Shown here: one piece after another, positions 1 through 64,000 of the stretch
How positions within the stretch are numbered: position 1 is the stretch's first letter
Layout: each line of letters opens with the position of its first letter
Made by a program: the position numbers and the translations under genes
Source of the DNA: Escherichia coli
Lineage (GTDB): Bacteria; Pseudomonadota; Gammaproteobacteria; Enterobacterales; Enterobacteriaceae
Strand: one strand, 5' to 3'
NCBI RefSeq assembly: GCF_003334315.1
Contig: NZ_QOWR01000019.1
DNA length: 64,000 bases
Notes under the pieces: generated by a model
Told to the model about the DNA's origin: nothing
The model's database searches: none
What the model saw: the letters and a program-made list of their open reading frames with translations, nothing else

Positions 1-10433: not shown

Positions 10434-11102
10434 TTAATTTCGCCGTTCGAATGCCAGCGCTTTGCGCTCGATCAGACGCATCATCAGCGTCAGCAGGCCG
10501 TTAACGACCAGGTAAATAATCCCTGCCGCACCGAACACCATTACATCGTAGGTGCGTCCGTACAACAACTGGCTGTATCCCATCACTTCCATCAGCGTAA
10601 TGGTGTATGCCAGAGAGGTACTTTTGAATACCAGCACCACTTCGTTGGAATAAGAAGAGAGCGAGCGTTTAAAGGCATACGGCAGCAGGATCGCCAGCGT
10701 ATCTTTTTTGCTCATTCCCAGGGCGCTACAGGACTGCCACTGACCTTCCGGGATCGCACGAATTGCACCGTAAAACAGCTGCGTGGTATACGCCGCACTA
10801 TTCAGCGACAACGCAATCAGCGCACATAACCACGGTTCTGACAACAAATGCCACAGTGCCGGATACTCCTGCAAAGTCGGAAACTGGCCCGGCCCGTAAT
10901 AAATCAGGAAGATCTGCACCAGCAGCGGCGTACCGGTAAACAGCGTGATATAACCCCGCACCAGCCACACCAGCACCGGCGTTTTCAGCGTCAGGATGAT
11001 GGTAAAAATCAATGCCAGAATCAGTGCCACAATCAGCGAGGCAACGGTTAGCGTCAGGCTGGTGTGTAGCCCTTTCATCAGTTCGGGTAAATACTCAAAC
11101 AT
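10434..11102 (-). CDS. artM: Arginine ABC transporter permease ArtM
   Basis: 222-aa membrane ORF, conserved position. Confidence 0.93.
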   Translation of the reverse strand: MFEYLPELMKGLHTSLTLTVASLIVALILALIFTIILTLKTPVLVWLVRGYITLFTGTPLLVQIFLIYYGPGQFPTLQEYPALWHLLSEPWLCALIALSLNSAAYTTQLFYGAIRAIPEGQWQSCSALGMSKKDTLAILLPYAFKRSLSSYSNEVVLVFKSTSLAYTITLMEVMGYSQLLYGRTYDVMVFGAAGIIYLVVNGLLTLMMRLIERKALAFERRN

Positions 11103-11818
11103 TAGCTGGGCCTCCGCTCAAAACGTGTCGCGCGCAGGTCAATGCGTTTGAGAATGTACTGACTGAGCAGGGTGATCACCAGGTAAATCGCCGCCGCCAC
11201 AATGTACCAGGTAAATGGTTCCTGGGTACGAGTAGCGATGCTTTTTGTTTGCAGCATTAAATCATTCACACTAATCAAACTGACCAGCGCGGTATCTTTC
11301 AGCAGCACCAGCCACTGGTTACCGAGGCCAGGCAGCGCATGACGCCACATCTGCGGCATCACCAGACGGAAAAAGATAGCCGATTTCGACAGCCCCAGCG
11401 CCTGACCAGACTCCCACTGACCCACCGGCACCGCTTTCAACGCGCCCCGAAGCGTTTGCGAGGCATAGGCGGCATACAGCAGTGACAGAGCGATGACACC
11501 ACAAAGGAACGGGCTAACGTCGAAGTTCTCAATGTCCATCTGCACTGGGATCTGCACGAACCCAAGATTGATAGTGAAGCCATCCGAAAGCGTCAGCAGC
11601 AGCTGCGAGGAGCCAAAATAGATAAACAGCACCACCAGAATTTCTGGCAGGCCACGCAGAATGGTTACCAGCGCTGAACCTGCCCACGCGACAGGACGCC
11701 ATTTTGCCGACTCCCATACCGCAAAGAACATCGCCAGCGCCAGCCCGACAATCAATGCACAAACGGCAAGGCCGACGGTCATCCCGGCGGCGCTTGCTAA
11801 AGGAAAAAATTCATTCAT
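11102..11818 (-). CDS. artQ: Arginine ABC transporter permease ArtQ
   Basis: 238-aa membrane ORF; 1-bp overlap with artM. Confidence 0.93.
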
Positions 11819-11824
11819 CAGGAA

Positions 11825-12556
11825 TTACTTCTGGAACCATTTGTTGTAGATGGTTTCGTAAGTGCCATCTTTCTTCACTTTTTCCAGCGCAGTGTTGAGT
11901 TTCTGCTGCAGCTCAGTGTTGCCCTGACGTACCGCGATGCCGAGGCCAGTGCCGAAGTAATCTTTATCGGTCACTTTGTCGCCCACCGCCGCCAGTTTCG
12001 GGTTATCTTTCAGCCACTCAGTGACCACTGCGGTGTCACCGAAGACGCCGTCGATACGCCCGTTTTGCAGATCCAGTTTTGCGTTCTGGTAGCTGTCATA
12101 CGGAACGGTAGTGATTTCCGGGTGCTTATCCATAATGAATTTCTGGTGTGTCGTCCCGTTCTGTACGCCGACTTTTTTGCCTTTCAGCTGATCAACACTG
12201 GTGTATTTGCCTTGCTGACCCACAAACAGGGCAGAGTTGTCATAGTACGGGGTGGTAAACAGCACCTGCTTTTCACGCTCCGGAGTGATATCCATGCCCG
12301 CCATCACGGCTTCTACGCGACGGAATTTCAGGCTTGGGATCAGGCTGTCAAACGCCTGGTTAGAGAAAGTGCAGGTTGCATCAATCTCTTTACACAGCGC
12401 TTGTGCCAGGTCGACGTCAAAACCAACGATCTGGTTGTTTGCATCAATCGATTCAAACGGAGGATAGGAGGCTTCGGTAGCAAAACGAATGGTTTCGGCA
12501 GCTGTGGCGGAAAGACTAAAACCTGCAATTAACGCGGCAATCAGAACTTTTTTCAT
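11825..12556 (-). CDS. artI: Arginine ABC transporter periplasmic binding protein ArtI
   Basis: 243-aa ORF with signal peptide; paralog of artJ (shared motifs such as FESIDANNQIVGFDVDLA and GMDITPER). Confidence 0.93.
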   Translation of the reverse strand: MKKVLIAALIAGFSLSATAAETIRFATEASYPPFESIDANNQIVGFDVDLAQALCKEIDATCTFSNQAFDSLIPSLKFRRVEAVMAGMDITPEREKQVLFTTPYYDNSALFVGQQGKYTSVDQLKGKKVGVQNGTTHQKFIMDKHPEITTVPYDSYQNAKLDLQNGRIDGVFGDTAVVTEWLKDNPKLAAVGDKVTDKDYFGTGLGIAVRQGNTELQQKLNTALEKVKKDGTYETIYNKWFQK

Positions 12557-12573
12557 TGTTGTTATCCCGAATC

Positions 12574-13302
12574 TTAGTGAGAGAGATAGTTTTTAAATGC
12601 TTCGGTTTGCGGCTCGGTAAAGCAGCTCGCGTCGCCTTGTTCTACGATATGACCATTTTCCATATACACCACTCGGCTGGCGGTTTTACGCGCCACTTCA
12701 ACTTCGTGGGTGACGATCACCTGGGTAATATTCGTTTCTGCCAGCTCACGAATGATGCTGACGATTTGTGCCGTAATTTCCGGGTCCAGTGCGGCGGTCG
12801 GTTCATCGAACAGCAGTACCTGCGGTTCCATCATCAACGCACGGGCAATAGCAACACGCTGCTGCTGACCACCAGAAAGATGCAGCGGGTAACGATCGCT
12901 ATAAGGTTTGAGACGCAGACGTTCCAGCAGTTTTTCTGCACGGGCCAGCGCCTGATCTTTACTCAACCCCAGTACACGGCAGGGCGCTTCAATCAGGTTT
13001 TGCTGCACGGTCAGATGCGGCCACAGGTTGTATTGCTGAAACACCATGCCAACGTTACGACGCAAATCGCGAATCGCTTTGTCAGAGGGTGTTTTGGTGA
13101 AATCGAAATGGTTGCCTGCAATGTTGAGCGTACCGGAGCGCGGCATCTCAAGCAGATTGAGTACACGCAGCAGCGAGCTTTTACCCGCGCCGCTGGGGCC
13201 AAGTAACACCAGCGTTTCGCCCTGTGGGCAATCCAGCGTGATATCGAACAGCGCCTGATGCGCGCCGTAGAAGCAATTAATGCCGTTTAATTGAATACTC
13301 AT
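12574..13302 (-). CDS. artP: Arginine ABC transporter ATP-binding protein ArtP
   Basis: ORF track 12574..13401; start set to the ATG at 13302 ([13 protein letters not shown]...), 242 aa; Walker [10 protein letters not shown]. Confidence 0.9.
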
Positions 13303-13519
13303 TGACACTCGTATACTGGCAGTCTGATAGCTATTGAGGTCGAAGATAGTACCTTTGACAGAATAATTATGCAATATTTCTGCTTTAAAAGTTAAAAGCA
13401 AAGCGCATTATTCAATAAACATAGCACAAAATAACGGGGGCGGTGGTCGGCGAGCATAAATGTCGGCATTCCTCACGAAATGCCGGACAATTTACGGGGT
13501 TTATTGGTTGATCAAGGCG

Positions 13520-14035
13520 TTAGCGATTCTCGATGGACTGACGGAGCGTACCCGCCGTGGCATGAACGCTACCGCCTAAGTAACGCACATCGTCGATGAC
13601 CCAACACTGGCCTTCCTGAATCATTAACACTTCATCCTGCCAACCCTGGTCACCCTGTTTGAGATCCACGCGCAATGGAATGTTACGGGCATCACGATTA
13701 GGGATAGTCGATGCACTGGCAACGTGGGCGCTATCTGGCAAGGTGGTTCGACTGGAGAATGGATCGTTGGTCAGTAGTTCCCGATGGTTATTATCCCGGG
13801 AGGCATCGCTAAGCAGTGTCGCCAGTTTGTCGCTCAGATAAGGGCGCAAGGCGGTGATGTCGTTGCTGCGGTGCAAAATGCGGTAGTCATAAAATTGCTG
13901 GGCCACGTTATCCGGGCCTCCTTCAACGCAAGGACCACTGCGTGTGCCGTTATCTTTATAAGCTGGAGTGACTGTGGTGCAGGCACTGAGGAGCAGTGCG
14001 CAGGGGATAAGCATTGTCAATTTGCTGTAGCGCAT
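13520..14035 (-). CDS. ybjP: Lipoprotein YbjP
   Basis: 171-aa ORF with lipoprotein signal (LLLSAC lipobox). Confidence 0.88.
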   Translation of the reverse strand: MRYSKLTMLIPCALLLSACTTVTPAYKDNGTRSGPCVEGGPDNVAQQFYDYRILHRSNDITALRPYLSDKLATLLSDASRDNNHRELLTNDPFSSRTTLPDSAHVASASTIPNRDARNIPLRVDLKQGDQGWQDEVLMIQEGQCWVIDDVRYLGGSVHATAGTLRQSIENR

Positions 14036-14160
14036 AATGATTTCCTTATAAGCGATCGCTCTGAAAGCGTTCTACGATAATAATGATATCCTTTCAATAA
14101 TAGCGTATCAGTCTGATAATGCTTTTGAGATCGAAGGCTTAGCAAACAAGGAGATCGATC

Positions 14161-14484
14161 ATGCAATTTTCTACAACCCCAACTCTGGAAGGCCAGACCA
14201 TCGTTGAATATTGCGGTGTGGTGACCGGCGAAGCGATTTTAGGTGCCAATATTTTCCGTGATTTCTTTGCCGGTATCCGCGATATCGTTGGCGGACGTTC
14301 CGGTGCGTATGAAAAAGAACTGCGTAAAGCACGGGAGATCGCCTTTGAGGAATTAGGCTCCCAGGCGCGGGCGCTGGGGGCCGATGCCGTCGTCGGTATT
14401 GATATCGACTACGAAACGGTCGGGCAAAACGGCAGTATGCTGATGGTTAGCGTCAGCGGTACGGCGGTGAAAACGCGTCGATGA
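14161..14484 (+). CDS. ybjQ: UPF0145-family protein YbjQ
   Basis: 107-aa ORF; conserved neighbour upstream of amiD. Confidence 0.88.
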
Positions 14485-15311
14485 GAAGAGTCTTCTGGCT
14501 GGTCGCTGCCGCTCTGTTATTGGCAGGGTGTGCAGGCGAAAAAGGCATTGTCGAGAAAGAGGGATATCAGCTTGATACCCGACGCCAGGCGCAGGCGGCG
14601 TATCCGCGCATTAAAGTGCTGGTGATCCACTACACCGCAGATGATTTTGATAGCTCGCTGGCGACACTGACCGATAAGCAGGTCAGCTCGCATTATCTGG
14701 TCCCTGCGGTACCACCGCGATACAACGGTAAACCGCGCATCTGGCAACTGGTGCCGGAACAAGAACTGGCCTGGCATGCGGGGATTAGCGCCTGGCGCGG
14801 GGCAACGCGCCTTAACGACACCTCTATTGGCATTGAGCTGGAAAACCGTGGCTGGCAAAAATCGGCCGGAGTGAAATATTTTGCCCCGTTTGAACCGGCA
14901 CAGATTCAGGCGCTTATTCCACTGGCGAAAGATATTATTGCCCGTTATCACATCAAGCCGGAAAACGTAGTGGCACATGCGGATATCGCACCGCAGCGCA
15001 AAGACGATCCGGGGCCATTATTTCCCTGGCAGCAACTGGCGCAGCAGGGGATTGGTGCCTGGCCGGATGCGCAGCGGGTTAACTTTTACCTTGCCGGGCG
15101 CGCGCCGCACACACCGGTAGATACCGCGTCATTGCTGGAGCTTTTGGCGCGCTACGGTTATGACGTTAAACCTGATATGACACCGCGCGAGCAGCGGCGC
15201 GTGATTATGGCATTCCAGATGCATTTCCGCCCGACGTTATATAACGGCGAAGCGGATGCAGAAACTCAGGCGATTGCCGAAGCATTGCTGGAGAAATACG
15301 GGCAGGATTAG
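14481..15311 (+). CDS. amiD: N-acetylmuramoyl-L-alanine amidase AmiD (outer-membrane lipoprotein, amidase_2 family)
   Basis: 276-aa ORF with lipobox LLAGC; ATGA overlap with the ybjQ stop. Confidence 0.92.
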
Positions 15312-16321
15312 CGCGGCAGTTTTCCGTGGTCGCGTAGCCAGGCGGCAGTTTTCTCGATACCTTCATCCAGGGTGATGACCGGCTGATAACCTAACTCTTC
15401 CTGCGCACGCGTAATATCCAGCGTAAAGTCAAAATTCAACTTGGAGACGCCGTAGTGGGTCAGCGGCGGCTCTTTTGCTGACTTGCGGCCTAAACGCTCC
15501 ATGCTGCGGGCGATCATATCCAGCATCGGGTAGGGGACGGAACGAATACGACAGTCAATATTCAACTCGTCGATCAGCTTCTGCACGATGCTGCGCAGTG
15601 TGCGATGCTCGCCGTTGGTGATGTTGTACACACGCCCGGAAGGTAGCTTATCGCAGGCTTCCTGGCTTGCCAGCCACATTGCGTGCACGGCATTTTCATA
15701 GTAGGTCATATCGACCAGCGCACTGCCGCCATGCGGTAACAGAATACTGCCGTAGTGGTGCATCATATGCGCCAGACGGGGAATAAAGACTTTATCGTGC
15801 GGTCCGAACAGACTTTGTGGGCGCAGAATAGTAAAGCGCGTTTGTGGATTCGCCTGCGAAAGCATATTGATCACTTCTTCGCTGGCTGCTTTGCTGCGGG
15901 CAAACTCGTTGGCGAAGCGGTGAGGGCGAAAATCTTCTTTAATATCGCGATGGTGGTGATAATCGAAGTACAGGGAGGGGGAAGAGATATGAATAAAGTT
16001 ACGCACACCCCAGGCGACAGCCCATTCACCCAGGCGGCGAGTGGCGCGAACGTTAGCCAGATCGAAAGCCTGTTGTGTCCCCCAGGGTGAGGTAAAGCTG
16101 GAGCAGTGCCACAGCGTATCAATGCCCGCGAGCATCACTTTAGCTTGTGATGAAACCAGCTCGGTCAGATCCGCCGGAACAAACTCTGCGCCCATTTTTT
16201 CCAGCAATTTGCCCATTGCCTCGTTGCGACCGGTCGCTCGCACGCTGATGCCTTTCTGGCATAAAAACTCTACCGCGTTTCGACCTAAGCCGCTGGTGGC
16301 GCCGGTAACCAGTACCTTCAT
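15308..16321 (-). CDS. ybjS: NAD-dependent epimerase/dehydratase-family protein YbjS
   Basis: ORF track 15308..16384; start set to the ATG at 16321 ([13 protein letters not shown], Rossmann motif), 337 aa. Confidence 0.88.
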
Positions 16322-16419
16322 ATCAATCCACTGTTGTTGAGAAAATAACGTGCGCATTCTTCCGTGATTTCCCCCATGATGCAATGGGAAACATGAAAGA
16401 ATAACGCAGGTTTTGTCGA

Positions 16420-17850
16420 TTAATCTGTGCTTTGTTCTGCCAGTCTGGCGATTTGTTTTGCCATTCCGCGAAAAATAAACAGATGCGCGGGGATCATCAA
16501 TAACCAGTAAAACAGCCCCGGCATACCGTGCGGATGCCAGAAAGCGCGGACATCGATAGTACGATAGTCGCCTTTATCTTCCAGGCTAAAACACAGTCGT
16601 CCCAGCCCCGGCGCTTTCATGCCAAATAACAACGTAAGTTGTTTTTCCGGTTCAACGACAATCACTTTCCAGCTATCCACCGCATCGCCAGTCTGTAAAT
16701 ATTCGCGCTCCGGGCGGCCTTTCGCCAGCTTATGACCGATCGCGCGGTCCATCAACGCCCGTGTCTGCCACAAAATATTGCCAAAGAAATAACGCTCTTT
16801 ACCGCCGATTTGGTTCACCACCTGCCATAAAGCCGCAAGGCTGGCGGACGTTTTAACGGTAAACCCCGCCTGTTTGGCGAAATAACCGTACTCCGGTCGC
16901 CAGCGGGCAAAGGCCTGAGCGTCGTAGCCCCAGTCGCTGGAGTTGACCAGTTTTTCTTCCTCTTTCAACGTGCTACGTACCGCGTCATCGAAAGCGATCA
17001 GCCGTTGTGGGATGAGTGCACGTAGCGCGGTATCATCCGCCAGCAGATCGTGTTTCAGCCCCTGAATCAACGCCCTGGCGGTGGTGGGCGGTACGGAAGT
17101 AATCACATTGAGAAACCACACCGAAATCCAGCGGGTGGGGAGGGGGATGGGGATCAACCAGCGGCGCTTACCGCTCACCGCCATAAAATGTTCAAACTGT
17201 TGCTGATAACTGAGCACCTCTGGTCCGGCGGCTTCGAAGATGCGGTGTTCGCTGGCCGGATGATCTAACAACGCCACCAGATAGTGCAGCAAGTTTTCCA
17301 GCGCGATGGGCGTGGTGCGTGAACGTACCCAGCGTGGCGGCGTTAACACTGGCAGGTTGTAGACCATATCGCGCATGACTTCGAACGCCGCTGAACCTGC
17401 GCCAACGATAATTCCGGCCCGAAGTTCGGTCACAGGTACATTCGCTTCACGAAGAATGTCCGCCGTAGCCTGACGAGCACGCAGATGATCCGACTGCTCA
17501 TGTGGCGGGGCCTGCAACGAACTGAGAAAGATTAATTGCTTAACTGGTACTTCACGTAGCGCATCGCGGACGTTGAGAGCCACCTGGCGCTCCTGAGCGA
17601 TAAAATCGCCGCCTTCGCCCATGCTGTGCACCAGAAAATAGACGGTATCGATATCCTGCAACAGGGCCGGAAGGTTATCCGGCCAGCTGAGATCGACTTT
17701 ATGGCAACTGACGTTTGCCAGTTGCAGCTTTGCAAGCCTGTCGACATGACGTGCCGCCGCCAGGATCTGATGCCCTTGCTGGCTGAGTGTGCGCACCAGA
17801 TGCTGACCAATGTAGCCACTGGCACCGAGAACTAAAATGCGTTGCGGCAC
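16420..17850 (-). CDS. ybjT: NAD(P)-binding domain protein YbjT (with DUF2867)
   Basis: ORF track 16420..17925; start tentatively at the GTG at 17850 ([16 protein letters not shown]) preceded by GGAGAG; gives the 476 aa expected. Start choice is inference. Confidence 0.8.
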
Positions 17851-17860
17851 GTCTCTCTCC

Positions 17861-18862
17861 TTAACGCGCCAGGAATGCGCGCCAGTGGGCGGCGACTTCC
17901 GCCAGTTGTTCGCGCGAGACGTCAAGATGCGTCACCAGGCGGACAATCGGCGAGGCGTTAATCAGCACGTTTCTCGCTTTCATGTATTCGCCTAACGCGG
18001 CAGCATTTTCTTCCCCGACGCGAACAAACAGCATATTAGTGTCCTGACGCATCACATCCGCGCCTGCTTCACGCAGTTGCTCCGCCATCCAGGCGGCGTT
18101 GTCGTGATCTTCCTGCAACCGTGCGACGTTATTTTTCAGGGCATACATCCCGGCGGCAGCCAGAATCCCGGACTGACGCATCCCGCCACCGGCCATTTTC
18201 CGCCAGCGGATGGCACGTTTAATGTAATCACGATTACCGACGAGTAATGAACCGACTGGCGTCCCAAGACCTTTCGACAGGCAAATGGTGAACGAATCAC
18301 AATATTGCGTGATCTCTTTCAGTTCGCAGCCGTAAGCCACCACGGCATTAAAGATGCGCGCACCGTCAACATGCAGCGCCAGATTGCGCTCGCGGGTAAA
18401 TTCCCATGCTTCTTTCAGGTATTCACGCGGCAGCACTTTGCCGTTGTGGGTGTTTTCCAGACTGAGTAATTTGGTGCGGGCGAAATGGATATCGTCGGGT
18501 TTGATTTTCATCGCCACTTTATCCAGCGGTAGCGTGCCGTCGGCAGCCGCGTCGATGGGTTGCGGCTGAATACTGCCCAGCACCGCTGCGCCACCGGCTT
18601 CAAACAGATAGTTATGCGCGGCCTGACCGACAATATACTCTTCGCCACGTTCGCAGTGACTGAGCAGAGCGACCAGGTTGGCCTGAGTGCCGGTAGGCAG
18701 AAAAATGGCGGCTTCTTTACCGGAAAGCTCTGCTGCATAGTCCTGCAGAGCATTAACGGTAGGGTCGTCTCCGTAAACGTCGTCCCCAACCGGGGCGGCC
18801 ATCATCGCTTCGAGCATGGCGCGGCTCGGTCGGGTAACGGTATCACTGCGTAAATCAATCAT
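17861..18862 (-). CDS. ltaE: Low-specificity L-threonine aldolase LtaE
   Basis: 333-aa ORF ([13 protein letters not shown]...), recognised as LtaE. Confidence 0.93.
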
Positions 18863-18898
18863 GGCATGTCCTTATTATGACGGGAAATGCCACCCTTT

Positions 18899-20617
18899 TT
18901 ACCTTAGCCAGTTCGTTTTCGCCAGTTCGATCACTTCATCGCCGCGTCCGCTGATGATTGCGCGCAACATATACAAGCTAAATCCTTTGGCCTGTTCGAG
19001 TTTGATCTGCGGTGGAATGGCTAACTCTTCTTTGGCGACCACCACATCCACCAGCACCGGACCGTCGATGGAGAAGGCGCGTTGCAGGGCTTCATCAACT
19101 TCAGACGCTTTTTCTACACGGATACCCGTAATGCCGCACGCTTCGGCAATGCGGGCAAAGTTTGTGTCGTGTAGTTCGGTGCCGTCAGTCAAATAGCCAC
19201 CAGCTTTCATCTCCATCGCCACAAAGCCCAGCACGCTGTTGTTAAAGACGACAATTTTCACTGGCAGTTTCATCTGCACTACTGAGAGGAAATCGCCCAT
19301 CAACATGCTAAAACCGCCATCGCCGCACATGGCGACCACCTGACGTTCTGGCTCTGTCGCCTGCGCACCCAGCGCCTGCGGCATGGCGTTAGCCATCGAA
19401 CCGTGGTTAAACGAACCTAACAGGCGACGCTTGCCGTTCATTTTTAGATAACGCGCTGCCCATACTGTTGGCGTGCCGACGTCACAGGTAAAGATTGCGT
19501 CATCGGCGGCAAAATGACTAATTTGCTGCGCCAGATATTGCGGGTGAATGGCTTTCTCGCTCGGTTTAGCTAAATCGTCCAGCCCTTTGCGGGCATCGCG
19601 GTAATCTTCCAGCGCTTTATCCAGAAATTTGCGATCGGCTTTTTCTTCCACCAGTGGCAGCAATGCACGCAGGGTTGATTTGATATCGCCGACCAGCGCC
19701 ATATCTACCTTGCTATGCGCGCCGATGCTGGCTGGATTGATATCAATCTGAATGATTTTGGCATCGGTCGGGTAGAAGGCGCGGTAGGGAAATTGCGTGC
19801 CGAGCAGCACTAACGTATCGGCATTCATCATAGTGTGAAAACCTGACGAGAAGCCGATTAACCCGGTCATTCCAACATCATACGGATTATCGTATTCGAC
19901 ATGTTCTTTACCGCGCAGGGCATGAACAATAGGCGCTTTAATTTTCCCGGCAAACTCAACTAACTCTTTATGCGCCCCCGCGCAGCCGCTGCCACACATC
20001 AGGGCGATATTGCTGGAATAACGCAGCAGTTGCGCCAGTTTGCGTAACTCTTCTTCTTCCGGCGTCACGACTGGTTGTGGCGCATGATACCAGTGCATGG
20101 TTACCCCTTCTGGCGCAGGTTTTAACGCCACGTCGCCTGGTAACACGACAACCGAAACGCCACGGTTAAGCACCGCTTTGCGCATGGCAATCGCCAGTAC
20201 TTGTGGGATCTGCTCCGGGCTGGAAACCAGCTCGCAATAGTGACTACATTCGCGGAATAGCTCTTGTGGGTGGGTTTCCTGGAAATAGCCGCTGCCAATT
20301 TCGCTGGAGGGAATATGAGCGGCAATCGCCAGTACCGGAACGTGATTGCGGTGGCAATCGAACAGGCCGTTGATTAAGTGCAGGTTGCCGGGGCCGCACG
20401 ATCCGGCGCAGACCGCCAGTTCTCCGCTAAGTTGTGCTTCAGCGCCAGCGGCAAAGGCCGCCACTTCTTCGTGGCGGGTGGACATCCACTCGATGGTGCC
20501 CATGCGATTAAGACTGTCACTAAGACCGTTCAGAGAGTCGCCTGTGACTCCCCAGATGCGTTTCACCCCTGCCGATTCGAGTGTTTTGGCGATATAAGCT
20601 GCAACCGTTTGTTTCAT
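18899..20617 (-). CDS. poxB: Pyruvate oxidase (ubiquinone-dependent, ThDP/FAD) PoxB
   Basis: 572-aa ORF ([24 protein letters not shown]...), recognised as PoxB. Confidence 0.95.
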
Positions 20618-20749
20618 GGTTCTCCATCTCCTGAATGTGATAACGGTAACAAGTTTAGTTCATCTGACGGAGGGGGAAGGGATGGGAGAGAAAGGAGGCA
20701 CTAACGGTTAAATAGCCCGATGAAAGGAATATCATCGGGCATAAGGCGA

Positions 20750-21718
20750 TTATGCGAGAACCAAATCCCCCTGCGGATGGCAGGAGCAGGCCAGTACGTA
20801 ACCTTCAGCGATTTCGGCGTCGGTCAGCGTCATTGTGCTGCTCACCGTATATTCACCGGAAACCACTTTTGTCTTACAGCAGCCGCAAACACCCGCACGG
20901 CAGGCAGCGACAACCGGAACGTTATTGCTTTCCAGCGCCTCCAGTAGCGTGGTGCCAACCGGGGCGTAAAATTCTCGTGCCGGTTGCAGTTTGGTGAATT
21001 TCAGACCGCTGGTCGCCGCTTCTGCTACTGGGGTGAAGAATTTCTCTTTAAAGAAACGCGTCACGCCGAGCGCTTTCACTTCCTGCTCTACCCAATCCAT
21101 ATACGGAGCCGGGCCGCAGGTCATCACGGTACGTGAAGCTAAGTCAGGTACACCTGCCAGCAGTTCGCGAGTGAGACGACCAGCGATAAAGCCTTCGGTA
21201 ACGTTATTTTCTGCCACCAGCGTTACCGGATAGTTACGCCACTCATCGGCGAAAATAACATCCTGCGGCGTACGCACGTTGTAGATCACCCGCACATCGG
21301 CCTGTGGACGGTTCTTCGCAAGCCAGCGACGCATCGACATAATCGGCGTGACGCCGCAGCCTGCCGCCAGCAACAGGAATTTATCTTCTGCTTTATCGTC
21401 GCAGGTAAATTCCCCCATCGCGTCCGAAAGCCAGAGATAATCACCGCGTTTTACATCGCGCGTCAGCCACTGGGAGCCGACACCGTCATCAATCCGCCGC
21501 ACGGTCAGGGTGATATATTCACTCACGCCTGGCGTGGAGGAAATGGTGTAAGCACGCAGCGTTTCCGCTGAGTTTCGCACGCTGACCAGTGCATATTGCC
21601 CGGCGCGATATGGGTAGTAATCGTGGCAAATCAGGGAAATCGTCCACACATCCGGCGTTTCTTGCGTAATGTGATGAACCTGCATCCGCCACGGGCATTG
21701 ATTCGTTGGCATCGTCAT
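20750..21718 (-). CDS. hcr: NADH oxidoreductase for hybrid-cluster protein Hcr (FAD plus 2Fe-2S)
   Basis: ORF track 20750..21724; start placed at the third Met (MTMPTNQ...) for 322 aa; C-terminal Cys cluster CRAGVCGCC. Confidence 0.88.
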   Translation of the reverse strand: MTMPTNQCPWRMQVHHITQETPDVWTISLICHDYYPYRAGQYALVSVRNSAETLRAYTISSTPGVSEYITLTVRRIDDGVGSQWLTRDVKRGDYLWLSDAMGEFTCDDKAEDKFLLLAAGCGVTPIMSMRRWLAKNRPQADVRVIYNVRTPQDVIFADEWRNYPVTLVAENNVTEGFIAGRLTRELLAGVPDLASRTVMTCGPAPYMDWVEQEVKALGVTRFFKEKFFTPVAEAATSGLKFTKLQPAREFYAPVGTTLLEALESNNVPVVAACRAGVCGCCKTKVVSGEYTVSSTMTLTDAEIAEGYVLACSCHPQGDLVLA

Positions 21719-21729
21719 CGACAAACTCC

Positions 21730-23382
21730 TTACGCGCTCAACAGTTGCTTCATGTCTTCTTCAACAGTGGTGATAGAACGCAGGCCGAATTTCTCGTTCA
21801 GCACCGCCAGCAGGTCTGGTGTCAGGAAACCAGGTGCAGTCGGGCCGGTGACGATATTTTTCACGCCCAGAGAAAGCAGCGTCAGCAGAATGACGATCGC
21901 TTTCTGTTCAAACCAGGAGAGCACCAGCGACAGCGGCAGATCGTTGACACCGCAGCCCAGTTTCTCTGCCAGAGTGACAGCCAGAATAATCGCTGAGTAA
22001 GCATCGTTACATTGACCTGCATCTACCAGACGCGGCAGACCTTCGATATCGCCAAACTCAAGTTTGTTAAAGCGATATTTACCACAGGCGAGGGTCAGGA
22101 TCAGGCAGTCATCCGGCACGCTGGTGGCGAAATCGGTGAAGTAGTGGCGCTCGCCGCGTGCGCCGTCACAGCCACCAAGCAGGAAGATATGACGCAGTTT
22201 TTCACGGCTCACCAGATCAATCAGCGTATCAGCAGCGCCAAGCAGCGTCTGGCGACCAAAACCCACGGTGATAAGGTGCGGAATTTCGCTGTACGGGAAG
22301 CCTGCCATCTGTTGCGCCTGGGTGATAACCGCAGAGAAATCATCACCGTCCAGATGACGCACGCCAGGCCAGCCAACAATGCTGCGGGTCCAGATACGAT
22401 CGTCATAAGCGCCTACGGTTGGGTCGATGATGCAGTTCGAGGTCATCACGATGGGGCCAGGGAAACGAGCGAACTCCACTTGCTGATTCTGCCAGCCGCT
22501 GCCGTAGTTACCGACCAGATGCTTGAATTTACGCAGCTCCGGGTAGCCATGCGCAGGCAGCATTTCGCCGTGGGTGTAGACATTAACGCCCGTGCCTTCG
22601 GTCTGTTCCAGCAGGTTGTAGAGATCTTTGAGATCGTGACCGGAAATCAGAATGCATTTACCCGCCGTCGCTTTGACGTTGACCTGGGTTGGCGTCGGGT
22701 GACCGTATTTACCGGTTTCGCCTGCATCCAGAATGCTCATCACTTTGAAGTTCATCTGGCCGATTTCCATTGAACACTCAAGAAGCGCGTTCATATCGGC
22801 AGGCCAGGTCCCCAGCCACGCCATGATTTTATGGTACTGGGCATAAATATCGTTGTCGTATTGACCGAGAACATGCGCGTGTTCCATATAGGCCGCCGCA
22901 CCTTTCAGGCCATACAGGCACAGCAGACGCAGGCCGAGAATGTTTTCGCCAATCGCCGCTTTATCTTTGTTAGGGGTAAATTCTGCTGCCTGACGTTGCA
23001 GCTCGCCGAGATCGTCGCTCACCAGTTGCAGGTCAGCCATCGGGTTATCGACGCGCGCGTTGGCATCTACAGCCAGGCATTGCGCTTTCAGCGCCTCGCG
23101 CAGGGCAATCGCTTCACGAGCGTAGCCGACAATACGCGGAGAATCGAAGTTAACGTTGGTCAGGGTTGAGAAAAAGGCACGTGGCGCGAAGCTGTCAACA
23201 TCGTGGTTGATGATGCCGTATTCACGCGCTTTTACCGCCCAGGCAGAAAGCCCTTGCAGCGCCGCGATGAGTAAATCCTGAAGGTCAGAAGTTTCCGCCG
23301 TTTTACCACACATCCCCTGCGCGTATGAGCAGCCGTTTCCTGCCGGAGTACGGATAGTTTGTTCACATTGCACACAAAACAT
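21730..23382 (-). CDS. hcp: Hybrid-cluster protein Hcp (hydroxylamine reductase)
   Basis: ORF track 21730..23388; start set to the ATG at 23382 (MFCVQCEQT...), 550 aa. Confidence 0.93.
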
Positions 23383-23525
23383 GATCACACCTTTTAAAGT
23401 TATATTTAATATACATGTTTAAGGTTAAGACGCTTAACGCGGGGATAAAAGGGATTTTTCATGCAACTTTAAGGGAGATTGATTTAGCGCAATTTTGGCG
23501 GCAGGGATCTACCGCCAGAGAGGTA

Positions 23526-24425
23526 TTACGCAGAGAAAAAGGCGATGAGGATCGGCACTAACAGGCTAAGAATAAAACCGTGAACAATTGCCGCCGGGAC
23601 CATATCCAGCCCGCCAGTACGTTGAAGAACGGGCAGGGTGAAATCCATTGATGTGGCACCGCATAAGCCCAGTGCAGTAGAGCGGCTGCGGCGAATCAGC
23701 CCAGGGATCAACATAATAGCAATCAGTTCACGGGCCAGATCATTAAAAAACGCCGCGCTCCCGATTACCGGGCCAAAAGATTCGGTCAATAAAATACCGG
23801 AAAGAGAATACCAGCCGAAACCGGAGGCCATTGCCAGCGCGGTATTGATGGGGAGATCAAGAATAAAGGCGTTAATTAAACCACCAATTAATGAACTGGC
23901 AACCACCACCACGGCGACAATCATTCCCCGGCGATTAAGGACAATCTGCTTTAAGGTCATGCCATTATTGCGCAACTGAATACCGACGAGGAAAAGTAGC
24001 AGAATTAACGTGTATTCGCTGGCTTCGGTCGCGTGTTGTAAGAAAGCCAGTCCACTCAGACCAATGGCAAAACCAATCACTACTACGCCGCACAGTTTTA
24101 GCGACTCCAGCGCCATCGCAATACGCGACGGGAGTTTTTCTTGCTGATGGTGATTGCGCCATGGCAGGCCTCGCTCCAGCCACATCAGGGCGGCAATATT
24201 ACATAGTAAAATAACGGTAATACTGACAGCAGAATAATGCAGAATCGCCAACAGGTTACTGGCGAGGTTATCGAGAAACGCCAGACTGATACCCATAAAA
24301 AAGAGAATAAGGTAAACCATCCAGCTTAATAGCTGATTAATAACTTTTAATGCAGCTTTTTGGCGAAGCGGAATGAGGTAACCCACAATCAGGGGAACCA
24401 GAATGATTAACAGCCCAGAAAACAT
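23526..24425 (-). CDS. ybjE: Lysine exporter LysO (YbjE)
   Basis: ORF track 23526..24473; start set to the ATG at 24425 (MFSGLLIILVPLIVG...), 299 aa, polytopic membrane protein. Confidence 0.85.
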   Translation of the reverse strand: MFSGLLIILVPLIVGYLIPLRQKAALKVINQLLSWMVYLILFFMGISLAFLDNLASNLLAILHYSAVSITVILLCNIAALMWLERGLPWRNHHQQEKLPSRIAMALESLKLCGVVVIGFAIGLSGLAFLQHATEASEYTLILLLFLVGIQLRNNGMTLKQIVLNRRGMIVAVVVVASSLIGGLINAFILDLPINTALAMASGFGWYSLSGILLTESFGPVIGSAAFFNDLARELIAIMLIPGLIRRSRSTALGLCGATSMDFTLPVLQRTGGLDMVPAAIVHGFILSLLVPILIAFFSA

Positions 24426-24630
24426 GAAAACCCAGTCCTTGCAAAGATGAAGTCGAAATGCGCGATGACACACTACTGAAAGCGGAAGGACGAGTAAAGT
24501 TGCAATTAAAAGGAAATGTTATGCATAAGGAGCAGTAGAGTATTCGTTTTCATTTAAAGATATTCTTGCGCTTTAATTACAAACTGCACCGATGTTGGTG
24601 GCGTCAAAATCGCCGAGGCGTTCCCTGAAG

Positions 24631-24810
24631 GCCGGGGCAGCCCACATGGATGTGGGCTGAGGGCGCGTTTTACAGGGATGTTACCTCGCGCCCGACCCGG
24701 TAGCCGTAAGGGATAAGTCGAGGGCACCGCGCAGCGGCGATTTTGTTCGCCAGAGCCCGGGGGTGCAGGGGGCGGCGGCGATTGGCCGCCCCCTGCGCGC
24801 TCCTTGCGCC
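24631..24810. repeat. GC-rich multi-palindromic intergenic element of unknown function
   Basis: Three near-perfect inverted repeats: CAGCCCACAT-GG-ATGTGGGCTG (24638-24659); GGGCGCG-N19-CGCGCCC (24661-24693); GCAGGGGGCGGC-N8-GCCGCCCCCTGC (24765-24796, 12-bp perfect stem). No T-run follows either strand, so it is not an intrinsic terminator. Confidence 0.45.
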
Positions 24811-24880
24811 AGTGGCAATATGTGGCTTAGCTCATGAAAGGAGCGCAACAAGATGATGAATCAACATATAACAACATCTT

Positions 24881-24908
24881 AAAAAAAGGCCTGACATTAC
24901 GCCAGGCC
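24881..24908 (-). terminator. Rho-independent terminator of aqpZ
   Basis: Minus-strand hairpin GGCCTGGCGTAATGTCAGGCC followed by TTTTTTT, immediately downstream of the aqpZ stop. Confidence 0.75.
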
Positions 24909-24919
24909 TTCTGCGTTAA

Positions 24920-25615
24920 TTAATCACGCTTTTCCAGCAGGGTCCGGTAAATCAGACCACCGATAATGCCGCCGACAATTGGCACCACCCAGAAGAACCA
25001 CAGTTGTTCTAATGCCCAGCCGCCCTGGAAGATAGCAACCGCGGTGCTGCGCGCCGGGTTAACAGAAGTGTTAGTCACCGGAATACTGATTAAGTGAATC
25101 AGGGTTAAGGCCAGACCAATAGCGATCGGCGCAAAACCTGCCGGAGCGAATTTGTCGGTTGCGCCGTGGATCACCAACAGGAAACCTGCACTCAATACCA
25201 GTTCAACTACCAGCGCGGAAAGCATGGAATAACCGCCTGGTGAATGCTCGCCATAACCGTTAGAAGCAAAACCGCTGGCTGCCGCGTCAAAACCCGTTTT
25301 ACCACTGGCAATTAAATACAGCAGCGCTGCCGCAACAATACCGCCGACAACCTGGGCAATTACGTAGCCAACGACTTCTTTTGCCGGAAAACGTCCGCCA
25401 GCCCATAAACCAATAGTGACCGCCGGGTTAAAATGACCACCAGAAATATGACCAACAGCAAAGGCCATCGTCAGAACGGTCAGACCGAACGCCAACGCCA
25501 CGCCGGCAAAACCAATGCCTAATTCCGGGAAGCCTGCGGCCAGTACAGCACTACCACAGCCACCAAAAACAAGCCAGAAAGTACCAAAACATTCAGCTGC
25601 TAATTTTCTGAACAT
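24920..25615 (-). CDS. aqpZ: Aquaporin Z
   Basis: ORF track 24920..25621; start set to the ATG at 25615 ([13 protein letters not shown]...), 231 aa; both NPA motifs present (HFNPAVT, SVNPAR). Confidence 0.93.
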
Positions 25616-26039
25616 ATCCACCTCAATTAAAAATTGACCCTGTGAAAAATATGGTCGTTTTATAGGGCCGTCGTAAAAAGTGACGACGGAAATAATGCGC
25701 GGCTATTTTAAAAACGAAGGCGAGTCATTCACCAGATAAATAAATCCAGTAAATTTGATTTAGGGCAACAGCGGGTTACCCCATATAGTCGTTTGTCTGA
25801 TTGACAGTGTAGTGCAAGCAAAAGATTTAATCCTTTAGGCGTAATAAAAAATAATTTATCATGCTAATTATTTGATTTTGTTATTTTTGCAGACTTATCA
25901 GCAAGAGGGAGTATAACGCGATTATTCGCTCATTTTTCAGACATTTGCCATGCTTAAATGTGATGTCATCACGTATTAGCAAGGCCTTTCCCGTTATACT
26001 GCCAGCGTAAAGGATAAGTCACATATTTCTGGAGGGGAT

Positions 26040-27698
26040 ATGATTCTTGAGCGCGTTGAAATTGTGGGTTTTCGCGGTATCAACCGTTTGTCGTTGATGC
26101 TGGAACAAAACAACGTCCTGATTGGGGAGAACGCGTGGGGTAAATCCAGCTTGCTGGACGCCTTAACCCTGCTGCTATCGCCAGAATCAGATCTCTACCA
26201 TTTTGAGCGCGACGATTTCTGGTTCCCGCCGGGAGATATCAACGGGCGAGAACATCATCTGCATATTATTTTGACCTTCCGCGAATCGCTGCCAGGCCGA
26301 CATCGGGTTCGCCGTTATCGGCCGCTGGAAGCGTGCTGGACGCCATGCACCGATGGCTATCACCGTATTTTTTATCGTCTGGAAGGGGAGAGTGCGGAAG
26401 ACGGCAGCGTGATGACACTGCGCAGTTTTCTCGATAAAGACGGACATCCGATTGATGTCGAGGATATTAACGATCAGGCACGCCATCTGGTGCGTTTAAT
26501 GCCGGTGCTGCGCTTGCGTGATGCCCGTTTTATGCGCCGTATTCGTAACGGCACGGTGCCAAATGTCCCTAATGTGGAAGTCACCGCGCGCCAGCTCGAT
26601 TTCCTCGCCCGTGAGTTATCCTCACATCCGCAAAATCTCTCTGATGGGCAGATTCGTCAGGGACTTTCCGCAATGGTACAGCTGCTTGAGCATTATTTCT
26701 CTGAGCAGGGGGCCGGACAGGCGCGATATCGTTTAATGCGGCGGCGAGCCAGCAATGAGCAACGAAGCTGGCGCTATCTGGATATCATCAACCGGATGAT
26801 TGACCGACCTGGTGGGCGCTCGTATCGGGTTATTTTGCTCGGCCTGTTTGCTACTTTGTTGCAGGCAAAAGGCACATTGCGACTGGATAAAGACGCCCGT
26901 CCATTGTTGCTGATCGAAGATCCAGAAACCCGTTTACACCCCATTATGCTTTCAGTTGCCTGGCATCTGTTGAATCTTCTGCCATTGCAGCGCATTGCCA
27001 CCACCAACTCGGGTGAGTTGCTTTCGTTAACGCCGGTAGAGCATGTTTGCCGACTGGTACGTGAGTCCTCGCGCGTTGCCGCCTGGCGTCTGGGGCCGAG
27101 TGGCTTGAGTACCGAAGATAGCCGACGCATATCCTTTCACATTCGTTTTAACCGTCCGTCATCGCTGTTTGCACGCTGCTGGTTGCTGGTGGAAGGGGAA
27201 ACGGAAACCTGGGTTATCAATGAACTGGCGCGTCAGTGCGGACATCATTTTGATGCCGAAGGGATCAAGGTCATTGAGTTTGCCCAGTCCGGGCTAAAGC
27301 CACTGGTTAAATTTGCCCGCCGAATGGGGATTGAATGGCATGTACTGGTCGATGGCGATGAAGCAGGGAAGAAATATGCCGCTACGGTACGCAGCCTGTT
27401 GAATAACGATCGGGAAGCCGAACGAGAACATTTAACGGCGTTACCGGCGCTGGATATGGAACATTTTATGTATCGCCAGGGATTTTCCGATGTGTTCCAC
27501 CGCATGGCGCAAATCCCGGAAAATGTACCGATGAATCTACGCAAAATTATCTCGAAAGCGATCCATCGCTCTTCCAAACCCGATCTTGCCATTGAAGTGG
27601 CAATGGAGGCAGGACGTCGTGGTGTGGACTCCGTACCGACGCTGCTGAAAAAAATGTTCTCACGCGTGCTGTGGCTGGCGCGCGGTCGCGCGGATTAA
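26040..27698 (+). CDS. ybjD: OLD-family ATP-dependent endonuclease-like protein YbjD (N-terminal ABC-type ATPase, C-terminal Toprim-like region)
   Basis: 552-aa ORF; N-terminal P-loop GENAWGKSSLLDAL typical of OLD/RecF-like ATPases; family assignment from memory of YbjD. Confidence 0.85.
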   Translation: MILERVEIVGFRGINRLSLMLEQNNVLIGENAWGKSSLLDALTLLLSPESDLYHFERDDFWFPPGDINGREHHLHIILTFRESLPGRHRVRRYRPLEACWTPCTDGYHRIFYRLEGESAEDGSVMTLRSFLDKDGHPIDVEDINDQARHLVRLMPVLRLRDARFMRRIRNGTVPNVPNVEVTARQLDFLARELSSHPQNLSDGQIRQGLSAMVQLLEHYFSEQGAGQARYRLMRRRASNEQRSWRYLDIINRMIDRPGGRSYRVILLGLFATLLQAKGTLRLDKDARPLLLIEDPETRLHPIMLSVAWHLLNLLPLQRIATTNSGELLSLTPVEHVCRLVRESSRVAAWRLGPSGLSTEDSRRISFHIRFNRPSSLFARCWLLVEGETETWVINELARQCGHHFDAEGIKVIEFAQSGLKPLVKFARRMGIEWHVLVDGDEAGKKYAATVRSLLNNDREAEREHLTALPALDMEHFMYRQGFSDVFHRMAQIPENVPMNLRKIISKAIHRSSKPDLAIEVAMEAGRRGVDSVPTLLKKMFSRVLWLARGRAD

Positions 27699-28687
27699 CC
27701 GCGAAACATCGTGGCCATTTGTGGCTGAATAGCGTCGAGCATCTCATAGCGCCGACGGTATTCAGCCCGTTTTTTACTGGCGATTTCGGCAATCTCTTTT
27801 CGTGCTATCTGTGCTGGAAGGCGGTAATGGCGTTCAGCATCACATACGCCGCCAACCGATTCCCAGAAAGCGTTGTAATCAGCGTGGATCTTGCCTTCTT
27901 TATCGCGATAACGCAGGCTGCGGTAAATATGCGTTTCATTGCTGACGGCAATAATCTGCTCTACCTGCAAACGTTGGGCAAACAGACAGGCCGCTTCCAT
28001 CACGAGGCGTTTGGGAAATAGCCCGTGGCAGGCTTTCGTCGCATTCTGGATTTCCTGATGTGGAATTTCCCATTTTGCGCCTTGCAGTCCGCCAATAAAC
28101 ATCGTTCTTTTCCCCTGATATTCACACAGGGTAAACGTGATCTCTGCCAGAGGAATACCTTCGCTGTTGCGGAACAGGATTGTGCTGTCACCTTCTTTAT
28201 CCATTGAGATCATCATGGTCAGCTCAAGCGTGAACTGCTCGCCGTTTTTGCCTTCCAGCTTCGCCAGTTGCAGCCCGGGGGTATTCAAATATAAGCTGAA
28301 TTCTTCCGCCGACATACATTCGCGGAGTAACGCATAATGGTAACGTAACGCCTCCAGCAATTGCTTACGGCTAAGATTCGCCGCAAGGTAAGGGCGATGC
28401 AGACGCACAGGCAGTCGCGGCTGGCGCGTTAACAATACATTGAGATTAGGCCAGTGGGAAAGTTCGTTCATCCACTCAACGCTTAAACGCGGCATAATCA
28501 ACGAGCGCAGCAAAAATTTCTGGCGAAAACTACGGCGATGCCAGAATTTACCCGGCCGACACTGTCCACGTGCCAGACTAAGAAAAAGTGACAGGCTGCT
28601 GAGAGATTCAGATGGCGTAAAGGTCCGTTCAGTTAGCTGCGACATATTCATGAAATCAATGGTTATACATGACGTCGATTTCACCAT
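27695..28687 (-). CDS. ybjX: DUF535 (VirK-like) protein YbjX
   Basis: 330-aa ORF convergent with ybjD (4-bp overlap of 3' ends); start not independently verified. Confidence 0.8.
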   Translation of the reverse strand: MVKSTSCITIDFMNMSQLTERTFTPSESLSSLSLFLSLARGQCRPGKFWHRRSFRQKFLLRSLIMPRLSVEWMNELSHWPNLNVLLTRQPRLPVRLHRPYLAANLSRKQLLEALRYHYALLRECMSAEEFSLYLNTPGLQLAKLEGKNGEQFTLELTMMISMDKEGDSTILFRNSEGIPLAEITFTLCEYQGKRTMFIGGLQGAKWEIPHQEIQNATKACHGLFPKRLVMEAACLFAQRLQVEQIIAVSNETHIYRSLRYRDKEGKIHADYNAFWESVGGVCDAERHYRLPAQIARKEIAEIASKKRAEYRRRYEMLDAIQPQMATMFRG

Positions 28688-28801
28688 TGCGTATCTTAAC
28701 CAAACATCAATAGTGTGATTACTAACGTAAATTTTAGGGGTTTGTTGATATTTCGTTGAAGTTAATGACCCGGATTGGCATATGGAGTATTCAGAATATT
28801 T

Positions 28802-29917
28802 ATGAAAAAGCGGAAAACCGTGAAGAAGCGTTACGTTATTGCGCTGGTGATAGTCATCGCCGGACTGATTACGTTATGGAGAATTCTTAACGCACCCGTG
28901 CCGACTTATCAGACACTGATTGTGCGCCCCGGTGATTTACAGCAAAGCGTGCTGGCGACCGGAAAGCTGGACGCGCTGCGTAAGGTTGACGTGGGCGCGC
29001 AGGTCAGCGGTCAGTTGAAAACGCTGTCGGTGGCGATTGGCGATAAAGTAAAAAAAGACCAGCTTTTAGGGGTCATTGATCCTGAACAGGCTGAAAACCA
29101 GATCAAGGAGGTCGAAGCAACGCTGATGGAGCTACGCGCGCAGCGGCAGCAGGCGAAAGCGGAGCTGAAACTGGCGCGGGTGACGTATTCCCGTCAGCAA
29201 CGTCTGGCACAAACGCAGGCGGTTTCACAGCAGGATCTCGACACCGCCGCGACGGAGATGGCTGTGAAACAGGCGCAAATTGGCACCATTGACGCGCAAA
29301 TCAAGCGCAATCAGGCTTCTCTCGATACGGCTAAAACCAATCTCGATTACACTCGCATCGTTGCCCCGATGGCCGGGGAAGTCACGCAAATCACCACTCT
29401 GCAAGGCCAGACGGTGATTGCCGCACAACAAGCACCGAACATTCTGACGCTGGCAGATATGAGCACCATGCTGGTAAAAGCGCAGGTTTCTGAAGCGGAT
29501 GTAATCCACCTGAAGCCGGGGCAAAAAGCCTGGTTTACGGTGCTTGGCGATCCACTGACGCGCTACGAGGGGCAAATCAAGGATGTACTACCGACGCCGG
29601 AAAAGGTTAACGACGCTATTTTCTATTACGCCCGTTTTGAAGTCCCCAACCCCAATGGTTTGCTGCGGCTGGATATGACTGCGCAAGTGCATATTCAGCT
29701 CACCGATGTGAAAAATGTGCTGACGATCCCTCTGTCGGCGTTAGGCGATCCGGTTGGCGATAATCGTTATAAAGTCAAATTGTTGCGTAATGGTGAAACA
29801 CGCGAGCGTGAAGTGACGATTGGCGCACGTAACGATACCGATGTTGAGATTGTCAAAGGGCTTGAAGCGGGCGATGAAGTGGTGATTGGTGAGGCCAAAC
29901 CAGGAGCTGCACAATGA
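28802..29917 (+). CDS. macA: Macrolide export membrane fusion protein MacA
   Basis: ORF track 28775..29917; start set to the ATG at 28802 ([18 protein letters not shown]...), 371 aa. Confidence 0.92.
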
Positions 29918-31860
29918 CGCCTTTGCTCGAATTAAAGGATATTCGTCGCAGCTATCCTGCCGGTGATGAGCAGGTTGAGGTGCTGAAGGGCATCAGCCTC
30001 GATATTTATGCGGGTGAGATGGTCGCGATTGTTGGCGCTTCGGGTTCCGGTAAATCGACCCTGATGAATATTCTCGGCTGTCTGGATAAGGCCACCAGCG
30101 GCACCTATCGCGTCGCCGGTCAGGATGTTGCCACGCTGGACGCCGATGCGCTGGCGCAACTGCGCCGCGAGCATTTCGGCTTTATTTTCCAGCGTTACCA
30201 TTTGCTTTCGCATTTAACCGCCGAGCAGAACGTTGAAGTACCCGCCGTCTATGCTGGTCTTGAGCGGAAACAGCGACTGCTTCGTGCCCAGGAGTTGCTG
30301 CAACGGCTGGGGCTGGAAGACCGTACAGAGTATTATCCGGCACAGCTTTCGGGTGGTCAGCAACAGCGCGTCAGCATCGCGCGGGCATTGATGAACGGTG
30401 GTCAGGTAATTCTTGCCGATGAACCAACCGGCGCACTGGACAGCCATTCTGGCGAAGAGGTGATGGCGATCCTGCATCAGCTGCGCGATCGCGGGCATAC
30501 GGTGATTATCGTCACCCACGATCCGCAGGTCGCTGCTCAGGCCGAGCGGGTGATCGAAATTCGCGACGGCGAAATTGTGCGCAATCCTCCCGCCATTGAA
30601 AAAGTGAATGTTGCTGGCGGGACGGAGCCTGTTGTCAACACGGTGTCTGGCTGGCGGCAGTTTGTCAGCGGTTTTAACGAGGCGCTGACGATGGCATGGC
30701 GGGCGCTGGCAGCGAATAAAATGCGTACTTTACTGACCATGCTGGGGATTATTATCGGTATTGCGTCGGTGGTTTCCATTGTCGTGGTGGGTGACGCCGC
30801 CAAACAAATGGTGCTGGCGGATATTCGTTCTATTGGTACGAATACTATTGATGTCTATCCCGGGAAAGATTTTGGCGATGACGATCCGCAATATCAACAG
30901 GCGCTGAAGTACGACGACTTAATCGCCATCCAAAAACAACCGTGGGTCGCCTCAGCCACACCTGCCGTCTCGCAAAACCTGCGCCTGCGTTATAACAATG
31001 TTGATGTTGCTGCCAGTGCCAATGGCGTGAGCGGCGATTATTTTAATGTCTATGGCATGACTTTCAGTGAAGGGAACACCTTTAATCAGGAGCAGCTGAA
31101 CGGTCGTGCGCAGGTCGTGGTTCTCGACAGTAATACTCGCCGCCAGCTTTTCCCCCATAAAGCAGATGTGGTTGGCGAGGTGATTCTGGTCGGCAATATG
31201 CCCGCCAGAGTCATTGGTGTGGCGGAAGAAAAACAGTCGATGTTTGGTAGCAGTAAAGTGCTGCGTGTCTGGCTACCTTACAGCACGATGTCCGGGCGAG
31301 TTATGGGCCAGTCGTGGCTTAACTCCATTACTGTCAGGGTGAAAGAAGGATTTGACAGCGCCGAGGCGGAACAGCAACTCACGCGTTTACTTTCACTGCG
31401 CCACGGAAAGAAGGATTTCTTTACCTGGAACATGGACGGCGTCTTGAAAACTGTTGAAAAGACCACACGTACTTTACAACTGTTTCTGACGCTGGTGGCG
31501 GTGATTTCGCTGGTGGTGGGTGGTATTGGTGTAATGAATATTATGCTGGTGTCAGTGACCGAGCGGACACGGGAAATTGGCATTCGCATGGCTGTAGGTG
31601 CGCGAGCAAGCGATGTTTTGCAACAGTTCCTGATCGAAGCCGTACTGGTTTGCCTGGTCGGTGGCGCGTTGGGAATAACACTGTCACTGTTAATTGCTTT
31701 CACCTTGCAGCTTTTCTTACCCGGCTGGGAGATTGGTTTTTCACCGTTGGCACTGCTGCTGGCGTTTCTCTGCTCGACGGTCACCGGGATTTTATTTGGA
31801 TGGTTACCCGCACGAAATGCGGCACGACTGGATCCAGTAGATGCTCTGGCACGAGAGTAA
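29914..31860 (+). CDS. macB: Macrolide export ABC transporter ATPase/permease MacB
   Basis: 648-aa ORF; N-terminal ABC ATPase ([17 protein letters not shown]) fused to a C-terminal FtsX-like permease; ATGA overlap with macA. Confidence 0.95.
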
Positions 31861-31870
31861 TTTTTGAGAT

Positions 31871-31900
31871 AAAAATGCCAGCCGATCGGGCTGGCATTTT
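31871..31900. terminator. Bidirectional rho-independent terminator between macB and cspD
   Basis: Hairpin TGCCAGCCGATCGGGCTGGCA (31876-31896) flanked by AAAAA upstream and TTTT downstream. Confidence 0.75.
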
Positions 31901-31932
31901 GCCTTTAGGATGTACACAATGAGACAGAAGAG

Positions 31933-32157
31933 CTATGCGACTGCCGCTTCTACTTCGACGGGCACAATAACACTGGCGTGATTGCCTTTTGGCCCCTGGT
32001 GGACATCAAACTGAACGGATTGTCCAGCTTTTAGCGTTCTGTAACCATCCATCTGAATGGTGGAATAATGAGCGAAAATATCTTCGCCGCCGCCTTCAGG
32101 GCAGATGAAACCAAACCCTTTGGCATTGTTGAACCACTTAACAGTACCCTTTTCCAT
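31933..32157 (-). CDS. cspD: Cold-shock-domain protein CspD (stationary-phase replication inhibitor)
   Basis: ORF track 31933..32187; start set to the ATG at 32157 (MEKGTVKWFNNAKGFGFI...), 74 aa. Confidence 0.93.
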   Translation of the reverse strand: MEKGTVKWFNNAKGFGFICPEGGGEDIFAHYSTIQMDGYRTLKAGQSVQFDVHQGPKGNHASVIVPVEVEAAVA

Positions 32158-32479
32158 GCTTCGACATCCTTCGCAAATCTTATACAAGTAAGATGGAATA
32201 AACCGGGGTCAGAGAGGGGGCTGTTCAAAACCTCGCCAACTCTAGAAATACAATTTAGAGAATTAGGGCGAGCCGTCAAGCGTTTGACAGGGGCCAGGGG
32301 GCAGGTATGAATCAAAAATTTGAAGCAGTTAACGCTATTGACAGGAATGTGACAGATGTCGCTGATGCCAACGATAGATGATAGTTATCTATCATGTGGA
32401 GTAGATTGGTCAGGCAAATAAGCTCTTGTCAGCGGCAGGGCGTTCTGCCGATAACCGTAACCGAAGATGATAACTGACA

Positions 32480-32800
32480 ATGGGTAAAACGAACGACTGG
32501 CTGGACTTTGATCAACTGGCGGAAGAAAAAGTTCGCGACGCGCTAAAACCGCCATCTATGTATAAAGTGATATTAGTCAATGATGATTACACTCCGATGG
32601 AGTTTGTTATTGACGTGTTACAAAAATTCTTTTCTTATGATGTAGAACGTGCAACGCAATTGATGCTCGCTGTTCACTACCAGGGGAAGGCCATTTGCGG
32701 AGTCTTTACCGCCGAGGTTGCAGAAACCAAAGTGGCGATGGTGAACAAGTACGCGAGGGAGAATGAGCATCCATTGCTGTGTACGCTAGAAAAAGCCTGA
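32480..32800 (+). CDS. clpS: ClpA adaptor / N-degron recognin ClpS
   Basis: 106-aa ORF immediately upstream of clpA. Confidence 0.95.
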
Positions 32801-32830
32801 ATGCAGGCATAAAAATTGGGGGAGGTGCCT

Positions 32831-35107
32831 ATGCTCAATCAAGAACTGGAACTCAGTTTAAATATGGCTTTCGCCAGAGCGCGCGAGCACCGTCATGAGT
32901 TTATGACCGTCGAGCACTTGTTACTGGCGCTGCTCAGTAACCCATCTGCCCGGGAGGCGCTGGAAGCGTGTTCTGTGGATTTGGTTGCGCTCCGTCAGGA
33001 ACTGGAAGCCTTTATTGAACAAACCACACCCGTTCTGCCTGCCAGTGAAGAGGAGCGCGATACACAGCCGACGCTGAGTTTTCAGCGTGTACTGCAACGT
33101 GCGGTCTTCCATGTCCAGTCCTCCGGTCGCAATGAGGTTACCGGTGCAAACGTTCTGGTCGCTATCTTTAGCGAACAGGAGTCGCAGGCGGCATATCTGT
33201 TGCGTAAACATGAAGTCAGCCGTCTCGATGTGGTGAACTTTATCTCTCATGGCACGCGTAAAGACGAGCCGACACAGTCTTCTGATCCTGGCAGCCAGCC
33301 AAACAGCGAAGAACAAGCTGGTGGGGAGGAACGTATGGAGAATTTCACGACGAACCTGAACCAGCTTGCGCGTGTGGGCGGAATCGACCCACTGATTGGT
33401 CGTGAGAAAGAGCTGGAGCGTGCTATTCAGGTTCTCTGCCGTCGCCGTAAAAACAACCCGCTGCTGGTGGGGGAGTCTGGTGTCGGTAAAACCGCGATTG
33501 CAGAAGGTCTTGCCTGGCGAATTGTTCAGGGTGATGTGCCGGAAGTGATGGCTGACTGTACGATTTATTCTCTCGATATCGGTTCTCTGTTAGCGGGCAC
33601 AAAATATCGCGGCGACTTTGAAAAACGTTTTAAAGCGTTGCTCAAGCAGCTGGAGCAGGACACTAACAGCATCCTGTTTATTGATGAGATCCACACCATT
33701 ATCGGTGCGGGTGCAGCGTCTGGTGGTCAGGTCGATGCGGCTAACCTGATCAAACCGTTGCTCTCCAGCGGTAAAATTCGCGTAATTGGTTCGACAACCT
33801 ATCAGGAGTTCAGCAACATTTTCGAGAAAGACCGTGCTCTGGCGCGTCGCTTCCAGAAAATTGATATTACTGAACCGTCGATCGAAGAAACTGTTCAAAT
33901 CATCAATGGCCTGAAACCGAAGTATGAAGCGCACCACGACGTGCGTTATACCGCAAAAGCGGTGCGTGCGGCGGTAGAGCTGGCGGTGAAATACATTAAC
34001 GATCGTCATCTGCCGGATAAAGCCATTGATGTTATCGACGAAGCGGGCGCTCGCGCACGTCTGATGCCGGTAAGCAAACGCAAGAAAACCGTTAATGTGG
34101 CGGATATTGAGTCCGTGGTGGCCCGTATTGCACGCATTCCAGAGAAGAGTGTTTCTCAGAGTGACCGCGATACCCTGAAAAACCTCGGCGATCGCCTGAA
34201 AATGCTGGTCTTCGGCCAGGATAAAGCCATTGAGGCGCTGACTGAAGCCATTAAGATGGCGCGTGCAGGTTTAGGTCACGAACATAAACCGGTCGGTTCG
34301 TTCCTGTTTGCCGGTCCTACCGGGGTCGGGAAAACAGAGGTGACGGTACAGCTTTCGAAAGCGTTGGGCATTGAGCTTCTGCGCTTTGATATGTCCGAGT
34401 ATATGGAACGCCATACCGTCAGCCGTCTGATTGGTGCGCCTCCGGGATACGTTGGTTTTGATCAGGGCGGTTTGCTGACTGATGCGGTCATCAAGCATCC
34501 ACATGCGGTTCTGCTGCTGGACGAAATCGAGAAAGCGCACCCTGACGTGTTCAATATTCTGTTGCAGGTGATGGACAACGGTACGCTGACCGATAACAAC
34601 GGACGCAAAGCGGACTTCCGTAACGTGGTGCTGGTGATGACCACCAACGCCGGGGTACGTGAAACTGAGCGTAAATCCATTGGTCTTATCCACCAGGATA
34701 ACAGCACCGATGCGATGGAAGAGATCAAGAAGATCTTTACACCGGAATTCCGTAACCGTCTCGACAACATTATCTGGTTTGATCATCTGTCAACCGACGT
34801 GATCCATCAGGTGGTGGATAAATTCATCGTCGAGTTGCAGGTTCAGCTGGATCAGAAAGGTGTTTCTCTGGAAGTGAGCCAGGAAGCGCGTAACTGGCTG
34901 GCCGAGAAAGGTTACGACCGGGCAATGGGCGCTCGTCCGATGGCGCGTGTCATCCAGGACAACCTGAAAAAACCGCTCGCCAACGAACTGCTGTTTGGTT
35001 CGCTGGTGGACGGCGGTCAGGTCACCGTCGCACTGGATAAAGCGAAAAATGAGCTGACTTACGGATTCCAGAGTGCACAAAAGCACAAGGCGGAAGCAGC
35101 GCATTAA
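32831..35107 (+). CDS. clpA: ATP-dependent Clp protease ATP-binding subunit ClpA
   Basis: ORF track 32816..35107; start set to the ATG at 32831 ([19 protein letters not shown]...), 758 aa; two AAA+ modules (GESGVGKT and GPTGVGKT). Confidence 0.95.
33323..33337 (+). promoter_or_regulatory. clpA: Internal translation-initiation site in clpA (Met169) with its own Shine-Dalgarno; reported to yield the shorter ClpA65 product
   Basis: GGAGGA at 33325-33330 followed by an in-frame ATG at 33335-33337 (codon 169). Internal initiation in clpA is established knowledge, recalled from memory. Confidence 0.55.
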
Positions 35108-35132
35108 TCTGATTGTCAGGTAGGTTGGTCAA

Positions 35133-35169
35133 GTCCGTAATCTCGAAAGAGGTTACGGACTTTTTATTT
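35133..35169 (+). terminator. Rho-independent terminator of clpA
   Basis: Hairpin GTCCGTAATCTCGAAAGAGGTTACGGAC (35133-35160) followed by TTTTTATTT. Confidence 0.8.
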
Positions 35170-35318
35170 ATGGGGTGGAACGGTGAAAACCCTATTTTTG
35201 GAGGTGAAGGTAAGTTGTTGATAATTAGTGCTGCTGGAAGGTAAGGATAAAAAAGGGTGCTGCAGGAGAATGGGATGGTTTTGCTTTATTAACAACGGGC
35301 TAAACGTGTAGTATTTGA

Positions 35319-35523
35319 GTTCACTGCCGTACAGGCAGCTTAGAAAAACCTACCGTCTTGGCTAGCGGTTGCAGCGAACGTTCACTGCCGTACAGGCAGC
35401 TTAGAAAGGAACAATCTTGCAAAGGCTGTGAAAGTTGGCGTTCACTGCCGTACAGGCAGCTTAGAAATTCACAGGTAACATACTCCACCCACCATGTTCA
35501 CTGCCGTACAGACAGATAAAATG
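35319..35523 (+). CRISPR. Orphan (cas-less) type I-F CRISPR array: 3 full 28-bp repeats plus 1 degenerate terminal repeat, 3 spacers
   Basis: Repeat GTTCACTGCCGTACAGGCAGCTTAGAAA at 35319-35346, 35380-35407 and 35440-35467; degenerate copy GTTCACTGCCGTACAGACAGATAAAATG at 35496-35523. Spacers are 33, 32 and 28 bp. AT-rich putative leader at 35170-35318. No cas genes: clpA lies upstream, tRNA-Ser and infA downstream. Confidence 0.92.
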
Positions 35524-35525
35524 CG

Positions 35526-35556
35526 AAAAAAAAGCTCGCACTTTCGTACGAGCTCT
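35526..35556 (-). terminator. Rho-independent terminator downstream of tRNA-Ser
   Basis: Minus-strand hairpin GAGCTCGTACGAAAGTGCGAGC followed by TTTTTTTT. Confidence 0.8.
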
Positions 35557-35566
35557 TCTTTAAATA

Positions 35567-35654
35567 TGGCGGTGAGGGGGGGATTCGAACCCCCGATACG
35601 TTGCCGTATACACACTTTCCAGGCGTGCTCCTTCAGCCACTCGGACACCTCACC
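35567..35654 (-). tRNA. serW: tRNA-Ser (long variable arm, 88 nt)
   Basis: Minus-strand sequence GGTGAGGTGTCCGAGTGGCTGAAGGAGCACGCCTGGAAAGTGTGTATACGGCAACGTATCGGGGGTTCGAATCCCCCCCTCACCGCCA; T-arm GGTTCGAATCC, encoded CCA end; GGA anticodon inferred. Position between clpA and infA matches serW. Confidence 0.9.
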
Positions 35655-35840
35655 AAATTGTTTTGCTGCCAAACCTCATGGGTGGCAACGGGGCGCTACT
35701 ATAGGGAGTTGGAGTAAAACGGTCAAGAAGAATTTTAATGATAATTATTGTTTGCTCATACTGTAAACAACTTGTGCAGTATATCTACATCGAGACAAGT
35801 TATGGACTTATACTTCCAAAGTACTTCATACATATCACAA

Positions 35841-35866
35841 AATAAAAAGGCCGGTTAAACCGACCT
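35841..35866 (-). terminator. Rho-independent terminator of infA
   Basis: Minus-strand hairpin GGTCGGTTTAACCGGCC followed by TTTTT, just downstream of the infA stop. Confidence 0.75.
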
Positions 35867-35907
35867 TTTACTCGTTCTTTCTCTTCGCCCATCAGGCGGT
35901 AAAACAA

Positions 35908-36129
<222 letters not shown>

Positions 36130-36410
36130 ATCCTCTGGGGTATCACTACCGTAATTTGAACCGGCAAGATAATGCCGAAGTTCTGTAAATAAGTAAAGAT
36201 TTGCGCGCTAAATCGCAACAAACAGGTTCGGCACATTACTCCGAAAACACACGGCTAAGCCGCACCAAAAGCGCAACGTATAAGGGAGCGGTGAGATAAA
36301 CGATGGGCGTTACCTGACGCGAAAAATTCCTTATCGGCAGCGGGGTAATGAGCGTAACCAACTCTGCGACCGCAATTATAACACTCTGGGGAGAAATGTG
36401 CCGAAAACAT

Positions 36411-37115
36411 TCATTCTTGTGGTGAAAACAAGCACCGTGGTACCCAGAAATTATTCGGCAATCGTCCGAGGCGCATTTGATTGAGATAATTAAGGTAATC
36501 CCGGCGGGGAATTTCGCAGGCACCAAGCGATGCTGTGTGATCGTTAAGGACCTGGCAGTCGATAAGCTTACCGCCATGACCGATAAATTCCTCACAGAAT
36601 ACCAGAAGCGCCGTTTTAGACGCATTTTCCATCCGGCTGAACATGGACTCGCCACAAAATAGTGTTCCCTGGGCCACGCCGTACATACCGCCGACAAGCT
36701 CATCTTCACGCCAGACTTCAATGGAGTGGGCATGACCGAGTTCGTGAAGGCGATGGTAGGCTTCGACCACGCCACGCGTGATCCAGGTTCCTTCTTCGCG
36801 ATCGCTGGCACAGCCTTCAATGACCTGACCAAAAGCGTAATTCATCGTGACACGATAGGGCGAGCGTTTATGAAATCGCTTCATACTACGGCTGATATGC
36901 AGTGATTCTGGCCATAGCACCGCGCGGGGATCGGGCGACCACCAGAGGATGGGGTCGCCTGGAGAAAACCACGGAAAAATACCACGCTGGTAAGCCATTA
37001 ACAGGCGCGCAGGGCTAAGATCGCCCCCAAGTGCCAGCAGGCCGTTAGGCTCACGTAATGCGCCTTCCGGGGAAGGGAAGGCTATTGAATGGCGAGAAAG
37101 CTGAACCAGGCGCAT
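36411..37115 (-). CDS. aat: Leucyl/phenylalanyl-tRNA--protein transferase
   Basis: 234-aa ORF in the conserved aat-cydCD context. Confidence 0.92.
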
Positions 37116-37156
37116 GACCGCAAAACTCCACGCAAGTCGGATCGTTCAATAATAGC

Positions 37157-38878
37157 TTACAAACCCTGCTTGAACTGGTAATAACGCCCCTGTCTGGCAA
37201 GCAGTTCTGCGTGAGTACCTTGCTCAATAATTTGCCCGTTGTCCATCACTATTATTTGTTGGAAACGAGAGAGTCCGCGAAGTCGATGGGTGACCATTAA
37301 CACCGTTTTCTCACGCATCATTTCTGCAAGCAATTCAAGGATCTGGCTTTCGGTTGTGGCATCTAAGCCTTCGGTAGGTTCATCCAGCAACACCAGTGGC
37401 GCATCATGTAACAGCGCACGGGCGATAGCCAGACGGCGCAGTTCACCACCGGAGAGCTGGCGTCCGCCTTCACCTAACCAACTGTTGAGACCTGCATCCT
37501 CGAGCAGCTTCTCCAGACCAACGCGACGCAAGATCTCCGACAGAGCCTCATCACTACTGCCAGGCGAGGCGAGTAACAGATTATCACGCAGCGTGGCGCT
37601 AAACAGATGCACTCGCTGAGGAACAACGCTGATGGTCTGTCGTAGAGCCGCTTCATTCAGGCTGGCTATGGGGCTATCGTTAAGCAAAATCTCGCCCTGT
37701 TGCGGGTCCCAAGCGCGGGTCAGCAGTTGTAACAGTGTTGATTTGCCGCATCCGGTTCGCCCGAGAATCGCAATATGTTCCCCGGCGTTTACCTGAAGAG
37801 AAATCCCTTTAAGTGCCTGTTGGGATTGCTCCGGATAAGTGAACTGAACATCCCGTAATGTCAGCGAAACGCGATCGGCAACATGAGTTTGGGTATCAGG
37901 GAAGGTGACTTCCGGTTTTTGATCCGTTAAATCAGTGATCCGAACGGCAGAGGCAATGACTTGCCCCAGATGCTGAAATGCACCCGTTACTGGTGCCAGT
38001 GCTTCAAACGCGGCTAACGCGCAGAAGATAAACAGGGCAATTAACGCGCCGGGTTGAGCATTGCCGCCAACGCCGCCAGACGCCATCCACAGCATCAGGA
38101 TCACCGCTAACGCGCCAATGAGCAGCATTATCGCTTGCGACAATGCGGTCAGTTCAGATTGACGGCGTTGCGCTTCCAGCCATTGAATTTCTGTATTCTC
38201 TAGTTGCGTGCGATAACGATCGCTGGCACCAAAAATGGTCAGCTCAGCTTGCCCTTGCAGCCAGGCCGTCAGTTGTTGGCGATACTGTCCGCGAAGATGA
38301 GTCAGATTTTGCCCGGTGCTTTTTCCCGCACGATAAAACAGCGGTGGCATCAGGAAAAGCGTCAGTAACATAATGCCGCCCAGCGTAAAGGCGAGGGTGA
38401 AATCAAGGAAACTTAACCCGATTGTCACCACCATAATCACCACAAAAGCGCCCACCAGCGGTGAGATAACGCGCAGGTAAAGATGATCGAGCGTATCAAC
38501 ATCCGCCACCACGCGGTTGAGCAATTCGCCCTGACGATAGCGCGCCAGTCCGGCAGGGGAGAGGGGCAACAATTTGCTGAAGGTGTAAATGCGCAGATGC
38601 TGCAACACGCGGAAAGTCGCGTCGTGACTTACCAGACGTTCAAAATAACGCCCGGCAGTACGGGTGATTGCTGCACCACGCACGCCCGCAGCGGGTAGCA
38701 TATAGTTGAAGCTGTACAGTCCGGCAACCCCCGCAACCGCTGAGGCCGAGAGGAACCAGCCGGAAAGTGTCAACAGACCGATACTGGCGAGCAGCGTCAC
38801 AATTGCCAGCACAATACCAAGACTTAACATCCATTTATGACGTTTATACAGTGCCAGATAGGGTAGCAAAGCGCGCAT
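37157..38878 (-). CDS. cydC: ABC exporter CydC (glutathione/cysteine export, needed for cytochrome bd assembly)
   Basis: 573-aa ORF; N-terminal transmembrane domain plus C-terminal ABC ATPase (GRTGCGKST, LSGGELRR). Confidence 0.93.
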   Translation of the reverse strand: MRALLPYLALYKRHKWMLSLGIVLAIVTLLASIGLLTLSGWFLSASAVAGVAGLYSFNYMLPAAGVRGAAITRTAGRYFERLVSHDATFRVLQHLRIYTFSKLLPLSPAGLARYRQGELLNRVVADVDTLDHLYLRVISPLVGAFVVIMVVTIGLSFLDFTLAFTLGGIMLLTLFLMPPLFYRAGKSTGQNLTHLRGQYRQQLTAWLQGQAELTIFGASDRYRTQLENTEIQWLEAQRRQSELTALSQAIMLLIGALAVILMLWMASGGVGGNAQPGALIALFIFCALAAFEALAPVTGAFQHLGQVIASAVRITDLTDQKPEVTFPDTQTHVADRVSLTLRDVQFTYPEQSQQALKGISLQVNAGEHIAILGRTGCGKSTLLQLLTRAWDPQQGEILLNDSPIASLNEAALRQTISVVPQRVHLFSATLRDNLLLASPGSSDEALSEILRRVGLEKLLEDAGLNSWLGEGGRQLSGGELRRLAIARALLHDAPLVLLDEPTEGLDATTESQILELLAEMMREKTVLMVTHRLRGLSRFQQIIVMDNGQIIEQGTHAELLARQGRYYQFKQGL

Positions 38879-40645
38879 TTAAATCTCCTCCTGACGATGG
38901 GCCAGTAATGTGGCGAATGGGCCACCAGCCACACTTAATTCCGCGTAACGTCCTTGCTCAATAATCCGGCCATCCTGCATAACCCAAATGACATCCCAGT
39001 CAGCAAGATCTTCTAACTGGTGGGTGACCATTAACGTTGTCTGGCGCAGAGAGGCGGCATTCAGCGCCTCCATTACGCGCTGTTCACTGTGAGCATCAAG
39101 GCTGGCAGCGGGTTCATCCAACAGTAATAGCGAACAGGGATTTAGTAACGCACGGGCCACCGCCACGCGCTGCGCCTGCCCCACGGAAAGGCGGGCAGCC
39201 TGGTCGCCAACAGGCGTATCAACGCCTTGTGGCAGGAGCAGTAGAAACTCGCTGACCCAGGCGTTATCCAGCGCTGCTTGTAATTCTTGTTCGCTGGCAT
39301 CAGGTCGCGCCAGTAGTACGTTATCCCGTAATGTTGCTGCCGGTAATTGTGGGTTTTGCCCAACCCAGGAGAGATGTTTACGCCATGATTCTGGTGATAA
39401 ATCGCGTAATTCTATCCCGTTGATTCGTAATGATCCCTGATATGAGAGAAAACCAGAAAGCGCGTTCAGCAGTGAGCTTTTACCTGAACCGCTGCGACCA
39501 ACCAACACTGCACGTTGGCCTGCTGGCAAAGTAAAGTTCAGCGGTCCGGCCAGCGTTTTACCTTCCGGCGACGTGATAAACAGATCCTCGGCCTCAATGG
39601 TCAGCGGATCGGTTAATGCTAATTCCGCCTCACCGCGCTGCGGATGGGCGAGCGGGGTTTCCATAAACGTTTTCAGACTGTCAGCTGCACCAACAGCCTG
39701 GGCTTTAGCATGATAAAACGTACCGAGATCGCGTAATGGCTGGAAAAACTCTGGCGCAAGGATCAGGGCCAGAAAACCCGCAGCCAGCGTCACGCCAGTA
39801 TCGTAGTGACCAAAATCCAGCTCGCCGAGATAGGAAAAACCAAAGTAGACCGCCACCAGAGCAATTGACAGCGAGGTAAAAAATTCGAGAATGCCGGAGG
39901 ATAAAAACGCCAGTCGTAGCACTTCCATTGTCCGTTGGCGGAAATCTTCCGAAGCAGAACGAATACTTTCAATTTCAGCTTCACCACGACCAAAAATACG
40001 CAATGTTTCCATGCCGCGCAGGCGATCGAGGAAATGCCCACTTAAGCGAGCAAGAGCGAGAAAGTTACGTCGGTTAGCATCGGCAGCCCCCATTCCAACC
40101 AGCGCCATAAACAACGGAATTAGCGGTGCTGTGCCCAGCAGAATGAGCGCCGCAGCCCAGTTAGAGGGGAAGATCGCCACCACAATCAGCAACGGCACCG
40201 ACACTGCCAGCGCCATTTGCGGCAGATAGCGTGCATAGTAATCATGCATATCGTCAATTTGCTCGAGTACCAGCGTCGCCCAGCTCCCCGCAGGTTTACC
40301 CTGAATCCACGCTGGCCCTGCTTGTTGCAGACGGTCGAGAACCTGACGGCGGATGGCAAAGCGGATATGCTGCCCGGCGTGATAACCCACCCGTTCGCGT
40401 AACCAGACCACCCATGCGCGCAGTACAAAGGTCAGAACCAGTAACGTAAAGGGAAGCAGCAGGGCTTCACGGGGAATATTCTCCATAATCATATGTTGCA
40501 GAATTCGCGCCATGAACCAGGCCTGGGCAATGATCAATATGCCGCTCACAAAGCCCAGCAGACGAGAAATATTCAGCCAACGTTGGGAGATGACGCTTTG
40601 CTGTTTTAACCAGCGGGTTAACTCTTTTTGACGAGATTTATTCAT
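38879..40645 (-). CDS. cydD: ABC exporter CydD
   Basis: 588-aa ORF; transmembrane domain plus ABC ATPase (GRSGSGKSS); directly adjacent to cydC. Confidence 0.93.
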   Translation of the reverse strand: MNKSRQKELTRWLKQQSVISQRWLNISRLLGFVSGILIIAQAWFMARILQHMIMENIPREALLLPFTLLVLTFVLRAWVVWLRERVGYHAGQHIRFAIRRQVLDRLQQAGPAWIQGKPAGSWATLVLEQIDDMHDYYARYLPQMALAVSVPLLIVVAIFPSNWAAALILLGTAPLIPLFMALVGMGAADANRRNFLALARLSGHFLDRLRGMETLRIFGRGEAEIESIRSASEDFRQRTMEVLRLAFLSSGILEFFTSLSIALVAVYFGFSYLGELDFGHYDTGVTLAAGFLALILAPEFFQPLRDLGTFYHAKAQAVGAADSLKTFMETPLAHPQRGEAELALTDPLTIEAEDLFITSPEGKTLAGPLNFTLPAGQRAVLVGRSGSGKSSLLNALSGFLSYQGSLRINGIELRDLSPESWRKHLSWVGQNPQLPAATLRDNVLLARPDASEQELQAALDNAWVSEFLLLLPQGVDTPVGDQAARLSVGQAQRVAVARALLNPCSLLLLDEPAASLDAHSEQRVMEALNAASLRQTTLMVTHQLEDLADWDVIWVMQDGRIIEQGRYAELSVAGGPFATLLAHRQEEI

Positions 40646-40701
40646 TGCACGCTTAGCAGGTGAGTTATCAGAATTATTTGCAGAGCAATGTTACAACGGG
40701 G

Positions 40702-40738
40702 AAAAAATAAAGGCGACCCATAGTCGCATGGTGTCGCC
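40702..40738 (-). terminator. Rho-independent terminator of trxB
   Basis: Minus-strand hairpin GGCGACACCATGCGACTATGGGTCGCC followed by TTTATTTTTT. Confidence 0.75.
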
Positions 40739-40767
40739 TTCTTTACTTTTGTTACTGATTTGTAAAA

Positions 40768-41850
<1,083 letters not shown>

Positions 41851-42277
41851 TCAAATTCTCCCGTCATTATCACCTCTGCTACTTAAATTTCCCGCTTTAT
41901 AAGCCGATTAAATGATGAATAAACGCCCCTGTTAATGAATATCTGGCATGTTGTACTAAAAATCGATGTTTTGCTTTGACAATCCCCTGGTGTTTTGCGA
42001 AAACATTCGAGGAAGAAAAAAAACAGTATTCTTATATGCGCATAACCATGCATGTAAATACCATGTTTACCGTGCTAGTGAAATCTACGTATGGCGTGGA
42101 CAGACGCCATTCGTGATGTCGATAGCTGCCACAAGGCAACGGTCTTCTCACCGTAGACCCAGGCATTGCGCGCCGTGAATCTTCATGATTTCGGTCTATC
42201 GTGACGGGTAGCGACTCTGAACAGTGATGTTTCAGGGTCAGACAGGAGTAGGGAAGGAATACAGAGAGACAATAATA

Positions 42278-42772
42278 ATGGTAGATAGCAAGAAGCGCCC
42301 TGGCAAAGATCTCGACCGTATCGATCGTAACATTCTTAATGAGTTGCAAAAGGATGGGCGTATTTCTAACGTCGAGCTTTCTAAACGTGTGGGACTTTCC
42401 CCAACGCCGTGCCTTGAGCGTGTGCGTCGGCTGGAAAGACAAGGGTTTATTCAGGGCTATACGGCGCTGCTTAACCCCCATTATCTGGATGCATCACTTC
42501 TGGTATTCGTTGAGATTACTCTGAATCGTGGCGCACCGGATGTGTTTGAACAATTCAATACCGCTGTACAAAAACTTGAAGAAATTCAGGAGTGTCATTT
42601 AGTATCCGGTGATTTCGACTACCTGTTGAAAACACGCGTGCCGGATATGTCAGCCTACCGTAAGTTGCTGGGGGAAACCCTGCTGCGTCTGCCTGGCGTC
42701 AATGACACACGGACATACGTTGTTATGGAAGAAGTCAAGCAGAGTAATCGTCTGGTTATTAAGACGCGCTAA
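42278..42772 (+). CDS. lrp: Leucine-responsive regulatory protein Lrp
   Basis: ORF track 42224..42772; start set to the ATG at 42278 (MVDSKKRPGKDLDRIDRNILNEL...), 164 aa. Confidence 0.95.
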   Translation: MVDSKKRPGKDLDRIDRNILNELQKDGRISNVELSKRVGLSPTPCLERVRRLERQGFIQGYTALLNPHYLDASLLVFVEITLNRGAPDVFEQFNTAVQKLEEIQECHLVSGDFDYLLKTRVPDMSAYRKLLGETLLRLPGVNDTRTYVVMEEVKQSNRLVIKTR

Positions 42773-42906
42773 CACGGAACAGGTGCAAAATCGGCGTATT
42801 TTGATTACACTCCTGTTAATCCATACAGCAACAGTACTGGGGTAACCTGGTACTGTTGTCCGTTTTAGCATCGGGCAGGAAAAGCCTGTAACCTGGAGAG
42901 CCTTTC

Positions 42907-45900
42907 TTGAGCCAGGAATACACTGAAGACAAAGAAGTCACATTGACAAAGTTAAGTAGCGGCCGCCGCCTTCTGGAGGCGTTGCTGATCCTTATTGTCC
43001 TGTTTGCCGTCTGGTTGATGGCTGCCTTACTAAGCTTTAACCCTTCGGACCCCAGCTGGTCGCAAACGGCCTGGCATGAACCTATCCATAATTTAGGTGG
43101 GATGCCCGGTGCGTGGTTGGCAGATACGCTGTTCTTTATTTTTGGCGTGATGGCTTACACCATTCCCGTCATTATTGTCGGCGGTTGTTGGTTTGCCTGG
43201 CGTCATCAGTCCAGCGACGAATACATTGATTATTTTGCCGTTTCGCTACGCATCATTGGCGTTTTGGCGCTCATCCTTACCTCCTGTGGTCTGGCGGCAA
43301 TCAACGCTGACGATATCTGGTATTTTGCCTCCGGTGGCGTCATTGGCAGCTTACTAAGCACTACGCTACAACCACTGCTACACAGTAGCGGGGGAACTAT
43401 TGCGCTGCTCTGCGTTTGGGCAGCGGGCCTGACGTTGTTCACCGGTTGGTCATGGGTGACCATTGCTGAAAAACTCGGCGGCTGGATTTTAAACATTCTC
43501 ACCTTCGCCAGTAATCGTACCCGTCGCGATGATACCTGGGTCGATGAAGATGAGTATGAAGACGACGAAGAGTATGAAGATGAAAATCACGGCAAACAGC
43601 ATGAATCACGCCGTGCCCGTATTCTTCGCGGCGCGCTAGCGCGTCGTAAACGGTTGGCGGAAAAATTCATTAATCCGATGGGGCGGCAAACAGACGCTGC
43701 GTTGTTCTCCGGTAAGCGGATGGATGATGACGAAGAGATTACCTACACTGCACGCGGTGTGGCTGCCGACCCGGACGACGTCCTATTTTCGGGCAATCGT
43801 GCAACGCAGCCAGAATATGACGAATACGATCCATTATTAAACGGTGCGCCAATTACCGAACCTGTCGCTGTAGCAGCTGCTGCTACCACGGCGACACAAA
43901 GCTGGGCTGCGCCGGTTGAACCTGTGACTCAGACGCCGCCTGTTGCCTCTGTTGATGTTCCACCTGCGCAACCTACAGTAGCCTGGCAGCCTGTACCGGG
44001 TCCACAAACGGGAGAGCCGGTTATTGCTCCTGCACCGGAAGGTTACCCACAGCAGTCACAATATGCGCAGCCTGCATTGCAATATAATGAGCCGCTGCAA
44101 CAACCAGTACAGCCGCAGCAGCCGTATTATGCACCTGCAGCTGAACAACCTGCGCAACAGCCGTATTATGCCCCTGCGCCAGAACAACCGGTGGCAGGTA
44201 ACGCCTGGCAAGCCGAAGAGCAGCAATCCACTTTTGCTCCACAGTCTACATACCAGACTGAGCAAACTTATCAGCAGCCAGCCGCTCAGGAGCCGTTGTA
44301 CCAACAGCCGCAACCCGTTGAACAGCAGCCTGTTGTGGAGCCTGAACCCGTTGTAGAAGAGACAAAACCCGCGCGTCCGCCGCTTTACTACTTTGAAGAA
44401 GTTGAAGAGAAGCGAGCCCGTGAACGTGAACAACTTGCGGCCTGGTATCAACCGATTCCAGAACCGGTTAAAGAACCAGAACCGATCAAATCTTCGCTGA
44501 AAGCACCTTCTGTTGCAGCAGTACCTCCAGTAGAAGCCGCTGCCGCTGTTTCCCCGCTGGCATCTGGCGTGAAAAAAGCGACACTGGCGACGGGGGCTGC
44601 CGCAACCGTTGCCGCGCCAGTCTTCAGTCTGGCAAATAGCGGTGGACCGCGTCCTCAGGTCAAAGAGGGGATTGGTCCGCAGTTGCCACGACCGAAACGT
44701 ATCCGCGTGCCAACTCGTCGTGAACTGGCGTCTTACGGTATTAAGCTGCCCTCACAGCGTGCGGCGGAAGAAAAAGCCCGTGAAGCCCAGCGCAATCAGT
44801 ACGATTCTGGCGATCAGTACAACGATGATGAAATCGATGCGATGCAGCAGGATGAACTGGCACGTCAGTTCGCCCAGACACAGCAGCAACGCTATGGCGA
44901 ACAGTATCAACATGATGTGCCCGTAAACGCAGAAGATGCAGATGCTGCGGCAGAGGCTGAACTGGCTCGTCAGTTTGCGCAAACTCAACAACAACGTTAT
45001 TCCGGCGAACAACCGGCTGGGGCGAATCCGTTCTCGCTGGATGATTTTGAATTTTCGCCAATGAAAGCGTTGCTGGATGATGGTCCACACGAACCGTTGT
45101 TTACGCCAATTGTTGAACCTGTACAGCAGCCGCAACAACCGGTTGCACCGCAGCAGCAATATCAGCAGCCGCAACAACCAGTTCCGCCGCAGCCGCAGTA
45201 TCAGCAGCCACAACAGCCGGTTGCGCCGCAGCCACAATATCAGCAGCCGCAACAACCGGTTGCGCCACAGCAGCAATATCAGCAGCCGCAACAACCGGTT
45301 GCGCCGCAGCAGCAGTATCAGCAGCCACAACAGCCAGTTGCGCCACAACCGCAGGATACCCTGCTTCATCCGCTGTTGATGCGTAATGGCGACAGCCGTC
45401 CGTTGCATAAACCGACGACGCCGCTGCCTTCTCTGGATTTGCTGACACCGCCGCCGAGCGAAGTGGAGCCGGTAGATACCTTTGCGCTTGAACAAATGGC
45501 TCGTCTGGTGGAAGCGCGTCTGGCTGATTTCCGTATTAAAGCCGATGTCGTCAATTACTCTCCGGGGCCGGTTATCACTCGCTTTGAACTTAACCTGGCT
45601 CCTGGCGTAAAAGCGGCGCGCATTTCTAACTTGTCACGGGACCTTGCCCGTTCACTTTCGACGGTGGCGGTGCGTGTCGTTGAAGTTATTCCTGGCAAAC
45701 CCTATGTAGGTCTGGAGTTACCAAATAAAAAACGACAAACCGTTTATCTGCGCGAAGTTTTGGATAACGCCAAATTCCGCGATAATCCGTCGCCATTAAC
45801 CGTGGTGCTGGGTAAAGATATCGCCGGTGAGCCGGTGGTTGCCGATCTGGCGAAAATGCCGCACTTGTTGGTTGCGGGGACTACCGGTTCCGGTAAATCT

Positions 45901-46896
45901 GTCGGTGTGAACGCGATGATCCTGAGCATGCTTTATAAAGCACAGCCAGAAGATGTGCGTTTCATCATGATCGACCCGAAAATGCTGGAGCTTTCGGTGT
46001 ATGAAGGCATTCCGCACCTGTTAACGGAAGTCGTTACTGATATGAAAGATGCCGCCAACGCGCTGCGCTGGTGTGTTAACGAGATGGAGCGTCGGTATAA
46101 ACTGATGTCTGCGCTGGGTGTGCGTAATCTGGCGGGTTATAACGAAAAAATTGCTGAAGCCGATCGCATGATGCGTCCGATTCCAGACCCGTACTGGAAG
46201 CCGGGTGACAGTATGGATGCCCAGCATCCGGTGCTGAAAAAAGAACCATACATTGTGGTGTTGGTTGACGAATTTGCCGACCTGATGATGACGGTAGGTA
46301 AAAAAGTGGAAGAGCTGATAGCACGTCTGGCGCAAAAAGCCCGTGCCGCGGGTATCCACCTCGTACTGGCAACTCAGCGTCCATCGGTTGATGTTATTAC
46401 TGGTCTGATTAAAGCGAATATTCCGACCCGTATCGCCTTTACCGTATCCAGTAAGATTGACTCACGTACCATTCTTGATCAGGCTGGCGCGGAATCACTG
46501 CTGGGGATGGGGGATATGCTCTACTCTGGGCCGAACTCCACGTTGCCGGTACGTGTCCATGGTGCTTTTGTTCGCGATCAGGAAGTTCATGCCGTGGTGC
46601 AGGACTGGAAAGCGCGTGGTCGCCCACAGTATGTTGATGGCATCACTTCCGACAGTGAAAGCGAAGGTGGCGCGGGCGGTTTCGATGGCGCTGAAGAACT
46701 GGATCCGTTGTTCGATCAGGCGGTGCAGTTTGTCACTGAAAAACGCAAAGCGTCAATTTCTGGCGTACAGCGTCAGTTCCGCATTGGTTATAACCGTGCA
46801 GCGCGTATTATCGAACAGATGGAAGCGCAGGGGATTGTCAGCGAACAGGGGCACAACGGTAATCGTGAAGTGCTGGCCCCACCGCCGTTTGACTAA
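42907..46896 (+). CDS. ftsK: DNA translocase FtsK
   Basis: 1329-aa ORF: N-terminal membrane domain, long Pro/Gln-rich linker, C-terminal RecA-like motor ([12 protein letters not shown]) and gamma domain. Confidence 0.95.
45124..45357 (+). repeat. ftsK: Six tandem 39-bp repeats encoding the [10 protein letters not shown](Q/P)QY module of the FtsK linker
   Basis: Near-identical units CAGCAGCCGCAACAACCGGTTGCGCCGCAGCAGCAATAT repeated head-to-tail; the protein shows [14 protein letters not shown] six times. A second duplicated module ([14 protein letters not shown]) lies at about 44854-45000. Confidence 0.85.
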
Positions 46897-46905
46897 TTAA
46901 TGCAT

Positions 46906-46940
46906 TGCCGGATAAGGCGCGGTAGCGTCGCATCCGGCAC
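46906..46940. repeat. REP element downstream of ftsK
   Basis: TGCCGGATAAGGCGCGGTAGCGTCGCATCCGGCAC matches the REP consensus. Confidence 0.8.
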
Positions 46941-47050
46941 TCTATCAACTGAAAATTCAGTATTTTCTTCTTTCCTCAAGCTGATTATTAGCCTGGAATA
47001 GAGAGTAGAGGGAACTCCCGATCGGGAGTGACGTAATTTGAGGAATAATG

Positions 47051-47662
47051 ATGAAAAAAATTGCCATCACCTGTGCATTACTCTCAAGCTTAGTAGCAAG
47101 CAGCGTTTGGGCTGATGCCGCAAGCGATCTGAAAAGCCGCCTGGATAAAGTCAGCAGCTTCCACGCCAGCTTCACACAAAAAGTGACTGATGGTAGCGGC
47201 GCGGCGGTGCAGGAAGGTCAGGGCGATCTGTGGGTGAAACGTCCAAACTTATTCAACTGGCATATGACACAACCTGATGAAAGCATTCTGGTTTCTGACG
47301 GTAAAACACTGTGGTTCTATAACCCGTTCGTTGAGCAAGCTACGGCAACCTGGCTGAAAGATGCCACCGGTAATACGCCGTTTATGCTGATTGCCCGCAA
47401 CCAGTCCAGCGACTGGCAGCAGTACAATATCAAACAGAATGGCGATGACTTTGTCCTGACGCCGAAAGCCAGCAATGGCAATCTGAAGCAGTTCACCATT
47501 AACGTGGGACGTGATGGCACAATCCATCAGTTTAGCGCGGTGGAGCAGGACGATCAGCGCAGCAGTTATCAACTGAAATCCCAGCAAAATGGGGCTGTGG
47601 ATGCAGCGAAATTTACCTTCACCCCGCCGCAAGGCGTCACGGTAGATGATCAACGTAAGTAG
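47051..47662 (+). CDS. lolA: Outer-membrane lipoprotein carrier protein LolA
   Basis: ORF track 47048..47662; annotated from the second ATG ([21 protein letters not shown], signal peptide), 203 aa. Confidence 0.92.
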
Positions 47663-47672
47663 AGGCACCTGA

Positions 47673-49016
47673 GTGAGCAATCTGTCGCTCGATTTTTCGG
47701 ATAATACTTTTCAACCTCTGGCCGCGCGTATGCGGCCAGAAAATTTAGCACAGTATATCGGCCAGCAACATTTGCTGGCTGCGGGGAAGCCGCTGCCGCG
47801 CGCTATCGAAGCCGGGCATTTGCATTCGATGATCCTCTGGGGGCCACCGGGTACCGGCAAAACAACCCTCGCTGAAGTGATTGCCCGCTATGCGAACGCT
47901 GATGTGGAACGTATTTCTGCCGTCACCTCTGGCGTGAAAGAGATTCGCGAGGCGATCGAGCGCGCCCGGCAAAACCGCAATGCAGGTCGCCGCACTATTC
48001 TTTTTGTTGACGAAGTTCACCGTTTCAACAAAAGCCAGCAGGATGCATTTCTGCCACATATTGAAGACGGCACCATCACTTTTATTGGCGCAACCACTGA
48101 AAACCCGTCGTTTGAGCTTAATTCGGCACTGCTTTCCCGTGCCCGTGTCTATCTGTTGAAATCCCTGAGTACAGAGGATATTGAGCAAGTACTAACTCAG
48201 GCGATGGAAGACAAAACCCGTGGCTATGGTGGTCAGGATATTGTTCTGCCAGATGAAACACGACGCGCCATTGCTGAACTGGTGAATGGCGACGCGCGCC
48301 GGGCGTTAAATACGCTGGAAATGATGGCGGATATGGCCGAAGTCGATGATAGCGGTAAGCGGGTCCTGAAGCCTGAATTACTGACCGAAATCGCCGGTGA
48401 ACGTAGCGCCCGCTTTGATAACAAAGGCGATCGCTTTTACGATCTCATTTCCGCACTGCATAAGTCGGTACGTGGTAGCGCACCCGATGCGGCGCTGTAC
48501 TGGTATGCGCGAATTATTACCGCTGGTGGCGATCCGTTATATGTCGCGCGTCGCTGTTTGGCGATAGCGTCTGAAGATGTGGGTAACGCTGATCCACGAG
48601 CGATGCAGGTGGCAATTGCGGCCTGGGATTGCTTTACTCGCGTTGGCCCGGCGGAAGGTGAACGCGCCATTGCTCAGGCGATTGTTTACCTGGCCTGCGC
48701 GCCAAAAAGCAACGCTGTCTACACTGCGTTTAAAGCCGCGCTGGCCGATGCTCGCGAACGCCCGGATTATGACGTACCGGTTCATTTGCGTAATGCGCCG
48801 ACGAAATTAATGAAGGAAATGGGCTACGGGCAGGAATATCGTTACGCTCATGATGAAGCAAACGCTTATGCTGCCGGTGAGGTTTACTTCCCGCCGGAAA
48901 TAGCACAAACACGCTATTATTTCCCGACAAACAGGGGCCTTGAAGGCAAGATTGGCGAAAAGCTCGCCTGGCTGGCTGAACAGGATCAAAATAGCCCCAT
49001 AAAACGCTACCGTTAA
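47673..49016 (+). CDS. rarA: Replication-associated recombination protein RarA (MgsA), AAA+ ATPase
   Basis: 447-aa ORF with GTG start; Walker [10 protein letters not shown]. Confidence 0.93.
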
Positions 49017-49085
49017 TGTTATCGTTGCGGTAATGTTGTTACTGTATCCCTGTGGTCGCAGGCTGTGGCCACATCTCCCATTTAA

Positions 49086-50399
<1,314 letters not shown>

Positions 50400-50423
50400 T
50401 ACCCAATTTTTCTGAATCTAAAA

Positions 50424-50446
50424 AGCGCCTGCGGGCGCTTTTTTTG
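50424..50446 (+). terminator. Rho-independent terminator of serS
   Basis: Hairpin AGCGCC-TGCG-GGCGCT followed by TTTTTTT. Confidence 0.8.
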
Positions 50447-50453
50447 TCTCCCT

Positions 50454-50467
50454 TTGATACCGAACAA
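50454..50467. promoter_or_regulatory. FNR binding site of the dmsABC promoter
   Basis: TTGATACCGAACAA matches the FNR consensus TTGAT-N4-ATCAA in 8 of 10 half-site positions; about 170 bp upstream of the dmsA start. Identity with the known dmsA FNR site is from memory. Confidence 0.55.
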
Positions 50468-50637
50468 TAATTACTCCTCACTTACACGTAATACTACTTT
50501 CGAGTGAAAATCTACCTATCTCTTTGATTTTCAAATTATTCGATGTATACAAGCCTATATAGCGAACTGCTATAGAAATAATTACACAATACGGTTTGTT
50601 ACTGGAATCAATCGTGAGCAAGCTTGAGTGAGCCATT

Positions 50638-53082
50638 ATGAAAACGAAAATCCCTGATGCGGTATTGGCTGCTGAGGTGAGTCGCCGTGGTTTGGTAAAA
50701 ACGACAGCGATCGGCGGCCTGGCAATGGCCAGCAGCGCATTAACATTACCTTTTAGTCGGATTGCGCACGCTGTCGATAGCGCCATTCCAACAAAATCAG
50801 ACGAAAAGGTTATCTGGAGCGCCTGTACAGTTAACTGTGGTAGTCGCTGCCCGCTACGTATGCACGTCGTGGACGGTGAAATCAAATATGTCGAAACGGA
50901 CAATACCGGCGATGACAATTACGACGGCCTGCACCAGGTTCGCGCCTGCCTGCGTGGGCGTTCCATGCGTCGCCGTGTCTACAATCCGGACCGCCTGAAA
51001 TATCCGATGAAACGAGTCGGGGCGCGCGGTGAAGGCAAATTCGAGCGCATTAGCTGGGAAGAAGCCTACGACATCATCGCGACCAATATGCAGCGCCTGA
51101 TCAAAGAGTACGGCAACGAGTCTATCTATCTGAACTATGGCACCGGTACGCTGGGCGGCACCATGACCCGCTCCTGGCCGCCGGGAAATACCCTGGTCGC
51201 GCGGCTGATGAACTGCTGCGGCGGCTATCTGAACCATTACGGCGACTACTCCTCCGCGCAAATTGCGGAAGGTTTGAACTATACCTACGGCGGCTGGGCA
51301 GATGGCAACAGCCCGTCGGATATCGAAAACAGTAAGCTGGTAGTGCTGTTTGGTAATAACCCTGGCGAAACGCGAATGAGTGGCGGTGGGGTGACTTACT
51401 ATCTTGAACAGGCACGCCAGAAATCTAATGCCCGCATGATCATCATCGATCCGCGCTATACCGACACCGGTGCCGGGCGCGAAGATGAGTGGATCCCTAT
51501 TCGTCCGGGAACAGATGCCGCACTGGTTAACGGTCTGGCGTACGTCATGATCACTGAAAACCTGGTGGATCAGGCATTCCTCGATAAATATTGCGTTGGC
51601 TACGATGAGAAAACCCTGCCAGTCAGTGCGCCGAAAAATGGCCACTATAAAGCTTATATTCTGGGTGAAGGGCCAGATGGCGTGGCTAAAACGCCGGAAT
51701 GGGCCTCGCAAATCACTGGTGTTCCGGCAGACAAAATCATCAAATTGGCTCGTGAAATCGGTAGTACCAAACCGGCGTTTATCAGCCAGGGATGGGGCCC
51801 GCAGCGTCACGCTAACGGTGAAATCGCAACCCGTGCTATCTCGATGCTGGCGATTCTGACCGGTAACGTTGGTATTAACGGAGGCAACAGCGGCGCGCGT
51901 GAAGGTTCATACAGCTTACCGTTTGTCCGTATGCCGACCTTGGAAAACCCGATCCAGACCAGCATTTCGATGTTTATGTGGACCGATGCCATTGAACGTG
52001 GCCCGGAAATGACGGCGCTGCGTGATGGTGTACGCGGGAAAGATAAGCTGGATGTGCCGATCAAAATGATCTGGAACTATGCCGGTAACTGCCTGATTAA
52101 CCAGCATTCTGAAATCAACCGTACCCATGAAATCCTTCAGGATGATAAGAAGTGCGAGCTGATTGTGGTTATCGACTGCCACATGACCTCATCGGCGAAA
52201 TATGCTGACATCCTGCTGCCTGACTGCACCGCTTCCGAACAGATGGACTTTGCGCTGGATGCATCCTGCGGGAATATGTCTTACGTGATTTTCAACGATC
52301 AGGTGATTAAACCGCGCTTTGAATGTAAGACCATCTATGAAATGACCAGCGAACTGGCAAAACGTCTTGGCGTTGAGCAACAGTTTACTGAAGGCCGTAC
52401 CCAGGAAGAGTGGATGCGGCATCTGTATGCCCAGTCGCGGGAAGCGATTCCTGAACTGCCAACGTTTGAAGAGTTCCGCAAGCAGGGGATCTTTAAAAAG
52501 CGCGACCCACAAGGGCATCACGTTGCTTATAAAGCCTTCCGTGAAGATCCGCAGGCAAACCCACTGACTACGCCATCGGGCAAAATTGAGATTTATTCGC
52601 AGGCGCTGGCTGACATTGCCGCTACCTGGGAATTGCCTGAAGGCGATGTGATCGATCCACTGCCGATCTACACGCCGGGCTTTGAAAGTTATCAGGATCC
52701 GCTGAACAAACAGTATCCGCTGCAGCTTACAGGTTTCCACTATAAATCTCGCGTTCACTCAACTTACGGCAACGTTGATGTGCTGAAAGCGGCTTGCCGT
52801 CAGGAAATGTGGATCAACCCGCTTGATGCCCAAAAACGCGGTATCCACAACGGCGATAAAGTCAGGATCTTTAACGATCGTGGTGAGGTTCATATTGAGG
52901 CGAAAGTGACGCCACGAATGATGCCGGGTGTGGTCGCACTGGGTGAAGGTGCCTGGTATGACCCGGATGCAAAACGTGTCGATAAGGGTGGTTGTATTAA
53001 CGTACTGACCACTCAACGTCCGTCTCCTCTCGCTAAGGGGAATCCGTCACATACAAACCTTGTTCAGGTTGAAAAGGTGTAA
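50638..53082 (+). CDS. dmsA: Anaerobic DMSO reductase catalytic subunit DmsA (molybdopterin, Tat-exported)
   Basis: 814-aa ORF with twin-arginine signal (SRRGLVKTTAIGGLAMASSA) and an N-terminal Cys cluster for a 4Fe-4S centre. Confidence 0.95.
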   Translation: MKTKIPDAVLAAEVSRRGLVKTTAIGGLAMASSALTLPFSRIAHAVDSAIPTKSDEKVIWSACTVNCGSRCPLRMHVVDGEIKYVETDNTGDDNYDGLHQVRACLRGRSMRRRVYNPDRLKYPMKRVGARGEGKFERISWEEAYDIIATNMQRLIKEYGNESIYLNYGTGTLGGTMTRSWPPGNTLVARLMNCCGGYLNHYGDYSSAQIAEGLNYTYGGWADGNSPSDIENSKLVVLFGNNPGETRMSGGGVTYYLEQARQKSNARMIIIDPRYTDTGAGREDEWIPIRPGTDAALVNGLAYVMITENLVDQAFLDKYCVGYDEKTLPVSAPKNGHYKAYILGEGPDGVAKTPEWASQITGVPADKIIKLAREIGSTKPAFISQGWGPQRHANGEIATRAISMLAILTGNVGINGGNSGAREGSYSLPFVRMPTLENPIQTSISMFMWTDAIERGPEMTALRDGVRGKDKLDVPIKMIWNYAGNCLINQHSEINRTHEILQDDKKCELIVVIDCHMTSSAKYADILLPDCTASEQMDFALDASCGNMSYVIFNDQVIKPRFECKTIYEMTSELAKRLGVEQQFTEGRTQEEWMRHLYAQSREAIPELPTFEEFRKQGIFKKRDPQGHHVAYKAFREDPQANPLTTPSGKIEIYSQALADIAATWELPEGDVIDPLPIYTPGFESYQDPLNKQYPLQLTGFHYKSRVHSTYGNVDVLKAACRQEMWINPLDAQKRGIHNGDKVRIFNDRGEVHIEAKVTPRMMPGVVALGEGAWYDPDAKRVDKGGCINVLTTQRPSPLAKGNPSHTNLVQVEKV

Positions 53083-53092
53083 GGAGTAACCG

Positions 53093-53710
53093 ATGACAAC
53101 CCAGTATGGATTTTTTATTGATTCCAGCCGTTGCACCGGTTGCAAAACCTGCGAGCTGGCCTGTAAAGACTACAAAGATTTGACGCCAGAAGTCAGCTTC
53201 CGCCGCATTTATGAATATGCTGGCGGCGACTGGCAGGAAGATAACGGTGTCTGGCACCAGAACGTGTTTGCCTACTATCTGTCGATTTCATGTAACCACT
53301 GCGAAGATCCGGCTTGTACTAAAGTCTGCCCGAGCGGTGCGATGCATAAACGTGAAGATGGTTTTGTTGTGGTCGATGAAGATGTGTGCATTGGCTGCCG
53401 CTACTGCCATATGGCTTGCCCGTATGGCGCACCGCAATATAACGAAACGAAAGGCCATATGACCAAATGCGATGGTTGTTATGACCGTGTTGCGGAGGGT
53501 AAAAAGCCGATCTGTGTTGAATCTTGTCCGCTGCGGGCGCTGGATTTCGGCCCTATCGACGAGCTGCGTAAAAAACATGGCGATCTGGCGGCCGTTGCGC
53601 CGTTGCCGCGAGCTCACTTTACCAAACCGAATATTGTGATCAAACCCAATGCCAATAGCCGCCCGACCGGGGATACCACTGGCTATCTGGCAAACCCGAA
53701 GGAGGTGTGA
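53093..53710 (+). CDS. dmsB: DMSO reductase iron-sulfur subunit DmsB
   Basis: 205-aa ORF with four ferredoxin-type Cys motifs (CTGCKTCELAC and others). Confidence 0.95.
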   Translation: MTTQYGFFIDSSRCTGCKTCELACKDYKDLTPEVSFRRIYEYAGGDWQEDNGVWHQNVFAYYLSISCNHCEDPACTKVCPSGAMHKREDGFVVVDEDVCIGCRYCHMACPYGAPQYNETKGHMTKCDGCYDRVAEGKKPICVESCPLRALDFGPIDELRKKHGDLAAVAPLPRAHFTKPNIVIKPNANSRPTGDTTGYLANPKEV

Positions 53711-53711
53711 G

Positions 53712-54575
53712 ATGGGAAGTGGATGGCATGAATGGCCGCTGATGATCTTCACGGTCTTCGGGCAATGTGTAGCAGGTGGTTTTATCGTTCTGGCTTTGGC
53801 GCTGCTCAAAGGCGACCTGCGAGCAGAAGCCCAGCAGCGTGTTATCGCCTGCATGTTTGGTTTATGGGTGCTGATGGGCATTGGCTTTATCGCCTCTATG
53901 CTCCATCTTGGTTCACCAATGCGCGCTTTTAACTCGCTCAACCGGGTAGGGGCTTCAGCACTCAGTAACGAAATCGCCAGCGGTTCGATCTTTTTTGCCG
54001 TAGGCGGCATCGGCTGGTTGCTGGCAATGCTGAAAAAGCTGTCACCGGCATTGCGTACGCTGTGGCTGATAGTGACGATGGTTCTTGGCGTCATCTTTGT
54101 CTGGATGATGGTGCGTGTGTATAACAGCATTGATACCGTTCCGACCTGGTACAGCATCTGGACACCGATGGGCTTCTTCCTGACGATGTTTATGGGCGGC
54201 CCGTTACTGGGTTACCTGTTGTTGAGTCTGGCTGGCGTCGATGGCTGGGCGATGCGTCTGCTGCCAGCAATTTCTGTACTGGCACTGGTAGTGAGTGGCG
54301 TGGTGTCAGTGATGCAGGGCGCAGAGCTGGCGACTATTCATAGTTCTGTGCAGCAGGCCGCAGCGCTGGTGCCGGACTATGGTGCGCTGATGTCCTGGCG
54401 GATCGTGCTTTTGGCCGTTGCCCTGTGCTTGTGGATTGCACCACAGCTAAAAGGTTATCAGCCTGCGGTTCCGCTACTTTCTGTATCATTCATTCTGCTT
54501 CTGGCAGGGGAATTAATCGGTCGCGGCGTATTCTATGGTTTGCATATGACCGTGGGGATGGCCGTCGCAAGCTAA
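53712..54575 (+). CDS. dmsC: DMSO reductase membrane anchor subunit DmsC
   Basis: ORF track 53649..54575; start set to the ATG at 53712 (MGSGWHEWPLMIFTVFGQ...), 287 aa, polytopic membrane protein. Confidence 0.9.
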   Translation: MGSGWHEWPLMIFTVFGQCVAGGFIVLALALLKGDLRAEAQQRVIACMFGLWVLMGIGFIASMLHLGSPMRAFNSLNRVGASALSNEIASGSIFFAVGGIGWLLAMLKKLSPALRTLWLIVTMVLGVIFVWMMVRVYNSIDTVPTWYSIWTPMGFFLTMFMGGPLLGYLLLSLAGVDGWAMRLLPAISVLALVVSGVVSVMQGAELATIHSSVQQAAALVPDYGALMSWRIVLLAVALCLWIAPQLKGYQPAVPLLSVSFILLLAGELIGRGVFYGLHMTVGMAVAS

Positions 54576-54609
54576 TCATAACAACCGGGGTTTCGGCCCC
54601 GGTTCTCTT

Positions 54610-55236
54610 TTATTTCTGCTTCGTTAACGTGTCATAACTGGTCATCAAATTACGATAATCAGGAATGTGGTTAGAGAACAACGTCGCCAGTCCTTCAATA
54701 TCATTACGCCAGTCGCGATGCAGCTCGCACGCCACGCCGAACCATGTCATCAATTGCGCACCAGCTTGCGACAAGCGATCCCATGCCGAATGCCGGGTAA
54801 TTTCATTAAAGGTCCCTGACGCGTCAGTCACGACAAAGACGTCAAACCCTTCTTCAATGGCTGAAAGCGCCGGGAATGCCACGCAAACTTCGGTTACCAC
54901 ACCGGCAATAATTAACTGTTTTTTACCTGTCGCTTTGACAGCTTTTACAAAATCTTCGTTATCCCAGGCGTTAATATTTCCCGGGCGAGCAATGTAAGGT
55001 GTATCGGGGAATTGTGCTTTCAGTTCTGGAACTAATGGGCCGTTAGGACCGGTTTCAAAACTGGTGGTAAGAATAGTTGGTAAGTTGAAATACTTAGCCA
55101 GGTCACCCAGCGCCAGCACGTTATTTTTAAACTTATCGGGTTCGATATCCCGTACAAGGGAAAGTAAACCAGCCTGGTGATCAACAAGCAAAACGGCAGC
55201 ATCATTTTTATCAAGACGAACATACGGTTTGGTCAT
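54610..55236 (-). CDS. ycaC: Isochorismatase-family hydrolase YcaC
   Basis: 208-aa ORF (MTKPYVRLDKNDAAVLLVDHQ...), cysteine-hydrolase fold family. Confidence 0.9.
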   Translation of the reverse strand: MTKPYVRLDKNDAAVLLVDHQAGLLSLVRDIEPDKFKNNVLALGDLAKYFNLPTILTTSFETGPNGPLVPELKAQFPDTPYIARPGNINAWDNEDFVKAVKATGKKQLIIAGVVTEVCVAFPALSAIEEGFDVFVVTDASGTFNEITRHSAWDRLSQAGAQLMTWFGVACELHRDWRNDIEGLATLFSNHIPDYRNLMTSYDTLTKQK

Positions 55237-55549
55237 CCTCTTCTCCTTTCGAGAGTCAGTGGTACGTCTGAAATCGATCAGACGCGATGCATTGCTCTGA
55301 AAGCATAGACGGGAAATATGAGTTTGCTGTGACCATGAAATTTTTCGACTGAACGAAGCGTATGAAATTTGTGTTAGTTCAATAAAAACAATCAGATGAG
55401 ACTAATCATCTCTTCAGCATTAGCGTTATGAATGAGTAATATAAATCGATAATACCGCCGCTGGGATATCGCGTATTTTCACCCATTGACAATGTTTTTG
55501 GCGGTGGCATGATGCGCATGAAATTTGAACTTCCTCACGGTTTTAATTC

Positions 55550-56698
55550 ATGTCCACGTATACCCGGCCTGTCATGCTTTTGCTGTCTGGCCTGCTTTTG
55601 TTGACTCTGGCGATTGCGGTGTTAAATACACTCGTGCCGCTTTGGCTCGCCCAGGAACACATGTCCACATGGCAGGTAGGCGTTGTCAGCTCATCCTATT
55701 TTACCGGCAACCTTGTCGGTACATTGCTGACAGGGTATGTCATTAAGCGCATTGGCTTTAACCGCAGCTATTATCTGGCCTCCTTCATTTTTGCCGCTGG
55801 CTGTGCCGGCCTTGGCCTGATGATTGGATTCTGGAGCTGGTTGGCTTGGCGTTTTGTCGCGGGCGTCGGCTGTGCCATGATTTGGGTGGTTGTTGAGAGC
55901 GCGCTGATGTGCAGTGGGACGTCACGTAACCGTGGGCGTTTGCTTGCTGCGTATATGATGGTTTATTACGTGGGAACGTTTTTAGGCCAGTTACTGGTCA
56001 GCAAAGTTTCAACCGAGCTGATGTCCGTATTGCCGTGGGTTACAGGTTTGACGTTGGCAGGGATCTTACCGCTGTTGTTTACGCGTGTGCTGAATCAGCA
56101 GGCTGAAAACCATGATTCGACGTCAATTACGTCAATGCTAAAACTCCGTCAGGCGCGGCTTGGCGTGAATGGCTGCATTATCTCAGGAATCGTTCTGGGA
56201 TCTCTATATGGCCTGATGCCGCTGTACCTCAATCACAAAGGGGTGAGCAATGCCAGCATTGGTTTCTGGATGGCGGTACTGGTCAGTGCGGGTATCCTTG
56301 GACAATGGCCGATTGGACGTCTGGCGGATAAGTTTGGTCGACTGCTGGTGTTGCGTGTTCAGGTCTTTGTCGTCATTCTCGGCAGTATCGCGATGCTTAG
56401 CCAGGCGGCGATGGCCCCAGCGTTATTCATCCTCGGTGCCGCTGGCTTTACGCTATATCCGGTGGCGATGGCATGGGCTTGCGAGAAAGTTGAACATCAT
56501 CAACTGGTGGCGATGAACCAGGCCTTACTGTTGAGCTATACTGTGGGAAGTCTGCTTGGCCCGTCATTTACCGCTATGCTAATGCAGAATTTCTCCGATA
56601 ATTTATTGTTTATCATGATCGCCAGCGTATCGTTTATCTATTTGCTGATGCTGCTGCGCAACGCCGGTCATACGCCGAAACCCGTTGCTCACGTGTAA
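55550..56698 (+). CDS. ycaD: MFS transporter YcaD
   Basis: 382-aa ORF with 12 predicted transmembrane segments. Confidence 0.9.
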
Positions 56699-56907
56699 AT
56701 GAATTCAAGCAGAGTGTGAACTTACTGTTTCACACTCTGCTTTTTTGTTTCTTCTATCTGACTTGCTTTATTCCAAATTTTATTCGTTTAAAAATAAAAT
56801 GTGCAGCAGGTTATAATTTTGCATTTCGCTATTTCCGCACTTCTTATTTGCCGCGCATAATCCCTCGTTTTACAGATGCCCCTTTAATTTTGGCGAAGGA
56901 TTTGTCT

Positions 56908-58338
56908 ATGGCTGGGAATGTTCAGGAAAAACAGTTGCGATGGTACAACATTGCGCTGATGTCTTTTATCACTGTCTGGGGTTTTGGCAACGTTGTTAAT
57001 AACTATGCCAACCAGGGGCTGGTGGTTGTTTTTTCATGGGTGTTTATCTTTGCACTCTATTTCACACCTTATGCGCTAATTGTTGGTCAGTTAGGCTCGA
57101 CCTTCAAAGATGGGAAGGGCGGGGTCAGTACCTGGATTAAACACACGATGGGACCCGGACTGGCTTATCTCGCCGCGTGGACCTACTGGGTGGTGCATAT
57201 TCCCTATCTGGCACAAAAACCCCAGGCAATTCTGATTGCGCTCGGTTGGGCGATGAAAGGCGACGGTTCGCTAATCAAAGAATATTCAGTCGTAGCGTTA
57301 CAGGGGTTAACGCTGGTGCTGTTTATCTTCTTTATGTGGGTTGCTTCACGCGGTATGAAATCGCTGAAAATCGTCGGTTCTGTGGCAGGGATTGCTATGT
57401 TTGTTATGTCGCTCCTGTATGTGGCGATGGCGGTAACCGCGCCTGCAATTACTGAAGTGCATATTGCGACCACAAACATTACCTGGGAAACGTTCATTCC
57501 TCATATCGACTTTACCTACATTACCACTATTTCAATGCTGGTTTTCGCGGTTGGCGGAGCAGAGAAGATTTCTCCTTACGTTAATCAAACGCGCAACCCA
57601 GGAAAAGAATTTCCAAAAGGGATGTTATGCCTGGCGGTGATGGTTGCGGTTTGTGCCATTCTGGGCTCGCTGGCGATGGGGATGATGTTTGATTCGCGTA
57701 ATATCCCGGATGACTTAATGACCAACGGTCAGTATTACGCCTTTCAGAAGCTGGGCGAGTATTACAACATGGGTAATACTTTAATGGTGATTTACGCCAT
57801 TGCGAATACCCTGGGACAAGTAGCGGCGCTGGTATTCTCGATTGATGCCCCGCTTAAAGTGCTATTAGGTGATGCTGACAGCAAATATATTCCAGCCAGT
57901 TTATGTCGTACCAACGCTTCTGGTACGCCCGTTAATGGCTATTTTCTGACCCTGGTACTGGTGGCGATTCTGATTATGCTGCCGACTCTCGGCATTGGTG
58001 ATATGAACAATCTCTATAAATGGCTGTTGAACCTTAATTCGGTAGTGATGCCGCTGCGTTATTTATGGGTATTTGTTGCATTTATTGCAGTCGTTCGCTT
58101 GGCGCAGAAATATAAACCAGAATATGTCTTTATTCGTAATAAGCCTCTGGCAATGACCGTCGGGATTTGGTGTTTTGCCTTTACCGCCTTTGCCTGTTTG
58201 ACGGGGATCTTCCCGAAAATGGAAGCCTTCACTGCAGAGTGGACCTTCCAGTTGGCGCTGAATGTTGCAACGCCGTTTGTGCTGGTAGGATTAGGACTGA
58301 TATTCCCGCTGCTGGCGCGTAAAGCGAATAGTAAATAA
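56908..58338 (+). CDS. ycaM: APC-family amino-acid transporter YcaM
   Basis: ORF track 56716..58338; start set to the ATG at 56908 (MAGNVQEKQLRWYNIALMSF...), 476 aa. Confidence 0.85.
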   Translation: MAGNVQEKQLRWYNIALMSFITVWGFGNVVNNYANQGLVVVFSWVFIFALYFTPYALIVGQLGSTFKDGKGGVSTWIKHTMGPGLAYLAAWTYWVVHIPYLAQKPQAILIALGWAMKGDGSLIKEYSVVALQGLTLVLFIFFMWVASRGMKSLKIVGSVAGIAMFVMSLLYVAMAVTAPAITEVHIATTNITWETFIPHIDFTYITTISMLVFAVGGAEKISPYVNQTRNPGKEFPKGMLCLAVMVAVCAILGSLAMGMMFDSRNIPDDLMTNGQYYAFQKLGEYYNMGNTLMVIYAIANTLGQVAALVFSIDAPLKVLLGDADSKYIPASLCRTNASGTPVNGYFLTLVLVAILIMLPTLGIGDMNNLYKWLLNLNSVVMPLRYLWVFVAFIAVVRLAQKYKPEYVFIRNKPLAMTVGIWCFAFTAFACLTGIFPKMEAFTAEWTFQLALNVATPFVLVGLGLIFPLLARKANSK

Positions 58339-59247
58339 TTATTGTGGTCGGTGACGCTGACTCTGGCAGATCTGACCCGTTTTTACATAATCGAGAAATG
58401 CGCGCAAGCCGCAGGACATATACTGGCGGTTTGGATAATAGATCTGGAAGCCTGGACGCTCTGTGCTCCAGTCTCCCAGTACACATTCTAAACGACCAGT
58501 ATCAAGGTACTCCTTGATCTGTTCATAGAGCAGATACCCGATACCAGCACCCATCAAAACGGCCTCCAGTTCAGCATCAACATCATCCAGAATGATATTT
58601 CCTGCGACAGCAATTTCCAGCTCCTTTGCAAATTGCTAGTGGAAAGGTTTGCCGCTGGGATAACGAAAAACAACACATTGATGATTAAGCAGATCATGAG
58701 GATGGCGGGGTTTGCCATATCTTGCAAAGTACTCTGGCGTTGCTGCTACACATAATTTCACTGGCGGGCCGATCGCCACGCTGATCATATCTTTTTCGAC
58801 GATGCCACTAAGTCGAACGCCAGCGTCAAAGCCCTGTTGGACGATATCGACAAGAGAGTCGTCAGTTGTGAGCTCGACTTTAATATCAGGATATTCACGT
58901 GTGAAACCAACCAGTAAAGGCATTAAAAATATACGTGCAGCTACCCGGGCGGCATTGATTTTGAGCGTTCCTGTCGGTGTCAGACGAAAATCATTCATCT
59001 CATCTAACATGATCTGAATTTCGTCGAAAGCTGGGCGCAATCGTTCATAGAGATTAGAACCCGCTTCCGTTAACGATACGCTTCGGGTTGTCCGATTGAA
59101 TAAGCGAATTTTAAGACGTTGTTCCAGTGTTTTAATACTATGGCTAATGGCGGACGAGGATAAGCCTAATTCATCGCCCGCTGCACGAAAGCTTTGATTA
59201 CGAGCCACGGCAAAGAAAGTGGCAAAGTCAGACATATTCATCCGCAT
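58339..59247 (-). pseudogene. ycaN: LysR-family transcriptional regulator ycaN interrupted by an in-frame TAG (amber) codon
   Basis: Two same-frame ORFs, 58636..59247 (HTH plus N-terminal part, ends ...RYPSGKPFH) and 58339..58557 (C-terminal part). The frame is open between them except for TAG at 58636-58638 (minus strand). 203+1+26+72 = 302 codons, equal to the intact YcaN length I recall. Confidence 0.8.
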
Positions 59248-59346
59248 TAGTGAAAATCCTTCATTAACTCATCCTGAATCATCACGTTTACAGGATTATG
59301 CCGCCTGCGTAAAGTGCGCTCCAGAACTTAACGTGGAGGTAAAATT

Positions 59347-59936
59347 ATGCAGTCTGAACGTATTTATTTGGTATGGGCCATCCTCGTCATGATTCATTGA
59401 CCGCACATATTGCTGATGCGATCCATCAGCGGGCAATGGAGCGGAAAATACAGGTGACGGAACTCGATTTATATCGGCGTAATTTCAACCCAGTGATGAC
59501 GCTGGAAGATGAACCAGACTGGAAGAATATGGATAAACGTTATTCTCCAGAGGTTCATCAGCTTTATTCAGAGCTGCTTGAACATGACACGTTAGTGGTG
59601 GTTTTTCCTCTCTGGTGGTACAGCTTCCCGGCAATGCTAAAAGGATATATTGACAGAGTATGGAATAATGGGCTGGCTTATGGAGATGGGCAGAAATTAC
59701 CATTCAATAAAGTTCGTTGGGTGGCGCTGGTTGGAGGAGACAAAGAATCATTTGTCCAGATGGGCTGGGAAAAAAATATAAGCGATTATTTGATAAATAT
59801 GTGCAGTTATCTTGGTATTGAAGATGCCGATGTCACTTTCTTGTGTAATACAGTGGTATTCGATGGGCAAGAACTTCATGCGAGCTATTATCAGTCGTTA
59901 TTATCTCAGGTACGGGATATGGTAGATACACTATAA
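59347..59936 (+). pseudogene. ycaK: Flavodoxin-like NAD(P)H oxidoreductase ycaK with an apparent 1-bp frameshift near the 5' end
   Basis: ATG at 59347 with upstream GGAGG gives MQSERIYLVWA, then a stop after 17 codons (59398-59400). The rest of the protein (HPRHDSLTAHIAD...) is in the -1 frame and in the ORF track starts only at ATG 59373 (187 aa). One extra C in the GGGCC run at about 59376-59380 would restore a 196-aa ORF with the family motif IYLVWAHP. Confidence 0.75.
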
Positions 59937-59975
59937 AATGTGTTAAAAACGCTGTAGCAGAATGAAGCGCGGAAT

Positions 59976-60007
59976 AAAAAAGCGGCAACTCAATAAAGTT
60001 GCCGCTT
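59976..60007 (-). terminator. Rho-independent terminator of pflA
   Basis: Minus-strand hairpin GCGGCAACTTTATTGAGTTGCCGC followed by TTTTTT. Confidence 0.75.
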
Positions 60008-60017
60008 TACGGGGAAA

Positions 60018-60758
60018 TTAGAACATTACCTTATGACCGTACTGCTCAAGAATGCCTTTCACGCGTTCCATGGTCTCTTTCTTAGGTGGTTTAACACCGT
60101 CGAGTTTGTACTCTTCACCCATTGCCACCCATTTGTGTTTGCCCAGCTCGTGGTAGGGGAGGAGTTCGATTTTCTCAACGTTGCCCATATCACGGGTAAA
60201 TTCACCGAGGCGATGCGCTGAATCGTCATCGTCAGACCAGCCTGGGACAACAACGTAGCGGATCCACACCTTCACATTTTTGTTCGCCAGATATTTGGCG
60301 AACTCCAGCGTGCGGTGGTTGGAAACTCCAACCAGATTTTGGTGGATCTCGTCGTTCATCTGTTTGAGATCGAGCATTACCAGGTCGGTTACTTCCAGCA
60401 GTTCATCAATCACCGGATCGTAACGACGAACAAAACCGTTGGTGTCCAGACAGGTATGAATGCCTTCTTTTTTGCAGGCGCGGAACCAGTCACGAACAAA
60501 CTCAGCTTGTAGGATTGCCTCACCGCCGGATGCGGTAACGCCGCCGCCGGAAGCGTTCATAAAGTGGCGATAGGTCACCACCTCTTTCATTAAATCTTCA
60601 ACGGTAACTTCTTTACCGCCATGCGTATCCCAGGTGTCGCGGTTATGACAATACAGGCAGCGCATCAGGCAGCCCTGGAAAAAGGTGATAAAGCGAATAC
60701 CCGGGCCGTCTACGGTTCCACAGGATTCAAAGGAGTGAATGCGACCAATAACTGACAT
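60018..60758 (-). CDS. pflA: Pyruvate formate-lyase activating enzyme (radical SAM)
   Basis: ORF track 60018..60785; start set to the ATG at 60758 ([23 protein letters not shown]...), 246 aa; radical-SAM motif [10 protein letters not shown]. Confidence 0.93.
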
Positions 60759-60881
60759 TGCGGTGTTTCTCCAGATGTGGCCCATCTGAGGCCGTGTTGG
60801 TGCGCAGCTCGAAGGCTACGTCGAGTCTGTTTTGGCAGTCACCTTAAAGTATAGATAGCTGACAAAAAAGGCTCTCGCGCT

Positions 60882-60908
60882 AAAAAAGGCCCCACTTTCG
60901 TGGAGCCT
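60882..60908 (-). terminator. Rho-independent terminator of pflB
   Basis: Minus-strand hairpin GGCTCCACGAAAGTGGGGCC followed by TTTTTT, about 40 bp downstream of the pflB stop. Confidence 0.7.
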
Positions 60909-60949
60909 TTATTGTACGCTTTTTACTGTACGATTTCAGTCAAATCTAA

Positions 60950-63232
<2,283 letters not shown>

Positions 63233-63286
63233 GTAACACCTACCTTCTTAAGTGGATTTTTTATTTACTGCGTACTTCGACAACCA

Positions 63287-64000
63287 TTAATGGTGGTCGT
63301 TTTCACGCAGGTAAATGACCCAGTATGTCAACCCAACCAACAAACCACCACCGATAATGTTGCCGATCGTAACCGGAATCAGGTTATCAGTGATGAAATT
63401 CATCACGGTCAGGTGAGAAAAATTTTCCGGTGCAGAACCGACTGCGGTCCAAAATTCCGGGGATGCGAAGTCGCGGATTACAATACCCATCGGGATCATA
63501 AACATGTTTGCGATACTGTGCTCAAAACCGCTGGCAACAAACATCGCGACCGGCAGCACCATAATGAACGCTTTGTCCATCAGGCTGCGGCCAGAATAAC
63601 TCATCCATACTGCCAGACATACCATCAGGTTTGCCAGGATACCAAGACAGACGGCCTCAATAAAAGTATGGTGCACTTTGTGGTCGGCGGTTTGTAGGAC
63701 GTTTAGTCCCCATTGACCATTTGCGGTCATATACTCGCCGGAAAGCCACATTAAAAGTACAAACAGCAGTGCGCCGACCAGGTTGCCAAAATAGACATTT
63801 AGCCAGTTTTTCGCCAACTGACCCCAGGTGATGCGCCCACTCGCCTTAGCAACAACAATCAACACGGTGGAAGTAAAGAGATCGGCTCCGCAGACAACAC
63901 AAAGAATCAGCCCCAGAGAGAAGCAAATGCCGCCAACCAGTTTTGCCATGCCGAAGGGCATTGTGCCTGTGCCAGTGGTTGCTGTGATATAGAAGACGAA
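63287..64000 (-). CDS. focA: Formate channel FocA, 5'-truncated by the window end
   Basis: ORF track 63287..63961 covers the C-terminal part; the same frame stays open to position 64000 (...FVFYITATTGTGTMPFGMAKLVGG...), so the N-terminus lies beyond the window. Confidence 0.92.
   Translation of the reverse strand, partial: FVFYITATTGTGTMPFGMAKLVGGICFSLGLILCVVCGADLFTSTVLIVVAKASGRITWGQLAKNWLNVYFGNLVGALLFVLLMWLSGEYMTANGQWGLNVLQTADHKVHHTFIEAVCLGILANLMVCLAVWMSYSGRSLMDKAFIMVLPVAMFVASGFEHSIANMFMIPMGIVIRDFASPEFWTAVGSAPENFSHLTVMNFITDNLIPVTIGNIIGGGLLVGLTYWVIYLRENDHH

Follow-up and report, generated by a model that had tools for sequence, protein, structure and literature searches.

A GC-rich group of hairpins in the lysO–aqpZ spacer of Escherichia coli as the core of the TRIP1a repeat (RRS-lysO), and the conservation of its fold

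Described systems and the identity of the lysO–aqpZ element

The TRIP1 repeats were first listed by Rudd in 1999 (as recounted by Li et al. 2024, Genes 15:236). TRIP1a occupies positions 915016–915281 of NC_000913.3 (266 bp), 158 bp upstream of ybjE, 70 bp downstream of aqpZ and 31 bp downstream of the aqpZ terminator (Li et al. 2024). The same authors describe TRIP1b between putP and ycdN, which lacks 125 bp internally; TRIP1c, inverted and downstream of yohI/dusC; and TRIP1d (alx-sstT) and TRIP1e (copA-ybaP), present in some strains only. They also report that TRIP1 copies recombine and thereby rearrange the chromosome. TRIP1 was equated with the 'Replication Risk Sequence' (RRS) by Pham et al. 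2024 (NAR 52:6392), a name used in Pham et al. 2023 and 2024 and in the Kusi-Appauh et al. 2026 preprint. RRS-lysO is the 222-bp sequence lying 168–389 bp upstream of lysO (Pham et al. 2024).

The replication block at RRS, the resulting gaps, their dependence on the element, its ectopic activity, its conditional essentiality and its effects on supercoiling have been demonstrated experimentally by others. [quoted passage not shown] Polymerase stops were shown, and relocating RRS to other sites produced new RecA peaks (Pham et al. 2024). Both native copies could be deleted only with a 200-kb amplification or with ectopic or inverted copies, and the double deletion altered genome-wide supercoiling as detected by Psora-seq (Pham et al. 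2024). At least one RRS copy is conditionally essential, and the pair flanks the Ter macrodomain. In single-molecule work, from which a strand-exposure model was proposed, a gap formed at nearly every encounter when the G-quadruplex (G4) strand was the lagging-strand template and at about two-thirds of encounters when it was the C strand. RRS is active on naked DNA in vitro.

According to the published mechanism, unwinding of the region by the replicative helicase leaves the lagging-strand template briefly single-stranded, allowing the exposed element to fold into a G-quadruplex on the G-rich strand together with very stable hairpins. Lagging-strand synthesis stops at this fold and restarts downstream, so that a post-replication gap of up to ∼2 kb remains and binds SSB and RecA. 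The RRS authors hypothesize that such programmed transient gaps are swivels, which would ease topological stress where the Ter macrodomain meets its neighbours. The 'relief valve' role is inferred, as are the relative contributions of the G4 and the hairpins.

The G4 at pilE of Neisseria gonorrhoeae serves pilin antigenic variation. It is, according to the RRS authors, the only other genomic sequence known to program G-quadruplex gaps, but it is short rather than a ∼270-bp multi-hairpin repeat placed symmetrically about dif. REP/BIME sequences resemble RRS in being GC-rich, palindromic, intergenic, dispersed and confined to enterobacteria, and some BIMEs bind gyrase and hence also have a topological role (RRS literature). 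However, there is no sequence similarity between the two, and the RRS unit is much longer and its copy number far lower. BoxC/PIT elements are likewise GC-rich enterobacterial intergenic repeats proposed to adopt non-B DNA that blocks polymerases in vitro. BoxC differs in being ∼56 bp long with purine/pyrimidine mirror blocks (CCCTCTCCC/GGGAGAGGG), which by inspection are absent from positions 24584–24871 of the DNA studied here.

We analysed a window of 64,000 nucleotides of E. coli DNA (64 kb; one strand, designated +), in which an earlier note had picked out a GC-rich block of about 180 bp at 24631–24810. The spacer that holds the block is 494 bp long and separates lysO/ybjE (− strand, ATG at 24425) from aqpZ (− strand, stop at 24920). 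The contrast in composition is as the note described: the GC content is 0.60–0.82 over 24600–24839 and 0.30–0.45 in the remaining spacer. The strong inverted repeats were all recovered: a perfect 12-bp GC stem (24765–24776/24785–24796), a perfect 10-bp palindrome (24638–24647/24650–24659), a 16-nt long-range repeat (24605–24620/24730–24745, 88% complementary) and a GGGCGCG/CGCGCCC stem (24661–24667/24689–24695). There is no second copy of the element within the window.

The lysO–aqpZ spacer is identical to that of K-12 MG1655 at 493 of 494 positions, the sole difference being at 24824. Window positions correspond to positions in the K-12 segment 911000–918000 plus 20567, and the published coordinates therefore map to 24584–24849 for TRIP1a and 24593–24814 for RRS-lysO, i.e. 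between the lysO ATG and the aqpZ stop codon. The partner copy at dusC (K-12 2229089–2229437, reverse complement) is near-identical over the whole 222-bp core; the E. coli chromosome carries two near-identical, mutually inverted GC-rich repeats, at lysO and dusC. We also recovered the short form at putP-efeU independently of the publications. Sequence, position, G4 motif, strand, dusC partner and putP short form all agree with TRIP1/RRS, and we found nothing against the identification of the block as TRIP1a/RRS-lysO. We consider it very probable that the block is the core of this repeat and that it acts as DNA by the published gap mechanism. The hairpin cluster is thus one that has already been described and experimentally characterised.

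The block proved to be real but to be the inner part of a larger unit. Copies at unrelated loci in five genera can be aligned over 24585–24871 and are fully divergent outside these limits. The true unit is ∼270–290 bp long (24584–24871), and 24631–24810 is its interior. On the right, after GGAGCGCAAY, the family ends in a weakly conserved tail of ∼20 nt. The features of the element and its immediate surroundings are as follows.

24584–24849, + strand: TRIP1a as in the literature (coordinates of Li et al. 2024 mapped via K-12)
24585–24871, + strand: full extent of the repeat family (nhmmer profile built from copies at unrelated loci, hmm positions 3–290; locus alignments)
24593–24814, + strand: RRS-lysO, the 222 bp deleted, moved or inverted in experiments (definition of Pham et al. 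2024)
24599–24752, no strand: closing stem P1 (helices 1–3), pairing 24599–24619 with 24717–24752 and enclosing a branched module (repeats and consensus fold)
24638–24659, no strand: hairpin with a 9-bp stem (24638–24646/24651–24659) and the loop TGGA (palindrome and consensus fold)
24640–24764, + strand: internal segment of ∼125 bp missing from the short form (alignments; the '125 bp internal deletion' of Li et al. 2024)
24661–24695, no strand: second hairpin, GGGCGCG...CGCGCCC, with apical CAGGGATG (sequence and consensus fold)
24727–24737, no strand: small 4-bp hairpin, CCGC/GCGG (24727–24730/24734–24737; consensus fold)
24759–24778, + strand: G-quadruplex motif GGGGGTGCAGGGGGCGGCGG, the sole exact match in the window, kept in nearly all family copies
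24759–24803, no strand: helix 11, the long GC hairpin of 18 pairs (24759–24776 with 24785–24803; repeats and consensus fold)
24805–24847, no strand: 3′ hairpin TGCGC/GCGCA (24805–24809/24843–24847) with a loop of ∼33 nt (repeats and consensus fold)
24576–24607, − strand: predicted sigma-70 promoter of lysO, TTGACG-20 nt-TGTAAT (table of Shimada et al. 2014, located here)
24882–24915, − strand: aqpZ intrinsic terminator, the right-hand limit of the unique sequence of the spacer (sequence reading; inverted repeat)

Two of the proposals in the earlier note about what the block is not were borne out. It is not a terminator: no terminator-like site was found on either strand in 24380–24960, and neither strong stem is followed by a T run. 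Nor is it a REP sequence, as the matches of the REP-derived families naRNA4 and ES036 lie in other parts of the window and never within the element. The proposal that it belongs to another family of dispersed intergenic repeat was correct, the family being TRIP1/RRS. BoxC/PIT had been our initial guess for a GC-rich, low-copy E. coli repeat and was dropped on the basis of the BoxC description and sequence comparison. RSA, a 152-bp repeat, was also considered and became superfluous once TRIP1 had been matched.

RefSeq has no annotation in the lysO–aqpZ spacer, and the Rfam scan that the earlier note had proposed gave no family at gathering score for the block. With annotation and Rfam model both absent, readers of the sequence alone will go on rediscovering the element as an unexplained structure. 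As a discovery it opens nothing new, having been catalogued in 1999 and having had an experimentally studied gap function since 2023. The two main TRIP1/RRS papers appear to make no mention of Klebsiella, CsrA or hairpins. Beyond those papers, the present analysis makes four additions, all of which we rate as modest: covariation in the hairpins, invariant GGA loops, a sub-threshold likeness to the Rfam family TwoAYGGAY and the many Klebsiella copies in alternating, mixed orientation.

Conservation of the hairpin fold and the G-quadruplex strand

Both strands of the element are predicted to fold with about equal stability. As single-stranded DNA, the 222-bp core gave folding energies of −73.4 and −71.0 kcal/mol for the two strands (z ∼ −6.8 and −6.9), and none of 200 shuffled sequences was as stable. 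RNA folding against shuffled controls gave z = −4.7 and −4.9.

The comparison of compensatory changes suggested in the earlier note was made with an RNAalifold consensus of 26 full-length copies from five genera, and pairs in the hairpins do covary. The consensus has 70 pairs, with 99.2% of cells forming standard pairs compared with ∼40% when the partners are slid by 1–3 columns. In fifteen pairs both partners have changed without loss of pairing, and the observed covariation was reached in none of 500 shuffles. Seven of the pairs that stay paired despite two-sided changes lie in P1. In the TGGA hairpin, 11 copies have A-T and 14 have G-C at the pair 24644/24653; in the small hairpin, 24729/24735 is G-C in 19 copies and A-U in 7. 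The consensus pairs of the second hairpin are 24661–24664/24690–24693 and, further in, 24672–73/24680–81. Nowhere does the family alignment vary more than in the loop of the 3′ hairpin (helix 12).

The covariation in these alignments shows that selection has conserved the hairpin fold and not the G-tracts alone. Watson–Crick covariation is blind to strand and to whether the folding molecule is DNA or RNA, and the pattern is that expected of a DNA element that folds on unwinding. The covariation and the near-equal stability of the two single strands are also consistent with the residual activity of the C strand.

Against this background of covarying stems, the apical loops of the first two hairpins do not vary. 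Both contain CA-N-GGA-Y-G (CA.GGA.G) in all 26 copies, in the context CA-T-GGA-T-G for the TGGA hairpin, while the stem pairs near them covary and the loop of helix 12 varies freely. A pure roadblock model does not explain the invariant GGA loops. Their conservation suggests that they may have a sequence-specific partner.

The G4 motif GGGGGTGCAGGGGGCGGCGG occurs on one strand only, as a single exact match on the + strand, and the G4Hunter score peaks there at +1.84 compared with −1.2 for the other strand. The GC skew of the + strand is positive in seven of eight 8-kb bins of the window. The G4 strand thus has leading-strand composition, which indicates that lagging-strand synthesis probably uses it as template, as published. 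The K-12 lysO locus presumably lies on the right replichore. We had also tried the GC skew of short flanks as a test of orientation (18 of 24 negative); this was discarded as unreliable because the 7-kb flank from K-12 gives a value of 0.001, whereas the skew over the 64-kb window is clearly positive.

The G4 motif overlaps helix 11, which includes the perfect 12-bp stem, and the G4 and the hairpin therefore compete for the same bases. One pair within the motif, 24765/24796, bears on their relative roles and supports the hairpin. It is G-C in 12 copies (Escherichia and Kluyvera) and A-U(T) in 12 (Klebsiella, Raoultella and Enterobacter). Since this pair covaries, helix 11, the competitor of the G4, would itself be conserved, as judged from a single pair that probably changed once or twice in evolution.

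Distribution and orientation of the family

With a 241-nt query, the element was found in every one of 5426 complete E. coli genomes, the median number of places per genome being three (range 1–10), and each of three sub-block queries gave a like result. The earlier note had reasoned that many near-identical copies genome-wide would class the block as a known repeat family; copies are indeed found genome-wide, at low number. Besides lysO, the element lies downstream of dusC, putP, alx and copA, in either orientation. In PLSDB it was found at 13 places in one K. pneumoniae record and at 10 in one E. coli record, and it was also present in K. aerogenes, K. variicola and Citrobacter. These matches, which supplied our non-cognate copies, are mostly to chromosomes or chromosomal fragments labelled as plasmids. 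Two plasmid-labelled matches that had been considered as paralogues are the same chromosomal locus and serve as allelic variants. No match was found in a phage collection of 50,697 records.

Scanning species-representative genomes with an invariant 24-mer gave 34 loci, in Escherichia (coli, albertii, whittamii and others), Kluyvera, Klebsiella, Raoultella and Enterobacter. Kluyvera has at least eight copies (up to eight of these loci per genome), many of them at contig ends, and tandem copies occur in Klebsiella and Raoultella. Such numerous or tandem copies in Klebsiella and Kluyvera are not obviously needed for a boundary function at two sites. A REP-like sequence regularly stands before the RRS copies of Klebsiella.

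Orientation varies both between and within species. K. pneumoniae ATCC 13883 has five copies between 0.83 and 2.18 Mb, a span of 1.35 Mb, on strands −, +, −, + and −. At most one of ori and ter can lie within that span, and at least two of the five copies are therefore in the 'wrong' orientation. In E. coli E69 and in a plasmid-labelled record, the lysO copy is inverted relative to lysO and aqpZ, and the dusC locus shows the same orientation polymorphism. Given the alternating Klebsiella strands and the inverted E. coli alleles, the rule that the G4 lies in the template of the lagging strand is not universal across the family.

Deletion variants occur as well. The short form is found both as TRIP1b (putP-efeU) and as a short allele of the lysO locus; the ∼125-bp segment that it lacks is flanked by the imperfect 18-nt direct repeats GTTCCCTGAAGGCCGGGG and GTTCGCCAGAGCCCGGGG. 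Another allele of the lysO locus has a 79-bp deletion of exactly 24613–24691, which removes the two hairpins.

This distribution invites the reading that the family is primarily selfish or adrift, a dispersed repeat like MITEs or REPs that spreads or is shuffled from one intergenic position to another, with gap formation a by-product of foldability rather than a selected function. The spread of copy number (1–10 in E. coli, 13 in the K. pneumoniae record, at least eight in Kluyvera), the tandem copies, the occurrence of both orientations at the same locus among lineages together with the strand alternation in K. pneumoniae, the 79-bp deletion and 125-bp short form, and the recombination between copies that rearranges the chromosome (Li et al. 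2024) are all what such a repeat could show. The hallmarks of mobility were looked for and not found, however. Neither end of the unit (..GTTGGTGGCG and GGAGCGCAAY..) is an inverted copy of the other, so that terminal inverted repeats are missing, and the flanks have no target-site duplication. No clean empty site was seen: at alx-sstT, the only 'empty' allele compared, the entire segment of the K-12 spacer is replaced by a BoxC-type repeat where others carry TRIP1d. There is no associated transposase, no match among the phage records, and the 'plasmid' matches are mostly chromosomal fragments. None of the 5426 complete E. coli genomes lacks the lysO copy. Moreover, cells do not tolerate losing both main copies unless this is compensated, so that the genetics favours a host function, and the covariation is strong, which indicates that purifying selection has long acted on the fold. 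We therefore regard this selfish-repeat reading as unlikely, and prefer the identification as a DNA-level gap element.

The GGA-loop module, alternative readings and implications

The branched core of RRS resembles a described RNA family. The Rfam model RF01731 (TwoAYGGAY) aligns at full length to the + strand at 24604–24743, with a score of 30.6 bits and E = 0.007 in a 491-nt search. One paralogue scored 33.1 bits and one Klebsiella copy 23.3 bits; one Kluyvera copy gave no match. All of these scores lie below the gathering score of 43 bits. TwoAYGGAY is described as having two AYGGAY loops and a P1 that is often very long (Weinberg et al. 2010; Rfam), and it was proposed to bind CsrA, sharing an Rfam clan with RsmW. 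In Psychromonas it occurs in multiple copies, and it is common among the Clostridiales of the gut.

In the lysO element, P1 is present around both AYGGAY-like loops. Loop 1 is AUGGAU, which fits AYGGAY; loop 2 is AGGGAU in E. coli, with G in place of Y, and ACGGAC in two Klebsiella copies. The two kinds of element share a long closing stem, two adjacent hairpins, A-N-GGA-Y loops and an AG joint, and in Psychromonas the TwoAYGGAY copies have conserved flanks, the same loop order and the AG linker. They differ in that TwoAYGGAY members are AT-rich and have no adjacent G4 and GC hairpin, and in that TwoAYGGAY is an orphan family without demonstrated function. Similarity in sequence is limited to the loop: a sequence-only profile of the RRS core aligned with only a 13-nt loop in the Psychromonas members (E = 0.35). 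As judged from these comparisons, the P1 module of RRS appears to be an architectural likeness of TwoAYGGAY rather than a member of that family. That the branched core (24599–24752) and TwoAYGGAY might be the same kind of element, or that RRS might have an unrecognised factor binding its GGA loops, seems to us quite unlikely.

A further reading is that the + strand is transcribed into a TwoAYGGAY-type RNA whose GGA hairpins bind CsrA or another protein, either beside the DNA role or in place of it. The full-length match of RF01731 at 30.6 bits, with 33.1 bits for the paralogue and 23.3 bits for the Klebsiella copy, speaks for it, as do the shared architecture of AG-joined hairpins with the loops CAUGGAUG and CAGGGAUG, the invariance of CA.GGA.G in both loops of the 26 copies while the neighbouring stems covary, and the clan shared with RsmW with its proposed CsrA binding. 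The consensus for CsrA obtained by SELEX is reportedly RUACARGGAUGU, to which the second loop (UACAGGGAUGU) is a close match, and we counted this in favour of an RNA. On the other hand, every RF01731 score is below 43 bits and the Kluyvera copy is unmatched, and the comparison with Psychromonas aligns a 13-nt loop only. A search for signals of a + strand transcript showed neither a promoter-like nor a terminator-like site. In gene-level tables of CsrA CLIP and CsrA effects, ybjE and dusC are negative, and aqpZ is not among the rows listed. The covariation is symmetric between strands and shows no preference for RNA over single-stranded DNA, the short form TRIP1b lacks the GGA-loop module entirely, and the documented activity is on naked DNA in vitro. 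An RNA of this type is thus very unlikely. The earlier note's suggestion of a small structured RNA is not supported, as no Rfam family reaches its gathering score in the block and the demonstrated activity is at the DNA level.

It is extremely unlikely that the element regulates lysO expression in cis, whether by forming a structure in the 5′ leader or by offering a regulator such as ArgP a platform to bind. It does lie 158–168 bp upstream of the lysO start codon, and the −35 hexamer of the sole proposed lysO promoter, which comes from RpoD genomic SELEX (Shimada et al. 2014), falls inside its left end with the −10 hexamer outside; no match was found with the 19-nt spacer given in that paper, the spacer here being 20 nt. 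A weak GalR site has also been predicted in the spacer, purely in silico, at K-12 914977 (window ∼24545), outside the element. However, a transcript from the proposed promoter starts downstream of the element and leaves the leader free of it, the same element lies downstream of the unrelated genes dusC, putP, alx and copA and between unrelated gene pairs in Klebsiella, it is inverted at the lysO locus in some E. coli with lysO intact, and no riboswitch or leader family matches. The structured leader or regulator-binding region for lysO envisaged in the earlier note is accordingly not supported, and the proposed sigma-70 promoter is context, outside the known function of the repeat.

The reading that we retain for the lysO–aqpZ block is that of TRIP1a/RRS-lysO acting as DNA. 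The additions made here bear on questions that are open in the study of RRS, namely the role of the hairpin fold as against the G-tracts and the possible existence of a partner for the GGA loops. Should the likeness to TwoAYGGAY reflect a common kind of element, the TwoAYGGAY 'RNAs' would be gap or foldback repeats acting at the level of DNA, and RRS-like elements would extend far beyond the enterobacteria. Alternatively, the GGA loops may be recognised by a factor such as CsrA on a transcript, or by a single-stranded DNA-binding protein on the folded lagging-strand template, in which case that factor would be an unrecognised component of RRS function.

The copy at lysO-aqpZ and other features of the window

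The copy of the TRIP1 repeat in the lysO-aqpZ spacer (TRIP1a) is nearly identical to that of K-12 MG1655. The sole mismatch across the 494-bp spacer is a G at 24824, where K-12 has a T; it falls within the variable loop that the 3′ hairpin of TRIP1a encloses.

Elsewhere in the window, three sequences matched Rfam families above the gathering score:

9298-9340, + strand: ES036, 42 bits
10320-10400, + strand: naRNA4 (REP/BIME-derived), 75.5 bits
50413-50547, - strand: STnc130, 140 bits

Three CRISPR-DR4 (type I-F-like) direct repeats with 60-61-bp spacing (35319-35467, + strand) adjoin a tRNA gene (35570-35654, - strand). They probably represent the orphan CRISPR array already known from the vicinity of serW and infA.

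Copies in mislabelled or almost certainly contaminated records

E. coli TRIP1 copies, flanked by E. coli sequence, were also found on tiny contigs of non-enterobacterial assemblies. Two RefSeq entries designated E. coli plasmids contain the chromosomal hcp-lysO-aqpZ-ybjD segment.

Records carrying TRIP1 copies or the lysO-aqpZ segment
L033: Bacillus sp. contig, 583 bp, coverage <1x
L021: Pseudobutyrivibrio contig, 432 bp, coverage <1x
L010: MAG contig
L002: NZ_CP148327.1, 42 kb, labelled E. coli plasmid
L003: NZ_CP134387.1, 88 kb, labelled E. coli plasmid

Given the contig sizes, the E. coli flanks and the low coverage of L021 and L033, the copies in the non-enterobacterial assemblies are almost certainly contamination. 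L033 is additionally a chimera of TRIP1a and the short form at putP-efeU (TRIP1b), with a lysO-side left flank and a putP-side right flank; this could have arisen either in assembly or by recombination between TRIP1 copies of the kind described by Li et al. 2024 (Genes 15:236). Several whole chromosomes are likewise listed among the PLSDB ‘plasmids’, including CP125156.1 (5.37 Mb) and NZ_CP134663.1 (4.9 Mb).

Possible larger repeat units in other genera

In Klebsiella and Raoultella, tandem pairs of the element were found (L005, 1565-1851 and 2002-2288; L036, 195-282 and 346-635), and a REP-like sequence (GCCGGGTGGCGGC..CCCGGCCTAC) with a common linker regularly lies ∼60-90 nt upstream of the copies, as seen in the left flanks of L005-L007, L025, L026, L037-L039 and L041. 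What is repeated in Klebsiella and Raoultella may therefore be a larger, composite unit. Five copies (L037-L041) are spread across 1.35 Mb of K. pneumoniae ATCC 13883 scaffold1 (0.83-2.18 Mb), on strands -,+,-,+,-.

At least five copies of TwoAYGGAY, an orphan Rfam family, occur in the single genome of Psychromonas ingrahamii (NC_008709.1; Weinberg 2010 supplement). Because these copies have long conserved flanks in common, the ‘RNA motif’ in this species belongs to a larger dispersed repeat.

Alternative alleles at alx-sstT

Where some E. coli have the TRIP1d copy, the K-12 alx-sstT spacer (L043, 3047-3444) contains a BoxC/PIT-type repeat, CTCCCTCTCCC..GGGAGAGGG..GGGGTGAGGG. Comparison of this allele with L004 (1908-2522) revealed that the entire ∼440 bp segment is swapped. 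Two distinct non-B-DNA repeat families are thus alternative alleles of one site.

Follow-up and report, generated by a model that had tools for sequence, protein, structure and literature searches.

Core and vertically inherited: the solitary OLD-family gene ybjD of Escherichia coli, with its predicted Toprim nuclease as the most constrained domain

Introduction

The E. coli chromosome carries ybjD, a gene for an OLD-family ATPase with a Toprim domain, and its presence there raises the question of whether such a protein defends the cell against phages or serves the cell itself. To our knowledge, the bacterial OLD proteins characterised so far all act in phage defence, which counts against a host role.

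The gene was examined in a stretch of 64,000 nucleotides (contig NZ_QOWR01000019.1 of assembly GCF_003334315.1), hereafter the window. An initial annotation, made from the sequence alone, described ybjD as uncharacterised, as a candidate single-gene defence or DNA-repair factor, and as paired with the convergent gene ybjX. The first of these descriptions is outdated: a survey of the OLD family in 2019 was seeded with YbjD and assigned it to Class 1 (Schiltz 2019, PMC6755086), and a micropublication of 2026 by Atahualpa et al. gave it the name oldB, again as a Class 1 OLD, and reported that the wild type expresses it (PMC13261556). The identity of the gene, its domains and the label of a solitary Class 1 protein are therefore already known. 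What we add here is its core distribution and vertical inheritance, the finding that the Toprim domain is the most constrained, the dispensability of ybjX, the Class 2-like C-terminal region and the linkage with macAB. Further mentions of ybjD in the literature carry no functional data: the aqpZ-ybjD intergenic region has been used as a neutral integration site (PMC9203016), and the gene appears in one transcriptome table and one proteome table. The name ybjD has also been transferred to the Gabija-like pair S023/S024 of SGI1.

Results and Discussion

The ybjD locus and its overlap with ybjX

The locus comprises the following features (coordinates in the window, strand, description).

26040-27698, plus strand: ybjD (proposed oldB; b0876), coding sequence of 552 aa with an ATG start; OLD-family ABC ATPase and predicted Toprim nuclease, DUF2813 subfamily.
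27695-28687, minus strand: ybjX (VirK/YbjX family, DUF535), open reading frame of 330 aa; RefSeq start at 28651 (318 aa).
27695-27698, no strand: TTAA, the overlapping stop codons of the convergent genes ybjD and ybjX, read in the sequence.
25622-26039, no strand: AT-rich intergenic region between the divergent genes aqpZ and ybjD (GC 0.39-0.43), putative ybjD promoter region.
28802-31860, plus strand: efflux-pump genes macA and macB, conserved neighbours of ybjD; coordinates transferred from RefSeq.

Both ybjD and ybjX are real conserved genes, and chance open reading frames are ruled out. YbjD matches the Pfam families DUF2813 (E 3.5e-160) and OLD-like_TOPRIM (E 7.8e-16); YbjX matches DUF535 (PF04393; E 1.6e-102, residues 48-325) and is named a VirK/YbjX family protein in RefSeq, which places its start 12 codons further in (28651) than the open reading frame does (28687). 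A Shine-Dalgarno-like GGAGGGG stands upstream of the ybjD ATG. The stop codon TAA of ybjD occupies 27696-27698 and that of ybjX (TTA on the plus strand) 27695-27697 (junction sequence ...GCGGATTAACCG...), so the two frames overlap by 4 nt with the palindrome TTAA common to both stops, which leaves no space for a terminator between them; the initial annotation had rightly noted that the ybjD stop overlaps the 3' end of ybjX. The gene was also correctly described as solitary: its neighbours in the window are lysO/ybjE, aqpZ, ybjX, macA and macB, with no helicase gene among them.

A promoter and terminator scan of 25500-29000 gave no convincing promoter, nor did the aqpZ-ybjD intergenic region contain a strong sigma-70 consensus site. 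Two weak terminator-like hairpins, both consensus matches only, lie at 27754-27771 on the plus strand, inside ybjX just past the ybjD stop, and at 27395-27378 on the minus strand, inside ybjD. The pair has been listed as a convergent excludon from RNA-seq (PMC12288877); the 4-nt stop overlap would force the transcripts of the two genes to overlap, and regulatory interference may follow from this without any shared biochemistry. No PhoP box was found in the intergenic region upstream of ybjX and no LexA box upstream of ybjD, and matches to either motif in the window were no more frequent than expected by chance. With no LexA box upstream of ybjD, nothing here supports its reading as an SOS or DNA-repair factor. 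In and around the pair, the search for structured RNAs returned only a sub-threshold TwoAYGGAY match, located in the lysO-aqpZ spacer.

Domain architecture and predicted catalytic residues

YbjD is an OLD-family ABC-ATPase/Toprim protein, a placement already proposed at the outset and one on which Pfam, PADLOC, PDB profile and structural matches agree. Its parts, all on the plus strand, are as follows.

26124-26165, plus strand: Walker A (P-loop), residues 29-42 GENAWGKSSLLDAL; its lysine is K35.
26568-26870, plus strand: helical insertion in the ATPase head, residues 177-277; five helices of lower pLDDT in the AF2 model, placed where OLD proteins of solved structure have their dimerisation domain.
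26904-26942, plus strand: Walker B and D-loop, residues 289-301 LLLIEDPETRLHP, with E293 and H300.
27000-27011, plus strand: H-loop position, residues 321-324 TTNS, with Asn323 where canonical ABC ATPases have His.
27165-27449, plus strand: Toprim domain, residues 376-470; metal A ligands E385, D438 and D440, putative metal B ligand E389.
27450-27695, plus strand: C-terminal helical bundle, residues 471-552; D472 and E474 (putative metal B ligands) and the near-invariant K513-P514.

The N-terminus matches AAA_15, AAA_23 and SMC_N in Pfam, and the Walker A segment GENAWGKSS (residues 29-37), which the initial annotation had recognised, fits GxxxxGK[ST] and aligns with the P-loop of the Thermus scotoductus OLD protein (TsOLD). 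G29, G34 and K35 are conserved among 114 relatives; at position 35, 101 of the 115 sequences have K and 10 have R. In the profile alignment (LLLIEDPETRLH), E293 aligns with TsOLD E276 and H300 with TsOLD H283, and these residues are retained in 102 and 113 of the 115 sequences, respectively. Asn323 aligns with TsOLD H310, at the position whose histidine is needed to hydrolyse ATP in the OLD family; it is invariant among 80 Enterobacteriaceae, and among the 115 sequences the position holds N in 72, H in 18, Q in 13 and Y in 9. Asn at the H-loop is a common variant in Class 1 (Schiltz 2020, PMC7049728), and we accordingly dropped it as a new feature. In the AF2 model (pLDDT 90.3), the helices of residues 177-277 stand between the two ATPase lobes and form the least conserved segment; by analogy with TsOLD and GajA (PMC7049728, PMC10568477), they are inferred to be the dimerisation domain.

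The annotation had made its case depend on Toprim catalytic residues in the C-terminal half; they are present there and near-invariant. The predicted metal ligands E385, D438, D440 and E389 align with TsOLD E377, D431, D433 and D381, whose roles were taken from PMC7049728. Across the 115 sequences, E385, G386, E387 and D440 are invariant and E389, D438 and G439 at least 90% conserved; the metal A ligands E385, D438 and D440 are each invariant or at least 98% conserved, E389, D472 and E474 are at least 95% conserved, and position 513 is K in 114. The roles given to D472, E474 and K513 are based on motif spacing and superposition on 6nk8. After the Toprim domain, the AF2 model has helices at residues 473-549, and an extra helix (458-464) lies between alpha3 and beta4.

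Relation to known OLD systems

In its gene context, YbjD resembles Class 1: no helicase, reverse transcriptase or split ATPase/Toprim genes stand beside it in the window, and the same search, for helicases and the like, came out empty in more than 30 lineages. The retron-associated Class 3 found no counterpart, since there is no reverse transcriptase ORF in the neighbourhood and neither a retron RNA nor any other Rfam match at 24000-30000; the NCBIfam model of the retron Eco8 effector scored 20.6 bits against a cut-off of 250. Nor are the two domains divided between genes as in Class 4 (PARIS, AriA-AriB): both lie in one polypeptide of 552 aa, of which the PADLOC AriA model matches residues 1-51 only.

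The C-terminal architecture gives a different picture. TsOLD (Class 1, PDB 6P74) has a compact C-terminus, in which an Arg/Lys follows the metal B Glu at a distance of about 7 residues, and lacks the C-terminal bundle, whereas YbjD has a four-helix bundle, with K513 standing 39 residues after E474; the two proteins also differ at the H-loop (His in TsOLD, Asn in YbjD). YbjD shares with the Class 2 proteins GajA and BpOLD (PDB 8SM3, 8U7I, 6NK8) a Toprim domain with a helical insert followed by a C-terminal helical domain with a distal lysine. Judged from the model, the C-terminal region of YbjD thus appears Class 2 (GajA/BpOLD)-like in a Class 1 context.

On a rival reading, YbjD would be an orphaned Gabija GajA that had lost its GajB helicase and was either decaying or using a helicase encoded elsewhere. 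The best PADLOC model is indeed that of GajA (267 bits, E 6.8e-80; Old model, 84 bits), the best structural matches of YbjD are GajA chains, and its C-terminal region superposes on that of BpOLD at 2.3 A over 164 residues, with the bundle absent in TsOLD. However, profile searches against the PDB scored TsOLD (1.3e-21) and GajA (about 1e-20) roughly equally, and no helicase ORF or Pfam helicase family, of the UvrD/GajB type or any other, adjoins any YbjD-clade gene in the more than 30 lineages sampled, distant DUF2813 proteins included (13 homologue look-ups inspected for their gene neighbourhoods, plus a 33-lineage census). Moreover, ybjD is under strong purifying selection and hence is not decaying. 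We consider descent from an orphaned Gabija system highly improbable. Gabija itself is mobile and patchy and has GajB as a partner (PMC10568477), whereas YbjD is core and vertical, and no GajB partner turned up in its clade.

Phage P2 Old is, like YbjD, a single-gene OLD protein, and its metal B motif DxE (D541/E543) is of the same type as D472/E474; the match between the two is weak (27.8% identity, residues 252-440). P2 Old is prophage-borne, kills recBC cells, cleaves tRNA and needs both its ATPase and its Toprim residues. The gene for YbjD, in contrast, is chromosomal; the protein does not kill a recBC-ts strain, and its only known phenotype is independent of Toprim. A precedent for an OLD protein that is vertically kept and apparently cellular rather than antiviral may be Cran1, described as an archaeal OLD-family ATPase with a role in the cell cycle (PMC12796447); by that description it can be likened to YbjD, although it is essential, archaeal and of a separate class, and YbjD is non-essential and bacterial.

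Distribution and inheritance

The gene is strictly core and vertically inherited, as its earlier placement in the core genome had anticipated. DNA of ybjD and ybjX is present at 95% identity or more in 5425 of 5426 complete E. coli genomes, and the order lysO/aqpZ-ybjD-(ybjX)-macAB is kept in 80 Enterobacteriaceae species loci as well as in Yersinia and Proteus. A scan of genome contigs with a single-protein query recovered Enterobacteriaceae only, and the wider reach came from a metagenome scan with an alignment. In a neighbour-joining tree of 32 representatives of 33 lineages, YbjD proteins group into Enterobacterales, Vibrio-like and Succinivibrionaceae clades and follow gammaproteobacterial taxonomy. 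The recurrent neighbours of ybjD are housekeeping genes (lysO, clpS/clpA, poxB, cysS, polA, pyrE, queH and yicC), and its distribution is neither patchy nor mobile nor tied to defence islands.

Among 50,697 phage records, the only match was a weak and partial one to P2 old. Plasmid-labelled records with matches of at least 99% identity range from 0.04 to 4.9 Mb, some of them chromosome-sized, and all contain the chromosomal ybjD-ybjX pair; we regard these records as chromosomal DNA that was either mislabelled or captured. Plasmid matches below 60% identity are other OLD-family genes, and in true plasmids ybjD was not found at high identity. YbjD-like proteins of 800-1867 aa were considered as fusions that might reveal a partner, an idea rejected on the example of P0162, in which DUF2813 and Toprim are accompanied by long inserts of low complexity but by no further domain.

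The same comparisons bear on the pairing with ybjX, which might be taken for a two-gene functional unit, for example of an effector and its modulator. The stop codons overlap, the pair is listed as an excludon, and the genes also stand side by side in Salmonella, Citrobacter, most Enterobacter, Yersinia and Serratia. However, ybjX is absent from about one quarter of the 80 Enterobacteriaceae loci (Klebsiella, Raoultella, Superficieibacter and some Enterobacter) and from Proteus, Morganella, Erwiniaceae and all non-Enterobacterales lineages, so that it occurs in only 3 of the 33 lineages, and in Kluyvera an insertion of approximately 1.1 kb separates the two genes. Outside Escherichia, YbjX is 44-74% identical and YbjD 80-91%, and the dN/dS of ybjX is about 3-8 times that of ybjD. 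Convergent genes cannot share a promoter, and YbjX/VirK has been studied as a PhoP-regulated virulence and envelope factor. We rejected ybjX as a partner on distribution and evolutionary rate. The proposed pairing thus holds as physical adjacency; as a partnership, it is already largely refuted by distribution, and we give it almost no credence.

Selection on the Toprim domain

The dN/dS of ybjD is 0.017-0.09, on par with that of aqpZ and macA. Selection on the Toprim domain is stronger than that on the ATPase: its pN of 0.037 is the lowest of all YbjD domains (others, 0.07-0.12), the segment 376-440 has a mean column identity of 0.981, and among relatives that are 28-54% identical, 26 of 95 Toprim columns are at least 90% conserved compared with 6 of 176 in the N-terminal ATPase lobe. 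Because Toprim is the most constrained domain and the predicted metal ligands and K513 are near-invariant, the native role of YbjD probably needs the predicted nuclease.

Phage defence or a host function

Atahualpa et al. provide the data against which this conservation must be read (PMC13261556). The Keio deletion of ybjD did not change susceptibility to the BASEL phages tested. Arabinose-induced ybjD, at a non-toxic inducer level, lowered only the plaquing of Bas18 and Bas20 and the plaque size of Bas64-68; mutation of the acidic Toprim residues or deletion of Toprim left this anti-phage effect unaltered. The toxicity of YbjD was independent of RecBC, and the K35A variant was more toxic (PMC13261556).

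One interpretation is that YbjD/OldB is a genuine single-gene Class 1 anti-phage protein that senses some phages and aborts or limits their infection, its native range being unsampled. The Bas phage effects, the single-gene defence conferred by two relatives, P2 Old and Vc OLD (PMC12445682, PMC12392090), and the PADLOC matches to the GajA and Old models all agree with this, and a core chromosomal location does not exclude defence. Against it stand the unchanged susceptibility of the deletion strain, an overexpression effect for which the nuclease domain is not needed, and strictly core, vertical inheritance among housekeeping genes, with absence from phages and, at high identity, from true plasmids; moreover, the strongest selection falls on precisely the domain that the reported effect can spare. 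We therefore regard a dedicated anti-phage role as possible but doubtful. Of the single-gene defence first proposed, the narrow overexpression effect stands, and the reading as a whole is weakened by the silent deletion and the dispensable Toprim.

We lean slightly towards a stand-alone, dimeric, nucleotide-gated nuclease whose main job is a host nucleic-acid or stress function and whose anti-phage effect is secondary. In this model, an SMC/RecF-like ABC ATPase head (K35, E293, H300, Asn323), split by the helical insertion, would be followed by a predicted Toprim nuclease, its putative two-metal site being complete (E385/D438/D440 and E389/D472/E474), and by the helical bundle with K513. In GajA, nucleotide binding restrains activity, and the hyper-toxicity of K35A (PMC13261556), together with the non-canonical H-loop, suggests by analogy that ATP bound to the YbjD head may do the same. 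The Toprim site would cut nucleic acid, which may be DNA or a structured RNA; for P2 Old, tRNA is the reported target. Given that ybjD shows the evolutionary pattern of a housekeeping gene, the sense in which we use that term, YbjD most likely serves chiefly in a nucleic-acid or stress function of the host, one for which the nuclease would be needed. Any such role would be conditional, because the deletion is viable with no reported growth defect. The weak anti-phage effect, which does not depend on Toprim, most likely arises as a by-product when the ATPase domain is in excess, and it is probably not the native role.

Herein lies a tension: the one phenotype reported for YbjD is independent of the nuclease domain, yet that domain is the one most protected by selection; this suggests that the real function is probably not classical phage defence. 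If true, YbjD would be a bacterial counterpart of the archaeal non-defence protein Cran1, as that protein is described, and would warn against reading defence from family membership alone.

Linkage with macAB

A host function might be sought through the neighbouring efflux-pump genes. We speculate that YbjD works with the MacAB(-TolC/OEP) tripartite pump, being co-expressed with it and taking part in one shared response to envelope or xenobiotic stress, for example by processing a nucleic acid when pump substrates accumulate. No neighbour families recur more often beside ybjD than MacA and MacB (8 of 33 lineages), and several families of Enterobacterales have ybjD next to macAB: the adjacency is seen in Morganella as well as in the 80 Enterobacteriaceae loci, Yersinia and Proteus. 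Nevertheless, the 8 lineages collapse to two independent groups, and ybjD occurs without macAB nearby in Erwiniaceae (Pantoea, Erwinia, Winslowiella), Vibrio-like lineages, Motilimonas, Chitinilyticum and a second Succinivibrionaceae clade. The adjacency may be retained ancestral synteny, there is no biochemical rationale for a joint action, operons often hold unrelated genes, and in E. coli the opposite-strand ybjX separates ybjD from macAB. A functional tie to the pump consequently seems unlikely to us. The same low expectation applies to its fuller form, in which a vertically inherited gammaproteobacterial OLD protein, a predicted nuclease and not primarily a defence factor, would be co-transcribed with the pump in Morganella (ybjD-macA-macB) and Succinivibrionaceae (macA-macB-OEP-ybjD) and, in E. 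coli, Salmonella and Yersinia, uncoupled by ybjX, its Toprim domain acting on host nucleic acid under pump stress.

The linkage itself is an unreported lead, our literature search having found no paper that links YbjD and MacAB; recurrent and partly operon-like, it offers a concrete and cheap experimental handle. In Morganella morganii, approximately 14 nt with a Shine-Dalgarno-like sequence lie between the ybjD stop and the macA ATG. In Succinivibrionaceae MAGs, the genes run macA-macB-OEP-ybjD with gaps of at most 30 nt or an ATGA overlap, and this order is kept though the YbjD proteins are only 37-55% identical to each other. In the YbjD tree these two groups do not pair as sisters, and they also differ in gene order.

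Gene structure and domain architecture of YbjD

An ORF scan of the window delineated the two genes as follows.

26040-27698, + strand: ybjD ORF, 552 aa
27695-28687, - strand: ybjX ORF, 330 aa

Because the first ORF begins MILERVEIVGFRGINRLSLMLEQNNVLIGENAWGKSSLLDAL, the Walker A string quoted in the initial annotation corresponds to residues 29-42 of YbjD. The junction sequence, GCGGATTAACCG, contains a palindromic TTAA common to both stops (ybjD TAA, 27696-27698; ybjX TTA on the + strand, 27695-27697), and the ORF scan and this junction together confirm a Walker A-bearing ybjD lying tail-to-tail with ybjX, with overlapping stops. RefSeq names the products "ATP-dependent endonuclease" and "VirK/YbjX family protein" and starts ybjX at 28651, 12 codons inside the ORF-scan start; lysO/ybjE, aqpZ, macA and macB surround the pair (ORF scan and RefSeq). 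As regulatory clues at ybjD/ybjX, no LexA box, PhoP box above chance or RNA element was found. Below threshold, Rfam matched TwoAYGGAY RNA in the lysO-aqpZ spacer (24604-24743, + strand; E 0.086), scoring 30.6 bits where the gathering score is 43. The matched stretch coincides with an inverted repeat of 16 nt (24605-24620 / 24730-24745) and probably represents a REP-like palindrome, not TwoAYGGAY RNA.

In Pfam, YbjD comprises DUF2813 (residues 1-375, E 3.5e-160) and OLD-like_TOPRIM (376-440, E 7.8e-16), and YbjX matches DUF535 (E 1.6e-102). Searched against the PDB, a 115-sequence YbjD-clade profile matched the Class 1 protein TsOLD (6P74, E 1.3e-21) and chains of the Class 2 protein GajA (about 1e-20). 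The AlphaFold2 model built on the 115-sequence alignment was confident (pLDDT 90.3, pTM 0.89). In it, residues 177-277 form a helical insertion that splits a two-lobed ABC head; a Toprim fold spans residues 376-470, and residues 471-552 make up a C-terminal bundle of four helices.

Residue roles were assigned by profile alignment to TsOLD, using the roles given by Schiltz 2020 (PMC7049728). The ATPase residues are K35 of the P-loop, E293 of Walker B (Ts E276) and H300 of the D-loop (Ts H283), and the H-loop position is occupied by Asn323 (Ts H310), a variant already recorded among Class 1 OLDs (PMC7049728). Metal A is assigned by this alignment to E385/D438/D440 (Ts E377/D431/D433), and putative metal B to E389 by alignment together with D472/E474 by motif. 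Among 114 full-length relatives (28-54% identity), E385, G386, E387 and D440 are invariant, and E389, D438, G439, D472, E474 and K513 are at least 95% conserved; the K35 position is K in 101 and R in 10, and the N323 position is N in 72, H in 18, Q in 13 and Y in 9. The absence of Toprim catalytic residues from the C-terminal half had been named at the outset as evidence against a nuclease-like defence or repair factor; since they are present, and near-invariant across relatives, this objection falls away. In six YbjD-clade proteins from the representative library (P0150, P0162, P0163, P0165, P0175, P0196), the ATPase head and the C-terminal bundle contain long inserts of low complexity, probably disordered, that enlarge the protein two- to three-fold, to 1046-1867 aa; no extra Pfam domain was found in P0162.

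YbjD is Class 1 by context, whereas its C-terminal region is Class 2-like by architecture: it has both an extra helix (458-464) between alpha3 and beta4 and a C-terminal helical bundle, which TsOLD lacks according to Schiltz 2020 (PMC7049728). The conserved lysine after the metal B Glu follows at 39 residues in YbjD, compared with 54 in the Class 2 protein BpOLD and 7 in TsOLD and phage P2 Old. This Class 2-like region explains why PADLOC scored the GajA model best (267 bits; Old model, 84 bits). We do not accept YbjD as a Gabija remnant, because a helicase accompanies no sampled member of the clade.

Inheritance and genomic context

Of 5426 complete E. coli genomes, 5425 contain the 2.6-kb ybjD-ybjX segment at 95% identity or more, which bears out the proposed placement of ybjD in the core genome. 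YbjD identity is 80-99% across 80 species of Enterobacteriaceae, in every one of which the gene sits between aqpZ/lysO on one side and macAB on the other; the Yersinia protein is 64% identical, with the layout of E. coli, and that of Proteus 56%, in the order lysO / ybjD / macA macB. Distant homologues in Vibrio hibernica (41% identity), Motilimonas (40%) and Chitinilyticum (39%) are solitary amid housekeeping genes, as are a Candidatus Avisuccinivibrio homologue and the DUF2813 proteins P0213 and P0155. In a census of 33 lineages (YbjD clusters at 70% identity), the neighbours were lysO, macA/macB, clpS/clpA, poxB, cysS, polA, pyrE, queH, yicC and similar genes only, and the absence of any helicase among them upholds the solitary state of ybjD. 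In a neighbour-joining tree, the lineage representatives fell into Enterobacterales, Vibrio-like and Succinivibrionaceae clades, as would be expected if inheritance were vertical. Because the clade is fixed in Enterobacterales, the 0.45% of genomes in which DefenseFinder reports Class 1 OLD cannot include it.

Among 50,697 phage records, OLD-family matches to YbjD were weak and partial and came only from P2 old (190 residues at 27.8% identity) and a single gut phage contig without annotation; the same search returned a 90.8% match to residues 1-98 on a 2-kb unannotated record. Every high-identity plasmid match includes the chromosomal ybjD-ybjX pair, and these records appear to be chromosomal DNA that was mislabelled or captured. 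The conjugative Serratia proteamaculans plasmid NZ_MT039179.1 (L096, 5947-10146; MOBP, MPF_I) carries, beside type IV pilus genes, a 5'-truncated ybjD (residues 34-552, no CDS annotation) together with a complete ybjX, macA and the beginning of macB; this region, too, appears to be a piece of chromosome that was captured. YbjD homologues of a second Succinivibrionaceae-type clade, about 610-660 aa long (L085-L087, L113, L116, L117, L135, L145, L149, L152, L153, L157, L158), show a conserved synteny of their own, with cysS upstream and, in some loci, a PDDEXK_9/AAA-ATPase-like gene; a convergent yicC directly abuts the ybjD stop (7839/7840 in L085).

Published phenotype and selection on the Toprim domain

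The earlier description of ybjD as uncharacterised in E. coli is outdated: the observation itself is correct, and its interpretation is already published. E. coli YbjD (b0876) was the query that defined the OLD survey of Schiltz 2019, where it was grouped with P2 and Salmonella as Class 1, that is, solitary (PMC6755086). Atahualpa et al. aligned YbjD with known OLDs, noted the aqpZ/ybjX context, detected expression by RT-qPCR and proposed the name oldB (PMC13261556). The plaque assays suggested for this gene were run in that study. The Keio deletion had no phage phenotype; arabinose induction, tested against 68 BASEL phages, lowered plaquing of Bas18 and Bas20 and reduced plaque size of Bas64-68, so that an overexpression effect exists, but one that is Toprim-independent, being unaltered by mutation of three acidic Toprim residues or deletion of residues 378-552. 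Deletion of the ATPase removed the effect, K35A retained it with higher toxicity, and YbjD, unlike P2 Old, does not kill a recBC-ts strain (PMC13261556).

Relative to E. coli, ybjD dN/dS was 0.017 for E. albertii and rose to 0.09 at most, in much the same range as aqpZ and macA, the values for more distant pairs being rough because synonymous sites are near saturation. Constraint differed among the domains.

Mean non-synonymous difference over eight genera, by YbjD domain
N-terminal ATPase lobe: 0.116
Helical insert: 0.099
C-terminal ATPase lobe: 0.070
Toprim: 0.037
C-terminal bundle: 0.072

In 80 orthologues, column identity over residues 376-440 averaged 0.981 and 75% of these columns were invariant (ATPase region, 0.888 and 50%). 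When the clade is taken broadly, conservation of at least 90% is reached by 26 of the 95 Toprim columns and by 6 of the 176 columns of the N-terminal lobe. The overlap with ybjX, just 4 nt, is too short for antisense coding constraint to account for this conservation. The strongest selection thus falls on the very domain that the published overexpression phenotype does not require, which suggests that the native function of YbjD needs the predicted nuclease; the overexpression phenotype is probably not that function. This mismatch, together with the macAB lead, is the main interest of the locus.

Beside the architecture, residues, solitary context, inheritance pattern and selection profile observed here, the best-supported reading is that YbjD would be an OLD-family Toprim nuclease, dimeric and gated by nucleotide, apparently retained as a vertically inherited host gene. 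ATP binding may restrain its activity, the predicted nuclease would be the selected activity, and the role may lie in host physiology or stress and not in dedicated defence.

Relationship of ybjD to ybjX and macAB

The tail-to-tail pairing with ybjX stands as a description of the stops in the window, but not as a partnership. Roughly one in four of the 80 Enterobacteriaceae loci (Klebsiella, Raoultella, Superficieibacter, some Enterobacter) lack ybjX, macA following ybjD directly. No lineage outside Enterobacterales has ybjX, nor do Proteus, Morganella or Erwiniaceae, and it is present in 3 of the 33 lineages. The stop overlap is confined to Escherichia and close relatives, with a gap of 137 bp in Yersinia and about 1.1 kb in Kluyvera. 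Outside Escherichia, YbjX is 44-74% identical (YbjD, 80-91%), and ybjX dN/dS is about 3-8 times that of ybjD. Patchy distribution, the Kluyvera spacing and faster evolution speak strongly against ybjX as a functional partner. Between E. coli and Salmonella or most Citrobacter, YbjX identity is about 55-62%, while every flanking gene is 84-93% identical (window 27695-28687 versus L007-L022), which means that this PhoP-regulon gene has either evolved very fast or undergone allelic replacement while its locus stayed fixed.

There is no room for a terminator between the two genes, so the convergent transcripts must overlap, and the pair is among the RNA-seq-supported convergent excludons of ExcludonFinder (PMC12288877). 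Published work regards ybjX/virK as a virulence or envelope gene under PhoP control, and its induction could therefore interfere with ybjD expression. ybjD is listed, with a value of 1.31, among genes induced in UPEC by a cathelicidin-type peptide, alongside arn, evgS and marR (PMC6737244); if that library was not strand-specific, the signal could be read-through from PhoP-induced ybjX via the shared 3' end.

MacA, MacB and LysO are the most recurrent neighbour families of YbjD (8 of 33 lineages). Opposite-strand ybjX separates ybjD from macA in E. coli, Salmonella and Yersinia; in Proteus, Klebsiella, Raoultella and some Enterobacter, ybjD and macA share a strand, 54-184 nt apart. As judged from gene spacing, ybjD is operon-like with macAB in two different orders: ybjD, macA-macB in Morganella morganii (L139/L143, 8001-10807), where about 14 nt with an SD-like sequence separate the ybjD stop from the macA ATG, and macA-macB-OEP-ybjD in Succinivibrionaceae MAGs (L089 3428-9641, L099, L111, L108), with ATGA overlaps or gaps of at most 30 nt, kept among YbjD proteins just 37-55% mutually identical. 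The YbjD tree does not place these two groups as sisters, and this, with their different gene orders, would favour real functional coupling with the MacAB pump; we nevertheless consider such coupling unlikely, as the eight linked lineages collapse to two independent groups, and the absence of linkage from Erwiniaceae, Vibrio-like lineages, Motilimonas, Chitinilyticum and the second Succinivibrionaceae clade makes retained ancestral synteny possible. No report joining ybjD to macAB was found in the literature searched, and the linkage is an unreported lead.

Other elements in the window

Three sRNA matches above the Rfam gathering score bear no relation to ybjD.

9298-9340, + strand: ES036/CssrF, 42.2 bits
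10320-10400, + strand: naRNA4/CssrE, 75.5 bits
50413-50547, - strand: STnc130, 140 bits

Between a clpA-like ORF (32816-35107) and tRNA-Ser(GGA) (35567-35654), positions 35319-35467 (+ strand) hold three identical 28-nt repeats, GTTCACTGCCGTACAGGCAGCTTAGAAA, with two spacers of about 33 nt; each repeat matches Rfam CRISPR-DR4 at 50.1 bits, and we take them to be the known short orphan type I-F array at clpA-infA in E. coli strains without I-F cas genes.

Follow-up and report, generated by a model that had tools for sequence, protein, structure and literature searches.

Most strains of Escherichia coli retain a small CRISPR array between clpA and serW that lacks cas genes. In cas-less strains, a short array has been described whose spacers match the Cas1, Cas3 and Csy2 genes belonging to its own subtype, and a role in blocking incoming CRISPR-Cas systems was proposed for such arrays (Touchon & Rocha 2010; PMC2886076). 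As later papers summarise Almendros et al. (2016, Nat Microbiol), native orphan arrays are constitutively expressed without cas genes (PMC8616872), interfere with plasmids bearing I-F cas genes, and trigger primed acquisition of further spacers (PMC8616872, PMC13142298). The arrays are named CRISPR4.1-2, in locus CRISPR-III, by the Mojica group (PMC3903273), and CRISPR3 by Touchon & Rocha (PMC2886076). In the features that these accounts convey (Touchon & Rocha 2010, PMC2886076; Almendros 2016 via PMC8616872), orphan CRISPR4.1-2 arrays are short, sit at the clpA-infA site, lack I-F cas genes, carry the I-F repeat with a conserved terminal copy, and hold spacers with an I-F PAM against the Cas1 and Cas3 genes of subtype I-F (Ypest). 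The array described here is like them in each of these respects.

Strains with a type I-F system (B7A, 2015C-3905 and UTI89) carry it at the same site, in the order clpA, leader, CRISPR4.1, cas1f-cas3f-csy1-csy2-csy3-cas6f, serW. The cas-linked CRISPR4.1 arrays of these strains and of LF82 resemble the array of the window (by which we mean the whole 64-kb stretch of E. coli DNA that was analyzed) in their site downstream of clpA, their homologous leader and their identical repeat. Unlike the window array, they comprise 8-15 repeats, end in a terminal repeat that reads …GGCAGTATTCACA, and are followed by the cas operon. The annotation of the UTI89 record (NZ_CP062985) gives csy2 (L002 5359-6282) as a pseudogene interrupted by an internal stop, and the I-F system of this assembly may therefore be inactive. 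In 2015C-3905, a two-repeat CRISPR4.2 remnant, made up of GTTCACTGCCGTACAGGCAGCTTAGAGA and a copy with four mismatches, lies between serW and infA (L003 17229-17316); the serW-infA interval of the window (35736-35843) contains no repeat and measures 108 nt, compared with 397 nt in 2015C-3905.

The window array occupies positions 35319-35523 on the + strand and lies between clpA and serW, as an earlier note on this DNA had placed it. Downstream of the clpA stop codon (35105-35107), a terminator scan and an inverted repeat both mark the intrinsic terminator of clpA (35131-35162, +), a 14-bp stem followed by a T run, which sets the upstream limit of the leader. The leader itself (35163-35318, +) is 156 nt long and AT-rich (39.7% GC against 51.6% over the whole window), and it is homologous to the leaders of cas-linked arrays, with 142/157 positions identical to cas+ 2015C-3905 and B7A and 134/157 to UTI89. 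On the other side of the array, an intrinsic terminator of serW recovered by the terminator scan (35526-35561, -) begins 2 nt past the terminal repeat, and serW, encoding tRNA-Ser(GGA) (35567-35654, -), forms the downstream boundary of the locus.

Three exact 28-nt type I-F repeats, a degenerate fourth and three spacers make up the array, in the arrangement that the earlier note had described. Repeats 1 to 3 (R1, 35319-35346; R2, 35380-35407; R3, 35440-35467; all +) are perfect copies of GTTCACTGCCGTACAGGCAGCTTAGAAA, each scoring 50.1 bits (E=4e-10) on the Rfam CRISPR-DR4 family (RF01317), so that three direct consensus repeats stand above its gathering score of 35, where at least two are expected of a type I-F array. 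The terminal repeat (R4, 35496-35523, +), GTTCACTGCCGTACAGACAGATAAAATG, is identical to R1-R3 at 22/28 positions and, at 20 bits, falls below that score; all four hits are on the + strand. Between the repeats lie unique spacers of 33 nt (S1, 35347-35379, +), 32 nt (S2, 35408-35439, +) and 28 nt (S3, 35468-35495, +), close to the ~32 nt usual for such arrays, and the repeats follow one another at a regular spacing of 61, 60 and 56 nt. R1-R3 are predicted to form the 5-bp stem and 5-nt loop that constitute the Cas6f recognition element (CUGCC-GUACA-GGCAG, -8.6 kcal/mol).

No I-F Cas protein finds a real match in the 64-kb window. A tblastn search with six proteins returned noise in place of the cas1f, cas2-3f, csy1-3 and cas6f genes that adjoin a cas-linked array, and its apparent cas3f hits are the spacers themselves. 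The absence of nearby cas genes that the earlier note reported is borne out, and the array stands at the clpA-infA position without them, as orphan CRISPR4.1-2 arrays do. The rest of the window consists of ordinary core genes, from grxA to focA. Over 63.5 kb it is 99.89% identical to E. coli CP53, and the array locus is 100% identical; the two are not the same sequence, as 58 mismatches and one 12-nt gap separate them. The annotation of nfsA as a pseudogene in CP53 does not apply to the window, where nfsA is intact, and the pseudogene calls of CP53 were not transferred. The 12-nt gap, the only one in the 63.5-kb alignment, probably lies within imperfect tandem repeats in the ftsK linker (window ~45112-45354), where self-matches offset by 39-51 nt are 87-94% identical and a 12-nt offset is seen among the self-matches. 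Elsewhere in the window, Rfam hits above the gathering score were obtained for STnc130 (50413-50547, -; 140 bits), naRNA4/CssrE (10320-10400, +; 75.5 bits) and ES036/CssrF (9298-9340, +; 42.2 bits).

The distal end of the array separates it from the cas-linked loci. Homology between the window and cas+ loci resumes at the serW terminator, which in those loci lies 72 nt past the cas6f stop. Formation of the cas-less junction by simple deletion from a cas+ locus is unsupported, as neither the end of the cas+ array nor the sequence past cas6f contains a counterpart of the 10-nt sequence ATAAAATGCG. The first 20 nt of R4 are repeat-derived, and its final 8 nt read ATAAAATG. In 10/10 other cas-less loci sampled, the terminal repeat likewise closes with …GGCAGATAAAATG, and this occurrence in all ten marks most of the divergence of R4 as an old feature rather than ongoing decay.

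The earlier note had taken the 28-bp last spacer and the decayed terminal repeat as signs of an eroded leader-distal end. Both features are present, but the last 8 nt of R4, being common to all sampled cas-less loci, do not belong to the erosion. What does belong to it is a 4-nt deletion in S3, relative to the intact form found in K-12, O157:H7 and IAI39, and a lineage-specific change in the terminal repeat. S3 corresponds to the 32-nt K-12 spacer TTCACAGGTAACATACTCCACCCGCCCACCAT minus 4 internal nucleotides. The change in R4, G17A, is limited, among the arrays that were compared, to the window, K-12, KMi012 and E41, and because of it the R4 hairpin is predicted to fold with only -1.4 kcal/mol, compared with -8.6 for the intact repeats. 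The array of K-12 BW25113 (L004) is identical to that of the window in its leader-proximal repeat and in its terminal repeat including G17A, and it has a spacer of the same anti-cas1f lineage. It differs in having this as its single spacer, intact at 32 nt, whereas the window adds two upstream anti-cas3f units and has the anti-cas1f spacer cut to 28 nt.

The earlier note had pointed to published proposals that orphan arrays between clpA and infA can carry spacers against I-F cas genes, and the window array proves to be such a case, with S1 and S2 matching cas3f, S3 matching cas1f, and a CC PAM at each protospacer. S1 matches the antisense strand of the B7A-type cas3f at 31/32 positions, with a mismatch at position 11 (protospacer at 9920-9951, minus strand, of the 2015C-3905 locus, L003). 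S2 matches the sense strand of the same allele type at 31/32 positions, with a mismatch at position 19 (protospacer at L003 10001-10032, plus strand). The two protospacers are 50 nt apart in cas3f, on opposite strands and with their PAMs facing each other, and lie ~1.5 kb from the older anti-cas1f protospacer. Aligned without gaps, S3 gives a weak match in cas1f; with gaps, it is recognizable as a 32-nt cas1f protospacer minus 4 nt, at an alignment score that 0/300 shuffled spacers reached. Within this spacer lineage, the IAI39/O157 form has one mismatch to UTI89-type cas1f, the K-12 form two, and the window form two plus the 4-nt deletion. The CC motif precedes all three protospacers on the leader-proximal side of the spacer-sense strand, in agreement with the I-F PAM and its side as defined for E. 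coli (PMC3506596), and given the CC frequency of 0.0555 in the I-F operon, three of three would arise by chance with P of about 1.7e-4.

The other main cas allele type is matched less closely. Against UTI89-type cas3f, S1 has mismatches at positions 2, 11, 19 and 20 with a CC PAM, and S2 at positions 10, 13 and 19 with a TC PAM; against UTI89-type cas1f, S3 is mismatched at positions 4 and 6, and the PAM is CC. In type I-F systems, the seed comprises positions 1-5 and 7-8 of the spacer, and a CC PAM is required. By these rules, both anti-cas3f spacers (S1, S2) look competent against the B7A-type allele, each having one non-seed mismatch and an intact PAM, and look weakened against the UTI89/B2-type allele, S1 by its seed mismatch at position 2 and S2 by the TC PAM. 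The S3 unit, with its 4-nt deletion, its seed mismatch at position 4 and the broken hairpin of the terminal repeat, is probably defunct by the same rules. A reading of the UTI89-type mismatches as escape mutations is unsupported, as 2-3 extra mismatches per 32 nt fit the background divergence between the B7A-type and UTI89-type alleles, which are 93.75% identical in cas3f and 96.1% in cas1f. The CC-to-TC change at the S2 protospacer, which replaces Pro with Ser in UTI89-type cas3f, is a single anecdote.

The search of the spacers against I-F cas genes, plasmids and phages that the earlier note had proposed found matches in the cas genes for all three. No spacer match was found at E<=10 among plasmids (PLSDB) or phages (INPHARED) when the three spacers were joined by N runs, a form of query that recovered all three protospacers in a local positive control. 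Within E. coli genomes, matches to the spacers fall only in copies of the same array or in I-F cas genes, with one exception, a 23-nt match of S3 (E=6) to a restriction-modification gene. For all three spacers, the best matches are I-F cas genes flanked by the I-F PAM, as in the published orphan CRISPR4.1-2 arrays.

We surveyed 5,426 complete E. coli genomes for cas3f and for the spacers. The cas3f gene is present in 241 of them (40 B7A-type and 201 UTI89-type), always on the chromosome. S1 matches 732 genomes, made up of 491 with spacer copies and the 241 with cas3f, and S2 matches 762, of which 521 hold exact spacer copies, 40 a B7A-type cas3f and 201 a UTI89-type cas3f. Since 521, 40 and 201 account for all 762 matched genomes, the S2-bearing and cas3f-bearing sets do not overlap, and S2 occurs in 0/241 cas3f+ genomes, a non-overlap that is confounded by phylogeny and by the use of the same locus by both. 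The same counts leave no one-mismatch variants of S2 among its 521 genomes, because the 95-99% identity band is filled by the 40 B7A-type cas3f genomes. An apparent occurrence of the S1 spacer together with its cas3f target in one genome, KMi012, was rejected; KMi012 is one of 21 genomes with two S1 places, and the second place is a tandem duplication of the S1 repeat-spacer unit (L005 11912-12177). Two S2 places were seen in one genome, and in CB7453 the first spacer of the orphan array is duplicated.

A comparison of the array across genomes had also been proposed in the earlier note, which would have reduced the locus to an inert fossil had no spacer matched a cas gene or mobile element and had the identical array been present in every E. 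coli lineage. The array is neither universal nor inert in appearance, since its spacers have matches in cas genes and its content varies among lineages. Identity of at least 99% across the 601-nt locus is found in only 160 of 5,452 records, and K-12 has one spacer. S3 occurs in its 28-nt form in 327 genomes, and its K-12 and O157/IAI39 forms occur in 1,435 and 562 genomes, respectively. In ten further cas-less strains, drawn from divergent lineages, ten distinct spacers are present, all of which map to cas1f, cas3f or csy3 and have a CC PAM beside the match in one allele or more. Some lineages have fewer units, among them K-12, M171-1 and strain 9. In M171-1, which has S1 alone, and in strain 9, which has S2 alone, the unit adjoins a terminal repeat without G17A; these arrangements favor the loss of units from a longer ancestral array.

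Additional elements occur beside some of the orphan arrays. A ~135-nt element annotated as 'RtT sRNA' lies between the array and serW in IAI39 (L006 715-851), GMF054 (L010 651-785) and M171-1 (L011 1555-1689), and it is absent from the window. In E. coli strain 9, the one-spacer orphan array is followed by a gene for a tyrosine recombinase/integrase (L012 2026-3228), and the 3.3-kb stretch fetched from this strain contains no serW, which points to an island inserted at the tRNA gene or close to it.

By every feature that can be tested in sequence, the window array is a member of the published orphan CRISPR4.1-2 anti-cas arrays, and as such is already known. Nothing essential differs between it and that set; the copy in this lineage is distinguished by the 4-nt deletion in the anti-cas1f spacer and by G17A. 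Lineage-specific details of this kind, namely the 33-nt S1, the shortened S3 and the altered terminal repeat, leave the picture unchanged. Like self-targeting spacers in general, the spacers of the window match chromosomal genes of their own species. They differ from them in that the target is the CRISPR machinery itself and is absent from the genome that carries them, and because of this absence no autoimmunity arises in the window strain.

We consider it probable that this orphan I-F array (CRISPR4.1-2, locus CRISPR-III), with every spacer directed against I-F cas genes, serves as an anti-cas barrier. The conserved leader would drive transcription of the array into a pre-crRNA, which would lie idle while I-F Cas proteins are absent. 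Were a mobile element to bring in an I-F cas operon, the Cas6f it encodes would cut the pre-crRNA at the repeat hairpins, and the Csy complex would take up the anti-cas3f and anti-cas1f guides and find the CC-flanked protospacers in the incoming cas genes. Cas2-3 would then degrade the incoming cas DNA, primed adaptation could add further spacers, and the cell would resist uptake of the I-F system. What this array itself contributes to the scheme is its anatomy, the absence of cas genes, the protospacers in cas genes with their PAMs, the homology of the leader, and the non-overlap of spacer and cas3f; expression, and interference or priming by orphan arrays, are carried over by analogy from the literature as summarized in PMC8616872.

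Several observations count against a barrier function. A standard scan found no promoter on the + strand, and a lenient scan returned one weak candidate (TTGGAG at 35198, a 16-nt gap and GATAAT at 35220), which at 8/12 matching positions is the best available and not a convincing sigma-70 promoter. The leader is also less conserved (86-95%) than the adjoining 3' end of clpA (97-99%), and none of the spacers has a perfect match among E. coli cas alleles. Lastly, the decay of the oldest unit, S3, in the window lineage argues against strong selection on that unit.

The strongest of the alternatives weighed, though an unlikely one, sees in the array an inert scar, left when an ancestral I-F system gained self-targeting spacers against its own cas genes, loss of the operon was favored by the resulting autoimmunity, and the array persisted by inertia with no present function, a view attributed to Diez-Villasenor 2010 in the discussion of it contained in PMC2886076. 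Such a history would fit the stepwise decay of the S3 unit, from one mismatch to two and then to two plus the 4-nt deletion, the break of the terminal hairpin by G17A, and the loss of units in lineages such as K-12, M171-1 and strain 9; that no strong promoter was found and that cas genes able to use the guides are absent would fit it as well. Against it, R1-R3 are perfect, S2 shows no one-mismatch variants among 521 genomes, and anti-cas spacers alone survive in every cas-less lineage sampled. No simple deletion from an extant cas+ locus, moreover, yields the junction of ATAAAATG, CG and the serW terminator, and native orphan arrays are reported, in the summary given by PMC8616872, to interfere with I-F-cas plasmids. 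An origin as a scar and a present function as a barrier are compatible and do not exclude each other.

It is very improbable that the array serves some other role, whether by supplying guides to a heterologous system, for instance an I-F3 CRISPR-associated transposon, or by buffering transcription or giving rise to small RNAs in the interval between the convergent genes clpA and serW. Arrays that are heterologous or orphan can be recruited by CRISPR-associated transposons (CASTs; PMC11300857), and the array does sit exactly between two convergent terminators, but its spacers match I-F cas genes only, save for the single 23-nt match of S3, and no CAST or other Cas component lies within the window. 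That the feature is a chance repeat or annotation artefact, as the absence of any CRISPR annotation for the clpA-serW array in CP53 or K-12 BW25113 (RefSeq/PGAP) might suggest, is refuted by three identical 28-mers at a regular 60-61 nt spacing with 50 bits each on Rfam CRISPR-DR4, and by the identity of these repeats to cas-linked repeats at the same locus in other strains, which together are far beyond chance. In CB7453, the annotation places a 'hypothetical protein' CDS across the orphan array (L007 426-884), on the other strand, and this call is probably spurious.

The array may possibly document an I-F invasion that was repelled in nature and not only be a relic of system loss, a reading that we hold tentatively and regard as somewhat doubtful. 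It is based on the observation that cas-less arrays share their terminal repeat and junction and differ in their anti-cas spacers, and on the geometry of the S1 and S2 protospacers, closely spaced on opposite strands, which in I-F systems is typical of acquisition that is primed or driven by interference. If this reading were true, orphan arrays would be updated in natural populations when cas-bearing elements are met transiently, and in the window lineage newer units would have superseded the oldest, which is decaying.

We claim no new biology for this locus, and the main value of the analysis lies in the correct annotation of a feature that RefSeq omits in CP53 and K-12. Orphan anti-cas arrays, the class to which it belongs, show that CRISPR-Cas can itself be the target of a CRISPR array. 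The strain of the window would be predicted to resist the B7A-type I-F allele more than the B2/UTI89 type, and arrays of this class help account for the rarity of I-F systems in E. coli, where only 241 of 5,426 complete genomes carry cas3f.

Follow-up and report, generated by a model that had tools for sequence, protein, structure and literature searches.

The linker of FtsK is a textbook disordered tether, and the question raised by the present locus is whether a tandem array of 39-bp units lying in this part of the coding sequence is a genuine and variable feature of Escherichia coli and, if so, what its variation means for the protein. The stretch analyzed here (the window) comprises 64,000 nucleotides of the E. 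coli contig NZ_QOWR01000019.1, and its ORF listing places ftsK at 42907–46896 on the plus strand, with a TTG start and a product of 1329 residues, the DNA translocase FtsK. The assignment is confirmed by the NCBIfam equivalog NF007615 ("DNA translocase FtsK"), which is matched with a score of 3048 bits (cut-off, 1566), aligning FtsK residues 1–1329 with profile positions 1–1355. A Pfam search run on the C-terminal 829 residues (residue numbers are those of the fragment plus an offset of 500) located the start of the motor, FtsK_alpha (PF17854), at residues 840–940 (fragment residues 340–440; 45424–45726, plus strand; E = 1e-29), the FtsK_SpoIIIE ATPase (PF01580) at residues 948–1161 and FtsK_gamma (PF09397) at residues 1264–1324. 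The enterobacterial gene order lrp-ftsK-lolA-rarA is found in the window, with lrp (42278–42772) upstream of ftsK, and lolA (47051–47662) and rarA (47673–49016) downstream; it is also found in the compared E. coli loci whose stretch extends beyond ftsK, those taken with 300-bp flanks covering lrp and ftsK only. The length of 1329 residues is that of K-12 FtsK (PMC2800217), as had been stated in the original prediction, and ftsK likewise measures 3990 nt in the E. coli record L107.

The array, hereafter array B, occupies 45124–45357 on the plus strand and consists of six head-to-tail 39-bp units starting at 45124, 45163, 45202, 45241, 45280 and 45319. Tandem Repeats Finder delimits it at 45124–45344 with a period of 39, 5.7 copies, 88% matches and no indels, and also reads it at a period of 117 (94%), while a repeat search finds the copies in register every 39 bp. 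The sixth unit closes with GAT (Asp) where the other units close with TAT (Tyr), and the strict array is therefore limited to 45124–45354 (231 bp). Identity at a lag of 39 bp amounts to 0.875, compared with 0.506 ± 0.033 (maximum 0.63, z = 11) when its own codons were shuffled 10,000 times, and the periodicity is thus more than the Pro/Gln-rich composition alone explains. The six units that had been predicted are confirmed. At the protein level, each unit encodes a 13-residue peptide ending in (Q/P)QY, repeated six times over FtsK residues 740–816 and followed by Asp817; Pro or Gln make up 79% of the residues, and the array ends 24 residues before FtsK_alpha. The NF007615 match, the Pfam layout and published descriptions of the protein (PMC2800217, PMC5357621) place it, as proposed, in the Pro/Gln-rich linker. 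It is part of the FtsK/SpoIIIE linker domain (FtsKL), which is described as unstructured and PQ-rich, with a length that varies between species (PMC5357621), being of ~650 residues in E. coli, ~200 in Vibrio and ~125 in Pseudomonas (PMC5357621, PMC2800217, PMC2673442). Whereas these papers treat differences between species, those considered here occur within one species, in 13-residue steps and in two defined arrays. The AlphaFold2 model of array B is coil devoid of secondary structure, with a pLDDT of 34–42, which is weak evidence of disorder because the underlying alignment had just 8 sequences, and the search of the C-terminal 829 residues returned no Pfam family over the array. Long antisense or out-of-frame ORFs crossing it (e.g. 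44752–45495, minus strand, 247 aa) were rejected, since they are stop-free artefacts of CAG/CCG-rich repeats within a full-length FtsK gene.

Array B is already known as a typing locus. Both published primers of CVN001 (sequences in Table 1 of PMC8143711) match the window exactly and flank the array, the forward primer AACCGGCTGGGGCGAATCC at 45011–45029 on the plus strand (one occurrence in the window, none in shuffles) and the reverse primer GGCGGCGGTGTCAGCAAATC at 45436–45455 on the minus strand; array B and CVN001 are therefore the same locus. Indeed, CVN001, which belongs to the generic E. coli MLVA scheme (Lindstedt et al. 2007; GECM-7/GECM-10), has the same repeat length of 39 bp and a copy number that is polymorphic among E. 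coli isolates. The amplicon in the window (45011–45455) measures 445 bp, which the published formula, (product size − 250)/39, converts into CVN001 allele 5; the numbering alone differs, the sequence containing six units. The literature found to name CVN001 does not state its location in ftsK. The finding is thus correct but ordinary, the locus having been in use as a genotyping marker since 2007, and has little import beyond bookkeeping. A VNTR with a 39-bp unit within ftsK is also described in Salmonella under the names STTR7/SENTR2 (PMC2430564), and sequence comparison indicates that it is the ortholog of array B. The site orthologous to its reverse primer (PMC2430564) lies at 45375–45393 on the minus strand, with 1 mismatch and 18 bp downstream of array B; the forward primer has more than 3 mismatches to the window by visual reading. 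In S. enterica arizonae the same peptide unit is found at the same position, after an EPLFTPGVMPE flank. The 45-bp tolA repeat (SENTR1), another enterobacterial typing minisatellite, resembles array B in having a unit that is a multiple of 3 bp and in lying in a low-complexity spacer of an envelope or division protein, variable between lineages with little diversity within clones, but concerns another gene and another unit.

Short reads can lead to errors in the assembly of repeats 231 bp long, so that the array or its copy number might have arisen from collapse or expansion during assembly, and a collapse had indeed been feared at the outset. This worry does not apply to the window: its unit string, ABCDEF, is identical in a complete genome, and the 521 bp around array B match many complete genomes at 100% identity and 1473 genomes at 99% or more. 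Moreover, the 88% identity between units lets them be placed uniquely, and the same locus has been resolved by independent PCR-based typing schemes. On the basis of the genome identity and the matching unit string, the assembly artefact was rejected and is extremely improbable.

Array B lengths were sized in a spread sample of 110 of the 5,426 complete E. coli genomes. They range from 114 to 309 bp, corresponding to 3 to 8 units, and fall into 11 length classes, with shares of 43% for 7 units, 35% for 6 units and 8% for 8 units in a collection, the RefSeq complete genomes, where clinical clones are over-represented; variants of +15 and +18 bp are also present. Beyond this sample, alleles of 11 units and of 213 bp were encountered. 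As an independent check, a 6-unit query aligned straight across the locus in 2353 of 5426 genomes (43%). The population figures rest on systematic sampling, with 51 to 60 rows taken from each search, and not on a full census. The Nei diversity of array B among the 110 genomes is 0.69, which fits the 5 alleles that placed CVN001 among the most polymorphic loci of one study; by comparison, STTR7/SENTR2 in S. Enteritidis has a higher number of copies (9.3 vs. six in the window) and a Nei D of 0.07 (3 alleles in 240 isolates), vs. 0.69 across the E. coli species. The comparison across genomes thus shows that array B is not invariant among diverse strains, and the proposal that its copy number varies and alters linker length is borne out by the 3 to 11 units observed. 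Among 10 aligned alleles, all differences in FtsK length map to array B and to a second array, array A, described below.

This variation occurs between lineages and is not rapid. All 60 O157:H7 genomes sampled have an identical span, an observation that concerns one clone and the total length from array A to array B only, and the sampled K-12 derivatives all have the allele sizes of the window. Synonymous divergence between units, moreover, reaches ~40% of sites, which also speaks against a fast hotspot. The term "variation hotspot", used in the original prediction, overstates the pace of change. The strain TR01, labelled O157:H7, which has 4 units in array A vs. 2 in the clone, was considered as a case of within-serotype instability and rejected, because its ftsK differs from that of the clone at 17 of 2200 flanking positions and is a different or recombinant allele. 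These data also bear on the idea that array B might be a contingency locus, i.e. a hypermutable repeat switching FtsK expression or function at high frequency. With the phase-variable loci of this kind (short coding SSRs) it shares the intragenic location of tandem repeats that change copy number by slippage and are polymorphic in the species. Unlike them, it is made of long imperfect units, only 88% alike, always keeps the frame, is stable within clones and provides no switch: the unit is of 13 codons and array length is divisible by 3 in 110 of 110 sampled genomes, which precludes on/off switching, and the O157:H7 spans do not differ. The sole frameshifted ftsK encountered, that of MRY15-117, whose span is not a multiple of 3, was examined as a frameshift caused by the array and rejected, the cause being a 1-nt deletion that falls at position 3603 of the gene, within the motor domain and outside the array. 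Phase variation was therefore rejected on frame conservation and clone stability, and is very unlikely.

The explanation that we favor, and regard as highly probable, is that array B, lying in the disordered Pro/Gln-rich linker of FtsK, is an in-frame coding minisatellite that undergoes rare changes by slippage or recombination and serves as a length-tolerant spacer. Each 39-bp unit adds 13 residues to the flexible tether between the N-terminal membrane domain, which is anchored at the septum, and the C-terminal DNA pump, a hexamer. Misaligned pairing of the repeats, through replication slippage or unequal homologous recombination, would result in the gain or loss of units; in-register events would involve ±39 bp or blocks of several units, and out-of-register events (+15, +18 or +21 bp) would use sub-repeats within the unit. 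Among the alleles, the unit string of E70, ABCDJ-OBCDJ-Z, reads as a window-like allele in which a block of 195 bp has been duplicated, and the 15-bp "QQPQY" units, like an insertion of 18 bp, arose out of register. Since the unit consists of complete codons, the frame is kept in every event and the motor is still made; since FtsK tolerates a wide range of lengths, alleles would persist and mark lineages; and since the units have diverged by ~12% in DNA, events would be rare and clones stable. Slippage or recombination is the mechanism that we infer from these patterns; neither Chi nor KOPS motifs, searched on both strands of ftsK as possible drivers of recombination, were found in the gene.

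The original prediction had missed a further VNTR of the linker, array A, which is likewise coding and made of 39-bp units. It is located at 44116–44193 on the plus strand (two units, residues 404–429; Tandem Repeats Finder gives a period of 39 and 1.9 copies) and is equally polymorphic, with 2, 3 and 4 units in 20, 21 and 18 of 60 genomes, respectively. Taking the window as reference, the total span from array A to array B differs by −39 to +234 bp, with three common sizes, and FtsK accordingly from 1316 to 1407 residues; the length of 1329 residues is found in about one quarter of the sampled complete genomes and that of 1368 residues is equally common. E. coli FtsK is thus not simply "a 1329-aa protein", and since its gene has two independent 39-bp VNTRs, such length differences are not errors for annotation or cgMLST pipelines to flag. 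Combinations of 2+6, 3+5 and 4+4 units (arrays A+B) each give 1329 residues, and these alleles of equal size prompted us to consider length compensation between the two arrays. It was rejected because the variance of the total (3171) exceeds the sum of the variances of A and B (2223), with an implied r of +0.43 whose bootstrap interval includes 0, in a comparison that involves three independently drawn samples and is confounded by phylogeny.

The sizes of the two arrays are relevant to a further possibility, namely that array copy number or total linker length is selected and sets the reach of the pump from the septum or the force passed to the divisome, in which case different lineages would carry functionally different alleles. 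Such tuning would agree with the position of array B, kept across Escherichia, Salmonella and Citrobacter, with the evidence, detailed below, that purifying selection acts strongly on the unit peptide, and with the confinement of all alleles seen to 3 to 11 units; in addition, linker mutations raise filamentation, and the linker has been proposed to couple translocation to divisome stability (PMC5357621). It is at odds with the broad range of A-to-B totals, with three common sizes, and with the lack of compensation between the arrays, as well as with the one allele-swap experiment found, in Salmonella, in which two strains exchanged an 84-bp linker indel without consequence for the single phenotype assayed, survival in egg white. 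We consider tuning of the tether unlikely, and the tract of array B would mainly be a length-tolerant spacer.

The peptide itself is conserved. The 35 distinct array B units encode 10 peptides only, with a pN/pS of 0.09 (pS = 0.41), and Tyr at unit position 13 is invariant in all of them. Counterparts at the same position exist in Citrobacter species as well as in S. enterica arizonae; in Serratia and in the isolate RIT691, the position is occupied by no more than a degenerate PQ-rich tract. The unit pattern also matched sequences from outside Enterobacteriaceae, namely from Erysipelotrichaceae, Lachnospiraceae, Ruminococcus and alphaproteobacterial MAGs; these encode unrelated YQQP-type low-complexity proteins and were discarded. 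The low pN/pS and the Tyr every 13 residues suggest that sequence matters, and a pure spacer therefore fits imperfectly. Because the peptide is near constant while the DNA has diverged, and because its retention immediately ahead of the motor predates the divergence of Escherichia, Salmonella and Citrobacter, the 13-residue unit could be a functional module, its copy-number alleles tuning FtsK reach or divisome coupling; with 3 to 11 units in array B and 2 to 4 in array A, lineages would then resolve chromosome dimers with different efficiency or timing. To our mind this is rather improbable. The same constraint on the peptide would suit a multivalent docking module, in which the unit would act as a motif for binding or self-association, copy number would set valency and sequence rather than length would be selected, and interactions with FtsQ, FtsL, FtsI and FtsZ have been reported for parts of the linker (PMC5357621). 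However, the array B segment has no known partner, the degenerate tracts of Serratia and RIT691 imply that the exact peptide is not required across Enterobacterales, and the codon-level constraint could equally reflect selection on composition or solubility, so that docking, too, appears doubtful.

Upstream of array B, the duplicated module that had been associated with it is real but lies outside the variable repeat system. Its two copies, at 44849–44895 (residues 649–663) and 44954–45000 (residues 684–698) on the plus strand, are 47 nt each and 81% identical; they are dispersed, 105 bp apart, and not head-to-tail. They are invariant among the 16 E. coli alleles compared, are conserved in Citrobacter, Salmonella and Serratia, and form a conserved pair of predicted helices (pLDDT 72–81 and 70–79, respectively). 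Natural ftsK alleles constitute a ready series for testing the roles of linker length and sequence, and include an in-frame deletion, 126 bp long in NZ_CP148366.1, of the block that leads from this module to array B (45025–45123, plus strand, residues 707–739) and is conserved across Enterobacteriaceae. In the one natural isolate with this deletion, L009, the left flank is joined to unit 1 of array B at a AACAACCGG microhomology.

The ORF at 42907–46896 on the + strand (1329 aa) corresponds to ftsK: it matches, over its full length, the NCBIfam equivalog for the DNA translocase FtsK (3048 bits vs. a cut-off of 1566) and is neighbored in the window by lrp upstream and by lolA and rarA downstream. 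It carries in frame, on the same strand, six 39-bp units arranged head-to-tail at 45124–45357 (hereafter array B), corresponding to FtsK residues 740–816, of which 79% are proline or glutamine. Tandem Repeats Finder describes array B by a period of 39, 5.7 copies, 88% matches and 0 indels, with an alternative period of 117 giving 94% matches; a separate repeat search places the copies in register at each 39 bp, and sub-repeats of 18 and 21 bp are found inside the units. The terminal residue is Asp in unit 6 and Tyr in the other units. Identity at a lag of 39 is 0.875; when the codons of the array are shuffled 10,000 times it is 0.506 ± 0.033 (maximum 0.63, z = 11), so composition does not account for the periodicity. 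The repeat search, the in-frame reading and the equivalog match thus establish that the six near-identical tandem units of the original prediction are real and lie within the Pro/Gln-rich linker of FtsK. Two stop-free ORFs in other frames run across the array (44752–45495, − strand, 247 aa, and 45077–45379, + strand, 100 aa); they were rejected as genes, since the CAG/CCG-rich repeat produces them as artefacts.

Pfam assigns residues 840–940 to FtsK_alpha, 948–1161 to the SpoIIIE ATPase and 1264–1324 to the gamma domain, so that array B stops 24 residues ahead of the motor; no Pfam family in this search of FtsK covers the array residues. The FtsK linker has been described as unstructured, Pro/Gln-rich and of a length that differs between species (PMC5357621; PMC2800217; PMC2673442). 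An AlphaFold2 model of residues 620–900, in which the array is predicted without secondary structure (pLDDT 34–42), agrees with this description, but lends it weak support because the underlying alignment of 8 ortholog sequences is shallow.

A 521-bp query spanning array B finds a match in all 5,426 complete E. coli genomes; the alignment runs straight across the array in 2,353 of them (43%) and breaks at the array edges in the remainder. Array lengths were obtained with a query joining the two unique flanks, as the record span minus 340, for 110 measurable genomes taken from two spread samples that differed in step size. Lengths of 270 bp (7 units; 47 genomes, 43%) and 231 bp (6 units; 38 genomes, 35%) predominate, followed by 309 bp (8 units; 9 genomes) and 246 bp (6 units + 15 bp; 7 genomes). 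Arrays of 114 bp (3 units) and 168 bp (4 units + 15 bp) occur in two genomes each, those of 153 bp (4 units), 192 bp (5 units), 207 bp (5 units + 15 bp), 249 bp (6 units + 18 bp) and 285 bp (7 units + 15 bp) in one each. Each of the 110 lengths is divisible by 3, and the Nei diversity amounts to 0.69. Together, the six-unit classes make up 42% of the sample, which agrees with the 43% obtained independently from straight alignments. The six units of the window are thus not the norm but rank second in frequency. Outside this sample we found a 213-bp allele and the longest one seen, of 11 units (426 bp, FtsK of 1407 aa), in strain E70 (NZ_CM173937.1). Copy number, and with it linker length, indeed differs between strains, and the original prediction was correct in both observation and interpretation.

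Array B is the same locus as CVN001, the first locus of a generic E. coli MLVA scheme, amplified with primers AACCGGCTGGGGCGAATCC and GGCGGCGGTGTCAGCAAATC and scored as (product size − 250)/39 (PMC8143711). Both primers have exact, single matches in the window, at 45011–45029 (+ strand) and 45436–45455 (− strand), on the two sides of the array; the amplicon of 445 bp is scored as allele 5. In GECM-10 type names such as G06 and G07 the number is taken from the CVN001 allele (PMC3877011), and under the CVN001 formula these types would correspond to our 7- and 8-unit classes. The orthologous locus in Salmonella is STTR7/SENTR2, a 39-bp VNTR in ftsK (PMC2430564), whose reverse primer matches 45375–45393 with one mismatch. 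An 84-bp indel has been described in the same Salmonella tract, and swapping it between two strains left egg-white survival unchanged (PMC6137255).

Among 10 aligned alleles, all FtsK length differences fall within two places, array B and a second 39-bp coding VNTR (array A, 44116–44193), absent from the original prediction, with a 13-residue repeat, present in 2 units in the window; its unit number is 2, 3 and 4 in 20, 21 and 18 of 60 genomes, respectively, with an odd length in one. The stretch just upstream of array A (44087–44127) is 71–83% identical to the units of array B, which suggests that the two arrays may share a common origin. The duplicated module also noted upstream of array B (44849–44895 and 44954–45000) was confirmed as a 14-residue motif in two dispersed copies, and it is not a source of variation: its sequence does not vary among the E. 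coli alleles examined and is kept in Citrobacter, Salmonella and Serratia. Both copies are predicted to be helical (pLDDT 70–81, from the 8-sequence alignment), and the pair may be an uncharacterised functional motif in the linker.

Compared with the window, the span across both arrays is between 39 bp shorter and 234 bp longer, which implies FtsK proteins of 1316–1407 aa; the modes are 1329 (16/60), 1355 (11/60) and 1368 aa (17/60), and combinations of 2+6, 3+5 and 4+4 units (arrays A+B) each yield 1329 aa. A trade-off between the two arrays that would keep the linker at a constant length was considered and dropped, because the total span has a variance of 3171, above the 2223 obtained by adding the variances of the two arrays. 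This implies a correlation of +0.43, with a bootstrap interval that includes zero, in a rough test using three independently drawn samples and confounded by phylogeny.

Each distinct 39-bp unit was typed in 15 alleles. The window reads ABCDEF, as does a comparison record of K-12 size (L107); both arrays are identical in the two, and 15 of 3,948 ftsK positions differ; the window therefore does not come from K-12. Its ftsK flanks are 100% identical to those of strain 14EC001 over 2,400 nt. E70 reads ABCDJ-OBCDJ-Z, a five-unit block duplication of 195 bp, and in several alleles there is an 18-bp insertion or a 15-bp "QQPQY" unit, as expected if pairing occurs out of register via the 18- and 21-bp sub-repeats. 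The natural isolate NZ_CP148366.1 has a 126-bp in-frame deletion, orthologous to 45016–45141, in which the left flank is fused with unit 1 at the microhomology AACAACCGG; it takes out a conserved 33-residue block together with the forward-primer site of CVN001. The annotation of this isolate gives an intact ftsK (1326 aa), and the isolate would be scored as a null allele in MLVA. Such traces fit slippage or unequal recombination as the processes that would change the unit number.

Within the clones sampled, the locus hardly moves. The best 60 matches to O157:H7's own ftsK flanks, nearly all labelled O157 or O157:H7, have the same span of 3,678 bp, the sampled K-12 derivatives all share the window's allele sizes, and at the orthologous locus in S. 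Enteritidis Nei diversity is only 0.07 (PMC2430564). Copy-number change appears to be slow; the predicted hotspot holds in that copy number is not invariant across strains, but not as a fast one. TR01 (NZ_CP033605.1), labelled O157:H7, has 4 array-A units and a 213-bp array B; it was rejected as a slippage variant of the clone because its flanks differ at 17 of 2,200 positions, a different ftsK background, and its allele could reflect ftsK recombination or an atypical or mislabelled strain. Array B thus represents the known CVN001 locus, an in-frame coding VNTR that apparently evolves slowly and lies in a probably disordered linker of FtsK; its readings as a fast hotspot, switch or artefact were rejected. 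In MRY15-117 (NZ_AP017617.1), the annotation marks ftsK as frameshifted; the frameshift comes from loss of 1 nt at ftsK position 3603, in the motor domain and outside both arrays, and may reflect either a true pseudogene or an error in sequencing. The genome searches also gave eight ftsK matches on records labelled plasmid, probably mislabelled replicons or chromosomal segments on plasmids.

What remains of interest is the strong constraint on the repeat peptide. The 35 distinct full-length DNA units encode only 10 peptides, with Tyr invariant at position 13, and the pooled pS is 0.41 and pN 0.038 (ratio 0.09). It follows that the units are old, with much divergence at silent positions, which should suppress slippage. 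The unit peptide, or at least its composition, is under purifying selection, and the natural allele series could be used to test effects of linker length and sequence. Scanning the unit pattern in one genome per species revealed 39-bp-spaced arrays at the same place of FtsK in E. coli, S. enterica arizonae and several Citrobacter species, and only a degenerate PQ-rich tract in Serratia and one unclassified enterobacterium. Matches in Firmicutes and other MAGs, from gut and rumen (Erysipelotrichaceae, Lachnospiraceae, Ruminococcus and an alphaproteobacterium; L026, L031, L089, L077 and L033), were set aside: they code for unrelated low-complexity proteins of YQQP type, whose YQQPQQPV-type tandem repeats look like convergent Pro/Gln/Tyr low-complexity sequence.

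Follow-up and report, generated by a model that had tools for sequence, protein, structure and literature searches.

In Escherichia coli K-12 MG1655, ycaN (b0900) is a single 302-codon coding sequence between the convergent gene ycaM and the divergent gene ycaK, and it encodes a putative LysR-type transcriptional regulator. ChIP-exo and RNA-seq analyses in K-12 link its product to the adjacent genes ycaC, ycaD, and focA, and its physiological role is listed as unknown (PMC9068703; PMC8464067). All three genes change in expression when ycaN is deleted in K-12 (PMC9068703). In the same strain, ycaM and ycaN are listed as a convergent excludon (PMC12288877). The closest solved structures to YcaN are those of uncharacterised LysR-family regulators, such as 3mz1 (E = 6e-34).

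We analysed a window, the whole 64-kb stretch of E. coli DNA, in which ycaN is interrupted by an in-frame amber codon. With a probability of about 0.9, we read the locus as a recent, clone-specific nonsense pseudogene of ycaN that has lost its function. Translation of the minus strand between 58339 and 59247 gave 203 sense codons, TAG, 98 sense codons, and TAA in a single frame. The plus strand around the stop codon reads ...aaattgCTAgtggaa..., and the CTA at 58636-58638 corresponds to TAG at codon 204 of ycaN on the minus strand. In the ORF listing of the window, the N-terminal ORF of ycaN spans 58636 to 59247 (203 aa). The preliminary description had reported N- and C-terminal ORFs in one frame, parted by this single TAG, and our retranslation agreed. 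Its summed length of 302 codons was also reproduced (203 + 1 + 98) and matches the b0900 coding sequence. The features of the locus are as follows.

58339-59247, minus strand: ycaN pseudogene, 302 codon positions plus TAA at 58339-58341; 99.9% identity to the annotated ycaN of strain CP53 and 99.3% to K-12 b0900.
58636-58638, minus strand: amber TAG at codon 204; ancestral codon TGG (Trp), based on the 81-mer counts given below.
58639-59247, minus strand: ORF of 203 codons translatable from the native start; exact sequence of WP_087894143.1.
59059-59229, minus strand: HTH_1, the LysR-type winged helix-turn-helix (residues 7-63), kept in the truncated product; Pfam PF00126, E = 2.2e-20.
58378-58977, minus strand: LysR_substrate, the effector-binding domain (residues 91-290 of the restored protein); Pfam PF03466, E = 1.8e-33.
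58378-58638, minus strand: LysR_substrate residues 204-290, past the stop, according to the PF03466 limits.
58339-58635, minus strand: stranded C-terminal 98 codons and stop of ycaN, beyond the TAG and the same as in intact alleles.
59271-59296, no strand assigned: dyad ATCCTG-N14-CAGGAT in the 99-nt ycaN-ycaK intergenic region; candidate LysR-type operator, judged from its sequence only.
59287-59315, plus strand: sigma-70-like promoter site TTTACA-17-TAAAGT, overlapping the dyad; candidate ycaK promoter.
59347-59936, plus strand: ycaK, the divergent neighbour (NAD(P)H oxidoreductase), frameshifted; CC at 59378-59379 versus CCC in K-12.

The stop codon of the convergent gene ycaM (58336-58338) abuts ycaN, with zero gap between the two genes. 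Within the stranded part of ycaN, codon 232 is an ATG (58552-58554) preceded at a distance of 9 nt by GGAGG (58564-58568), and gene callers place a 71-aa ORF there. A fragment translated from this codon would not be expected to contain a functional domain.

Thousands of complete E. coli genomes gave a match to the 909 nt of the locus, with a best identity of 99.9%, and the matching gene is annotated as ycaN, a LysR family transcriptional regulator. The locus is colinear with b0900 and has ycaM, ycaK, pflA, and pflB as its neighbours. The preliminary description had named the gene ycaN of the LysR family, and this assignment is borne out by the 909-nt match and by the HTH_1 and LysR_substrate domains. 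Compared with the CP53 gene, the window ycaN has one difference in 909 nt, which is the stop itself (gene position 611, TAG versus TGG). Compared with the K-12 gene, it has six differences in 909/909 aligned nt, codon 204 among them. A chance match is not an issue for an ortholog of 99.9% identity with a single substitution. Both alignments are gap-free over the full 909 nt, which supports the earlier proposal of a single nonsense substitution without deletion. Thus, the locus carries an in-frame stop within an otherwise full-length alignment to intact orthologs. In K-12, b0900 is annotated as one ORF rather than two, a point that the preliminary description had left to be checked.

Codon 204 is TGG in the wild isolate cM2a, which is the nearest complete genome, and in CP53 and K-12. 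An 81-mer centred near this codon matched exactly in 3236/3330 complete E. coli genomes when it contained TGG, in 1/3314 when it contained TGA, and in 0/3314 when it contained TAG. The mutated base is window position 58637 (C to T on the plus strand, G to A in the gene). C occupies this position in both cM2a and the outgroup K-12, and T is therefore derived in the window lineage. Taken together, these comparisons confirm that the change is a G:C to A:T transition converting Trp204 (TGG) to TAG, which had been put forward as plausible in the preliminary description. In the comparison with CP53, ycaN 3′ of the TAG was identical to intact alleles, indicating that the lesion is recent.

Unless the TAG is decoded, translation from the native start would terminate at codon 204. 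The truncated product keeps the winged helix-turn-helix domain, the linker, and LysR_substrate residues 91-203, i.e., the first 113 residues of the domain, and lacks residues 204-290 and the C-terminal tail. The missing part amounts to 87 of the 200 LysR_substrate residues (44%). The preliminary description had stated that most of the effector-binding domain is lost, and the Pfam limits do not bear this out. The locus is therefore a YcaN ortholog at the DNA level that encodes an incomplete member of the family, with a LysR-type helix-turn-helix and a LysR_substrate domain cut by the TAG.

The effector-binding fold of LysR-type regulators consists of two lobes joined by crossover strands. Both lobes are completed by its C-terminal segment, which runs back into the first one. 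The linker helix mediates dimerisation. Since the C-terminal segment is needed for both lobes, we infer that the 203-aa fragment would be misfolded or unstable and would not respond to an effector. The allele would thus encode no working sensor. From what is known of the LysR fold, the loss of this part of the domain is expected to be structurally fatal and the allele to be effectively null. The fragment may still retain some activity, as it includes the DNA-binding domain and the linker helix, which counts against certainty about its inactivity.

The window is colinear with the region of approximately 0.89-0.955 Mb of the K-12 chromosome, with 284 differences in approximately 63,500 aligned positions (~0.45%). 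It differs from cM2a at approximately 10 positions, and the genomes closest to it are those of wild isolates from humans and animals. With approximately 10 differences from cM2a and 284 from K-12, the strain is a natural E. coli and not a K-12 laboratory strain. A Shigella origin, which was suspected from the neighbouring pseudogene and IS1, is unneeded, because complete genomes of wild E. coli match 25 kb at approximately 99.98% and share the ycaK frameshift.

Several other differences were observed in the window. It begins inside an IS1 copy (1-453), which is joined to the chromosome in the ybjC-grxA intergenic region, just outside ybjC. cM2a has no IS1 at ybjC-grxA and instead has one in aqpZ, which is absent from the window (the 9-bp target corresponds to window 25367-25375). 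Between clpA and serW, at approximately 35346-35440, the alignment with K-12 breaks with overlapping pieces, suggesting that the two sequences differ there by a small indel or in repeat number. The ftsK coding region at 45124-45354 matches itself at a 39-nt offset with approximately 87% identity, and this is presumably the repetitive ftsK linker region.

Single nucleotide changes were polarized by comparing the window with cM2a, using K-12 as the outgroup. Eight SNPs in the 64 kb were derived in the window lineage (3210, 29156, 31569, 39240, 44077, 51623, 58637, and 59928), and seven of the eight were GC to AT transitions. Seven were located in coding regions: five missense (macA E119K, cydD P469L, ftsK V391L, dmsA A329V, and ycaK A195T), one nonsense (ycaN), and one synonymous, giving six nonsynonymous changes to one synonymous change. 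This pattern fits the expectation for very recent mutations that purifying selection has still not filtered. A mutagenised or mutator strain was also considered and rejected: recent mutations are usually biased towards GC to AT, 7/8 such changes are compatible with this bias, and eight SNPs are too few for a stronger claim.

The divergent neighbour ycaK is inactivated by a −1 frameshift in a C-run that follows codon 11. In cM2a, CP53, and 2018-11-3CC, which are the closest complete genomes, ycaK has this lesion too and is annotated as "frameshifted", and the relatives sharing it still have an intact ycaN. The ycaK frameshift is therefore lineage-wide and predates the ycaN stop. For the window lineage, this order of events weakly suggests that ycaN decayed following the loss of ycaK. 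A general rule that the regulator decays after its target was rejected. It holds in the window lineage only, and ycaN alleles with TGA and ochre codons elsewhere adjoin an intact ycaK.

Three other explanations of the stop have to be weighed against the recent loss of function. A sequencing or assembly error in a strain that truly has TGG would fit the absence of the TAG 81-mer from the complete RefSeq genomes, as well as the single-base difference from the nearest relatives. However, the amber site lies outside any homopolymer, and the allele recurs elsewhere. Contig SAHT01000037.1 (draft GCA_004172665.1), seen in four samples, contains the TAG in 6612 nt of context 100% identical to the window, and the separately assembled Logan assembly of SRR14867000 contains it with 1 mismatch in 5426 nt (99.98%). 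Both contigs also carry the ycaK frameshift of the window. RefSeq lists the 203-aa product under a separate accession, WP_087894143.1, and this exact sequence occurs on 23 contigs in the public protein collection. Because the same TAG is found in independent data sets, an error is very improbable and was rejected, and resequencing is unlikely to remove the TAG. The TAG allele of ycaN is already catalogued in public databases and represents an ordinary nonsense pseudogene. It is also hardly probable that ycaN is still functional through amber read-through, either by a suppressor tRNA or by near-cognate decoding, with a different residue inserted at position 204. Beyond the TAG, the 98 C-terminal codons are intact and in frame, which would favour read-through, but a recent mutation accounts for the intact downstream part equally well. 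The base 3′ of the TAG is C, and TAG C is among the weaker termination contexts in E. coli. A pyrimidine after UAG is weaker for the release factor and yet unfavourable for supE: classical supE suppression, which inserts Gln, is less efficient when a pyrimidine follows. Basal UAG read-through is on the order of 1% or less. Amber suppressors were reportedly found in natural coliforms by Marshall and Levy in 1980. The common ones insert Gln, Ser, Tyr, or Leu and not Trp, and read-through would therefore yield a W204X variant rather than wild-type YcaN; in the 3mz1 alignment, Trp204 pairs with Phe, which is also aromatic. A tRNA scan of the 64-kb window with ARAGORN found serW, a tRNA-Ser(GGA) with a normal anticodon, as the sole tRNA and no CUA anticodon; glnV and the other classical suppressor loci are located outside the window. 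The classical supE44 laboratory strains belong to the K-12 background. The window differs from this background in its mismatches to MG1655, its ycaK frameshift, and its IS1 pattern, and a divergence of approximately 0.45% makes suppression unlikely a priori.

The remaining explanation holds that the stop at codon 204 was selected rather than neutral. The 203-aa fragment, which retains the helix-turn-helix, the linker, and one half of the effector domain, could occupy YcaN operators while being blind to the effector; alternatively, the premature stop could trigger Rho-dependent termination in ycaN, relieve convergent transcriptional interference with ycaM, and raise ycaM expression. When the exact 203-aa product was looked up, at least three further ycaN haplotypes were found to have TGA as codon 204, and three contigs, belonging to different haplotypes, ended within 3 nt of this codon; both findings would favour selection. 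The convergent excludon listed for K-12 and the abutting of ycaM and ycaN without a gap would favour the Rho route. However, this look-up could detect only proteins that terminate at residue 203. As a control, ten hypothetical YcaN truncations at other codons one transition from a stop were looked up in the same collection, and 10/10 were present on 2-36 contigs each, versus 23 for the 203-aa form. A Trp codon has two transition routes to a stop. Other lineages have lost either the entire N-terminal portion or all of ycaN, and these losses speak against selection for the fragment. We thus consider a selected stop highly improbable in either form; for the Rho route to altered ycaM expression, which is likewise very doubtful, the evidence is the geometry of the genes. 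The controls and the restriction of the query to codon-204 stops also led us to reject codon 204 as a mutational or selective hotspot. A Dcm (CCWGG) deamination hotspot was rejected as well, as the local sequence CACTGGCAA contains no CCWGG. We conclude that codon 204 is no hotspot beyond the outcome of very deep sampling of a dispensable gene.

The recent loss of ycaN in the window is in line with the state of this gene in other E. coli. Full-length ycaN (at least 80% of the gene) was found in only 3309/5426 complete genomes, whereas 1068 gave no match, and the remaining genomes, approximately 1,040, kept only the last 113 nt. In O157:H7 strain 2571, the one such genome inspected, a single deletion between pflA and ycaM took ycaK and the first 796 nt of ycaN. 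IS1 is inserted early in ycaN in two complete genomes. In a widespread E. coli allele on a K-12-like haplotype, Leu108 is replaced by an ochre codon (TTA to TAA; codon 108 is at 58924-58926 in the window). The 107-aa product of this allele (P0038) is indexed in 3489 collection blocks, including complete chromosomes, and the 203-aa product is indexed in 54. We infer from these losses that selection on ycaN is relaxed. The TAG would have arisen in a small clone of a commensal-type E. coli lineage in which ycaK was already frameshifted, and would be one of many independent losses of a dispensable ycaN among E. coli lineages.

For annotation, the locus should be labelled as a ycaN pseudogene (internal stop, W204amber) and not as two genes. 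The SNP at 58637 serves as a marker of a small clone within its lineage. Beyond annotation, the importance of this particular stop is very small. Across E. coli, no fewer than five independent types of lesion affect ycaN, and loss of ycaK frequently accompanies that of ycaN. These lesions confirm that the poorly characterised regulator-oxidoreductase pair ycaN/ycaK is dispensable in many natural strains, which is relevant to assigning a function to YcaN.

The closest known counterparts of the window gene include ycaN of K-12. Both have the same synteny (ycaD-ycaM / ycaN / ycaK-pflA), a length of 909 nt, and 99.3% nucleotide identity. The K-12 gene is unlike that of the window in having TGG at codon 204, three amino acid polymorphisms (P110/S, G148/C, and G258/E), and two synonymous differences. 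In the ycaN of E. coli JNEC-KY175 (NZ_AP045171.1, AC0JZ5_RS15890), a nonsense codon likewise replaces Trp204, and PGAP labels the gene an "internal stop" pseudogene. However, its stop is an opal TGA resulting from a third-base G to A change, and the adjacent ycaK is intact, indicating that this was an independent event.

The Leu108 ochre allele shares with the window allele an in-frame, single-base nonsense change that splits ycaN into two ORFs of the same frame. It differs in being a transversion at codon 108 on a K-12-like haplotype, and it is far more common (3489 versus 54 blocks). In the O157:H7-type remnant, the same regulator has been lost and its divergent partner ycaK has been lost as well, but through a deletion that left 113 nt of ycaN rather than through a point mutation as in the window.

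Follow-up and report, generated by a model that had tools for sequence, protein, structure and literature searches.

Point lesions in both genes of the divergent ycaN-ycaK pair in a clone of Escherichia coli

A clone of Escherichia coli has been caught at a stage where both genes of a divergent pair, ycaN and ycaK, bear point lesions. In the stretch of DNA analysed here (the window, 64,000 nucleotides of contig NZ_QOWR01000019.1, assembly GCF_003334315.1), the gene for the LysR-type regulator YcaN is interrupted by an amber codon and the gene for the oxidoreductase YcaK has lost a single base. Both pseudogene lesions are heritable and were reproducible in independent sequencing. Together they probably reflect a two-gene module that is dispensable and has been decaying neutrally, in steps. 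The case is one of ordinary pseudogenisation and is nothing new in kind; it was already known in part, since RefSeq annotates the ycaK frameshift and a TGA allele of ycaN codon 204 as pseudogenes and the truncated YcaN has an accession of its own. The pair is of interest as a regulator and an enzyme that appear to have been eroded gene by gene, with an order of events that can be recovered from public genomes.

The decay took place in three steps. An ancestor dropped one C at the boundary of ycaK codons 11 and 12, which ends native translation after 17 codons, and the only downstream restart in ycaK would give a protein that lacks the first beta-strand of the core. A sub-lineage then gained the substitution Ala195Thr in the dead ycaK. 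Finally, one clone of that sub-lineage gained the change of ycaN codon 204 from TGG to TAG. The loss of both genes would have been tolerated because E. coli as a species has no need of the module.

The Gene Pair and Its Two Lesions

The window is a segment of the E. coli chromosome that runs from the end of an IS1 element through ybjC-nfsA to pflB-focA. The gene order at the locus is ycaM-ycaN / ycaK-pflA, as in K-12, and the pair spans exactly 58339-59936 from the stop codon of ycaN to the stop codon of ycaK. The lesions were called by aligning the region to K-12 MG1655 and strain CP53. The pair resembles K-12 ycaN (b0900) and ycaK (b0901) in locus, order and intergenic region, with more than 99% nucleotide identity, but both genes are intact in K-12 whereas the window has the W204 amber in ycaN and the 1-bp deletion in ycaK. 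The initial annotation had described both genes as disrupted by lesions within about 750 bp of each other. The alignment with K-12 and CP53 confirmed both lesions, and the measured distance between them is 741 bp.

The rest of the window had been described as intact, and this description holds. The check covered 52 other annotated CDS, which were mapped from the closest complete genome, together with aqpZ. All 53 of these other whole coding genes have the expected length and no internal stop. The sole exception in the window is the IS1 end at 1-452, which lies between genes.

The ycaN pseudogene (58339..59247, minus strand) would encode a LysR-type regulator of 302 aa if intact. K-12 b0900 has the same length and is near-identical save for the stop. 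Alignment with K-12 and CP53 and analysis of the codons identified an amber TAG at 58636..58638 (minus strand) in place of the TGG codon for Trp204. The changed base is at 58637, with T in the window and C in both K-12 and CP53. In intact YcaN, the HTH_1 domain (PF00126) covers residues 7-63 and the LysR_substrate domain residues 91-290. The ORF list includes a YcaN fragment of 203 aa (58639..59247, minus strand; 58636-59247 as ORF) that retains HTH_1 and, of the effector-binding domain, the ~110 residues at its start. With a stop at codon 204, LysR_substrate is incomplete, and the ~100 last residues, which belong to the effector-binding and oligomerisation domain, are lost. The detached 3' part of the gene persists in the ORF list as a 72-aa ORF (58339..58557, minus strand) that weakly matches LysR profiles at their C-terminal end. 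The exact 203-aa truncated YcaN is already on record as WP_087894143.1.

The ycaK pseudogene (59347..59936, plus strand) measures 590 bp, as against 591 bp in K-12, and would encode a Flavodoxin_2/NQO1-like NAD(P)H oxidoreductase of 196 aa if intact. The intact protein is probably a flavin-dependent NAD(P)H oxidoreductase of the quinone type. It aligns with NQO1/Flavodoxin_2 enzymes (4r81, 3lcm and KefF) at the N-terminal strand, the AHP loop and the WW-x-P motif region, with residues 2-12 placed on the N-terminal strand and AHP loop of 4r81 and 3lcm. Unlike these enzymes, the ycaK of the window is frameshifted. Alignment located the frameshift at 59375..59379 (plus strand), where GGGCC replaces the GGGCCC of intact alleles. 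One C is gone at the boundary of codons 11 and 12, such that the window reads GGGCCAT at 59375-59381 in place of K-12 GGGCCCAT. The native frame then translates as MQSERIYLVWAILVMIH and ends after 17 codons at a premature TGA (59398..59400, plus strand).

A residual ORF of 187 aa remains open in the shifted frame (59373..59936, plus strand; ORF list). It starts at an internal ATG at 59373 with no Shine-Dalgarno sequence before it. This ORF matches the NCBIfam equivalog profile NF007280 (NAD(P)H oxidoreductase) from profile position 11 on, with positions 1-10 absent, and scores ~330-331 bits where K-12 YcaK scores 354 bits and the curated cut-off is 162 bits. The part missing from the 187-aa ORF is the N-terminal beta-strand before the AHP flavin-phosphate loop. 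Near the other end of the gene, a G to A substitution at 59928 (plus strand) gives Ala195Thr in K-12 numbering and, by comparison with K-12, CP53 and cM2a, serves as a clone marker in the dead ycaK. The exact 187-aa ORF including Thr195 is on record in a large protein collection, and RefSeq labels the same ycaK allele "frameshifted" in CP53, cM2a and others.

Distribution and Order of the Lesions

Exact 57-mers across each lesion were searched in 5,426 complete E. coli genomes. Of these, 135 contain the frameshift in ycaK. The ycaN amber was found in 0 of the 5,426 and was found in draft assemblies. In a survey of related strains, such as the initial annotation had proposed, the ycaK allele turned up in finished genomes and the ycaN allele in draft assemblies and read sets.

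Contigs encoding the exact truncated YcaN or the residual YcaK were fetched and aligned to the window. Both lesions together with 59928A were found in GCA_004172665.1, GCA_012531215.1, GCA_027553945.1, SRR14867000, SRR16555215 and ERR4317686. Over a compared length of 1.6-4 kb, each of these six records has 0 or 1 other difference from the window. The frameshift and 59928A also occur in SRR26499382 and ERR9805413, where the ycaN codon is an intact TGG; 59928A is common to haplotypes with and without the amber. In CP53 and cM2a, the two relatives that were detailed, the ycaK deletion is identical to that of the window and stands beside an intact ycaN, whereas the window adds Ala195Thr and the amber.

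These intermediate haplotypes, with ycaK dead and ycaN intact, show that ycaK died first. As read from the aligned haplotypes, the ycaK frameshift came first, Ala195Thr followed, and the ycaN amber arose last, in a sub-clone. The initial annotation had treated the two lesions as independent, and the occurrence of the frameshift with an intact ycaN in CP53, cM2a, SRR26499382 and ERR9805413 agrees with this. Its view of the double loss as a peculiarity of this lineage did not survive, as the ycaK frameshift is inherited across a wider lineage (135 complete genomes) and knock-outs of ycaN alone also exist.

Losses of the Pair Across Escherichia coli

The full-length locus is present in ~3,320 of the 5,426 complete genomes, and intact alleles persist in most strains that carry it. 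A deletion of ycaN-ycaK was found in 1,049 genomes and leaves a 111-bp remnant of the 3' end of ycaN, which adjoins pflA in O157:H7. A further 1,061 genomes have no match to the pair (ycaM-ycaN-ycaK absent); in UTI89, ycaD abuts pflA. Both genes are missing in 38.9% of complete E. coli genomes. The O157:H7-type and B2/UTI89-type deletions have reached the same end state as the window, with no functional module. In those types, however, clean deletions have been fixed in whole phylogroups, whereas the window has point lesions in a single clone.

Because 38.9% of complete genomes lack both genes, relaxed selection on the module is supported as a feature of the species rather than of the lineage. 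The initial annotation had suggested relaxed selection in this lineage; relaxation itself is upheld and its restriction to the lineage is not. There is a practical consequence for work on the regulator. With the module absent or broken in roughly 40% of complete genomes, conclusions on YcaN that are based on K-12 fail for much of the species.

ycaN has also been lost by several other routes. These nulls affect the same regulator as in the window, but each is independent and the mutations differ. The allele L108* (TTA to TAA) was counted in at least 34 complete genomes, and the index of a contig collection lists it in 3,489 blocks. ycaK was intact in 4 of the 4 L108* assemblies examined. The L108* codon corresponds to window ~58924-58926, and gene callers yield ORFs of 107 aa and 194 aa from this allele. 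The allele W204 TGA (TGG to TGA) was found in three or more ycaN haplotypes, and the complete genome JNEC-KY175 has it too; ycaK is intact at 196 aa in every case. RefSeq labels this allele an "internal stop" pseudogene of ycaN. Strains with either allele thus differ from the window in their intact ycaK. Insertion sequences account for the remaining cases. IS1 interrupts ycaN in strain 2018-11-3CC and ISKpn26 does so in F1267 and a sister isolate, all within the ycaK-frameshift lineage, and IS3 lies in ycaN in a further strain, where the locus has the length of the intact K-12 one. The frameshift lineage alone accounts for at least three independent hits on ycaN (amber, IS1 and ISKpn26).

A mutational hot spot at codon 204 was considered from its TAG and TGA alleles and three contig breaks, and was rejected as a matter of ascertainment, because the look-up retrieves 203-aa products only. 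As a control, 10 hypothetical YcaN truncation products were queried, and 10 of 10 were in the collection, many of them as "partial" fragments from contig ends. Since the other truncation products are also on record, codon 204 is not special. The three draft contigs come from different haplotypes and end at window 58638/58639 inside ycaN. This shared end suggests a repeat or an IS insertion. One of the three, GCA_040800585.1, has an internal ycaK deletion of 402 bp (window 59484-59885). SRR20693825, which carries the ycaN TGA allele, has a 1-bp deletion at window 58170 that splits ycaM into ORFs of 39 aa and 430 aa; this split could be an error of the Logan assembly or mark another step of decay.

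ycaN and ycaK as a Conserved Divergent Module

The two genes share a control region of 99 bp (59248..59346) that is identical to that of K-12. A dyad ATCCTG-N14-CAGGAT read from the sequence at 59272..59297 is a candidate YcaN operator. It is partly conserved in the intergenic alignment, and its spacing differs from the classical T-N11-A. The window matches the general arrangement of LysR-type regulators and their divergent targets in architecture, in its control region of ~100 bp and in domain composition, with a regulatory role for YcaN that is putative.

Orthologues of YcaN with 64-79% identity were found in Pseudocitrobacter, Hafnia, Shimwellia and Serratia. Synteny analysis placed a divergent Flavodoxin_2 gene ~100 bp away in 4 of the 4 orthologues examined. 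The intergenic regions of the four genera share conserved blocks, including the stretch of the E. coli dyad. By this comparison, ycaN-ycaK is conserved as a divergent module in these four genera. The genes that flank the pair in Hafnia and Serratia are completely different, and the pair behaves like a mobile two-gene module.

The comparative evidence supports a putative functional link between YcaN and ycaK. YcaN most likely binds the 99-bp region and controls ycaK in response to some ligand. In K-12, deletion of ycaN was shown by RNA-seq to change the expression of ycaC, ycaD and focA (PMC9068703). The ChIP-exo target tables of a second study (PMC8464067) do not list ycaK, and a literature search found no published direct evidence that YcaN binds or regulates ycaK. 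The initial annotation had presented the pair as a regulator and its divergent target. The divergent pairing is borne out by conservation in four other genera, but the published responders to YcaN in K-12 are ycaC, ycaD and focA. As a conserved module, ycaN-ycaK provides a lead for the functions of two uncharacterised E. coli genes.

In Pseudocitrobacter and Shimwellia, the ycaN-ycaK pair lies between pflA and ycaD without ycaM. This arrangement points to a later insertion of ycaM, in the lineage of Escherichia, and to a deletion as the origin of the B2-type state, in which ycaD is next to pflA.

Explanations for the Double Loss

Did the death of ycaK bring about that of ycaN? A dead ycaK may have left ycaN as an orphan regulator under relaxed selection, with the second lesion as a consequence. 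This coupling is possible but less likely than not. It is consistent with the earlier death of ycaK, with the three or more independent ycaN knock-outs within the frameshift lineage, with the conservation of the pair as a module and with the location of two of eight private substitutions inside the pair. However, ycaN has also been lost where ycaK is intact, both through L108* (34 or more complete genomes, with draft contigs in the thousands) and through W204 TGA, and it was lost to IS3 in a strain with a locus of K-12 length. The frameshift also coexists with an intact ycaN in CP53 and cM2a. Because ycaN knock-outs arise beside an intact ycaK as well, no dependence of the second loss on the first could be established.

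The neutral decay of a dispensable module takes both alleles to be inactive, and both are most likely null in the clone, given that the ycaK restart lacks a Shine-Dalgarno sequence and the first strand and that YcaN is short of ~100 residues. That the YcaK of 187 aa (from ATG 59373), the YcaN of 203 aa, or both might still function, for example through DNA binding that is blind to effector, is very unlikely. The 187-aa ORF is indeed still open and scores ~330 bits against NF007280, and the truncated YcaN has the whole HTH domain. Yet the ATG at 59373 has no preceding Shine-Dalgarno sequence, the YcaK residues that are lost make up the conserved first strand ahead of the AHP loop, and in so young a lineage an open ORF is no sign of selection. 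For YcaN, tetramer formation by LysR regulators requires a complete C-terminal domain. RefSeq, moreover, calls both the frameshift and the equivalent W204 TGA allele pseudogenes.

Selection for the loss is highly improbable. Inactivation of the module might have been favoured if, for instance, toxic products result from the reduction of nitro or quinone compounds by YcaK. YcaK has been treated as a candidate nitroreductase, being among seven genes deleted in strain 7NT (PMC10095097), and oxidoreductase libraries include it (PMC3596305). In the literature consulted, no demonstration of nitroreductase activity for E. coli YcaK was found. Other observations that would suit selection are the repeated loss of the module, an internal stop in nfsA of the relative CP53, and the IS1 element in the same window.

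The IS1 end occupies window 1-452, with its terminal inverted repeat ending at ~452, 28 bp upstream of the start codon of ybjC (481). It sits between grxA and the ybjC-nfsA-rimK-ybjN operon, and IS1 at that site is absent from CP53 and cM2a. NfsA is the main nitrofuran-activating reductase, and the IS1 could alter nfsA expression. The ycaK frameshift, the silencing of ycaN and an IS1 near nfsA within the same 64 kb might then be read as a clone that sheds NAD(P)H nitro/quinone reductase capacity under selection, in a lineage that is often isolated from livestock. We give this reading very little credence. If it were true, the activation of nitrofuran-type or quinone toxicants by YcaK would matter physiologically. 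Against selection, repeated loss of a dispensable gene is the neutral expectation when the sample is very large, all 10 hypothetical truncation products queried exist in the public collection, and most strains that bear the locus keep intact alleles. Nothing points to the reversed (positive) selection that the initial annotation had allowed for.

The chance that one or both lesions are errors of sequencing or assembly is close to nil: the frameshift does sit in a short G/C run and the amber in no complete genome, but the former recurs in 135 independently finished genomes, the latter occurs with the clone-specific 59928A in at least six independent records from different projects, and the truncated YcaN has a RefSeq identifier (WP_087894143.1). 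Since six or more assemblies or read sets of independent origin share the identical haplotype, the lesions are real, error was rejected, and the caution about sequencing artefacts in the initial annotation can be lifted.

Private Substitutions and Neighbouring Changes

Over 63.5 kb, only 10 substitutions separate the window from cM2a, its closest complete genome. Eight substitutions occur in the window but in neither CP53 nor cM2a and count as private (3210, 29156, 31569, 39240, 44077, 51623, 58637 and 59928). One is intergenic (3210) and one is synonymous (in macB). The protein-altering changes are macA E119K, cydD P469L, ftsK V391L, dmsA A329V and ycaN W204*. Two of the eight fall in the 1.6-kb pair as against ~0.2 expected, which corresponds to a Poisson p of ~0.02 calculated post hoc. 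This excess weakly hints at relaxed constraint, and selection could produce it too.

G:C to A:T changes make up six of the eight. A mutator or mutagenised origin was considered from this bias and from the proportion of protein-altering changes (5 of the 6 in genes other than the dead ycaK), and was rejected because the numbers are too small and the clone is a natural one present in many data sets.

A few differences from the relatives lie outside the pair. The nfsA with the internal stop in CP53 is at 30771-31493 of the CP53 locus as fetched, and nfsA is intact in the window. In cM2a, aqpZ is interrupted by IS1 (6924-8396 of the fetched cM2a locus), and this gene is likewise intact in the window. 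ftsK shows an in-frame length difference of 12 bp from CP53 at window 44596-44607, upstream of an internally repetitive stretch (45124-45354) whose copies are ~87% self-similar.

Follow-up and report, generated by a model that had tools for sequence, protein, structure and literature searches.

The ycaK gene in the window analyzed here, a 64,000-nt stretch of the E. coli chromosome that extends from ybjC to focA, is with high probability a pseudogene created by a single-base deletion which arose once on one allele and has been inherited vertically since. The loss of one C close to the start of the gene separates the first 11 residues of YcaK from the other 185, and the gene very probably is dead. 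The lesion is an inherited allele that already is flagged as a pseudogene in public annotation, so that the feature itself is known.

The frame break in ycaK

Pairwise alignment with ycaK of E. coli K-12 MG1655 (b0901; 591 nt, 196 aa) revealed exactly one gap and seven substitutions, five of which are non-synonymous and two synonymous, in DNA sequences that are ~99% identical. The gap marks the loss of one C near the start of the gene: the GGGCCC sequence in K-12 is GGGCC in the window, where the remaining CC occupies positions 59378-59379 (Table 1). Across the lesion the K-12 sequence is TGGGCCCAT and that of the window is TGGGCCAT, and the lesion also was evident in an alignment with both K-12 and CP53. 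The missing base lies in codon 11/12, with the consequence that no single frame encodes the whole of YcaK. Because one C is missing, the native frame that opens at ATG 59347 (MQSERIYLVWAILVMIH) stops after 17 codons at the TGA at 59398-59400, and only the first 11 residues of this peptide are native. The remaining 185 ycaK codons are in the -1 frame. Restoration of the C in silico yielded a 196-aa protein with five substitutions compared to K-12 YcaK. A previous sequence-only reading of the window had ascribed the split to one missing C, with 17 codons following ATG 59347 and the other 185 in the -1 frame, and both the alignment with K-12 and inspection of the reading frames bear this out.

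The body of the gene persists as an ORF of 187 codons (MGHPRHD...DTL; TAA at 59934-59936) which corresponds to YcaK residues 12-196 preceded by Met-Gly in place of Trp-10 and Ala-11. The closest upstream stop in this frame is the TGA at 59355-59357, and no ATG, GTG or TTG codon occurs in the frame between this triplet and 59373; an alternative upstream start for the body therefore was rejected. A Shine-Dalgarno sequence was not found in the 20 nt that precede 59373 (TCTGAACGTATTTATTTGGT), and ATG 59373 itself is situated within the translated short ORF. The native Shine-Dalgarno sequence, GGAGG, is positioned 7 nt ahead of ATG 59347 and is the same in K-12. Thus, the earlier descriptions of a good Shine-Dalgarno sequence at the native start, and of a start at 59373 that overlaps the short ORF and has no such sequence of its own, were accurate. 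Ribosomes that are recruited by the normal Shine-Dalgarno sequence and ATG 59347 would be expected to synthesize a 17-residue peptide and to terminate at 59398-59400, and some may restart at ATG 59373 after this termination 25 nt downstream.

Table 1. Positions of ycaK, its parts and adjacent features in the window
Feature	Position	Strand	Basis or remark
ycaK, probable pseudogene, whole	59347..59936	+	590 nt (intact alleles 591 nt); collinear with K-12 b0901
Shine-Dalgarno sequence GGAGG	59335..59339	+	Direct reading of the sequence
Residual 5' frame	59347..59400	+	17 codons plus TGA
Lesion site GGGCC	59375..59379	+	Alignments; 34-nt junction probe
Body ORF, -1 frame, 187 aa	59373..59936	+	NF007280 match from profile position 11
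A195T, G>A	59928	+	After the frameshift; alignments with other genomes
ycaN, LysR regulator	58339..59247	-	Premature TAG at 58636-58638; sequence comparison
Terminator-like hairpin between ycaK and pflA	59979..60008		Predicted

The genes around the lesion are arranged in the K-12 order: ycaM (+), ycaN (-), ycaK (+), pflA (60018-60785, -) and pflB (60950-63232, -). The disrupted gene is divergent from ycaN and convergent with pflA, which is its position in K-12 and in other E. coli. As the next gene is convergent and nothing downstream is co-oriented, ycaK appears to be monocistronic and the frameshift should exert no polar effect. A promoter scan of the intergenic region gave results that were no better than those for shuffled sequence. 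In the searchable literature, E. coli YcaK appears only in panels of candidate nitro, quinone or chromate reductases, and YcaN is a LysR regulator that affects neighboring genes (PMC3596305, PMC3695803, PMC9068703). In the papers on ycaK that were consulted, we found no description of the deletion allele, no defined physiological role and no documented activity of YcaK.

Several features elsewhere in the window were recorded in passing. The start of the window (1-450) is inside an IS1 element which abuts the region upstream of ybjC; the ORF at 61-438 that ends in …HYLNIKHYQ is presumably the C-terminus of InsB. The sequence at the position of the IS1 element is unrelated in the close relative AH65, and the insertion therefore is specific to this strain. 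Three CRISPR-DR4 repeats (28 nt, ~61-nt period) are located at 35319-35467 between clpA and the tRNA-Ser/infA region, and we take these to be the small orphan array that is known at this locus in E. coli. Imperfect direct repeats with 87.5% identity and an offset of ~39 nt are internal to ftsK (45124-45354) and presumably represent a repetitive linker region. Matches above the gathering score to the Rfam small RNAs STnc130, naRNA4 and ES036 were found at 50413-50547 (-), 10320-10400 (+) and 9298-9340 (+), respectively, and are unrelated to the ycaK lesion.

The N-terminal strand and the 187-residue product

The restored protein matched Pfam family PF02525 (Flavodoxin_2) over residues 5-179 with an E value of 8.7e-39, and it aligned with positions 1-196 of the NCBIfam equivalog profile NF007280, scoring 348.5 bits where the cut-off is 162. 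A score above this cut-off (330.6 bits) also was obtained for the 187-aa ORF, which matched only from profile position 11. Alignment with 39 orthologs that exhibit 41-67% identity and derive from Hafnia, Cedecea, Pantoea, Gilliamella, Burkholderia and other genera showed that the N-terminus reads x-x-Y-I-I-W-A-H-P-R-x-D-S-L-T, in which Trp-10, Pro-13, Ser-17, Leu-18 and Thr-19 are invariant in 40 orthologs. None of the 40 aligned orthologs begins at the MGHPRHD position. K-12 YcaK, the closest intact allele and the 39 orthologs from other genera instead all start at least 9 residues ahead of the invariant tryptophan, and therefore the possibility raised by the sequence-only reading that reference YcaK proteins might start at MGHPRHD did not materialize. 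In the window, one frame encodes Trp-10 and another the HPRHDSLT loop; no continuous frame extends from the N-terminal strand through the remainder of the domain, and the motif that consists of a hydrophobic strand and W10-x-H-P-R-x-x-S-L-T is not united in one polypeptide. K-12 YcaK (b0901, NP_415421.1; NF007280/PRK09739, 'NAD(P)H oxidoreductase') occupies the same locus between ycaN and pflA but is encoded in one frame, whereas in the window the codons for residues 1-11 and for the 185 that follow are in different frames. As the frame is split and the body starts at profile position 11, the gene is assigned as a pseudogene of the YcaK family and not as a functional member.

An AlphaFold model of the restored protein was generated from the ortholog alignment (pLDDT 88.5, pTM 0.87) and places strand beta-1 at residues 5-10. 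The model superposes on NQO-type quinone reductases, with a TM score of 0.86 to 4r81 and further matches to NQO1, NQO2 and 3lcm. The predicted fold is like that of NQO1/NQO2-type reductases and their prokaryotic relatives (4r81, 3lcm, 4gi5, 1d4a), and the N-terminal strand and HP...S loop align with these proteins residue for residue: the alignments to 3lcm and 4r81 begin at residue 2 of those proteins and pair RIYLVWAHP with KILIVYTHP and HVYILFAHP. However, the NQO-type reductases share only 17-23% sequence identity with YcaK, and the copy in the window is disrupted. The strand order in the NQO1-type fold is 2-1-3-4-5, in which beta-1 is one of the central strands of the parallel sheet and precedes the flavin-phosphate loop. 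Because beta-1 is a central strand of this flavodoxin-like sheet, a truncated chain that starts M-G-H-P, which also would be without the invariant tryptophan, is unlikely to fold. The Pfam match, the ortholog alignment and the AlphaFold model agree with the earlier proposal that a conserved N-terminal strand has been lost.

A protein of 187 residues might nevertheless be produced from ATG 59373 and preserve some function as an N-terminally shortened enzyme. Its ORF is intact and fits the family model well (330 bits), the product would keep the flavin-phosphate loop HPRHDSLT, and gene callers and some submitters list the ORF as 'NAD(P)H oxidoreductase'. However, ATG 59373 is devoid of a Shine-Dalgarno sequence and is inside a translated short ORF, the product lacks beta-1 (residues 5-10) and has the invariant Trp-10 replaced, the absence of a strand that is central in NQO1-type folds makes it unlikely that the truncated chain folds, none of the 39 orthologs is so short at the N-terminus, and the RefSeq annotation is that of a pseudogene. 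This alternative accordingly is very unlikely. An observation against a dead gene is that the body ORF remains open over 187 codons and, apart from one substitution, displays no visible decay, as would be expected if the event were recent or if the ORF still were of some use. In the reading that is preferred here, namely an inherited pseudogene, the only start available to the body would lack a ribosome-binding site and its product would be without beta-1 and Trp-10. With no usable start and with both of these elements gone, a functional enzyme is not expected, and YcaK protein and activity probably are absent, insofar as this can be read from the DNA. The lesion, the lost conserved strand and the lack of a usable start for the body thus support the earlier suggestion that the gene is probably non-functional.

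Distribution and descent of the deletion

A 64-nt probe over the lesion matched 3328 complete E. coli genomes, 135 of them identically and 3193 at <99%; all 57 sampled rows among the <99% matches span 65 nt and so possess the extra base. A 34-nt probe that seeds only across the deleted junction detected exactly 135 of 5426 complete E. coli genomes. All matches in the 135 carriers are chromosomal, and the strains originate from pigs, poultry, dogs, frogs and humans in many countries and include an old NCTC strain. The gene is annotated as 'ycaK, NAD(P)H oxidoreductase, frameshifted' at each of the eight carrier loci that were examined, including those of CP53, AH65 and NCTC11023, in which the lesion and haplotype are identical to those in the window. 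Two NCBI drafts (GCA_012531215.1 and GCA_004172665.1) and an assembly of run SRR16555215 are identical to the window at every base over as much as 5.5 kb, and the exact matches in these independent assemblies encompass the two rarer substitutions in the window. The truncated product is recorded on at least 1000 contigs, and the exact 187-aa product with Thr-195 is present on 22 other contigs from draft or run assemblies. As 135 of the 3328 ycaK-bearing complete genomes have a split gene, compared to none of the 39 orthologs from other genera, the split frame is a minority, derived state in E. coli and the intact form is both ancestral and the majority.

The distribution bears on a second alternative in which the lesion is a site of programmed -1 ribosomal frameshifting, or of transcriptional slippage, and full-length YcaK still is produced. 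A shift would have room in the 43 nt that the two frames share (59358-59400), and a downstream hairpin can form (z-score -2.26 for 59381-59470). However, no slippery heptamer of the form X XXY YYZ occurs in the zero frame in 59347-59400, the overlap included, and no homopolymer of four or more bases is present near the overlap except the AAAA in the Shine-Dalgarno spacer. The hairpin is modest and lies ~30 nt beyond the point at which a shift would be required, and the part of it that was aligned (to 59440) is unchanged in intact alleles. Moreover, the split is not conserved, as the gene is a single uninterrupted ORF in 3193 E. coli genomes and in the 39 orthologs of other genera, and carriers have acquired further damage in the form of an IS1 insertion and a ycaN stop. 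The genes dnaX and insAB' of IS1, in which programmed -1 frameshifting occurs in E. coli, likewise comprise two overlapping frames for one protein, but ycaK differs from both in the lack of a slippery heptamer and in an arrangement that is unconserved. Programmed frameshifting or slippage was rejected on these grounds and is considered highly improbable. The caveat in the sequence-only reading that the gene would be non-functional unless ribosomes shift frame thus finds no support in the sequence, and the +1 frameshifting envisaged as a rescue is in the wrong direction: the body is in the -1 frame and would need a -1 (or +2) shift.

The least credible alternative is that the missing C is an indel error of sequencing or assembly in a short homopolymer and that ycaK really is intact: although the lesion affects a run of C, and some long-read platforms typically introduce indels of one base, a caveat that the sequence-only reading itself had raised, this reading was rejected on population evidence and is effectively refuted, since the run is only three bases long, the identical junction recurs in 135 complete genomes from unrelated projects in many laboratories, with one ycaK haplotype among those sampled, the remaining ycaK-bearing genomes differ at the site as described above, NCBI drafts and public-run assemblies match the window exactly, and the exact truncated product is recorded on at least 1000 contigs.

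The preferred explanation, an inherited pseudogene, is supported further by haplotype analysis. Six carriers drawn from across the list of 135 share the ycaK haplotype of the window and differ from it at 59928 only. Two haplotypes were present in the ycaM flank of these six genomes, which is expected after recombination. The nearest intact allele, that of ECONIH4 (WP_001190359.1), is the same as window ycaK with the C restored except at 59928, and 27 other complete genomes score equally with ECONIH4. Relative to this close intact allele, the missing C is a disabling lesion. Four of the five amino acid changes relative to K-12 also are found in the intact ECONIH4 allele, which places these four before the frameshift and A195T alone after it. 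An excess of amino acid changes was rejected as a sign of long decay for this reason.

Over 8 kb (56000-64000) the window differs from AH65 at two positions only, 59928 (G>A) and 58637 (C>T). The first, which produces A195T, was not present in the best 30 complete genomes listed or in the eight carrier loci examined, including those of AH65 and CP53, and it sets a sublineage apart inside the clade that has the deletion. The second change (C>T on the + strand) converts Trp-204 of ycaN to a stop codon (TGG>TAG on the - strand). This ycaN nonsense mutation was found in none of the eight complete-genome carriers examined, and the window differs from those carriers in possessing both 59928 G>A and the ycaN stop. 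Among contigs with the 59928 change, five of eight examined have the ycaN stop. Five independent assemblies (L014-L017 and L020) combine the ycaK deletion, 59928A and the ycaN stop, whereas in L018 and L019 the deletion and 59928A occur together with an intact ycaN, from which the order of events is deduced as the ycaK deletion, then A195T and then ycaN W204*. The lesion thus is shared by descent, as reflected in the common haplotype, with later mutations superimposed upon it (59928 G>A, ycaN W204* and an IS1 insertion). In seven carrier genomes, private changes in ycaN were protein-altering in five cases and silent in two, which is similar to the ratio of 3 to 2 for the K-12 allele in a sample that is too small to conclude that constraint on ycaN is relaxed in carriers. 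Taken together, CCC would have been shortened to CC at 59378-59379 once on one particular ycaK allele, the deletion allele would have passed vertically through a sizeable E. coli lineage, and decay would have continued in a sublineage with A195T in ycaK and then the nonsense mutation in the divergent regulator gene ycaN. The sequence-only reading had allowed that resequencing might recover the extra C and so overturn its interpretation; a read error of this kind is contradicted by the 135 complete genomes, produced in many laboratories, that share the deletion and by the identity of independent assemblies with the window.

Repeated loss of ycaK in E. coli

The ycaN-ycaK-pflA stretch is present in 3322 of 5426 complete genomes, and ~39% are without ycaN-ycaK. 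In O55:H7 (L013), ycaM is retained and ycaN-ycaK is deleted. The entire ycaM-ycaN-ycaK segment is absent from the B2 strain UTI89 (L012), in which ycaD leads directly to pflA. In strain 600055, an IS1 element is inserted inside ycaK that already is frameshifted (L010:1487-2853). A clearly different ycaK allele, at L022:1448-1568 and L023:1448-1568 (GCA_020378785.1; SRR24800222), also lacks this C. It has 11 nt differences, one of which is 8 nt upstream of the lesion, and therefore the same deletion probably recurred independently; the allelic comparison suggests that the GGGCCC site was hit independently at least twice. A W10* mutation (TGG>TGA) disrupts the gene in L024, and an element of the IS21 family replaces the 5' end of ycaK in L025. 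The lesions in L022-L025 were found among truncated proteins that cluster with the 187-aa product. Because proteins with a shortened N-terminus are what this cluster collects, ascertainment accounts in part for the accumulation of lesions at the 5' end. Overall, ycaK has undergone at least seven independent kinds of inactivation, counting the same C deletion on two alleles, and E. coli can dispense with the gene and often has lost it.

For annotation, ycaK in this window warrants a pseudogene call, and the label 'NAD(P)H oxidoreductase', which some database entries give to the 187-aa ORF, should not be carried forward. Beyond correct annotation the finding, very probably an ordinary dead gene, matters little. 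The deletion provides a clean clade-defining marker and, together with 59928 G>A and the ycaN stop, a small example of stepwise decay of a regulator and its target. Selection rather than drift could underlie the stepwise loss of ycaN-ycaK. That loss of ycaK, and then of ycaN, was repeatedly selected instead of reflecting neutral decay is a doubtful proposition; if true, an activity of YcaK, such as reductive activation of a quinone or nitro compound, could be costly in gut or farm niches. The repeated losses suggest that ycaK is of low value or conditionally costly, which may assist in assigning a function to this oxidoreductase.
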